DNA of 64,000 nt, taken from NCBI RefSeq assembly GCF_020745735.1, contig NW_026867788.1, forward strand, positions 413,584-477,583, written 5' to 3'. The DNA comes from Hemiscyllium ocellatum. Its lineage: Eukaryota. Positions within the stretch are counted from its first letter, which is position 1; every line of letters starts with the position of its first letter. The translations under genes and the position numbers were made by a program. Below are positions 1-64,000 of the stretch, piece after piece. The notes beneath the pieces are model-generated. The model saw nothing but the letters and a program-made list of their open reading frames with translations. It made no database searches and was not told the origin of the DNA.

Positions 1-1142
1 CAGCCAAATTCATCCTTTTCTTCACAGTGATTTGAATCAGTAGGGCAAGATGTTCTCGAAAATCTGTCTGAGTATTGAGTGACTGTAAATGGTTGAGACT
101 GCAAAACTTTACTGTGTTAGTGTTATCATTTTATCTCACCAGTATAATTCTTGGCTGAGGAATGTTTAATGGCTCAGCGTAATGCATATTTAGCCTATAT
201 TTAACCTTTTCTGCATATCTCATGGAATGTTTAATATTCTACAAGGCGATTTATTCTGTATCGATTCTGTGTTGTGCCTGCTCTGGGAGGATTTTTTTCA
301 GGGAATCCTGGATGCAGTTCTACTATAAACCAAAATGTATTTGATATGATGCATTGGACAGTGCAATATGGAGGGAGATTTACCCAGCACATACATCGAC
401 TGTACAATCATGGAAATCATTTGATGTAGCAGTGTAAAGGGGCTTGAACCCCTACTCTTGTCTTTCTGATTTTGTAATGTTGAGTAGCTTATAATGAACA
501 GGCACACTCATGCACACACACATATGCAAAATATCTTTGAACAACCGTTTCAGTGTTGAATGGATGAGTGCTGTGAGAGCTTTAATGGTTTGAATTTTGG
601 GTCTGACTGCAGGTGAAACTGGGTAAAAGCACAGTTTGTGCTTTTCGATTTGTTAATTAATATTGCTGACTTTAGTTGAATAAAGGAATGTTGTCTTAGG
701 CATCATCTGGCACCATTAATTAGACCATTATTTTCCACATCGCGAGCTGGAGTGTCAGGTGGAATTTATAGACATGTGACATCATTAAAACGAAGGCTTG
801 GAATGTTTCCGGAATGAATCATTTGAATTAGAGCCTCTGAATTAGACAAAGTAGGCAAGATGAATTTAGAGTTGTAGAAATCTTTCACGACAATGAGAGA
901 CCGCTTCGCCCATCGCACCTGTGCCACCTGAAAACAGACCTTTCCAGCTGACACCCACTTTAAAGTATGTTGTCCACAAACCTGTTGGTGATCGCACTTC
1001 AAGTAAATATTTGGGAACATTGCGTAGGGTCTAATCCACTTTCATCATAGATATGATTTCCAATGTTGTAAATCCTGGCTTATGGGGAAAAAGAAGGGGT
1101 AGATGTTTCTCAAGACGTTTTGAGTATTCTTGACTTAAAGGA

Positions 1143-1306
1143 GAAAAATGCAGACATTTTCCCCAGAAATGGTGATAGCAACGTACGTTTGTTTAGCCAA
1201 GATCAGCAACATGAATCAATGGAAATGACATGTGAAAAATGCAGACATGCTCTCCAGAAAAGCTGACAGCAACATACGTTTATCTTGCCAAGATCAGCAA
1301 CATGAA
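1143..1306. repeat. Two-copy direct repeat, 91-bp period
   Basis: GAAAAATGCAGACAT...GCCAAGATCAGCAACATGAA begins at 1143 and again at 1234. Confidence 0.8.
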
Positions 1307-2404
1307 GTAAATAAGTTTTAAAAACCACTTCCGATTAATTGATTATTAAAAATATGCAATTCACAAAGTGCAAAGTACAGGGGAGGTTGTGTGTGTCGGT
1401 GGGTTGTTGTGGGGATGGGCAATGTTCACTGTTCCCTGATGCCCACTTGCGTATGTGAGCAGCAGGTGAACCTGCAAATCAGGTTCAGGATGGTGCTGCA
1501 TGTATTTCAGCAAATACTGGCACATTGCATTCTCCAATAAATCAGCAATAACATGAATATTTATTTTTGAAGCCAAATAAAATTAAACAATATAGTGGGA
1601 CAACTTCCTTTCACTTCTTTGAACTCGTATCAAGGGACGCTGTCTGTGGACCTGGGGCGGCAGGAGGATCTTTAACAACGGAATGTGCGGGAACAGAATC
1701 AATGTTGGAAATCCAGATAGACTTGAACATTTTTCACTGGAGGTTGAGAGTTCGGGGTTGGGAGTGACTACATGTAAGTTTATAAAGCCATGAGTGGAAT
1801 GGCGAATAGCTCTTCTTGACATGATTCATACCGGAAATTTTCAAAGCTTTCGTTTCAAAGCATCACATATCAATAAACTGTACATGACACCAGCGATGTG
1901 GAAATTAATGGTGTATATGATGGTGCCAAACGATGCCTGGTACAACGTCCCTCCAATCAAATAAAGTCAGCAATAAATATTAACAATGTGAAAGACTCAA
2001 ACCATACTTCTACACAAATCAGTTTCATCTGCAGTCAGATCCACAACTTACAATTTAGACCATTGTACAGAAGATAGACGAGGCCTCACAATATTGGAAA
2101 TGATTTAGTTTGATAAATGAATCCATCGTACACTTCCTCAGAGCAACTCGTTTTAACAAATTTGCTTGATTTTTTTTGTGTGTGGGGTAATTCACGAAAT
2201 GTTACTTTAATCCGATGGATGTGAACAATTTGCACTTCAGAAGTTTAGGAAAACGTCCTTTACGACAGATACACAAGCAACTTTTAGAAACCATTGATTA
2301 AAGGTGAGATCTTTTTTGGGCACAAGGATGATCCAAATGATATTTTGTAAATGTTTGGAGCTGGGATTGTCTTCAAGTTTTGACTAAGATATTGGCATAT
2401 TACA

Positions 2405-2692
2405 TTACGTACAGTGTGGAAACAGGTCCTTCGGCCCAACAAGTCCACACCGACACACACCCACCCAGACCCATTCCCGTACACCTTACACGAAGGACAA
2501 GTTAGCGTGGCCAATTCACCTAACCTGCACATTTTTGGACTGTGGGAGGAAACTGGAGCACCCAGAGGAAACCCAAGCAGACACGGGGAGAATGTGCAAA
2601 CTCCACACAGTCAGTCACCTGAATCGGGAATTGAACCCGGGTCTCTGGCACTGTGAGTCAGCAGTGATAACCACCGAGCCACCATGCCGCCC
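2405..2692 (-). mobile_element. tRNA-derived shark SINE (HE1-type, CR1-like 3' tail)
   Basis: Minus strand begins GGGCGGCATGGTGGCTCGGTGGTTATCACTGCTG (A box) ... CCGGGTTCAATTCC (B box). It ends in a CR1-like GGCCGAAGGACCTGTTTCCACACTGTA tail. Confidence 0.85.
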
Positions 2693-2769
2693 ACTGTATT
2701 TTCACTCTGTTGGTGGATTTCAACAGTAGGTGACATATTTTTATTATGAGAGGAGAAACAATGTAAAAT

Positions 2770-2985
2770 ATATAACGGAGACAGCTTTTTCACAGAGAAT
2801 GGTTTGTGGCGGGCACTGTTAAAACTTTCAGACGACATTTGGATAAGTAAATGAATATCAAACATTTGGAAGGATATGGGCCAAGTACACACAGGTGGGA
2901 TCAGTTTAGTTTGGGATAATACTGGCATGGACTGGCTGGACCAAAGTTTCTGTTTCCATGCTTAATCACTCCATGACTCTGCGAC
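2770..2985 (+). mobile_element. CR1 LINE 3' end fragment
   Basis: ...GGAAGGATATGGGCCAAG...GGCATGGACTGGCTGGACCAAAG...TGTTTCCATGC...TCCATGACTCT, the typical shark CR1 3' UTR. Confidence 0.7.
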
Positions 2986-4913
2986 TATTTATCTTTTTTT
3001 CTCAATATTGAACAGTGTTGTCATGATCCTAGAATGAACTGTTGACGTTTATATTGTGTCTGAGACTTCGCGAATTCTTGTTTCAATGAGAGGAGGGACG
3101 AGTTCTCCAAGACACATAACTTAAAAATAAAATGTTCACCAGCTTTGTTGCTGTGCAGAATTGATTCTGTGGAGATAGTTTGCAATTGGCTTTCCACCAC
3201 CTCGGCAACAATGAGTCAAAATATCTTTGATCCACTGCAGAAACTCCAGTAAATGAAACTGGGAACTCAAGGACCTTTTCGGCAGTTAGGTTATTTGCTG
3301 CCAAGTATTGCATCAAAAGACGAAATGAAGCAACCAAAATAAGATCCTACCAAACTATATTTTCCCATTTTCTCACAATGGACACATTCCACTTTGCATT
3401 TCTTCTTTTGAAAGGAAAGTCACTGAATACAGCATTCACCGTATGATTATGAGAAAACAGGAAATTGAATGCAATTACGTTCTGGTTAGTTCAGCCCATT
3501 TATTCAGTATATTTAAAGCTTCTGAATATGAAATTAATTGACCAAAATCCCACGTTGCAGTAACATTTGTTATTTTTATTTCAAAATAAATTGACAAATA
3601 CGAATTGGTTCAAACTCACATCACTTAATGCACGATTCTCTGATTCATGCACCTCATTAAAACGAAATGGGCCCTTTTATACTTGGTTAATACAGGTGTA
3701 ATGTAACGCCGAATGTTTGCTGATTGTTACGAGTTAACTGTCCCTATCAGTGAGCAGAGAAATGTACTGTTTATGACCAACATTCGTGGTAATTATTATT
3801 GAAATACGCACTAATATAACAAAACACTCCTGATGTACCCAGACAGTTACCTGCAATGGTTTAGATTTTGAGGATTTTGCTTTAACTAATGGACTGGCTT
3901 GTTCTAGTTCATTAGATGTTCTTTTAAAAGGTTACCTGGGTGTTGTATATCAGTGCCAACTCACTTTTTGTTTCTCAGGCAAACAGCTTTCCTTTATGAT
4001 GCATCTTAGGGTCGAAGCAATTCAAAAAAGAAGATGCAAGGAGAGACATTCTGCTTCTAATCTCAGGAACCAAACTGTTTAGTGACATACAATCATATTC
4101 TGAATATAATCTCTTCAGACATGATCTATATTAGGTTGCCTAGATTGATTTCAGAAACGCAGATTGGAAATGATGTATTATTTCGTAACATCAGAGAGAC
4201 TTTGAGGGACAGTAAAAATAACGCCACTAAATTTGATGGCTAATAATATTAGTGAAGTTCTATTTAGTTTTATCTGCTTGTGGTTGAATGTAGAATTAAA
4301 TTGCAATTGAATATTCTAAATATAGTCACTTTGAACACGCTATATATTCAGTTGCCTAAATTGATTTTTGCAATGTCTAGTATGAATTACATGTTATTTT
4401 GAAGTGCGACAGAGAATTGCAGTGTCCAGAAAAAAAAATGCTCAATTGTTTTATTAGCTGTTAATATCTTTGAACTTTGATTTTAGTTTTATCTGATTGT
4501 GAAAGAATTTAGAAATACAGGGAGTTAAATTCCAATTTAATTCGTTTTGTATTTTTTAAAACAAAGTACTTGCAACTAGCATTTGAAACAGACCTGAAGC
4601 TACTCAAATTTACTTCCACCATTTAAAAAAAACACTTCCAAAGAAGCTATTCAGCAAAACAAATATCCTAAGATGTGTATATCTCCAAGTTCAAGCGTAA
4701 TCTCATGTAAATACATGAACCCATCTTTTCGGGCTGTGCAAGCTGATACCAGGATCCGGTCTCAGACTCCAACTGGAAACCAAGAGTCGGAAGCTGTCAG
4801 CCTGCCCCTTCTGATGGCCACATAAATCCTGGGCACTGGACCGTAATTCAACACGCCTGGATCGGCTTTGTTTAGAAAGATCTTGACAGAATATTTTCTC
4901 ACAATTTATCAGA

Positions 4914-4962
4914 ATGATTGTATCGACAATTTTTCTCAGTTTGTTACTGATTTTCTTATCAT
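4914..4962 (+). pseudogene. IGHV: IgM VH leader exon (MIVSTIFLSLLLIFLS-C)
   Basis: ATG at 4914, hydrophobic signal peptide, phase-1 donor T|GTGAGT at 4963. Splices in frame to the acceptor AG at 5088-5089 to give ...[13 protein letters not shown]. Confidence 0.93.
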
Positions 4963-5089
4963 GTGAGTGTTTTTTGTTCAAGTCTTTCTTTGATACTGTC
5001 TCAATGTTAGTCTACCTCAGGAATGTCAAAGACTCAGCCATCATTTCATCAGCGTTAATGTTGCAATTTAATTTGTTTTCTTTTCAAAG

Positions 5090-5391
5090 GTGTCCAGTCA
5101 GAGGTTGTTTTGACTCAGCCAGAGGCAGAGACTGGCCCTCCTGCTGGTAGCCTGAGACTGACCTGTAAAACCAGCGGGTTCAATCTTGGCAGCAGCTACA
5201 TGCACTGGGTCCGACAAGTTCCCGGCAAGGGCCTGGAATGGCTGCTGTACTACTATACTTCAGTCGACAAAAACTATGCACCAGCGATATTGGGCCGATT
5301 TACTGCGTCCAAAGAGACTTCAGACAACATTTTTGTGTTGAACATGGGAAACCTGAAGATCTAAGACACGGCCATCTATTACTGCGCAAGA
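5090..5391 (+). pseudogene. IGHV: IgM VH exon with premature stop (TAA 5362-5364 where E of KIEDTAIYYCAR is expected)
   Basis: Translates [100 protein letters not shown]. Canonical V-domain Cys, Trp and YYC are present, typical of shark VH. Confidence 0.96.
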
Positions 5392-5411
5392 GCAGTGGGT
5401 AGGTGGATATT
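5392..5411 (+). other. IGHD: D-derived sequence fused directly to VH (germline-joined V-D1-D2 junction)
   Basis: GCAGTGGGTAGGTGGATATT directly follows CAR with no V heptamer or nonamer. It is followed immediately by a 12-spacer RSS. Confidence 0.75.
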
Positions 5412-5439
5412 CACTGCAATTATGATCGATACAAAAACC
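5412..5439 (+). other. 12-bp-spacer recombination signal sequence (3' RSS of D2)
   Basis: CACTGCA (5412-5418), a 12-nt spacer, then a perfect nonamer ACAAAAACC (5431-5439). Confidence 0.9.
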
Positions 5440-5747
5440 TTTCAGACCCTATTGTTTGCAACACGTCAGTGATTATTTCTACAAACCGTCTTAACTTGCA
5501 GTGCAGTATTAGTTCTCTGGGCTTCTGTGCATGTTTAATTTGTAAAAGTGGTGATAATTATTGATACACCAATTGGTTATTTTGAGAATCAGCTCAAGTG
5601 TTACTCTGTGAAATATAAAACAACATAAAAATTTATTAAGAATGATCAGAATTCACTAGCGCATGTGATGTAGCTTCATTGTGACTTAATATTGCCAGTG
5701 GTTCCGAAAATGTAATGGGAGATTTTTGGATTGTTTTATGCAGAGCT

Positions 5748-5786
5748 AGTTATTATGTGGCCCAGTGCAGACAATGTAACACTGTG
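5748..5786 (-). other. 23-bp-spacer RSS of JH
   Basis: Perfect heptamer CACTGTG (5780-5786) abuts JH. 23 nt upstream lies AGTTATTAT (5748-5756), a 6/9 match to GGTTTTTGT. Confidence 0.75.
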
Positions 5787-5834
5787 CCTATCTTGATGAC
5801 TGGGGCCAAGGGACCATGGTGACAGTGACTTCAG
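5787..5834 (+). pseudogene. IGHJ: JH segment (YLDDWGQGTMVTVTS)
   Basis: WGQG motif and VTVTS, with a phase-1 donor G|GTGAGA at 5835. Confidence 0.95.
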
Positions 5835-6341
5835 GTGAGAATTTTAACCTTAACTGTGATTTTTTAAAAACTTTCCATTCATGTGATTAATTTCTGTATT
5901 AAATGAAACTCATATTCTGTCTTGAGTTTGGTTTGGTTCGGAATAATTTTTGTTCAGGCTGATTATAGACTTCAGTTAAGGCTCAGCAAGTGGTTATAAT
6001 GGTTGTGACGGAGTCAGTTACTCTGAGTGTCTCTTTGTTTCGATCCGATGGGCTTTCAGTGTGGCTGGGTTACTTAATGTCTCTTAATCAGTCAGGTATA
6101 AATAATGTTTAACGACAGTGACACTGGGACTATCGGTTTTCTTATCGACAACAAATGCTAAGAAGTTGAAGATGTTCAAAATATTACCAAACATGATTAA
6201 AAATGCTAAAATATCATTATCCATTTCTTGAATATATTTCCTGTACACATTATGTTCTTACCATGATTATATTTTCACCTTTATTTTGCTAATTTTGTTG
6301 ATGACAAGCAGGTTAGAAACTGTCATAATTTTTTGCAGGGC

Positions 6342-6660
6342 TATGTTTCATTCTGTTGATTGAGATTCTAAGATCGTTTGACTTGATTCTGTTGAATTGA
6401 GTTGTTCGGATTTTAAATTTGTTTCAGTTGATTCGGTTGAAATGAGTTGATTGGATTCTGACTGTGCTCTTACTTAGTTTTGCTGAAGTGTGTTGATTGA
6501 ATTTTGAAATTGTTTTATTTGGTTCTGTTGAATTGAATTGGTGAGATTCTGATTATGTTTCATTTAAGTCTGTTGTTTTCAATTGATTGGATTCTGGTTT
6601 TATTTTCCTCGAATCTGTTGAATTGAGTTGATTGGATTCTTATTCAGTTTGTGCAATTGA
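6342..6660. repeat. Degenerate 45-bp minisatellite (~6-7 copies) in the J-C intron
   Basis: Core TTCTGTTGAATTGAGTTGATTGGATTCT recurs at about 6387, 6432, 6477, 6523, 6568 and 6613, with a shortened copy at 6351. Confidence 0.8.
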
Positions 6661-8214
6661 TCTGTGTTTTCATGCTTTCTGTAATTGGTGTTTTCTTTCT
6701 GGCGATAAGATGGTCTCTCTGGATTACTTTTAATTGAAAATCTTTGTGAAGTTCTTTGGTTTTCCTGAATCGTTTCGGCATTTGTTAAATTTGTATGCCA
6801 TTTTTAACTCAGCTTGATTGAAAAATTTGCATCTGTTTGTAACTGTCTGAAAACCAACTTAAGGCAGAAATAAAGAAGCGCGAGGAATGAAAAACTTGAC
6901 TTTTTAATACAGTGGTGATTTTTTTTAAAAATCGCATTTCTAATTGTAAATTAACCGAATTTTGTTTTCAGTCGGTTCATTCAAAATAAAATTTGGGACT
7001 AAATTCTGCAACTGCAGAATTGCTCAGTTCACAAAATTGAAACTAACTTACTACAATATTATATTTTTTATATTGTCTTAATATTTTTCCATTAGAGAAA
7101 TTTTGTTTTGTCCTTAAAGAGATTAATCATTATATGCCTAAAAATGCTGCACTAGATTGTCATGATCATCAAGGGTGTACAGTTGGGAAATAAATCTAAC
7201 CTTTGCCGGAAAAGTTACAGCTTTAAATGTTACGTCCCCTCACAAACAAAACTGATGTTATGACTTGTTACTATTTGTTCAATTTAATCATTAATTTACT
7301 TGATTCTGAGCAGTTCTGTTAGACTTCAGTTCGGGTTTTCTTGTGAGGTTACATCATGTTCTTGGTTCTGTTGAAACTGTTTGCAGTGCTAGCTCTGCTG
7401 CAAACACATCGTGTTGTCATTTGTTGATCTTTGCTATGTTGAGTATTCTACATTGTTATTGCACTGTTCACATGATTTCTGTCAGTGAACCGCTCCAGTT
7501 TCCTCTTTCTCATTCAATGCAATCAGCATGCCAAATGAAACTTCACAAAGCTTGACGTTACGTGAAAGGTAAGTCGCAGGGTTTTGGAAATGAAGGGAAA
7601 ACAGATACCTTCAGGCGCGATTCTTAACGAGAAGTAATAATTAAAGATTAACCTAATCCACTCTTTACAATCCACGTTCAGAACTCAACTACATAGTTAA
7701 ACCACAATGTCTATCTTTAAACAGTTTAACAAGTCATAGAGAAATATAAATTGAATTTCAAAAGTATAATATTCCAGAAGTTGTTACCTTTGCAAACAAA
7801 ATCCTTAACTGTGGTTATAATTGATCAAGAAATGCCTTTCCATTCTGCTGTATATTACACACAAGTTTTCTGGCTGGAAAATATGATTGGCAAAGACAAT
7901 TTGGAAATTCTGCTCAATTCGATGAACAACAGATCAATTTCACTGCTTTGATCGGTTTCACAAGTAATCTGAGTCCTGAGTCAATTAATTGTTCTAGCCC
8001 TGATTAAACTGGGTTTGCTGTGAAAAATGAAACCTGAGTAATTTAATCTGCACAGTGCTTTAGGTATCCCCAATCCCTACTTTTTAAATAAATAGTTACA
8101 TTTTACAGCACAATATCAACTGAAGAGTCATTCTTTTGGAAACAACTACTATAGTGAATTGGTGACCAAGGCCAAATTTCGAATTAATTGAAATAATCCA
8201 CTTATGAACTCGGA

Positions 8215-8550
8215 GGGCAGCATCATGGCTCAGTGGTTAGCATTGATGCTTCACATCGCCGGGATCCCAGGTTCGATTTTACCCTCGGGTAACTATCTGT
8301 ACGGACTTTGCACATTCGCCCCGTGTCTGCGTCGGCTTTCTCCAGGTGTTCCGGTTTCCTTCCACAGCCTGAAAATGGGCAGGTTAGGTGAATTGGCAGT
8401 GTTGCTTTGCACATAGTGTTCAGGGATGTGCATATTTAGGGTGCATTCGGTGGGGTAAATATGGGTTGGGTAAATGGGTTTTCGTGGGCTCCATATTGCT
8501 CGGGCGATCGGTGTGGAATTGTTAGGCCAAATGGCCTGTTTCCAATATGT
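8215..8550 (+). mobile_element. tRNA-derived SINE
   Basis: GGGCAGCATCATGGCTCAGTGGTTAGCA...CAGGTTCGATT head; GGCCAAATGGCCTGTTTCC tail. Confidence 0.85.
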
Positions 8551-8854
8551 TGGAAATGTACTCTAAAACAATGGAAGTACTTGCTGCAAAAGCAGAGAAT
8601 TTATTTCCCATCGATGTATTTAGACATATGCGGAGTTCATAAATTTGCAGAAGACATGAACTAGAGGATAACAGAGTACATTGTTTGAACTAGAGGATAA
8701 CAGGGCACATTGTTTATTCAAACGCTGAAAATAGAGTAATTTTTTTTAATCAATATACTTGACCGATTATTGCAATGTAGCAATCTGAAGGAGACTGCTC
8801 ACGTTAGTTAAGTATGATGATTATTTAGATTTGATTTCCTATAGTATATATTGG

Positions 8855-9137
8855 GCCATTTGACCCTACAAGGCCACACCGATCCTGTGAAGAGCAACCC
8901 ACCCAGACCCATTCCCCTACCCTATATTTACCCTTGAGTAATGCACCTAACACCATGGACAATATAGCACGACCAGTTCACCTGACGGGCACATCCTTGA
9001 ATTGTGGGAGGATTCCCACGCAGCCAAAGTAGAAACTGTGTAAACTCCACAGAGACAGTCACCCGAGGCTGAAACCGAACCCCGGTACCTGGATCTGTGA
9101 GGCAGCAGTGCGCAACACAAATCCACCGCTCTGCCCA
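8855..9137 (-). mobile_element. tRNA-derived SINE
   Basis: Reverse-complement homolog of the SINEs at 2405 and 8215. Confidence 0.8.
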
Positions 9138-12100
9138 CATTTACTTAGCCACTCAGTTAAAGCGGGCAACTCCAGAGAGAAGCATGTTTTCAATTCACAC
9201 TTTTTTAAAAAAAAACATTTTCGTACATGAAAAGCTGCTAACAAGAAAATGAATTTGCCCTAATTTCTTCAACAGACATGCATTTCCACACTGTAATGCA
9301 GGACTAACGTCATGCAGTTCATGTAAAATCTCCACAGTTCAAGAAATGCTTTCAGATATGTAAAAACTATTTGGAGTATTATCCATTTCCTCCGGAGCTT
9401 TGCATTAATTGTTGACATATCTCACCATTGCTAATTACAACGACTTATTAAGTTTATTGACTCAGTGATTATCTATGTTCATTGTGAACACGTTCTCGTT
9501 TGCATTAATCCTTTGGTTAGTTCCTCTGATGAATGTTCAATTGCAGTGAATACATTGGATGTGAGGAATTGAGCAGATATATCTGCTAACATACAGATTG
9601 TTGTACATTTCGTTTCAGTGTTATCTCCGACTAACTTGTCAACGGGTCCTGACCATTTGTAAATTGTCTGGTTTGGGTACCTGAATTTTCGATAGTTCAA
9701 TTTTATCTTGCTCTTCAAATCGACTTTTATCTGCCAGAACTGCAATATTTGATTGGGTGCCTCAGAACTGAGTGCCGTGGCTAAGTTATTCCAATCAGAA
9801 CGAATACCACAGTAACAAAAGGCAGGCAGATTCCAAATGTTTTGATATTGGTTCTTGGCAATAAGGGATACTTGATTGAGCGATGAAGAGGGAAACATGC
9901 TGATTATTTCCTTTTGTGCCTCAGTTGGTCATGGACATGTAGCACAATGTAGAATCAAAAATTATTTTGCATCTTACTATTTGAAAACCTATTAGCGTTT
10001 AATATCACTGGCAACGGTCATAATGCATTTCAAAACATTTTCATCTATATCAAACTAAGTAGACCACGTGGGGCAGCAACATTCATAGGGGTTCTAGGGA
10101 AGGGAGTTCTAGGTTAAAATCCAGTGTCAGTGAATTGATGGTAATGTAATCCCACTTTTTATTCCTCAGAGAATTTGGACAATTCGGAGCTGCTGTCAAA
10201 GTATTCTTTGATAATTGTTGCAATGTTACTTTCGTGTACAAACTTTCTGGAACAATCCCTTGTTGTTGGAAAGTATCAATACTTAACATCGTGTATGTAC
10301 TGTCAAACAGGTGGGCTGTCTTCTCTGAGATAGTGTGAAGCTCATTGTGTTCAGGTCTGCTGTGATATTATTGTAGTGTGCCTGACTCCATGGCAAGCGG
10401 CCTGTGTTCACTTACAGCCTGGTTGAGAAGTATAAAATACCAACTCTTATCCGGTTAATTCTGGGCAAAAAAGCAGATTGAGTTGTTAGTGTGTTTGTTG
10501 GAGTTCCACTCACAGAGGCAGGTGAAATCTATTTCATCTCTGTCCTGACTTGTATCTCTTAGATATTAAACAAAACTTTGGCGTTTAGCAGCTTTTTCGA
10601 GATCAATATTTGTTCACAAGATTTTGAGCACATCTAGCTGGGGTTAATCGAGTAAGTCCTTTAATAATTCCCAGCTTTATAACTGCTGTTCAAATAATAT
10701 CACGTATAACTAATCCAGAATGTATTGTTTTGAAGCATAATTGATGAGATTATGCCTAGGTTGTTTTACTTTATATTAAACTGGTGCTGTGGCTGAATAT
10801 GATTGTTCAGTACAATGGGGGTTCCGCTGATTCCAACACTTGCATCATATGGTGATAGCTTTTCAAGTGGTCTTCAATTGTTATCTCGGCTCATCCACTA
10901 CCTCTGCTAAGAATGCTTTTCTCACTGCAGTCAAGCAAACGTAACCGCTGTCTAACTCAACAGGTGTGAGTTCTTGTGCCAATAGCATGAAAACAATTTC
11001 CTGAAGCGGGAGGGGATGGGGTAGGGGGGTGAGGGGTGTCTCTCGACGTGAAACGTTAACCTCGCTTTCTCTCCACAGGAGCTGCCAGACCTGCTGAGTT
11101 TCTTCAGAAATTTCTGTCTTTATTTTAGTTTTCTAGTATTCCAAGTTTTTTGATTCATTTCTAAAAATGTTCTGTTCGATTAAACAAGTTCTTCAGAGAG
11201 AAAATGCACTTAAACAAATTGAGAATGTTCAGAGATATTTATTATCAGAGAATCATGTTTTACAAGAAAGCATCATGAAGTAACAGCACACTCCAGAGTG
11301 CAGTGCCTGCTGTATTTGGGTGAGAGTTATTTTGATCAGTCAAGTAGTGAATGTCAGTGCTCCCATTCCAAATACCTGTAATCAACAGAATTACTTTTTA
11401 AAGAATGTGTGAAACAATTAATTTGCTAAAATATTTTAATACAAATTGTTCACCGCCAGTGCTAACCTAACGACTGACACATGATAGGGATGGGGAGGAG
11501 GACAGCACTAAGCCCTCGAGCTGATCCACCACTTACTTATATCATGGTGCATCTGCGCACTAACTGCAGACGCCTCTCTTTGGCTAAAACTCTTTACTAC
11601 CGTTGTTTTGCAAGCAAAGTCTATCCCAAATTTAATGGTTCGACTGCCCATAACAAAGGAAGACACCGTTTTTGAAAGGTATTTCTGTGAGTATTTAAAG
11701 GGACACAATGAGGCTGTAACATCCCAGTCTCGTATTCCACTAATGGTACTTCTTTATTCCAGGAAAGCATAATGTGTGATTGCCGTGCTAAAAATGAGGG
11801 AATCCTCATTTCCATTATATGATTACGAAATAGCTCTGTTAGTTGAGTGAAAACGCAGTCAAACCACACAGAATTAAACCATTCAACATGTCATCTTGTG
11901 TGGGCACGCAAGTGCCTCAAATACTTTTCAATTCTTCCGGCGGACAGGTGTGGAAGTATCAAACTTTTATATCGCATTGAAAAACCAGTTGTCCTCAGCA
12001 TACTTGAATTGCTGAAGCTCGTGTGGTATTAGCATTCACAGCACTGTTAGAAAGTGAGTCCCATGGCTGTGATTGAGGAAAAGTAAAACGGCAGGGAAAT

Positions 12101-12359
12101 AGTTGCAAGTCAAGGTGGAGTCTAATTTGGAGGTAATCATTCAGATGAAGCATTTTCATGCATGCACGCCCTTATCCTCAAAGATCACAATTTTGAAACA
12201 TGTTGCCAGGGACATGTTAGAATACAAATTAGAAGCTGAATTAGGCACCTCGGTCACTTTAGAATGCTATTGTATTCATGGGATCATCATAAATCCTGCT
12301 GCTCACCAGTCTTTCCAACAGCCGATAAAATTGAGCCCGATTCTTTACTGTTCAATGAA

Positions 12360-12780
12360 CGAATGGTGAACCATTGGAATTCTCCGCCACTAAATTGCTT
12401 GAGGTTAAAACATTAAGTGATTTCAAGAAGGAGATAGATTCCTTCAATTCTGAAGATATACTACGAGTATGTGGAAAAAAAGACAAACAGGGTACAATAT
12501 CGGTTGAAAGTCATGAGAACGACGAATGGGGCATGGTTTGTAAATTTGCACATGAAACCAAAATTGGTGCTATAATTGGCAATGAACGTTATCTAAAAGA
12601 GATCGTGATCAATTGGGCAATTGGGCAAATGGGCTGAAGAGTTGCAATTGGAGTATAGATTAAATGAAAACGACCTTTAAAGAAGATAAAGCAGGTCACA
12701 ACTTGCAGAGATAATTGTAGGGCACTGGATCGTGTTGTCCAACAGAGAGACCTGGGAGTTCAGAAGCATCGATTCTTACA
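12360..12780 (+). mobile_element. Degenerate CR1 fragments
   Basis: Remnants of the CR1 RT region (CKFAHETKIG..., WQ/LE-FN-like) and the C-terminal WNSLP-like region. Confidence 0.55.
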
Positions 12781-12784
12781 GCGT

Positions 12785-14650
12785 CATATAGTCATAGAGA
12801 TGTAGAGCAAGGAAATAGACTCTTTGTTCCAACTCGTCCATGCCGACCAGACATCCCACCCCAATCTAGTCCCACCTGCCAGCACATGGCCCATATCCCT
12901 CCAAACACTTCCTATTCATATAGCCATCCAAATGCCTCTTAAATGTTGCAATTGTACCAGTCTCCACCACTTGCTCTGGCATCTCATTCCATACACGTAC
13001 TACCTTCTGTGTGAAAAAGTTGTCCCTTATGTCTTTTTGTGTCTTTCCCCCTCACCCTAAACCTATTCCCTCTAGTTCTGGACTCCCCGAACCCAGGAGA
13101 AAATAAACTTTGCCTATTTACTCTAACCATGTCCCTCAGGATTTTCTAAACCTGTATAAGTTCAAGCACTAAGTCTCTGAAGTTCCAGGGAAAACAGCCC
13201 CAGCCTGTCCAGCTTCACCCTCTAGCTCACATCCACCAATCCTGGCAACATGCTTGTTAAATCTTTTCTGAACCCTTTCAAGTTCCACATCATCTTTTCG
13301 ATAATAAGGAGACCAGAATTGCACACAATGTTCCGACAGTGGCCAAAACAATGTCCTATACAGCCACAACATGTCCTCCCAACTCCTGCATTCAATACTC
13401 TGACCAATAAAGGAAAGCATAACAAACGCCTTCTTCACGATTCAATCTACCTGCGACTAGACTTTCAAGGAGGTATTAATGTGCACTCCAAGTTCTCTAT
13501 GTTCAGCTACACTCCCTCGGACCTGACCATTAAGTGTAGAATTTCTGCTAAGATTTGCTTTCATAAAATGCAGCACCTCGCATTTATCTGAATTAAACTC
13601 CATCTGCCACTTCTCAACTCATTGGCCTATCTGGTCAACGACCTGTTGTTTAATGAGATAACCCTCTCCGTTGTCCTCTACACCTCCAATTTGGTGTCAT
13701 CAACAAACTTACTAACTGTACCCCTTATGCTGGCATCCAAACCAATTATGTAAATGACAAGAAGTAGAGGCCCCAGTACCGATCCTTGTGGCACTCAACT
13801 GGGAACTGGCCTCAAGTCTGAAAAACAACTCTCCACCAAGACCCTCTATCTTCTACCTTTGAGCAAGTTCTGTATCCAAATGCTGAGTTCTCCCTGTATT
13901 CCGTGAGAGCTAACCTTGTTAATCAGTATCACATGGGGAACCTTGTCAAACGCCTGCCTGAAGTCCATATAGATCACATCTACCACTCTGCCCTCATAAA
14001 TCCTTTTTGGTAATTCCTCAAAAAACTCAGTCAAGTTTGTGAGGCAGGCTTTCCCATACACAACATCATGTTGACTATCCCTAATCAGTCCTTGCTTTTC
14101 CAAATCCAGGTACAGCCTGTCCCTCAGGATTCCCTCCAGCAACTTACCCACAACCTACGTCAGACTCACTGGTCTATAGTTCTATGGCATTTCCTCCATA
14201 AACAGTGGCAACACGATAGCCAACCTCCAGTCATCCGGCTCTTCACCTGTAACTATCATCGATACAAATATCTCATCAAGGGTCCCACAATCACTTCTCT
14301 AGATTCCCACAGAGTTTTAAGCTACACCTGATCAGGTCATGTGGATTTATCCATCTTTACCCGTTTCAAGATATCTAGCAATGTCTTTAATAACATGGAC
14401 ATTTTACAAGATGTCACTATGCATTTCCCTATGTCTTTATCTTCAATATCCTTTTTTACAGTAAATATTGACGCAAAATACTCTCGCCATTTTCTGCGGC
14501 TCAACACAAAAGCCACCATGTTGATCATTGAGGGGCCCTATTCTCTCCCTCGTTACTTTTTTGTCCGTAATGTAATTTTAAAAACTCTTCTGATTCTCCT
14601 TAATTCTATTTGCCAAAGCTGTCTCATGTCCCCTTTTTGCACTCCTGATA
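12785..14650 (-). mobile_element. 5'-truncated CR1 LINE (RT remnant, multiple frameshifts)
   Basis: Minus-strand ORFs: ...SQHDVVYGKACLTNLTEFFEE...VDVIYMDFRQAFDKVPH (CR1 RT) and ...VQFWSPYYRKD...ERVQKRF. CR1 3' UTR with TCTATGACTATATGAC tail near 12785. Confidence 0.92.
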
Positions 14651-14699
14651 TCCCTCTTAAGTATACTCCTACTTCCTTTATACTCTCACTGGGTAGTAA

Positions 14700-15085
14700 T
14701 GTTGAATACAGGGACCAGGGGGTTCAGATACATAAATTCTTGAAAACATTGCCTCAAGTAGACAGTGTGTTGAAGGTTTGGCACATGCTCCTTCATTGGT
14801 CAGAGCATTGAGTGCAGGAGTTGAATCTTCTTTCTGTAACTGTACCAGACATTGGAATGAAATGCCGGAGGAAGTGGTAAATGCAGAGACAGGTACAACA
14901 CTTACAAGACATTTGCACAGGTATAGGAATTGGATAGGTTCTGATGGATGTGTGCTAATAGCAGACAAATGGAATTAGTTTAATTTGAAAACTCTGGTCA
15001 GCATGGACAAACTGTACTCTGACCAATAAAGGAAAGCATAACAAAGGAAATGTTCTGTGCTATGTGGCTTTATGACTCTATGGCT
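14700..15085 (+). mobile_element. CR1 LINE 3' fragment
   Basis: WNEMPEEVVNA motif; 3' UTR ending TGGCTTTATGACTCTATG. Confidence 0.8.
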
Positions 15086-15193
15086 TCATTGTGCAGTTTG
15101 CTCAACGTTGGTAAGCAAGTGAGGGGATAGATTGGGAGTATGAGATTGTTTGAGTTAGTAGGCTTTGGCTGGCCATTTACCAGTACGGAAAAT

Positions 15194-15372
15194 TTAGCAT
15201 TGCCAATTCACCTATCTGCATATTATTGGATTGGGGGAGGAAACCGGAAGAAACCCACGCAAACACGGGCAGAATGTGCAAACACCACACAGAGTCGCCT
15301 GAGGTGGGAATTGAACCCGGGTCTCTGACGCTGCGAGGCAGCAGTGCTAACCACTATGCCACCGTGCTGCCC
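15194..15372 (-). mobile_element. tRNA-derived SINE (5' part)
   Basis: Minus strand begins GGGCAGCACGGTGGCATAGTGGTTAGCACTGCTGCCTCGCAGCG...CCGGGTTCAATTCC. Confidence 0.85.
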
Positions 15373-15799
15373 ACAGTTTCGTCAAATTGTGCTTGGTAAA
15401 TGAGGGACCGTTTGAGTTGAAATACAGGAGGTCTATCTTTGCCAAGCTTGTTAGCGGAGAGATCAGCAGAGTGCCACGCTGCTGATTGGAGAGATGTGCA
15501 GGATGCCAGGCTCTTTCGAGAGCAGAAGGTCACTGTAATGCAGTGGCAGGTGGACTTGATGTCAAAATGCAAAGCTCAGAGTCTGGAGAAATGGAATGAG
15601 GTAAAGGACAAATGCGAAAGGAGCTAGGATGCAGTGTGCACACGTTGACTTGGATAAGATGAGAGATCAGTGACCAAGGGCTGAGGTCATGCCTGGGTAG
15701 TGGGGTTCTGACAGAGGTTGTAAAAATGAGGGTGCCATGTCCAGTCAGGGCCAAATTCAACATGGACAGACGCAGGGTGGCAGCAGTGGAATTACAGGG

Positions 15800-16720
15800 T
15801 CATATAGATGTACAGCATGGAAACAGACCCTTCGCGCCACCAAACCATGCCGACCAGATATCCCAACCCAATCTAGTCCCACCTGCCAGCACCCGACCCA
15901 TATTCCTCCAAACCCTTCCTATTCATACACCCATTAAAATTTCTCTTAAATGTTGAAATTGTAACTGCCTCCACAAATTCCTCTGGCAGCTAATTCCATT
16001 CATGGATCACTCTTTCCATGAAAAAATCCCCCCTTAGGTCTCTTTTACATCTTAGCCCTCTCACGTTAAACCTATGCACTCTTGTTCTGGATTCCCTGAA
16101 ACAAAGGAAAAGACTTTGTCTATTTATCCTATCCATGCCCCTCATAATTATATAAACCTCTGGGATTGACATTATGTATCAATCTAGAATGTAGAACATG
16201 GAACATTAGACTGCAGTACAGTCCCTTCAAGCGTCTATTTCATGCCAACCTGTGAAACCAATCTGAAACCTTTTATCCTCCACTATTTCATTTTCACCCA
16301 TATGTTCATCCAATGACATTTCACATGTCCTCAAATTTCACACATATACTATTGTTGAGACAGTGCCGTCCACACCCTTACTACTCTCTGATTAAAGAAA
16401 CTACTTCTGACACCTGTCCTCTACCTATCAGCCTTCAATTTAGGGCTATGTCCCCTCCTGCTAGCCATCATCATCCAAGGAAAAATACTCTCTCTGCTTA
16501 CCCTATCTAACCCTCTGATTATCGTATATCTCTCAATTAAGTTACCTCTCAAACTTCTCCACTCAAACAAAAACAGCCTCAAGAACCTCATGCTTTCCTC
16601 ATAAAACCTTCCCGCCACAGGAGGCAACATCATGCTTTTGAAACACAGTCCCTCTACTAATGAAAGCCAACTCAATGTATGCCTTCTTAGCAATCCTATC
16701 AACCTGACTGGCTCTATACA
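15800..16720 (-). mobile_element. Two adjacent CR1 3' fragments (15800-16160 and 16185-16720)
   Basis: Motifs SRTRVHRFNVRG...DLRGDFFMERVIHEWN and LRGNLIERYTIIRGLDRV; two separate 3' tails. Confidence 0.8.
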
Positions 16721-17339
16721 CATGGACACCGAGGTCTCTCTGCTCATCGACATGACCGATATGGATTGTCTTGGATGTGTTTCTTGTGATAGGGGTGGTG
16801 TATTCCGGGGATGAATGGGTGAGTAACCGGAAGGATTTGGCAATGTGAGTGGAAATTTAGGTCTAGACAGCGAGGGAGAGCAGGGCTCAGTCTGAGACAT
16901 GATGGTTTTGGTGGTGAACTGCGTGTCAGTTTGAAATGTATTAAAGTTAAAGAGTACTTGTTAATTTTTCAAATCATATTTACGTAAATAGTCAACTCAG
17001 TTAGTTGTAACCCTTCAAAGCCTTTGAACCCTAATGCTCTTCCATTTTTCAGAGTCCTCCAGAATTCAGATAATTTTAAATTAGAAGTTTCAACTTTCAG
17101 ACAATTGACATGAGTCCAGCTATGATAGACTTCCTCCAAGTCCCAGTGCTCAGCTCCTGCCCATGCTGCTGCTGCAGTGACCATCTTTCCTGAGAGAACA
17201 TTCTGCCTTGATAAATGAGAAAGAGTCACTGGACCTGAACTGTTCACTCTGATTTCTTTCTAGAAATACTGCCAGCTGTTGGGTTTTTCCAGCAATATCT
17301 GATTTCGTTTCTGATTTCATGCAGCACGGTACCTAGTCG

Positions 17340-17690
17340 GGTGGCACACTGTTTCCGTGGTTAGCATTGCTACAACAAAGCACTTGGGACTCGGGTTCTA
17401 TTCCATCCTCGGGTGACTGTCTGTGTGGAGTTTTCACATTCTCTCTGTGGCTGTGTGGGTTTGTTCGAAAGGTCTATAGATGTGCAAGCTGGGTAAATTA
17501 GCCATGCTGTGTTCAGGGAGAAAGTGAGGTCCGCAGTTTCAGCATTCTGTGTTCAGGGATTGGCATGTTAGGTCCATTAGTCAGAGTTAAATGTAGAGTA
17601 TTAGGGTAGAGCAATGAGCCTGGATGGTTACTTTTCAGAGTGTTGGTGTGGATATGTTGGGCCAAATGGCCTGTTTGCACACACTGTAGA
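17340..17690 (+). mobile_element. tRNA-derived SINE (degenerate)
   Basis: GGGTGGCACACTG...GTGGTTAGCATTG...TCGGGTTCTATTCC head; GGCCAAATGGCCTGTTTGCAC tail. Confidence 0.75.
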
Positions 17691-18041
17691 ATTTTGATGA
17701 ATGCGCATTTCCTTGGTTTGTATTTTGTAAAACCTCTCTGCTCTTCACTTGCAACCCAGTGAAAGTGTCAGTTGGTAAGATTTTAAAACAGTTACTGGGG
17801 TGGGATCAGCATGTTCTTCTTCCTAAATTATATGGTAATGGTAAAGATAGAGGGCATGTTTATGAAGAGGAAACATATAGATCATGATCAACATCTGTTA
17901 AGAAGTAAAAATAAACTCCAGTTATACTGTGGACTTCAGCAGGAGGATGCTGGAAAACGTTTACAAATGAAGATGCATTTGAGTAACTGATATGGACAAA
18001 TTAACAGAAACTAATGTGCTCAATTGATCTTTCTATCGTAG

Positions 18042-18347
18042 AGACACCGTCTCCCCCCACGCTTTATGGCCTGGTCTCCTCCTGTGAGGACCACAACACC
18101 GGTTCTCCGATCTTTGGTTGTTTGGCAATGGACTATTACCCTGATGTAACCAAGGTAACCTGGAAGAAAGGTGGGGAGTTAATCACGACTGGATTGAAGA
18201 CTTACCGATCAGTAAGAAACAAGAGTGGAACCTATACCCAGAGCAGCCAGTTAACCCTGCCCGGGTCAGCAGTAGATTGCCCCACCAAAATCTACTGTGA
18301 GGTTCAACACAACGGGTCACACAAGAGCAAAGAAATGCCATGTCCAG
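18042..18347 (+). pseudogene. IGHM: Cmu1 exon (open reading frame)
   Basis: Acceptor TAG at 18039-18041. Reads [16 protein letters not shown]...GCLAMDYYP...VTWKK...IYCEVQH...EMPCP with both domain Cys and the Trp kept. Donor G|GTAAGT at 18348. Confidence 0.95.
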
Positions 18348-18429
18348 GTAAGTGTTGTGGGAACTGAGATCAACAGAACATCTGTGATTAACATGAATGA
18401 GGCATTATTGATAACCATTCTCACAGAAG

Positions 18430-21350
18430 CATTTTATACAGCACAGGAAAAGGCCCGTTGGTCCATCCAATCCACACCTAAAAATAACAGCCACCTAACT
18501 GTGCCAGTTTCATGTGCCAGCACTTGATCCGTTGCCTTGTGTGACATGCCTTTGCAAGTATGGATCTAAATATTTCATACATATTATGAGGGGCTCAATC
18601 TCTACATAACTTGTCAGCACTGAGCTCCAGACTCACATCACCCTCTGTTTGAGATTGTTTTGACTTGAGATCCATCCTAAAACTCCTGGCCTTGCCTTCA
18701 CCCTGTGCCCCTGAGGCATTGATCTCTCCCTCAAGGGGATTGTTTTTGTCCAGTTCAGCCTGCCTGGAATTATTTGAGGTATAGACATCGCAATCATCTT
18801 CTCCTTAATTCTCCTCTGCTGCAAGGATATCCCCCGTCTGTCTAATCTTTTCATAAATAAAATACTTCAACCCAGGCAAAATCCTTGCAAAGCTCATTAA
18901 TGCTGCTTTCAGCGTAATCAAATTCTGTCGATAGCATGCACACAGCACTTCAGTATGGCCTAATCAATGTGTTATTAAGTTCCAGCATCATCTCCCTACT
19001 CTTCATTGTCAATGTCTCACCTAAAATGAACAAATATCCTCCCGAACTTCCTCGCCTCTTTATCCATATGACGCATTAATATAGGGGATCAGTGGGTGCG
19101 AACACCAATGGCCCTCAGCTATTTCCAGGTTTCCACCATTCAAAACGTAATACCTCGCAGTTTCTTCTGCCGCAGTGCAATACTTTACTCTTATCTAGAG
19201 TGATTTCCATTTGCAACTTCTCTTCACATATAATCAATCCTTGTATGACGTCCTGCGCTCTAAAACTATCATGCTCATGACTTACCAACATGACAATTTT
19301 CCTTTCATCTCCGAAGTTGCTGATTAACCTTCCTACATTCCATTCTCAATCATTGGTATATAAGAGAAACAGCAAGGAAATCAGCACTGATCCCTGCAGA
19401 ACATCATGAGACATAGATTTACAGTCACGCAGACACCTTATGACCATTATCCTCTGCTCCCGACCACTCAGCCAATTCTCGATCCAATTTGGAAATTTAA
19501 CTCTGATCCTATTGGCTCTGATTATTGCTGTCATTTGGTCATTGATTTATCTGTCTGAAAACTACCACCAAATTGTTAAGATATGATTTTCTCTCAATAA
19601 AACCATGCTGGAAGTTGTTGATTGATCTTGCAAATGAAGACAAATTCTGCTCCTCAATAGTTCCAATAGTTTCCCTACCACTGAGACTTGCTTGAAAGAT
19701 CTGCATTTTCATTGTTTATCCCTTCCTTCCTCCTGCATAACAATGCAACGTTGACTGATCTGCACTCACATGTCAGACAGTAATTCTAAACCATTGTCAG
19801 CGACACAACTATTGCATCCTTTGCATCACTCAACAGCTTGTTATATATTTCATCTGCCCTGGAAATATAAGCACGTTTCATCCAGCAAGACAACAAAGAA
19901 CATCACATCGTCTGACCGAACTTTTGAAAGTACATTACAACACTCCTCCATGATTTCTATCCCCACATTGTTTCTCTTACTGTTGAAAACTGACACAGCA
20001 CATTTGTTTCGACTGCAACGTAATCCTCTGGCTCATGCCAATAATATCATCTAATGGGTATTACTGTTCCCCAAATTATTCTTTTATGAATGAACCCATA
20101 ACTTATTAAAATAGTTTTCTTTATTTTGACTGTTATTATTTTCTCATGGTCCCTTTTCCTCTCCTAATACATTTTTTTTCTTGCAAATACCCATTTGCAC
20201 ATTCTGTCCTTCATTCTAATTTCTATTGTTTTGAGATTTCAGTATAGAACGGAAGTCTCCCTTGTTTCTGTTCATCTCACCCGCTATGTCCTTTTACGTT
20301 CCAGGCTCGCTGCATTCTTGGTCCCACGCTGTGGATTCATGGGAAATGTTCTCCCTGCGCTTTTCCTATTTCTTTTATTTTAAATGTGCCACAATGCTCT
20401 GATTTAGATTTACCAGGAAGTTTCAGATTCCAGTCCACTCTGGTCAAACCATTACCTTATCTTATTACCATTGTCCTTCCCCTTTCAGAACTTTGGACCC
20501 ATTTCTATCCTTTTCCAGAACAATCTGGAATCCAACAGATTGAAGATCACCATCTGCAAAGAGCTCCACCATTGATTTTTACCTACTCGATCGATTTCAA
20601 TCTCTAAAGTAAAGTCCAGGTTCACCCCTCTCTTGCAAATTCTGGATTAAAATGTTCTGTATTAAACACTAACTTTGCGAAAATATTCTCCTGGGGGCAT
20701 TTTCAAAATTCTGTTCCCTCTAAATTTTTGGCAAAATGAATATCCAAGCCTACGCTGAGGAAGACAAAATCCTGTTTTCTCATTTAATTTACGTTTAAGA
20801 TAATTTACGTTGCTCTGACATTTGCCCATGTATCTGCACTTCTCAGCCATTTGGACAAAACAGTAAGGTCTATCGTGCTCTGCCAGTGGTTATGTTTGCT
20901 GTATTCTGGTTTGGAAGTACTGTTTATTTGCCTTCGTTTCTCTTTCCAGTCTAAAATACTCTTGTCAGAATTACTACAGAACGGACATTTTCGACCACTC
21001 ACCCACTCCCCCATTTTTCCCATCATTCCCTGTCTCGCCTGAAGGCACTAAATTGTGGAATATTGAATAGTCACTTCTGCCCCTCTCTCAACATGTCACC
21101 ATGAGAGCAATCGCATAATTTCCTCGTTTAAGCCATTAATTCATCCGCCTTGTTCATCAAACTCTTTCATTATAACGAATACCATCAAAAGTTTTTACGT
21201 CACTTCTGATTTGACCAGCCTATCATTTCTATGCCTCTTAGATTCCCTTGCAGAGTCCTCTAATTTTAGCCCATCACATTGTCCTGCTGATCTTTCTGTG
21301 TGGATCTCAGCTTCTCTAACACTCTGCAAATTATGATTCTGGTAATATCG
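18430..21350 (-). mobile_element. Old, fragmented CR1 LINE
   Basis: 3' tail near 18430. RT remnant WIENWLSGREQRIMV...VLQGSVLISLLFLLYTND at 19346-19534. Upstream extent is poorly defined. Confidence 0.6.
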
Positions 21351-21358
21351 GGGTTAGT

Positions 21359-23284
21359 ATAATATATAAGATCTGTTTGCGGAGCTGGAAGTTTTTGTTG
21401 CGAACGTTTCGTCCCCTGGCTAGGAGACATCATCAGTGCTCTGGAGCCTCCTGTGAAGCGCTTCTTTGATGTTTCTTCCGGTATTTATAGTGGTCTGTCC
21501 TTGCCGCTTCCGGGTGTCAGTTTCAGCTGTCCGCTGTAGTGGTTGGTATATTGGGTCCAGGTCGATGTGTTTGTTGATGGAGTTTATGGATGAATGCCAT
21601 GCCTCTAGGAATTCCCTGGCTGTTCTCTGTCTGGCTTGCCCTATGATAGTAGTGTTTTCCCAGTAGAATTCATGTTGCTTGTTGTCTGAGTGTGTGGCTA
21701 CTAGGGATAGCTGGTCGTGTCGTTTTGTGGCTAGCTGATGTTCATGGATGCGGGTTGTTAGCTGTCTTCATGTTTGTCCTATATAGTGTTTTGTGCAGTC
21801 CTTGCATGGTATTTTGTAAACTACATTAGTTTTGCTCATGTTGGGTATCGGGTCCTTTGTTCTAGTAAGTTGTTGTCTGAGCGTGGCTGTTGGTTTGTGT
21901 GCCGTTATGAGTCCTAAGGGTCGCAGTAGTCTGGCTGTCAGATATGAAACGCTTCTGATGTATGGTAGTGTGGCTAGTCCTTTTTATTGTGGCATGTCCT
22001 CGTTCCGTGGTCTATCTCTTAGGCATCTGTTGATAAAGTTGCGCCTCACTACACACTTCACAGTCAACAATCAGATATACGAACAAATCAACGGAACACC
22101 CATGGGATCACCAATCTCGGGACTCATAGCAAAGGCAGTTATTCAAAGGTTAGAACAAACAACCCTACCACAAATTCAACCCAAACTCTGGGTCAGATAT
22201 GTCGATGACACTTTTGTAATCATCAAAAACACAGAAATAGAAAAAATACACCGGATCATCAACGCCACACTCACAGGAATCCGATTCACGAGAGAAGAAG
22301 AAAAGGATAGCCAACTCCCATTCGTGGACGTGTTAATACAGAGAACACTGAACGGAGAATTCACCACAAGGGTACACAGGAAAACACCACACACAGACCA
22401 AGTCCTAAACTATGAAAGTAACCACCCCATCACACACAAACGAAGCTGCATCAGGACACTATTCAAAAGAGCCACAACACACTGCAGTACACCAGATCTG
22501 CGAAAAGAGGAAGAGGAACACCTATAAAAGGTATTCGCCAAAAACGGATACCCGCGCAAATTTATCAAGATGCCTAAGAGATAGACCACGAAACGAGGAC
22601 ATGTCACAACCAAAAGGACTAGCCACACGAGCATACATCAGGAGTGTTTCATATCTGACAGCCAGACTACTGCGACCCTTAGGACTCATAACGGCACACA
22701 AATCAACAGCCATGCTCAGACAGCAACTTACTAGAACAAAGGACCCGATACCCAACATGAGCAAAACTAATGTAGTTTACAAAATACCATGCAAGGACTG
22801 CACAAATCACTATATAGGACAAACAGGAAGATAGCTAACAATCCGCATACATGAACATCAGCTAGCCAAAAAACGACACGACCAGCAGTCCCTAGTAGCC
22901 ACACACTCAGACAACAAGCGACAAGAATTCGACTGGGAAAATACTACTATCATAGGGCAAGCCAGACAGAGAACAGCCAGGGAATTCCTAGAGGCATGGC
23001 ATTCATCCACAAACTCCATCAACAAACACATCGACCTGGATCCAATATACCAACCACTACAGCGGACAGCTGAAACTGACACCCGGAAGCGGCAAGGACA
23101 GACCACTATAAATACCGGAAGAAACATCAAAGAAGCGCTTCACAGGAGGCTCCAGAGCACTGATGATGTCTCCTAGCCAGGGGACGAAACGTTTGCAACA
23201 AAAACTTCCAGCTCCGCGAACAGAACCACAACAACGAGCACCCGAGCTACAAATCTTCGCACAAACTTTCAATAATATATAAGA
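21359..23284 (+). mobile_element. Penelope-like retroelement insertion (RT C-terminus plus GIY-YIG) with inverted terminal duplication and 13-bp TSD
   Basis: RT motifs QINGTPMGSPIS and LWVRYVDDTF; endonuclease motif NVVYKIPCKDCTNHYIGQTGR. 21372-22044 is the reverse complement of 22554-23224. TSD ATAATATATAAGA at 21359-21371 and 23272-23284. Confidence 0.93.
23157..23196 (+). ncRNA. Minimal type I hammerhead ribozyme motif in PLE terminus
   Basis: GCA, core CTGATGA, T, stem II GTCTCC(TAGCCA)GGGGAC, GAAA, CG, TT, TGC. Stem I is 3 bp (GCA/TGC). A mirror copy lies on the minus strand at about 21400-21440. Confidence 0.65.
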
Positions 23285-23342
23285 GCTGACTGCATTTGTT
23301 ATTAAATTCGTCAGATAATTTATTCATATATATTTCCTTAAG

Positions 23343-23653
23343 GTCCAGATGTTTTCCCTCCAACTCTTCTCCTGACTGTGAGTCCCAATGAAGAAATCAC
23401 AAGCAACAAGTATGCCACTCACGTCTGTTAATATTCGATTTCTATCCAAAGTCAACCTCAGTGATTTGGTTGAAAGATGGCCTACCTTTGGATTCTGGCT
23501 TCTTCACGTCTCCTGTGTGTGAGGCGAGCGGGAACTTTTCGGTGACGAGTCGCCTGATGATCCGTTATAGTGAATGGTTCGACAGCGCAGTCTATACCTT
23601 CCAGGTCACTCATGGAGAGAACACTCAAAGTAAAAATATCACCGCATTCCAGG
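23343..23653 (+). pseudogene. IGHM: Cmu2 exon, frameshifted
   Basis: Acceptor AG at 23341-23342. [29 protein letters not shown] then TAA at 23429-23431. The domain continues in a shifted frame as [17 protein letters not shown]...YTFQVTH, implying a 1-nt deletion near 23429. The second Cys is now Phe (TTC 23599-23601). Donor G|GTAAG at 23654. Confidence 0.93.
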
Positions 23654-24069
23654 GTAAGAGGCACATACTAAGAGGGTTACAAATCATTTTGAACTCGCCT
23701 ATGAATCAAACACACAGTTTTATCAGGCTTAGTAAACAAATCTGTACAGCTTCTCATTTCCCAAAGTGTCATGTGCCTCGTATTTCTGTTTGAGTGTCGC
23801 ATTAGCATTGCTCATAATTCATTATTTTAGCTCATCAGAAAAGCATGTTTCCTCTTTGTTGAAGACGAGTAGACAGTGAACTTTGTTAAATAGTTTTTTG
23901 GCTGACCATGCTGGGAGAGGCATTCAGAGTGCCGAGCCCTTGCCTGGTAGCGGCCAAAAGGATAATTTGTGGTCAGGGGTGTCTGAGAGGCATCTGATTG
24001 AAACCTGACAGTCCAAGTTAGAGTGAACGTGTAGTAGATGTTTTGACCAGTAGGCGATAGTAGGGTCCA

Positions 24070-24350
24070 CGGGCACAGTCTCAAAGTCGAAGGGAGCACC
24101 ATTTGATACTAAGATGGGGAGGAATTTCCTCTTCCAGAGGGTGATTAATCTATGGAGCGAATTGCTGCAGAGTGCTGTGGAGCGCAGGCCATTGTCAGCC
24201 TTGAAACAGAGATGGATCAGCTCTTGCTTAGTACGGGGAGAAGGCGGGAGAATGGGGTTGAGAAACATATCAGCCATAATTGAATGGTGGAGAAGACTTG
24301 ATTGACCGAATAGTCTCATTGTGATCATCTATCTTATATTTTGTGGTCTC
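24070..24350 (+). mobile_element. CR1 3' fragment
   Basis: GRNFLFQRVINLWSELLQSAVE motif and CR1 3' UTR. Confidence 0.75.
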
Positions 24351-25570
24351 AAAGTGACATGGTAAAAATATGCAGTAAACCTTACTTGCAAACAAATGAA
24401 AACGTCCAATACTTCATTCCATGCTCAAGAATGACGTATTGCCTTGTTCATTGTACGACACAGACTTTTATTTTATATCTGGTACTAAGCTATTCGACTT
24501 CATTTATGGGATGTGACCACAGAACAAGTGGGTTTCACATTTGATTAACTAGGATAAACGCAATCTCACTGAACTTCTTACAGATGTTCTCTGTAATTAG
24601 CGAATGAGGCAGGAAAATAAATTCTGGTGGGAACGCTCAATAGGGATGAATGAACTAGGAATTAGAGCCAGGCTGATTCAGTCTGATTTGGCATGGAAAT
24701 GTTTACATAATGAATATAAATCTGAATAAAACTAGTGCAAATTTCCATCGAGTTTGTAGATTAATTTAAGAAGTTTCTGCTTGTTTTTTTTTCAATGAAT
24801 AAAGTAAAAAATGCAGCCTGGTAATTAAAGTGAATCTACAGACCTGTCATTAACTCTTTGAATGGAAGGAAAGACTTGAGGGGATGGGTGTTCTTCACGA
24901 TGTCTGGTGCTGTACTCAGTGCCTTGTTTTCAGGTTAACTCCAAATTCAACCCACAAGGAATAATGACATAAATTAGAGAATTGTCTCACACCAATATTG
25001 CCAAGTATTTTCAATCACGTTAAATATAATGATCAGAATTTCCATGGCCATTCACCGTTCCAGTAACACTTTAAAACCTCTGCAAATGCATGAAGACAAA
25101 GAGAATAATTATGTTGAAACACAATTTGTCCGAAATTCGATAACTGATTTGGCAATTAGTGTGACCAGCAGCATTTGCACGTAACGTTCATGGACATAGA
25201 AATGAACTCATTACATACAGATTACTCTTGTCCCAAGTATCAATAGATGGTGTTAAGTAAGAGACCAACTCTGAAAGAAAGATAACTCCGGGAATTACAT
25301 TATGGTATCTTCGATGATTTTACTTTTTTCTCAGGTTTCACTTTTTACAAAGCCAGTGTTCTTTAGGAATTATTACACAGATTACGTTATAGGTAATCAC
25401 GAATTCTTTCACAGATCAAAATATATGAACAATAGTAAGTATCGTTTCAGCAAGAGTTAGAAGTTGCCATTTCGAAGGTGGTTACTTCACCTTGTGACGA
25501 CATAACCTGAAGAGTGGGTGTACTGAATCTGAAGAGGCATTTTACATTGACTTTGATTGCTGTTTCATAG

Positions 25571-25879
25571 GAGATACTGTGCGCCACGATTACACAGTTA
25601 AAATCCTCCCGCCACCAGTAGAACAGATCTTGCTGGAGGCGACGGTGACTTTAAGCTGCCTTGTGTCCAATCTTCCTTCTGGAGTCAACGTCACCAGGAT
25701 ACAAGAAAAGAAGCCTCTGAAATTAGAAATTGCTGACCAGTCTGGACAGAATCCTGGCAGTGCGATTAGCAAATTAGAAATTTCGACTGAAGCCTGGCTG
25801 AGTGGCATTACTTTTGAATATGTGGTGTACCATCAGAATCTACCAACTCCGTTGAGAGACTCCATCCACAAGAAGAAAG
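25571..25879 (+). pseudogene. IGHM: Cmu3 exon
   Basis: Acceptor TAG at 25568-25570. Reads ...[26 protein letters not shown]...STEAWLSG...[13 protein letters not shown]. Core Trp is now Arg (25696-25698) and the second Cys is Tyr (25819-25821). Donor G|GTGAGC at 25880. Confidence 0.93.
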
Positions 25880-26336
25880 GTGAGCGGTGGGATTAAAGCA
25901 CAAAGAATTCCGTGTGTAATTGAGATCCAGGCACATCAATGGTAAGCTTTGATTGGTAATGAGCAAACACTGTTGGGAGCATAAATCATGCACTTGATAG
26001 CAGAAAAGCTAAGTATCTGATTAAGAAAGAGACAGACCAAAGGCTATTCTATTCCGATTAAATCAGATAAGGTGGGAAGGAACCTAGGTTGTTACGTCAC
26101 CATCAGCGATGACACATGGACAGAATGTCCTTGTTGTGGGCTGGAAACATGGACACGACTTTCAAATTAAACTTTTTACATCTTTTATTGAACATAATGT
26201 CTACCACTCTGCTCCTATTAGAAAATGAATGTGAATAAATCCCAAATTAAGAATGGCATATTTTAATATTTAGTGAAATCGTGATATTGATTTTGGTTTT
26301 TATAGTTGATTTATATTTGTCTCAAATATTTTGCAG

Positions 26337-26728
26337 TGATTAATGCACTGGAGCCATCAGTGTCTGTGCTCCTGCCACCAACAGAAGAAACCTCCGTTCA
26401 GAGGTTTCTCTCCCTCACCTGTTTAGTGAGGAGTTTCTTCCCCCGAGAGATCTTCGTCAAGTTGACAAACAATGACAAGTCGGTGAATCCCAGTAACTAC
26501 AAGAACACCGAGGAGATGGTGGAGAGCAACAACACCTCCTTCTTCATCTACAGCCTGTTATCCATTACTGCGGAGGAGTGGGCCAGCGGTACTTCTTACT
26601 CCTGTGTGGTGGGACATGAAGCGATTCCATTGAAGATCATCAACAGAACAGTCGATAAGTCGAGTGGTAAAACAAGTTTTGTAAACATTTCACTTGCACT
26701 GATGGACACTGTTAATTCATGTCAATAA
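26337..26728 (+). pseudogene. IGHM: Cmu4 exon plus secretory tailpiece
   Basis: Acceptor CAG at 26334-26336. Reads ...[10 protein letters not shown]...[17 protein letters not shown]...[43 protein letters not shown]. The tail has the NIS glycosylation site and penultimate Cys. Core Trp is now Leu (26462-26464). Internal donor G|GTAAAA at 26667 serves the membrane form. Confidence 0.95.
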
Positions 26729-26769
26729 AAATCTCAACGTTGATTCAATAATTCAACAAAAGTAATAAA
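26724..26769 (+). terminator. Poly(A) signals for secreted mu mRNA
   Basis: AATAAA at 26724-26729 (overlapping the stop codon) and at 26764-26769. Confidence 0.6.
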
Positions 26770-26854
26770 GCATTTTTTTTTCGTCCAGTTGTGAGCTAAA
26801 TATACAACTGCTGAATGAATTGATTCTCATTCTTACCTCTATTCCATCTGTGCA

Positions 26855-27100
26855 GTTTAAATGAGATGAGATTCCCTTCAGTGTGGAAACAGGCCCTTCG
26901 GCCCAACAAGTCCACACTGACCTTCCGAAGAGCAACGCACCCAGAACCATTCCCCTTCATTTACCCCTGACTAATGAAATCAATACTACGGGCAATTTAG
27001 CATGGCTAATTCACATAACGTGCACATCTTTGGACCGTGGGAGGAAACTGGGGCACCCAAAAGAAACCCACGCAGATGCGCGGACAATGCACAAACTCCA
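26855..27100 (-). mobile_element. SINE (3' part), just downstream of the secretory poly(A) signals
   Basis: Homologous to the SINE at 2405 (CAGTGTGGAAACAGGCCCTTCGGCCCAACAAGTCCACAC...). Confidence 0.8.
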
Positions 27101-27439
27101 CAAAGTTAAATTGGATCTTTAACAGGTCTGGGAAGCGTGTCTTGTGCAGTTATGTTCCCTGCTCCGATACACCCTGGGTGAGAGACTGAGTAAAGCTCAC
27201 TCATTGCACGATTCCGCCAAGTACCTCATCCATCCTAAATCCCACTGTGATGGAATCTGACAATGTCCATTCTACATCAAGGGGAGAACACAAGTTTTGA
27301 TCTTGGTGTTCCTGATTCCCCGATTGGCCATTCTTACAAAATTCACGTTTCCTACAAAACAAGGTCGATGTTATGTTATCGTGGGCAATCAGTTAAAATT
27401 AGAACCATCAACTTAGAATAATAAAAATTGCAGTTTGGT

Positions 27440-28750
27440 ATAAGAGCAGAAGCACACACAGATACAGAGAGATGCTCACAAATACACACGTAAAGACATT
27501 TATACAGACTCTCACATAAACATAAACAGTTATGCACATCCACTCAGATGTGCATATAGATAAGACATCACATACGCGTACACGCACAGAACCACACATG
27601 CAAATGGTACTTAAACATTCATCTGAGCTTTTCCAAAAACTCACATACACCGAAAGAAAAGCTCATACAGAAATAAACAGGGGTACTTATACATAACCAT
27701 GAAAAACATAGACACACGGTAACACATAAATGGACACAAATTCATATGCATTCATGCAGCACAGTGCATTCCTGAAGAAGGGCTTATGCCCGAAACGTCG
27801 ATTATCCTGCTCCTTGGATGCTGCCTGACCTGCTGAGCTTTTCCAGCAACACATTTTTTCAGCTCTGATGTCCAGCATCTGCAGTCCTCACTTTTTCCTA
27901 GCACAACGCATTCAGGCATACATGCATGAACACAGATATAACATACCAAAAATGCCCTCCTGCATGTCGACACACACAGGCACGTAAGTGCACAGAGAAA
28001 ACGTAAATTTCATTATTTTCCTATTTTTCATTATCACAAACATATGATGACAGAGGCAGCTTTTTTTTTATATTTACGCCACGTTGATCAGCACGTATAC
28101 GCGGTCACATGCACACACAAATTCAGAGTCTCACATGCAGACACGCAAGTGCACAGATCAACAAAAAGTGGGGCATTTATTAAACAAGGATAATGGCACA
28201 AGCATCAGCAAGCATCCACACACAATAACACAAACAAGCTTATCAGGATATGATTTAGGATAGATTGCCACACAAGCAGACATCATCACATAAATATAAA
28301 CATCCATCAAAACATGATTTTATATGCTAACACTTATTAAGCATAAACATGAAAATAAACTAGTGAAGCGAGAATCTGAAATTGATACATGAACACACAT
28401 TTTAGATAGCACTAACGAATAATGAACAATCACAGGGACATTATGAGATAAACATAGGCATCAGTGAAATGGCATATTTGCATAAAGATGCTTATGCACT
28501 GTGAATTGAACAAAACTTACGTGCACAAACGCATGAACACACCAGCAATAAAGGAGCATGAATATGTTTATTCGTGCACAGACTCAAACATGGGTAAGAA
28601 TGAAGTCAGAGTAAATCATAACTACATGCAGAAACATTAAATGAAAACCATACACATCAAGCAGTAGATCAAATAAATTAAGGGATACATGCACAAAAAC
28701 ATATTCCTTAAAATAGAGACCCTACAAACAAAAATATGAAGCAAAGTTGT
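27440..28750. repeat. Degenerate CA/TA-rich low-complexity tract
   Basis: Runs such as ACACACAGATACAGAGAG, CACATACAC and CATGCACACAC. Confidence 0.55.
27768..27900 (+). mobile_element. Solo PLE terminus with hammerhead motif
   Basis: ATTC, core CTGAAGA, A, stem II GGGC(TTAT)GCCC, GAAA, CGTC, GATT. It continues into GATGCTGCCTGACCTGCTG...CCAGCATCTGCAGTCCTCACT, the same sequence that ends the PLEs at 35.7 and 40.6 kb. Confidence 0.8.
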
Positions 28751-29196
28751 AATTGTGTATGCAACGTATATTCATAATCTGCCAAGCAATTTCTCACCAA
28801 TAAATAAAAATGAGAATCACATTTGAACTTTTATGCAATGATGGCTACGATTTTCAACTAAACTGCGGTCACAAACTATAATTAAAATATCATGACATAA
28901 TTAAAATACTCATTCCTAATAAGCGTTCCTCAAATAATAATATCCTTCAATAATAGATGAAAAGAAAAAGTAATTTAAAATGTTGCTACAGACAGCGCAG
29001 AAGGAACATGTGCATTTATTTTTTGCAAGTTCTTGCCAAGAGTGAATAATGCACTAAGAAATTCAAATAGTCACAATTGAGAAACATCTGCCTGTTTATG
29101 AAGATGCAATGGTCTCTAGTTTCTGACTTGGATATGGATAGATCGGACTGGATCCATAAACATTTTAAATGCGTTCTCTCGGATTTATATTCATAG

Positions 29197-29324
29197 ATTC
29201 AATGAATTGCACTTGGATTGAAGACTATGAGGATGATAATGGCAACATCTGGACAACTGCTTCCACGTTCACCACCTTGTTCTTCCTGAGTATTTTCTAC
29301 AGCGCTGCTGTCACTCTGGTGAAG
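29197..29324 (+). pseudogene. IGHM: IgM TM1 exon
   Basis: Acceptor TAG at 29194-29196. Reads DSMNCTWIEDYEDDNGNIWTTASTFTTLFFLSIFYSAAVTLVK: acidic spacer plus Ig CART transmembrane motif. Phase-0 donor AAG|GTGAGA at 29325. Confidence 0.95.
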
Positions 29325-29462
29325 GTGAGAATAATCACATCTTTCACACGCCAAGAAGCCCAATACGTTTTGTAAAATCTCTAAGTGTACCATTAAATTA
29401 AAAAAAATATGAATGCCCCTGATCATAAATATCTGCGTCATTGCTTTATCTCTCTTTTCCAG

Positions 29463-29471
29463 GTTAAGTGA
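29463..29471 (+). pseudogene. IGHM: IgM TM2 exon (VK*; cytoplasmic tail KVK)
   Basis: Pyrimidine tract and CAG at 29460-29462, then GTT AAG TGA. Confidence 0.85.
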
Positions 29472-29875
29472 ATGAGTTGTGGACCCCTTTGCTTTTGCTG
29501 ATCTGCTTATCAAGGTCTATGAATTCCCAATCTCTAATCTGTCTTGTTGCTGACTCTAACAGTGAGATCATTTCAGCTTCTCAGCGTGTGACTGAAACAA
29601 TTAATCATGGATTTTCCTTTTTACTTTGGTATCGTCGAGATGATTGTAGTTGAAAAAAATTGTAGCTGCCCAGTTGTTTAAAACCCATTTGTTTTTTCTT
29701 TGAATTTGTTCCTCATTCAGAATGGTTGCCTACCCTTTATGATGAGCTATTGTATTCCTTTTCTGTTGACAGTTACGGATGTACAGAAACTCACAGCTCC
29801 GAGTGCACACGATCTCATCTCAATGTGGCATCCAGCCATTGTATTCACGTCTGTTAACTTTAATATTAACGTTTG

Positions 29876-29916
29876 AATAAATTGCTTTCTGAAATGGTTA
29901 ATAAATCTCGAATAAA
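29876..29916 (+). terminator. Poly(A) signal cluster for membrane mu mRNA
   Basis: Three AATAAA within 41 bp (29876, 29900, 29911), about 400 bp after the TM2 stop. Confidence 0.6.
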
Positions 29917-31749
29917 TGTGCACTAACCATTCGTTTGCTTAATTCTTTCTTCAAGTCTAATCAGTAATAATACATTTTCTTACGTCCCTCTCGTTTTCCA
30001 GCTAAATACTTTCACTTGTTCTGTTTGCTTGTGTTTCATCCAGTCATTGAGGTTAATGCTGGGCTACCATGCAGCCCTCTAATGTAAATGCATCTTCCAC
30101 ACGATATGCCTGATGGAACACTCCAGAAGCAGAATGACCCGAGAACATTTCCTCTTATGCACAAAGGGTTACGGCCTCGGGTCACATAATGATAAAAATG
30201 AGGTGCTTCGCTCCACCTAAGCAGATAAAAGGCAGGCAACGGAGTTTGAAAGTTTACTCTGCTCTGTCTAAACTAAAAGTACTCCCAACGTCGGGACAGT
30301 CTGAGTTAGTAATGCACAATTAACCAGCTAAAGCGCCCAACAAAATATTCATCAGCCAAAAATGTCAACGTTCAGTCAGGTATTCAGGCACAACACATGT
30401 ATAATCCAAGGGCAGATTCTCAGAACTGGAGTTTGTCTTACAAATAAAACTCATGGAGCATAATTCCTGGGATCTATTTGACAAACACCTGTCAAATCCA
30501 AGGAAATCAGACTGAGATCTATCAGATACACGAATATTATTGAACAGCAACACTCAAAAATAATAAATCAGAGGTCGATGTCGATCAGGCAAGGCACAGC
30601 TCAAAAGTACTGGAAATATTCAGCTATTTGGATCTATGTGACGCAAGATAGAACTGAGAACCAATCATAGCAACTATTCACAGCGTCTGGAATCTATCAG
30701 CAGAGGTGAACAGTCCCAATTTCTCAGAGTCGGCGAGGTACATCATCCCGGGAACAGTGTTGTGAATCAGTCATGCATCCTATCTCATAACTTTACATTT
30801 TTCCCAAAATGTGGCTTCTGAAACGAGATGCAATATTCCAGGTGAGACAAGCGACTGTTTTATTTCTGTTTAACATAATTGCTTTGCGTTTGTTCGGTAC
30901 AGAGTACTTGAAGCAAGGTTTCTTTGCTTTTCTGTTCACATGTCATGGTTCATTCTCTGATTTGTGCAGATATACATGGAGGACCCTGTGTTCCTGCACC
31001 CCTTTGGGTTTACACCCTTATTATTGTATATTCCACTGAGTTCATCACAAAGTACAGAGGCATGTCACACACCCCTGACATTGAGATCTATCTGGCACAC
31101 CAATATTAATGAATAAGAATCCTCAAAATTATAAATCACAGATTGATTTCGATCAGGAAAGGCAGAGATCAGACGTACTGGAAAATCTGCTGTTCTCCAT
31201 GTCATTTCCCACAAACCCTCTGCAAAACGTTGAACCTCTGAGTTGTTCTTCCAATATCCTAACATTTTACCTTAAATTGCTATTAATATTTTCTGTAATT
31301 TTGCCTTATTGATCAAAGCACAGGTTAAAACTGCAAGCACTCCAAATACTGAATTCCGAGAGCGTACACGATACGGCGACCTATATTCTGAAACGGCAAA
31401 CACCCGTTAACAAAGGGCTGACAAGTACAAAACAGCAGGTGATATGAATTTGAAATAATCAAAACGTATGGAAAATAGCCTGAAGGTACAACGGTGTGAG
31501 CAAGACCTTAGCAGTCAAAATGGAGTTCGTTTTTTCTAAAAATAAATGTTACTTATATCCATAACTTACCTTCCACACAATGTTACTTTTTATTTCCCAT
31601 CACCAAGTCACCTATAGTATTTTTATTTTCAGCTACTAACCATCATCAGTAAATTGAATAATTTATGTTCAAAGCCCCTCAAAGACAACTGACACCATCA
31701 AAGGTACGGCAGAAGTAGGAAGACCTAAAAGGAGATTGGAGTCAATTTT

Positions 31750-32870
31750 TCTTGTGGTGAAATACTAGTGCTGTTCTGACAGAAGGTATTTCTGAGGGAT
31801 GGTCCAGTAAAGCTATGTTGGTGGAACTCAAATAAGAAGAGCATGATTATGTTGAGGCAATTGTAATAGTCTCCCCAGTAGTCAGAGTGAAATTAAGTAA
31901 TAAATATTTTGAGAGATCTAATTTGTACCTAAGAGTACTAGGGTTGTAATAATAGTAAATTTTAACCTTCCAACCATAAAGCGGGACAGTCATGGTCTTA
32001 AGAGTTTGAGTGATGAGGAATTTGTTCAGTGTTGAAGGAATTCTTTTCATTAATATGCAAAAGAAGCTACCGCAGAAGGAGCAAATCTGTTCTCCTCTTG
32101 TGAAATAAAGCAGGGCAAGTGACTGAATGGTTAGTAGGGGAGCAGTTTGGGCAAGGGGTCATAATTCGATTAGTTGCAAAGTACCTATGGAAAGGATTGG
32201 CATTATATACAAGTTAAAGTTCTGAATTAGACGAGGGAAAATTTTGACAGTATAAGACAAAAACTTTCAAAGATTGATTGGAGTAGACTGTATGCAGCTG
32301 GAGGGAAGGCCAGCAAAAGCGAGGCTTTCAGATGTGAGATAACGAGACTTCAGAGGCATGATATTCCTGTTAGAGTGAAGGTAAGGCTAGGAAGAGGAGG
32401 GAACAATGGAGGAATAAAGATATTGAGGCTCTGTTTAAGAATAAGGACAAATCATATATTAGATATAGATAAATGAGATGAAGTGAATCTCGAAGAGTAC
32501 ACGAGGTGCACGGACGTTCTAAAAAGGGGAATGAGGAGGGCAGGAATGAAAAAAATGAGATAACTTTGGTAGATAATGTTAAAGATAATCCAAAGAGATT
32601 CTACTCGTACATTAAGAGCAAAGGAGTAGTGTTATGGAGTCATAGAGATGCACAACATGGAAACATTCCCTTTGGTCTCATTTTCCCATGCTGACCAGAT
32701 ATCCTCATGTAATCCCATTTGCCAATACCTGGCCCACATCCCTCTCGACCCTTCCTATTCATATACATACTAAGACGCCTTTTAAATGTTGAAATTGAAC
32801 CAGCGTTAACCACTTTCTCTGGCAGTTCATTCCATACACACACCATCCTCTGCATGAAATGGAAAACAGC
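31750..32870 (+). mobile_element. Degenerate CR1 (+) followed by an inverted CR1 3' end (32635-32870, minus strand)
   Basis: VKDNPKRFYSYIKSK motif on +; WNELPEKVVNAGSISTFKRRL on the minus strand. Confidence 0.65.
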
Positions 32871-33099
32871 AATTGCAGTCCGGATAATCTCACTATATCA
32901 TTTGTGAAAAAATAGTTCCCTGCTTTGACCTTGCAGTTAATAGAGCCTATTAATTAGTCCTGTGCTTGTAATAATTCTCCTTTATCTGTCATTCTACATT
33001 TATTTGCTATAGTTATCATGTAGATTACTGCACCTCTCCAAGTGTTTCACCAAAAATTCAAATCAAACAAAATAAAACTGGAAATTAAATATTGTCTCT

Positions 33100-33980
33100 A
33101 ATTATTAAAAAAAAGCAATTCAATGACACCAAATTGGAAGAGGAATGTTGAAAGATAGTCAACTCTGAGGACTACAAACGTTGCAAGAGATTATTAATTA
33201 ATTTACTGCATGGTCAAAAAATTAGCAAATGAAGATCCACACAGATAAACGTAAGGTGTTACACCTTGGTCGGAATAGTGTACAGGTCACATATTCAAAA
33301 ATGCGTATTTAAGTGTGGGAGACAAACAATGGGATCTCAGACAATTACATCCGTCACTAACCATTTCATCACAGATTCTGAAGGGTATAAAAATGCAAAC
33401 AAAGCACTGAGCCTTATCTCTAAAGGGGTAGATTTGAAAGTAGAGTCCCTATAAAAATTTGATTGACTATAATTAAGAGTATTGCCTGCAGCTCCAATTG
33501 ACATATTATAGAATGTGCGAGAGAGAGTGAGGAGAAGATTTATAAGAATGATAAACAAATTTCTGACTGTGTATATCAGGGAAGAATTGTGCTGTTCACT
33601 TCTCTCTTGAAAAGAAGGCTGACAGTTCTGAAATTATGAAAGGTTTTGAAAAGAAAAGGTACAGATAAAACGTTTCTCAATGGGGTGGAACATAGCTAGA
33701 GGCTGACAATGGAAGTCAGTAACTCAAGAAATCCAAAAGGGAATTCAGAGGAAACATCTTCACTGATAGAATGATGAGAACGGGGAATATGTGATCAGCC
33801 AGAATAGTTGAAATTAATAGTTTAGATGTATTTCAAGGAGAGCACTTACAATGGATGAGAGTAGAGAATTACAATGGGCGACTTACAAGAAAAAAGATGT
33901 GAAACAGCTTGAGTGGAACATAAACACTGGCATGAACTGATTGCGCAAAATGGTCTGTATCTCCTCTGTAATTCTATGTA
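33100..33980 (+). mobile_element. Degenerate CR1 RT/3' fragment
   Basis: Remnants of WQMKF...KCKVLH and of RGNIFTDRMMR; degenerate 3' UTR. Confidence 0.6.
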
Positions 33981-34894
33981 GAAAAGCACAGTTGTATGAA
34001 AAAATCAGATCATTAAGATCATCTAGAGGAATTATAAAATTTCTCACAATAAAGTCTCAAGCATTCAGCCCTGAATATAAATGATTTTATCACATGCCCA
34101 ACCTTCACTATTTGCTTGATATCACTGAAACAGCAGCAATCACAATAATCTTATTCGGATTAGGAGTAACCCATTGTCCATGCACCAATTGGGGGATTTT
34201 AATGACTCATTAATGGCCTCATTGGATGTCCCAACCTGGTTCTGGAAATGTTCAGTACACTCTAGCCCTCACGACTTCTTTCACTCACCTACTTTGATTT
34301 CCAGTTCCTGTATTGATCGCCACCATGGACAAGTGACTGTTACAGTATGCAGGTGGGATACCCTGTTGTGAGTCGTGAGGTACTTCTTTAGGAGGGACAT
34401 CGAGCAAGCGTGCCTCTAGAATGCAGGAGGAGGTCTACCACACAATGGAGGACCCGTCTGCTGCTAATAAACTGCCAGAATTGGCGGGAATTGACTCTAC
34501 ATTGACTACCTGCATAGCCATCCATTCCTTAATTTGGGATCAATAAAATACTACGGACGTGGAAATATAAGAGTCACTGAAACTTCTTCCTTACCTGGTC
34601 ATCTTCCACCGTATTATACACCTATTCCCCTTGCAGCCTGTCCCTAAAGGACTGATAGAACCCAGTTCCAATCCAATATTCCAGCACAAGAAGGGCTGGC
34701 AAACTGGTCAAAATTGATAAAGCTCAACATAGAGCAATCTTGACCTGTCAAATTCCAAAATGTTACTTGAGATGAGTTCACCAAAATGACGGAAGTACAG
34801 AAACAGGAGACGTTTGTTGTTATGTCTCAGAAGAGTTAGGACTAATGACCAGAAACACGAAACAGACATTTCTGCCCATCCAAGCGGACCCAAC

Positions 34895-35815
34895 TACAGG
34901 GATATATTTCCCTCCCTATCCCTTTCTGTCTTCTGCAAAGAACATTCCCTCCGTGATTATCTGGTCAGGTCCACGAACCCAACAACCCACCCTCCTGTCC
35001 TGACACCTTCCCTTGCCACCGCAGGGATTGCAAAACCTGCGCCCACACCTCCTCCCTCACCTCTATCCAAGACCCCAAAGGAGCCTACCACATCCGTCAA
35101 AGTATTACCTGCACATCCATCAATATCATTTGCACCCAATGCGTTCTGCTCTACATCAGGGAGACTGGACACCACTGAGCAGAGACCTTTAGAGAACATC
35201 TCTGGGAGATCCACACCAATCAACAACACCGCCCTGTAGCCCAACATTTCAACTCCCCCTCCCACTCAGCCGTGGACATGGAGGTCCTGGGCGTCTTCAC
35301 CGCCTCTCCCTCACCACAAAACGCCTGGAGGGAGAATGCCTCATCTTCTGCCTCTGAACAATTCAAACCCAGGGCATCAATATGGACTGCACCAGTTGTC
35401 CCATTTCTCCATTCCCCACCTCACTACCGTTCCAAACTTCCCCATAACACTGTCCCCATAACTTGTCCTACTTTCCTGTCTTCCTTTCCATCTCTCTACT
35501 CCACCCTCCTCTCTGACCTATCACCTTCATCCCAGCCCTATTCACCGATTGTGCACTTTGCTACCTTCTCCCACCCTCCTCCTGACCTATCATCTCCATC
35601 CCAACTCCCATTCACCCATTGTACTCCATGCTACTTTCTCCCCAGGCCCACCCTCCTCTCATTTATCTCTCCACCATGCAGGCACTCTGCCTCTATTCCT
35701 GATGAAGGGCTTTTGCCTGAAACTTCCATTTTCCTGCTCCTCGAATGCTGCCTGAACTGCTGCGCTTTTCCAGGACCATCTAATCTAGAATCTGGTTTCC
35801 AGCACGTGCAGTCCT
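34895..35815 (+). mobile_element. PLE 3' fragment (GIY-YIG remnant plus terminus with degraded hammerhead)
   Basis: Remnants of TCTS..II.CTQC.LLYI.ETG....FREHL and RPVAQHFNSP. Pyrimidine-rich 3' UTR, then TATTCCTGATGAAGGGCTTTTGCCTGAAAC at 35694. Confidence 0.8.
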
Positions 35816-36649
35816 TGTTTTTACCTTTTTCGTGAGTGCTCAGTCTGTGAACGTGCAATTGATCAATAACCACAAAATTAATGTCAAATTAAAATGGTTG
35901 CTGGGTCTTTAACTTATTGTCAGGCATTAAAATTACAGAAGTCTCACAATACTGCATTTCAAGTACTGAGCAGATTATTTAATGAAACAAGGTCATACTT
36001 CAAATGACAAACTGCACAAGATGGTGAATATTTCTTTAAAATTCCTCAATACTTTTACATGAAATGACACTGAGCGCCAAAGCAAATTGCCAACTGTGGT
36101 GGCAGCAGGAGGCAACAGAGAAAGTAGCAGGCACAAGGAGTGAAACCATTTCTTCAACACTTTGCATTTGCCACACAGTCTAGAAATTTCAGTCTGAGAT
36201 AAACTCAACAATTTAACGCTCTATTGCTGCTTGTCCTCCACTAAGTACTCAGCATTTCTTGTTCCAAGGGAGAAGGGAGAAAATGTGTCAACAATTGAGA
36301 AGCCATTTCTTCATGAATGTACTGTGATTGGGAGTTGTGTCCATGCCATTTTTGTGTGATATGTCTTATCGAGTAGCATAAAGCACGGAAACATTGAAAT
36401 CTTCATGAAACGAATTCTGATGATCAAACATATGACCACCCTTTGTCGACTTGTTGTTTCGCAAATGAAGCATAACATGGTCATACACTGGAGCAAACTT
36501 ACTTTTTGACCGTCACTTTCTTTTCTTTTGAATTTAAATTGCCAACTTCCTCAGAATTTAGACAGAGTTTGGACTCCATGTTTGTCTCACAGCTTCAATT
36601 GAACGCAAGAACAAATTTAGAAACTTCAAACAAGCATTTTCAACTATAA

Positions 36650-36810
36650 TTAAAGAGGGGGCTTGATATAGCACTTGTGGCAAATGGGATCGAATATTAT
36701 GGGGAGAAAGCTATTGAGTTGGACAATCAGCCATGATCGTGATGAATGGCACAGCACACTCGAAGGATTGCATGGCCTCCTCCTGCTCCTATTTTCGATG
36801 TTTCTAAACT
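36650..36810 (+). mobile_element. CR1 3' end
   Basis: ATCAGCCATGATCGTGATGAATGGC...ATGGCCTCCTCCTGCTCCTATTTTCGATGTTTCT. Confidence 0.7.
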
Positions 36811-38059
36811 GGTTTAAATACTCAAAAAAAACTGAAGTTTAAGAATTATAGGCCTTCATCACATGATTTAGGTGAACGGGTTACACACGAGATATTTTAG
36901 TCAGCATATAAAGTTAGTCCATATGATCTCCTAGTATCGTTGCTTGAGGCTGAGATTACAGTAGATTAGAAGCTTTCCTCCCACTAAGATGAATCTGTTT
37001 GTTGGACTTATCCAGACAACTTTGAACAAAAATATTTTAAATGTTGTGATTCTCCAGTCTCTGATTCCATACCTGTATTTGAACTGGATTAGGTTGTTGT
37101 GGACATTACCACTGTAGCTTCAATATTACTTTTCCCTATATCAGAAGTTGTCTCCAATTCAGTTGTTATCAGTTACCAACACTCTATAAATATCAGCCTT
37201 TCTTATTGAAGAAGAAATTGCAGCAGAATTCTGCTTTCTCGCCACAAATGCTGCCAGACCTGCTGAGATTCTCCAGCAGTTTCATTTTTGTTTCAGATTT
37301 CCAGCATCTTCAATTTTATTTTATTTTAGCCTTTCTAAAATTCTGTCAAACTTCATCTCATCTAAGTATCAATTGCATATTTTTTTCACCATGAATTTGA
37401 CATCAACTTCCTCTTCATAATGCCTTAGCCAGGTCCCTGCCTCTATGAAGTTTAAACAGGGTATGTATGATCATTGGCCACAATCATTGTTTTGCTACGC
37501 TTTCACTGTTTGTGACGAAGGATGACTTTTGGATTCCCTTTTAATTTTAGTTGCCAGTCTCCTTTACTCTTCACGTCCCCACTGAACTGTCTATATTTCG
37601 CACTGGGGTTATCAACAATCCGTATCCATTGCAAAATAATCCAGACAATTAGAGTTTTGTTTTTGACACCATTTCCTGCTGGTGGAAATGATAAGCTGCA
37701 CTGTAGAACTGTAGCTGAACATTTCCCAAAATTTGTGCTCAAATGTCCTTGTTCAAATGCCCTCTTGCAGTATTGAAATCAGGCCCACTCCACCTCAGAA
37801 TTATTCTGGATTGTTCTTTGTTCATTTTATACACAAGCTTATATATTTTCATACAATGATAAATGCTTCCTGAACTGATCCCAGTCTAATATTTAATGCA
37901 GTTTATGCATATTGTGTGCATGCGCACAGGTTATGAACTTGGTTGTGCGGATTGAAGATATCATTAGGATTCTAAACTTTTTAAATAGGAAACGTCACAT
38001 GGAAAATAAGGAAATTGTGACAAAAGTTTATTAAAAAACCTGCTTTTCCATCACAGCTA

Positions 38060-38350
38060 GTATCCATGCTGCATGCTTCAGGAAGGGACTTGAGAAGGTG
38101 CACAAAAGATACACAAACATGTTACCAGAGATGAACAACTGGACAACTGTGTGGCTAGTTTGAAGAAGCTCGGACTGCTTTTTATGGAGAAGAGAAAATG
38201 AAGAAGACATTTTATAAGTGTTCAAAGTTATGAGGGATTTCGACAGAGCAGAGTAAAAGGGTTTGGGAGTGCATCTGGATTGGTTACTATTTGAAGGGTT
38301 GGTGTCGACTTGTCGGGCCAAGTGGCCTGATTCCATACTGGATGCATTCT
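38060..38350 (+). mobile_element. Degenerate CR1 3' fragment
   Basis: LEKVHKR.T.MLP-like and LGLLFMEKR-like remnants plus 3' UTR. Confidence 0.55.
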
Positions 38351-38679
38351 TCTTTAAAAAGCCCTGAGAAGAAAAGGACACGGTTAAAACGAATTATTTT
38401 TTGAAAGAAACAGCATAGTTTGGGAACTGGATTGTTCTGCCTAATAGTGTAGTGGTGGAGGCACCTTCCATGGAGTTGTTCAAAAGAAATCCGCAATTTT
38501 CATCAGGAGAAGTTTTGCAGTATAAAATAGTAAAAGGACTTGGTAGCGAACGTACCATGTCCCCACGCCGATCGCCGCCCCCACGCCTAACCCCGTCCCC
38601 ACACCTAATCCCGCCCCCACTCCCAACTCCAATCCCACACCCGGTCCTAGCTCCTAGCTCCTAGCCCTGCCGTATTTTC

Positions 38680-50586: not shown

Positions 50587-53467
50587 AAGCCGCGGCCGCC
50601 CGTGCAGAGGCTCAGTGGTGTCCAGCACTGAAAGTTGAAGCCATTCTACCTTTTATCTTTCAGTTTCCAACAGCTCGTTATTGTCCAGCGTAATGGAAAT
50701 CTTGAAAACTTCAAAAAAAGACACGATAAATTGATGACAAAATAAAGACAAGGATGTCGTTAATGCTTGGACCATTGGGCGAGGTGGAATAGGCTGGGAC
50801 AGGTTTCCCTGCAGCGTAACGGCTGCGACATGATCTGATGGAAGGGTTGTAAACTGAGAAAATTCGTATTATCCCTAAGCTGGGTCGATTTGAAAACTCG
50901 AGAGCATTGGTTTAAGGTAATTTGGCTGAAATTGACAAAGTACTTGAGGCGCATTTCCCACACAGAAGGTTGTGCGTGTATGGAATAAGCTACCAGAGGA
51001 AGTGGAGGAGGCTATTACGCTCAGAAAATTGCAAAGGTAACGGGGTGATTTTCTGGATAGAATGGGTTTAGAGGGATTGAGGGCAAATGCTGGAGAATGG
51101 GACGTGTTTAATTTTGGCTATGTGGTGGGCATGGACGTGATACACTGTAGTATCTGTTCCCACGCAGTGTAAACCAATAACGTTGTGTTGCTTATTACAC
51201 ATGCTTTAAAGGATCACTTTTTAGCATCGCAGTCTGTGGCACAATCATTCAGTCTGTTCGACTGCTCACGGGAAAGGTAGGATTTTGAAACACTGCCGAA
51301 ACGAACGACTTTCCTACTTTTGCTCTGACTGGCAATATTCTGTGAAATTTTTCCAGATCCTCAATTGAAGATTTTGGCAGCTGGAAATTAAGTCAGAAAA
51401 CCTGTTAATTCGTAAGGTACTGAGCAGTTGCAATTTCGAAAATAGAAAGCATTTAACAAGGAACACAAACAAAACTGGCAAACCAAATGCATGTTCAGAC
51501 ACAGCGAAGCATGAATGCTAAATGTGAAACAATCCGAGGGCATGAGGCATAATGTAATCTCACAACTAACAACAGGGCAATTCCAAACTACTCTTTCAAA
51601 CATACTGCAGCCTTACTGCACCACCACTTCCCAGACAAAGCTGAAAAGAGAGAAAAAGCGAACATAATAAGAATGGGCCATAAAAAGCGAATTTCACCAA
51701 TCACAGTCTCGATTAGATGACCTTTACCTTCCGATGTCTCCTGGACGGAAATGAAGGAAATGGGAGAAATGCCATAACATATGACATCGGAATTCTTGGG
51801 AACGATTTTCCCATTGGCCAGAAAACCAAACAACGACGAGTCGAGTCTCCGCAGGACCTTGTTTCACAACAGCGATGAAATAAAATTCTCCATTCCGTTC
51901 CAGTAAAAACTCAACTTGCATGGAAAACAAAGCAACATTAGAGCTGCTTGCGATTTTCTGCGCGGGAGGAGAACATGTTCATGACAGGACAGACACTTTA
52001 AATATTCAGCACATTCCCACACCGCAGTTTTGTTTTGAACATCAATATAACGGGGATCGAAACAGCATTTTAACAAGCTGTTGGAGTTGATCAGCATAAA
52101 TGCCTATGACGGGATTCAAACCAGCAGATGAAAAGTCACATGAAAAGGGTTCCATGATCCCTGTCCGACTCGCACAGCTACTGACATGCGTCTGGCTACA
52201 ATATGAATTTCGCAGCAGATAATGATAGCCCATCAATCCAGACAAAAAAAAATCAATGGTCTCTTGAGTGTATCTTCTCAGACTCTTTCAACTAAAAATG
52301 TCTCTGTGAGTGCGTGAGTATATGTTAGGTTAAGGATTGTTGAAATAACCATGAGCTGCTTGACTTTATTGCAATTTCGAATCTTGCTTTGCTAAATGTT
52401 TTCACTCATTGCTCGAAACAGGACAACTTTCACGATTACACGGAACATGAAACACACGGGACTACAGGGAAAATGCACAAAGCTGAGCAGGCCGTGTTCC
52501 ACATCATACCGTGCAGCATAGTTTCAGTCACTGTGTCTGTTTCTCAGAATAATAGTCCCAAAGAATGTTCTCCACACTAAAACCGGAGGTACAGAATTCA
52601 AGAGGTTCTGTTAGCACCTCACCACACCCCCACTCCGGAGAGGTGCTAACTGCCCTTGAATGCCTTTTGTTCTCGATGTGAAGAGCTCTCACGCCTGAGT
52701 CACCTTCACCTCTCTTGTTGCTGAGTGACTCACAAAGAAGGATTTTCACCAGAGCTGCAACTGCCTCACTTTCCCACTCGCCCTGCCCGTTTACAGTTTC
52801 CTGCCCGTCATTGATTTAAGAAAACCAAATGAGTGCGATATCATTCTGCATCCTGTCTCTCGTTTCCGCCGTTTCAGTTCCAACATGGCTTAGATCTCGG
52901 GTGTCACCTTAATACTAGCGGTGCTTTGAAAGCGTAGGTCCAGAGGTTCCTCGGAGAGCATAATTTCTTTCATTGCTGTTGCTGATTGAATGAGCCACTA
53001 ACGTGTGAACTGCTCCAAAACATGATTCAGGATCTCTGGTGCCAATTCTCGCACGTTGAATAACGTCAGACAACTTCCAAATGAGATCTTTCAGAGACGA
53101 CTTTGGGCTACGTTTGACAGACAGACTAGTTCAGGAATCCGTAGTGTACTGTGACACCAGCGCATCAGCTTCTTCCCTGTCTTTGAACCGGTCGCCTGCG
53201 CAAGGAATGCAAACGCGGAACTGCTTTTTTATGGAAGGATCAGAACACGGTAACTACACTCTCAAACAGAATGACTTATGATCAGAGCCAGGTTGGAGAA
53301 AAACTTTACAATGCTTTGCGCAGTAATTAAATGGAATTGTGCTACATTACATTTCACTACGAGAGCAGATTTGTTAAAGCAAATTCGAAGGCAGGTTTGT
53401 TGATGGGAAAGCAAGCAAGAAAGCTCAATTTTTGTCCATGTAAAGTGCTGCAATTGAAGAACAAAGT

Positions 53468-53538
53468 AGTTTCTGCCCAGTTTCGAACTGGGGACCTTTC
53501 GCGTGTAAGACGAATGTGATGACCACTATACCACAAAC
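53468..53538 (-). tRNA. tRNA-Val(TAC), degenerate (unit 5)
   Basis: Reverse complement GTTTGTGGTATAGTGGTCATCACATTCGTCTTACACGCGAAAGGTCCCCAGTTCGAAACTGGGCAGAAACT. Two nt are lost from the acceptor stem; the T arm is perfect. Confidence 0.8.
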
Positions 53539-54929
53539 CACCGCAGACAAGGATGTCGTTAATGCTTGGACCGTTGGGCGAGGTGGAATAGGCTGGGACA
53601 AGTTTCCCTGCAGCGTAACGGCTGCGATATGATCTGATGGAAGGGATTGTAAACTGAGTACATTCGTGTTTTCCCTAAGCTGGGGCGAGTTGAAAACTCG
53701 AGAGCATTGGTTTAAGGTGATTTGGCAGAAATTGACAAAGTACCTGAGACACATTTCCCACACTGAAGGTTGTGCGTGTATGGAATAAGCGACCCGCGAA
53801 TGTGGACGAGGCTATTACGCTCAGAAAATTGCAAAGGTAACCGGATGATTTTCTGGATAGAATGGGTTTAGAGGGATTTAGGCCAAATGCTGGAGAATGG
53901 GACGTGTTTAATTTTGGCTATGTGGTGAGCATGGACGTCATACACTGTAGTATCTGTTCCCACGCAGTGTAAACCAATAACGTTGTGTTGCTTATTACAC
54001 CTGCTTTAAAGGATCACTTTTTAGCATCGCAGACTGTGGCACAATCTTTTAGTCTGTTCGACTGCTCACGGGAAAGGTAGGATTGTGAAACACTGCCGAA
54101 ACAAAGGACTTTCCTACTTTTGTCTGACTGGCAATATTCCGTGAAATGTTTCCAGATCCTCAATTGAAGATGTTGGCCGCTGGAAATTACTTCAGAAAGC
54201 CTGTTAATTCGTAATGTACTGAGCGAATCGCAAAATAGAAAGCATTTAACAAGGAACACAAATAAAACTGGCAAACCAAATGCATGTTCAGACACAGCGA
54301 AGCATGATTGCTAAATGTGAGACAGAACGAGGGCATGCGGCATAAAGTAATCTCACAACTAACAACAGGGCAATTCGAAACTACTCTTTCAAACATACTG
54401 CAGCCTTAGTGCACCACCACTTCCCAGAGATAGCTGAAAAGAGAGAAAGAGCGAACATAATAAGAATGGGCCATAAAAAGTGAATTTCACCAATCACTGT
54501 CTCGATTAGATTACCTTTACCTTCCGATGTCTCCTGGACAGAAATGAAGGAAATGGGAGAAATGCAATAACATATGACATCGAAATTCTTGGGAACGATT
54601 TTTTTTATTCTTCTTTATTCTCCCACGAAGTGTGGCCATCATGGTCTGAACATTATTTGTTGTTCATTCTTAATTCACCTTGAACTGAGTCAGAGGGATT
54701 GTATCGTTGAAAAGCACTGCTGTGAGTCTGGAGTGATATGTTGGAAGGTTGGCAAATTCCCTTTCCAAGGGACAAGAATGAATGGGCTTTCAGTAAATTA
54801 AAACTTTTTGCCTCTGTTCCTCTGATCGGGGTTATTATTCCAGATTTTATTCATCGATTTAAATACCAGCAGCTGCCATGTTCCAGTCTCCAAGTGTTGC
54901 TAGCCCAATATATCGCCACTACATTTGCT

Positions 54930-55580
54930 TTTGACACGAAGATTGGTGAGTAGCAGAAAGCATACGGGTCTTCAAAGAATAGAGAATAATATAGATAGAC
55001 GGGGAGAGTAGAGTGGAGAAGTGGCAGACGGAGTTCAATCGAGGCAAATGTGAAGTGATGCATTTTGGGAAGCCTATTCTAGAACCAACGACACAGTAAA
55101 CGGAACAGCCTTGGAGAAATTTGATGAGCGGAGAGATATGGGAGTTCAGGTCCTTTGTACCATGACGATGGTGGCACAGGTCGATAGAGCGATGAAGAAA
55201 GCAAATGGCATGCTTGTCGTCAGAGGACCGGGCTTTGAATGTAAGAAGTGGCAGAGGTCATGCAAAAATTGTAGAAGATTTTGGTTCGGCCGCGTTTAGG
55301 AATACTGTGCATATTTTGGTCGTCAAGTTACCCAGTTGAGTGGACGTTTACGAAAGGGTGTAGAGAAGGTTTGCGAGGATGTTGCTGGAAATAAAGTGAG
55401 CAGCTGTCAAGGAAATACATTGAAAAAACAGATTATAACAACATAGAGGGCAGAGTCCGCAGTCTGAAATTGTTGCTCTCATTGGTGAGTACGGAACGCT
55501 GTCGAGCCTGGGTCATTCTATTACAGCCATGACATGCAGGTTAGGCCAAGTGGCCTCGATCTGTGCTTTAACCTTCTGAT
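54930..55580 (+). mobile_element. Degenerate CR1 RT/3' fragment
   Basis: WQTEFNRGKCEVMHFG and VAQVDRAMKKANGML motifs. Confidence 0.75.
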
Positions 55581-55859
55581 AAATTTATTCTGACATTTGG
55601 AATTCAGGTCGGATGATGTTCATAAATTCTCAAATTGGACTTGAGTTTAATATTCTGGAGAAATGTTAAATAAATCACAATGATCCCATTCTGCAAACTT
55701 TAGTCCGCAGCCCTGTGTGCTCCAGCATCTGTTACATCCATGTCCTTTTATTCTAATGTGATGCTGGTTACTGCCTCTGCCACCCCATCAGTGAGTTCCT
55801 GTTCCCCACCATCTCCGAGTGAAATGAATTCTCCCCTCCCCTTCTTTCTCAGAATTAGT

Positions 55860-56140
55860 TTCAATCTAAATCCTCCAGTTTCTGACCTCTCTGTTAATGA
55901 ATAGCTCCTTCCTATCCACTCGATCTGGATTCCTCAGCATTTTATCACTTCAATTAAATCACAGCTCATCCTTCTCGGAAATCATCCCCAGCCTATCCAA
56001 CTTTTCCTCATAGCAGAAATTTTCCAATTGTAGAAACATTCTGATCAATCTCCTCTGTACCCCCTCTGGTGTGATCACATCAACCCTGGAATGTGGGGAT
56101 CAGAAGTGTGTGCAGTACTTTAACGAGTGTTCCTGACATT
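55860..56140 (-). mobile_element. Degenerate CR1 3' fragment
   Basis: Reverse-strand similarity to the CR1 C-terminal region (AGAGGAGATTGATCAGAATG..., CTATGAGGAAAAGTTGGATAGGCTGGG). Confidence 0.5.
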
Positions 56141-57909
56141 TCCAGTGTCACCTCCGTGTTCTTGTGGTTGTCGCTCAGACAAGAAGTGTCCTGGTTTTCC
56201 CACATGGAACTGGATGTGCACTCCATGGGGCGGGGATTCCCACAAAGTGTTTATTTGTTGAATAATCCTAAATTAATTTCAGATTAAGGCAAGATTATCA
56301 GCTACCCACCAATCAATTTCTTCCATTATACTGAACTCACCTTACTTTTTTATAATTTCCTTAAAATTTTTACTATCTTAACACAACAGGCTTTAATTTG
56401 CTGATCAAGCATTCAGATGTCTCCACTGTTACAATCACTGAAGATTGTATTTACCTTCAGCTACATTGGTGAATTGAACATTGATTGTAAATATATGAAT
56501 ATCAAACGGACTTGAGTTTTAAGATAATTAATCCAGTCTGATGTTCTTGTTGGTTAATATCTTGAAGAGAACTGTCCTCAGAACTCCAGCTGTGCTCTGA
56601 TTTCATTCACAACCGGGTGTGGTTGGACTGCAGATCTTAGATCCGTTCGTTCCCGGATTGCTTCGCTCTATCTATCACTTGCCACTTATGCTGTTTGGAA
56701 CACAAGTAGTCCTCTTTGGTAACCTCATCAGGTTAATACCTCATTTTTAGGTATTCATGCTGCTGTTACTGGCATGCCCTCCTGAATTCTCTCAGTTGAA
56801 CGAGGATTGATCCTCTGATTCGATGCTAAGAGGTAAATTGGGGGATATGCTGGGCCATGATTCTGTAAGTTTTGTTGGAGTACAATTCTACTGCTGTTGT
56901 TGGAAGGAAAGAGTTAAACTCTTACTCTGTTGGTCCCATATACTACATGTGGTATCATGAACACTGATAAGCCAAGACATGAAATACGAGCAACACGGTA
57001 CAATGATGCAGGATCACAACTGCAGCAAGGGGAGTTTAAGATCCAACCCGACATAAGAGTAGGGAAAGAAGCAGCTGATCAGATTGTCTCATTCATTGTC
57101 ATAAAGAGACTCTATGAGATTATTGCACTCTTGGGGGTAAGAATGGACGAGGTTGGGGAGATGGAGAGCCCTTCAAAAGAAATTAATTTGCCTGAGCGTT
57201 GTGAAAATGCATTGATTGCCATGCATTTAACAGAAAGCTAATTGAAACTCTTTTTATCGCCAAAAGATAACTACACTGATGGTGCTTCCAATCATCACCA
57301 GAAACAAACCCCAGAATACATGGTGCGGAGATGGATGTCAATTGCCAATCAACATCCAACTCCTGCAATCATTGAGCAAACTTACATGTGGTGAACCAGT
57401 TCTGATGAACCAGAAAATCACTGTTCACTCTGTGCAGATGGACAGCGGTGTGGGGAAGGATTGGCCGAGTGGTATTGTCGTGAGACAGTTAATCTAAAAT
57501 CCAAGAGTGTGTTCAGAACCTGCTGCAGCAGATGGGGAATTTCAATTCAATAAAAAAAACTTGTGAATTTATAGGCTCATGATGACCATTAATAGATTGT
57601 CAGGGAAAAACCCATCTACCCTTTCAGGAAGGAAGCTGCCATCCTTACTTGGTCTGGCCTACATTGTGACTTCAGACCCTCTGGGCAATTAGGGATGGGC
57701 AGGAAATGCTGTCAGGCCAGCAACACCCTCCTCCTGTGAATGAATACAGGAAAATAAAAGTCTGTACCCAGTGTTAATCTGAACATCTTTGAACATGTCA
57801 TAAACATTTCAAAACGTAAGTTCTCTGTGTGCAAAACTTTATGAGCTGCCAAAACCATTGTACATCACTTGGCGTGAGAAAGAGGGGAAAAAATCCTTCA
57901 ACTGAGGCT

Positions 57910-58020
57910 ATCAGTAAATTGACTGGTGTCTCAGCAGGATGGATGCCTGAGTGAATCCCTTCCCCCCAACACACGCACAGAGCAGGTGAACAGCTTCTCC
58001 CCAGTCTGACTGGTTTGGCC
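57910..58020 (-). pseudogene. C2H2 zinc-finger remnant
   Basis: Minus strand reads ACT GGG GAG AAG CTG TTC ACC TGC TCT GTG (TGEKLFTCSV), a short insertion, then G-K-G-F-T-Q-A-S-I-L-L-R-H-Q: linker plus one finger. Confidence 0.7.
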
Positions 58021-58194
58021 AGTTTCCAGGTGGGATAGGTAAAGAATTCCCTTCTGTCATTCCCCAAATTTCCAGAGTCGCTCCCTAGTGTGGCTGCACT
58101 GGTGTTCTGCCATTTCATATAAATGCTAGCAGACTGTTACATACACCGTTAGCCCCCCCACCATCCCCCCCTCCCCCCACCCATCAGGGACCCA

Positions 58195-61100
58195 GTATAA
58201 GGCAGTAAACATTATCTCCTGCTGTGGAAAGACAGCCTGTATTGGTCTGAGTAGGAACACTGAGCAGATTTCCCTAAATGACAACTTAATGGTGAGCAGA
58301 GCAATTTAAGCAAGTCCAAATAAAATTCATTATAGCACAGAAAGAGGCCCAACAAATCAAAGCTGGCTCTCTGTGGCAGAATCCAATATTCTCATTCCCC
58401 ATATGTACCCAAAACTCTGCAAGTTTATTTCCCTCAGATCTGATATAATTGTTTTTATTAATCATTGATCTTCTCTACTTGCACCACCATAATAAGCAAC
58501 ATGTTCTGCATATTTCCAGCCAATACAGTCAGTATAGACATTTGCTCATCTCCCCCGTCTCAAAACCTTACATCTGACCTTAATTCTTGTGCCATTATCT
58601 ATCAAATACAGATATTTTTGTCTGCTATATCTAGGTCTGTTATAATCTTATACAGCTCCATCAAAACTATATCCAACTTCTTCACTTCAAAGAAAATCGC
58701 AATTTATTCAAATCAATCCAGTGACTGCATTGTCTTCATCAGTGAACCACTCCAGTAAGTCTGTACTCCACACTCTGAAGATCACTCATATCCTTCATTG
58801 TTGATGACTATATTGTTCCACAATCCGGACGATGCAAGTTTTCTGCACAACAGCAATAGCTTTATTATTGGACAGCCGGCGAGAGTTTCAAAGTGTCTCT
58901 AAAGTAGCCGAGTGTCTACTTGTAGAGATTCTCCTTCACGAATCTCTGCCTTACCCACAGAGACAGTATATTTAATAGGAATTATACAAAGGTATATCAG
59001 TCACATGGGCGATTGCCATTCCATAGTTTAAAGTAGGGAATTATGAATTTGCAAAGCTTGATGAATGTCAATGTCCTGTTATAACATGTGAATGGATTAC
59101 AGAAATTGATTATCATATTGTTCATGATTATGTGTTGATGGGAAGAGATTACGGCAGAAGCGTTCTCCCTTCAGTAAATGGGGTTTCATTTATCTATGCT
59201 AATATGGAGGGGAGGTAAGACAATGAGAGCGGGATGCAATTTAATTGGGTTGTGCCCAGGGCTCTCAGTCTTGTCTGGAAAGGGCAAATTCCTCTGTCTA
59301 GGGTTACGGGGCAATCCACATGTGTGGCTGCAAGAGGTTCTATTTTGAGATACAGTCAGCCTTCCCCTTTCTGAGGTGTTCTGTCTGTATTCTAAGAGTG
59401 CAGGCCTTCAGTTGATGAAATAAGGCGTTTGGCAAGGAATGTTTAACCTTTGGGACCGCAAAGTGTCCTGAAAGAGAAGCAAAAGGTATGGAACTGGCCC
59501 CTCTGTGGTATTTTAACTTCCTCATTCTGATCAGGAATCTGTTGACCAGAATTGAATGTAATGACTGACTGCGACCAAACTAGAGTCTTGTCAAGGGTCA
59601 GCATCTTTTCTGTGAGTTTATTATCATTCCCCCATTAATGAAGCCAAGCATCCATTTGTTTGACTCAAACCAGTTTATGTTTTCTCTACTTTAATGATTG
59701 GTACACATTGTCCCCCATTGCTGCTGTCGTGCTCTCTGTTTCTGTGTCATTCAAATATATATTCCCTTTTGACATTGCTTCTCTCAAAATGCATCAACTT
59801 ACTGTGTGTTCTGAAGAACAGCCATATTCCACTCAAAATATTATCTCTCGCTCCACACATTCTACCTGCTGGAAAACAGAACAGTACAGTACCGGAATAA
59901 TTGGCCCAACATGTGTGTGCGGATCATGATGCCATTCCAAACTAATTCCACCTGCCTGTACATGGTCCATATCACTGCCAACCCATGCCTGATTATGTGC
60001 CCACCCAAATGCCTCTTAAAAGTTGTGATTTTTTTCTGCTTTTCCTATCTCTCAGGAAAGAACATTGTTGTCACTTACCGCCTTCTGCATAAGAAACTAG
60101 TCTGACACAACTGCCTTTAAACTTGCACATGTTGTTGGAAATGCTCAGCAGATCATGCAGCATCTGTGAAGAAAAATCAGTTTCGGGTCTGGTCACCCTT
60201 CCTCAGAAATGTTAACTTTAATTTATCTTCATAGAAACTGCTAGACCTGCTGAACTTTTCCCGAAAATGTTTCTGCTTCTGTTTTATAGCATCTGCAGTT
60301 GTTTCAGTTTTTGTTTCCTTTAAACTTGCCCCCACTTCCCTTAAATCTATGGCCTGTAGAATTTGCGATTTCAACTTGGAAAAAAATTGAGATTTTTCAC
60401 TCTGTCTGAGCCTTTCGGATCACCCGCAGCCACTGACTTCCCCAAGACAAAAATCCAAGTCTTTCCAACCTCTCCCAATCCAAGCAACATTCTGGTAAAC
60501 CTTTTCTCACGCGGTCCAAAGCCTGCACATCCTCCTTTTTATGTGGTGATCAAAACAACACACAATACTCCAAAGGTGACCTAATGACAGTTTTATATTC
60601 ACTCCCCTGACAGAAGAAGGCAGGCCTGCCATCCACCACCTTCACCACTTTCAGGGAGCTGTGAACTTGCCCCTGATGATCCCTCTGTATATCAATGCTG
60701 CTGAGAGCCCTTCGGTTCAGTGAATACATTCCTCTTGCAATGAGTCTCCCAAAATACATCACCTCACACTTGTCTAGATTAAAATCTATTTTTGTATGGG
60801 TTTTCCAACTGATCTCTTTCTTGCTGTATCCTTTGACAACATTCACAACTTCATCAATTTGTACCGTCTAGAAACTTGCTAATTACATCGTTTACATTTC
60901 CATTCTAATCATTGATATATGTTACAGACAATAGATATTGCATTTCGGATCCTTGTGAAACAACACTGACCACAGTACTCCAGCCAGCAGCATGCTGTGG
61001 AAGGAACATTTTTCATTTAGTCAGTCAGTCGGAAAGCATTTCAGGTATTGGTGTGGCACTAGATGTTCCAAGATATTCACAATCCTGGTGAAAACACCTT

Positions 61101-62584
61101 AGAGCAGATTTTCAGTTCCGTGTATCCTACCTGGGGACTCCACCACAACCATGTATAAAGCAATGAACATTATCTCCTGCTGTGGAAGGACAACCTGTGT
61201 TGGTCTGAGCATGAACACAGAGTAGATTCACCTTAATGATAATTCAACCCCTGAAGACAAATAACCAGAACAAGTTAAGCAAGTACAAAAAAATGTGTTA
61301 TGGCATAGAAAGGGGCTCATCAAAGCCAAGCTGGCTCTCTGTAGCAGAATCCCTTATTCTCATTCTCCAACTGCCCCCAAAACCCAGAACGTTTATTTCT
61401 CTCAGAATTGATATAATCATATTTGTTAATCATTGACCATCTCTAATTGCACCACCGCAATAGGCAGCATGTTCTGCATATTTCCAGCCAATACAGTCAA
61501 CGGGAACATTTGCTCATCTCCCACTTTCTGAAAACGTTATATCTTACCTTAAATTTTGAACCATCACCTATCAAGTGCGATTTATTTTATTGTCTGTTCT
61601 ATCTGGATGTGTTATAATCTTATCCATTTTATTCTATCAGGATATATTCAACTTGATTTCTTCAAAGAAAATAGCATTTTTTTTTCCAAATCTATCCAGT
61701 GACTGCATTTTCTTCATCAGTACACCACTCCAGTAAGTCTGTACTCCACACCCTGAAGATCACTCAGATCCTTCCTGAGCAGCAATCTGTTGACCTGAAT
61801 TGGATACAATAATTGACTGTGACCGAACCCGTCAATGAAATTGTTTAATAAAACCCAGGCTCCCATATGTTTTGATCAAAATACTTTGATTATGTCCTAT
61901 CTCCTTTAAAGAATTGTACACATTGTCCAATCCCCCCGCCCCCCACTTCCCTCAGTCTCTACTCTTTGTGTCTGTGCCATGCAAATATATATTTCCTGTC
62001 TCAAAATGTATCAACTACTGTGTGTTCCAAAAATATTATCTCTCGCGCTGTACCGCCGGGAAAACAGAACAGTACAGCACTGGAATAATCGGTCCACCAT
62101 GTCTGTGCAGACCATGATGCCATTCCAAACTAATTCCACCTGTCTGGACATGATCCATATCCCTGCCAACCCCTGTCGGCTCATGGGTCTGCCCAAATGC
62201 CTCTTAAGCATCATGATTGTTTCTGCTTTTACCAGCTCCCAGGAGAGTACATTCTAGTCATCTACCAACTTTTGCATTAGAAACTTGCCTGACATAACTA
62301 CCTTTAAACTTTCACATATTATTGGAAATGCTCAGCAGGTCTTGCAGCATCTGAGAAAGTAAAAATCCCTTCATGTTTCGGGTCCTTCCTCAGAAACGTG
62401 AACTCTGATTTCTCTTCACAGATGCTTCCAGACTTGTTGAGCATTTCGAGAAACTTCTGTTTTTGTTTCTGATTTACCACATCTTCTGTTCTTTCGGTTT
62501 TTATTTTCTTTAAATTTCCCCCTGTCCCCTGAAATCTATGGCCTCTAGAATTTGTCATTTCTACCTTGGAAAAAGATTCAGATT
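58195..62584. repeat. Local segmental duplication (A 58195-58796 / A' 61153-61774; B ~59660-60395 / B' ~61870-62584)
   Basis: Shared strings include AACATTATCTCCTGCTGTGGAA, CATGTTCTGCATATTTCCAGCCAATACAGTCA, CCACTCCAGTAAGTCTGTACTCCACAC and ATGATGCCATTCCAAACTAATTCCACCTG. Confidence 0.9.
60480..60900 (-). mobile_element. Degenerate CR1 RT fragment
   Basis: FNLDKCEVMYFGR...QRD..QVHSSLKV motif. Confidence 0.7.
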
Positions 62585-62585
62585 A

Positions 62586-63360
62586 TAGAACATAGAACAT
62601 AGAACAATAAAGTGCAGAACAGGCCCTTCGGCCCTCAATATTGCGCTGACCTGTGGAATTTTCTCAACTCGTCCCTCTACACTATCCCAAAATCATCCAT
62701 GAACTTATGTAAGGATTATTTAAATCTCCCTAATGTGGCTGAGTTGACTACCTTAGCAGGGAGGGCATTCCACACACTTACCACTCTCTCTGTGTAAAGC
62801 ATTTGTCTCTGACATCTGTCTTAAATCTATCACCCCTCAATTTGTAGTTGTGCCCTCTCGTACATGCTGACGTCATCATCCTAGGAAAAAGACTTTCACT
62901 GTCGACCCTATCTAATTCTCTGCTTATCTTATATGTCTCTATCAAATCCCCCCTTAGCCGCCTTCTTTCCAATGAGAACAAATCCAAGTCTCTCAGTCGT
63001 TCCTCATAAGGCCTTCCCTCCAGACCAGGCACCATCCTGATAAATCTCCTCTGCACCTTTTCCAAAGCTTCCACATCCTTTTTGTAATGGAGCGACCAGA
63101 ACTGAACACAATATTCCAATTGTGACCACACCAGCATTTTGTATGGTTACAGCATGATATTGCAGTTCCAGAACTCAATCTCTCTACCAATGAAACCTAA
63201 CACACCGGATTCCGCCTTAACAGGACTATCCATCTGGGTGGCAACTTTCAGGGATTATGTACATGGACTCCAAGATCCCTCTGCACATCCACTCGACAAC
63301 CAAAACCCAACATTCTGCCTTCCTGTTATTGTTCCCAAAGTGCCTCATCTCACATTTAGC
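62586..63360 (-). mobile_element. Young CR1 LINE 3' portion with (ATAGAAC)n tail
   Basis: ORF LEYCVQFWSLHYKKDVEALEKVQRRFIRMVPGL...RRRLRGDLIETYKI...TRGHNYKL. Tail TATAGAACATAGAACATAGAAC at 62586. Confidence 0.92.
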
Positions 63361-63619
63361 TGCACTGAACTCCACTTGCACCTCTCGCAAGAAGTGAGAC
63401 AAATCAAACATGATATAAAGATCCAACAGAGTCACCAAATTCATTTGGATATAAAGGGAACATGATTATCTTGTTTGTCAGTGAGCAAAGGTTTCAAACA
63501 ACATTGTGTGTGGTCAAGCACCAACAATGACACACACACACACACATCTAAGAATGTGAGTGTTCCAGTGAACTGACTGGAGAAATTATTTAACATTATC
63601 CAGTTAACAATCTAAAAAC

Positions 63620-64000
63620 ATTCACAGACAGAGAAGCCATAAATATGTTGTGTTTATGGGAAAGGATACACCAGATCATCCAACTTGGAGATATGCGAGG
63701 AGATCAGCACCATGGAAATATCTGGATTGTGAGAAGGATTGAAAATTCACAGATCTACTGGAGACTCATTGACACAGACTTTCTGTGTGAACAGATTTAT
63801 TGTGCCATCCAGCTTCATGTCACACCAATGGCTTTACACTGACAAGAGGGCTTTCCCCTGACTGTGGGGAAAAATACTTTAAGATCTGTAAAGGTCTTAA
63901 ATTCAATGGTGTTTATTTAACATCACCCTATTCACATGGGGGAGAAGTCGTTCAGCTGATCCATGTGTGGGAAGGTGTGCATTTGGGGATCTAGCAGTGC
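63620..64000 (+). pseudogene. Decayed C2H2 zinc-finger array (runs off the window end)
   Basis: Frameshifted remnants: H..EKP*ICCVYGKGYTRSSNLE..; TME-(K)YLDCEK..LLETH; SHQWLYTDKR..PDCGE; IHMGEKSFS*SMCGK. Confidence 0.75.

Follow-up and report, generated by a model that had tools for sequence, protein, structure and literature searches.

We have found, at the start of a 64,000-nucleotide stretch of the Hemiscyllium ocellatum genome (contig NW_026867788.1, positions 413,584 to 477,583 of the forward strand; hereafter the window, whose own coordinates are used throughout), an IgM heavy-chain cluster in which the V segment is continuous with D-derived bases and the J segment lies apart. It is very probably an inherited VDD-J cluster, formed when RAG-type V(D)J recombination fused V, D1 and D2 in an ancestral germ-line cell, from which the product passed to the descendants. 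The joint is common to several samples and to a collinear locus of Chiloscyllium punctatum, and therefore goes back to one old germline event.

Layout of the cluster and composition of the junction

The cluster occupies the + strand in the order L-V...J-Cmu1-4 and ends in a secretory tail. Its leader exon (4914-4962, with the ATG at 4914 and the donor GT at 4963) is identical at 46 of 47 positions to its C. punctatum counterpart, and the V-derived part of the VH exon covers 5090-5392. As an earlier note on this DNA had described, VH ends in YYCAR (TAT TAC TGC GCA AGA, 5377-5391) and runs, with no V RSS between, into 20 nt (GCAGTGGGTAGGTGGATATT, 5392-5411) followed at once by a 12-spacer RSS (5412-5439), which consists of the heptamer CACTGCA, a 12-nt spacer and the nonamer ACAAAAACC, 9/9 against the consensus. 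Beyond it, intervening DNA (5440-5747) leads to the 23-spacer RSS of JH (5748-5786; nonamer AGTTATTAT, 6/9, a 23-nt spacer and heptamer CACTGTG, 7/7) and to JH itself (YLDDWGQGTMVTVTS, 5787-5834, donor GT at 5835), which is unjoined. The single interval of about 340 bp noted before JH measures 347 bp from the end of the 12-RSS to the first J base, and a scan from V to J revealed no further credible RSS beyond the one at 5412-5439 and the J-side one at 5748-5786.

Four constant exons follow. Cmu1 (18042-18347) is open, keeps both Cys and shares 87% amino acid identity with the Cmu1 of the C. punctatum counterpart; Cmu2 (23343-23653) is frameshifted and, with 311 nt, not a multiple of three in length; Cmu3 (25571-25879) was aligned to human IgM Cmu3/Cmu4 chains; and Cmu4 with the secretory tail (26337-26728) closes on a stop at 26726-26728 that overlaps AATAAA. 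The J-Cmu1 intron measures 12.2 kb in the window versus 9.2 kb in C. punctatum. Within this intron, an open frame on the - strand (13849-14154) carries reverse-transcriptase-like motifs (...VVDVIYMDFRQAFDKVPH...) and likely represents a retroelement insertion. Just upstream of the Cmu2 acceptor at 23343, two near-identical open frames lie in inverted orientation (21423-21767, - strand; 22835-23173, + strand), an arrangement consistent with an inverted-arm insertion. An Rfam search of the window returned tRNAs only: the four matches above the Rfam gathering score, all on the - strand (47679-47760, 49318-49390, 50514-50586 and 53468-53538), lie downstream of the cluster in a repeated block, where ORF repeat units are found at about 43-54 kb.

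When the V exon was used in a protein search, the best matches were C. punctatum proteins, and four of their genomic loci (L001 to L004) were compared with the window; the D1 and D2 references used below come from these C. punctatum paralogs and not from H. ocellatum clusters. Two of the loci are unrearranged. The first, L003 (BEZZ01002017.1), has a V with a 23-spacer RSS, D1 (ATGCGACAGCGGGT) with a 3' RSS of 22-nt spacer, D2 (ATATAACTGGGGTGA) flanked on both sides by a 12-spacer RSS, the D2-J interval and J, and the 3' RSS of its D2 is CACTGCA-ATTATGATCAAT-ACAAAAACC. This V-D1-D2-J cluster (L003:4178-4500) is structurally complete but crippled, having a frameshift in FR3 and a V heptamer changed from CACAGTG to CGCAGCG. 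The second, L002 (BEZZ01001580.1), has the D1 ATACTACAGTGGGT; otherwise unrearranged, it has lost about 185 bp at L002:11289-11330, a deletion that took the 3' portion of D2 with its 3' RSS as well as the beginning of the D2-J interval, and a good D2 5' RSS is left there facing a 'CAC-less' pseudo-heptamer, CTCTGTG.

These references allow both D contributions to the junction to be assigned. BLAST homology to L002 and L003 stops exactly at 5392, and the germline V end in the unrearranged paralogs is ...GCAAGAGA; therefore the G at 5392 is a V base and a single nucleotide was trimmed from V. The next eight nucleotides (CAGTGGGT, 5393-5400) match exactly the last 8 nt of the L002 D1, with the D1 3' end intact and 6 nt trimmed from the D1 5' end. 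An 8-mer of the two D1 references turns up in 0.14% of junction shuffles and in 0.23% of window 20-mers, that is, with a chance of 0.0014-0.0023. The last eleven nucleotides (AGGTGGATATT, 5401-5411) align to the 3' part of the L003 D2, with the same heptamer directly after, and, because they sit directly on the uncut D2 RSS, their 3' part must be D2. Against the one D2 reference available they agree at 5 of 11 positions, and the C. punctatum copy (AGCTGGATTGT) at 7 of 11; the sequence match is weak, and a D2 origin of 5401-5411 is indicated mainly by the position at the uncut D2 RSS. At its 5' end D2 was trimmed by about 4-5 nt, and its 3' end was never cut from the RSS. The first 1-3 nt of 5401-5411 could be P or N nucleotides instead of D2, and the A at 5401 may have come from D1 as a P nucleotide or belong to D2. 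The junction holds D1 and then D2 sequence in this order, D1 by its 8/8 match and D2 by its position. Of the 20 nt that the earlier note set apart, the first, the G at 5392, belongs to V and not to D; the note had expected the joint to preserve a history of trimming and of N and P nucleotides. The trimming is evident; N additions are not demonstrable in the comparison with the C. punctatum D1 and D2 references, and at most one P nucleotide (A 5401) is possible.

The same bases bear on whether V might have been joined directly to D2, with D1 skipped, giving a VD2-J cluster whose extra bases are N additions or belong to a longer D2. The 12/23 rule would allow it, given that the V 23-RSS can pair with the 5' 12-RSS of D2; GGGT-like cores are present in both D1 and D2, and the match between the D2-derived part and the one D2 reference is poor. 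We nevertheless consider a direct V-D2 joint improbable, as CAGTGGGT fits the D1 3' end at 8 of 8 positions versus 5 of 8 in its best placement on D2 (chance 0.001-0.002), and as 20 nt is long for a V end plus one 15-nt D2 trimmed at its 5' end.

Breakpoints and proposed origin of the join

The breakpoints were located by BLAST against the unrearranged L003, which gave two collinear blocks. In the first, window 4775-5392 matches L003 through its last V base (4478); in the second, window 5412-7443 matches L003 5219-7256, position 5219 being where the D2 3' heptamer starts, and the D2-J interval of the window is homologous to that of L003 from the heptamer on. Between the blocks, as BLAST and the multiple alignment both show, about 740 bp of the unrearranged cluster are replaced by 19 nt in the window. 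The missing DNA comprises the V RSS, the V-D1 interval, D1 with both its RSSs, the D1-D2 interval, the D2 5' RSS and D2, and the D2-J interval, the J 23-RSS and J are intact.

Two other readings of the RSS at 5412 were rejected. It might have been a D1 3' RSS with a shortened spacer; the canonical D2 of L003, however, has CACTGCA-12-ACAAAAACC and the same downstream interval. Nor is CACTGCA a degenerate heptamer: together with a near-identical spacer it is also present in L003, which is unrearranged, and in L001 and L004; three clusters besides this one thus have it as their normal D2 3' heptamer. The homology of L002 to the window resumes only at 5591, which had suggested a relic D2 further downstream; it resumes so late because L002 carries the deletion of about 185 bp.

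That deletion, which took the 3' part of D2 and its RSS, shows that ordinary losses of DNA do occur in these clusters, and one could suppose that the intervening DNA of the window cluster was removed by non-RAG deletions, or that this cluster descends, never having been split, from a primordial joined V gene. We regard either as very improbable. Two stretches are gone exactly at the RSS borders, with the D1 core between them and the D2 3' RSS intact, which is the product expected from RAG; and the window cluster nests among unrearranged paralogs at 80-86% identity, so that it is derived and not primordial.

The precise loss of four RSSs, the trimmed ends, the kept D1 core and the intact D2 3' RSS argue for RAG-type joining and against ordinary deletion. 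We propose that the joined cluster would have arisen through two RAG-type joining rounds, one between V and D1 and one between D1 and D2, whichever came first, with RAG presumably active in germ cells, a mechanism proposed by Lee et al. 2000 for shark joined genes; germ-cell RAG activity is the accepted explanation for germline-joined genes (PMC2193156, PMC4279169). Four RSSs and two intervals are gone, and between V, now one base shorter, and the uncut 12-RSS there remain 8 nt from D1 and about 11 nt from D2. Trimming is evident at three places: V (1 nt), the 5' end of D1 (6 nt) and the 5' end of D2 (about 4-5 nt). The joined cluster would probably have been usable for a time, needing a single VDD-to-J join (D2 12-RSS to J 23-RSS) and yielding a semi-fixed CDR3. 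Later decay in H. ocellatum would then account for the TAA in FR3, the Cmu2 frameshift and the single-base losses of Cys and Trp codons in Cmu2, Cmu3 and Cmu4.

Germline state and the counterpart in Chiloscyllium punctatum

Malecek et al. 2008 (PMC2435157) report somatic VDD-J intermediates in abundance from the lymphocytes and thymocytes of the nurse shark, and because such intermediates are common in shark lymphoid tissue the germline or somatic state of the joint in the assembly had to be examined. Contigs of four runs (X1, X3, X4 and X5, from 4 samples and 2 studies) were aligned to 4700-6100. In each of the four, a single contig with 0 differences and 0 gaps spans about 5160-5506, running from FR2 through the TAA and the V end, across the junction and the RSS, and on for another 67 bp. 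The depth of the junction contig was similar to that of flanking unique contigs (33.7 versus 47, 59.8 versus 71.6, 215 versus 204 and 40.8 versus 38 in the four runs), and over 4700-6100 none of these runs showed a loose end at the V end, an alternative joint or an unrearranged form. X5 differs from the window at 5637, and at least two genotypes are therefore represented. In three more samples, 0.87-0.92 of the sampled words of 5090-5500 are present. From the depth and from the cross-species copy described next, the sample tissues being coded, we infer that the join is inherited and present in non-lymphoid DNA.

By BLAST, window 1-18425 (about 18 kb) has a collinear match in the C. punctatum locus L001 (BEZZ01001741.1), with an identity of 85-92%. 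The best protein match, chiPu_0018910, comes from this locus and reads ...YYCTR-AVGSWI-VTAIMIDTKTF, which corresponds to the window junction read on through the RSS. At the DNA level its junction is GCAGTGGGGAGCTGGATTGT followed by CACTGCA-ATTATGATCGAT-ACAAAAACA, equal in length to that of the window and identical to it at 16 of 20 positions. We infer that L001 is an ortholog in a different species. None of the sequencing runs of the window's organism bears the year of the C. punctatum genome project; a large DNA run of 2018 belongs to another coded organism and contains about 8% of the words, in keeping with this degree of divergence. Around the junction the non-coding identity between the two is 89-91%, and since the joint is common to both, the join must be older than about 9-10% neutral divergence; this age argument is unchanged were L001 a paralog or a diverged duplicate. 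An excess of divergence within the junction itself (4/20, against a background of 9%) was considered and is not significant (p = 0.11).

Capture by the assembly of a somatic VDD-J intermediate from a lymphocyte or thymocyte, or a misassembly, is for these reasons a negligible prospect, however abundant such configurations are in nurse shark thymus: the identical junction stands at flank-level depth in four samples of two studies with no competing unrearranged form, and a somatic event cannot be common to two species' assemblies, of which the second has a junction of equal length, 16/20 identical, in a collinear locus. Inherited joining of V, D1 and D2 thus remains the preferred reading, and the main proposals of the earlier note, namely V-D1 and D1-D2 joins in a germ cell that were then inherited, are borne out by the 8/8 match to D1, the homology of the D2 3' RSS, the germline state in four samples and the L001 joint. 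It had suggested assigning the D bases by alignment to unrearranged clusters and looking for an orthologous joined cluster in a related species; the former identified CAGTGGGT as the last 8 nt of the L002 D1, and the RSS and following interval as the D2 3' RSS and D2-J interval of L003, and the latter led to L001, with the same junction length and the same RSS.

Further joined clusters were observed in C. punctatum. At L004:4441-4500 (BEZZ01000461.1) there is a germline-joined VDD-J with an unrelated junction, TGTGGA + GTATACTACAGTAATTGGGCTGTAG + CACTGCA-12-ACAAAAACC, after which come the D2-J interval and J; the cluster keeps the D1 5' end (ATACTACAGT), and so represents an independent joining event. 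A third joined cluster lies inverted in L001 itself (BEZZ01001741.1, minus strand), some 7 kb upstream of the counterpart, with its V ending near 2285. It reads ...TATTACTGTGCA + GTTGGTA + CACGGCA-12-ACAGAAACT, with heptamer and nonamer both mutated, and aligns to window 3755-6193 at 82%, straight across the junction. The junctions of L004 and of the inverted L001 cluster are different, and joins have therefore occurred repeatedly in this lineage.

Decay into a pseudogene and relation to known joined genes

The earlier note had seen in the junction a pre-made CDR3, open in the V frame. As far as the junction goes this stands, since it translates as AVGRWI without a stop; the gene around it, by contrast, is not open. 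An in-frame TAA at 5362-5364 interrupts FR3 (LKI*DTAIYYCAR); it precedes the conserved Cys by five codons and stands where L001 and L002, an intact paralog, carry GAA (Glu). It is found in all four runs, with no other letter seen. Further lesions lie in the constant exons; these were read from the assembly, as the read contigs covered 4700-6100 only. Cmu2 is frameshifted just past its first Cys codon (about 23423-23436), which brings a TAA into the spliced frame, and its second Cys is replaced by Phe (TTC, 23599-23601). Cmu3 has Arg for the conserved Trp (AGG, 25696-25698) and Tyr for the second Cys (TAT, 25819-25821), and Cmu4 has Leu for the conserved Trp (TTG, 26462-26464). Every one of these Cys and Trp substitutions in Cmu2-4 is one base from the canonical codon. 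With the TAA in FR3 and damaged C exons, the cluster is therefore a pseudogene in the H. ocellatum genome, and the open reading frame through V and C domains that characterizes a functional germline-joined Ig gene of the IgM1gj kind is absent from it. As to transcription, none of the RNA runs listed contains the stretch, and the two probable RNA runs (sample S5) contained 0 of the sampled words, a weak negative. An untrimmed VDD-to-J join would be out of frame, because V has 2 nt beyond its last full codon and J has 2 nt ahead of its first; the frame of such a join is irrelevant in a gene already dead.

L001 was compared as far as Cmu1, and its leader, V and J as well as Cmu1 itself are open. 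Between the V exons of the window and L001 there are 12 synonymous and 12 non-synonymous differences, giving a dN/dS of 0.27 (Fisher p = 0.004, in a small sample). When these were split by lineage with the paralogs as outgroup, 4 synonymous and 7 non-synonymous changes fell to the window and 4 and 6 to L001; split in this way the dN/dS signal is not significant, and the numbers are too few to tell which lineage relaxed. The V-exon ratio of about 0.27 suggests that the joined gene may have been under constraint for part of its history. A bolder reading, which we put forward tentatively and hold to be rather unlikely, is that selection maintained the product of the one VDD join as a functional, semi-invariant heavy-chain gene through a speciation, over tens of millions of years, and that the gene died only recently in the H. 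ocellatum lineage. It is based on the presence of the same 20-nt junction in two hemiscylliid-grade sharks, on the dN/dS of about 0.27 and on the apparently intact V, J and Cmu1 of C. punctatum. If this were so, partly joined clusters would have to be seen as receptors that are maintained, rather than as transient accidents.

How does this cluster compare with what is known of joined shark genes? Partly germline-joined IgM clusters were reportedly described by Kokubu et al. in 1988, and the class has been in the literature since then. Germline joining of IgM clusters, whether partial (VD-J, VD-DJ) or complete (VDJ), is textbook knowledge for cartilaginous fish (PMC5192425, PMC4279169). In the partly joined clusters of horn shark, skates and other elasmobranchs, V is likewise fused to D bases in inherited DNA, with precise excision of the RSSs, and J stands separate behind one RSS pair; there is no difference in kind from the window cluster, which shows in addition both D contributions, the joint in a second species and the inactivation. 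The nurse shark IgM1gj (Rumfelt et al. 2001), as it appears in the summaries given by PMC5192425 and PMC4279169, is a fully joined VDJ without Cmu2 that is expressed in neonates. Like IgM1gj, the window cluster is an inherited V(D)J product in an IgM-type cluster, with a restricted CDR3; unlike it, the window cluster still needs a J join, has four Cmu exons and is a pseudogene, with no RNA match among the runs listed.

The germline-joined light-chain genes NS4 (kappa) of the nurse shark, in which VJ was formed by a single join reported to be recent (Lee et al. 2000, PMC2193156), offer a parallel in mechanism, as there too RAG-like joining in germ cells was inferred from trimmed coding ends and complete removal of the RSSs in comparison with split paralogs. 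In contrast to NS4, the window has two successive heavy-chain joins, and these are older than about 9-10% sequence divergence. The somatic VDD-J of the nurse shark (Malecek et al. 2008, PMC2435157) has the identical configuration, with the D2 3' RSS facing the J RSS; those are products of individual cells, whereas the VDD-J of the window is part of inherited DNA and is fixed among the samples studied here. Evidence that RAG has been active in the vertebrate germline, and can convert a rearranging gene back into a fixed one, comes mainly from germline-joined antibody genes, and the window locus provides a cleanly dissected example, in which D1 and D2 can be assigned, the breakpoints fall exactly on coding borders, a minimum age can be given and the later decay is visible. 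It is a well-documented addition to a known class, and leaves the overall picture of germline joining in these fish unchanged.
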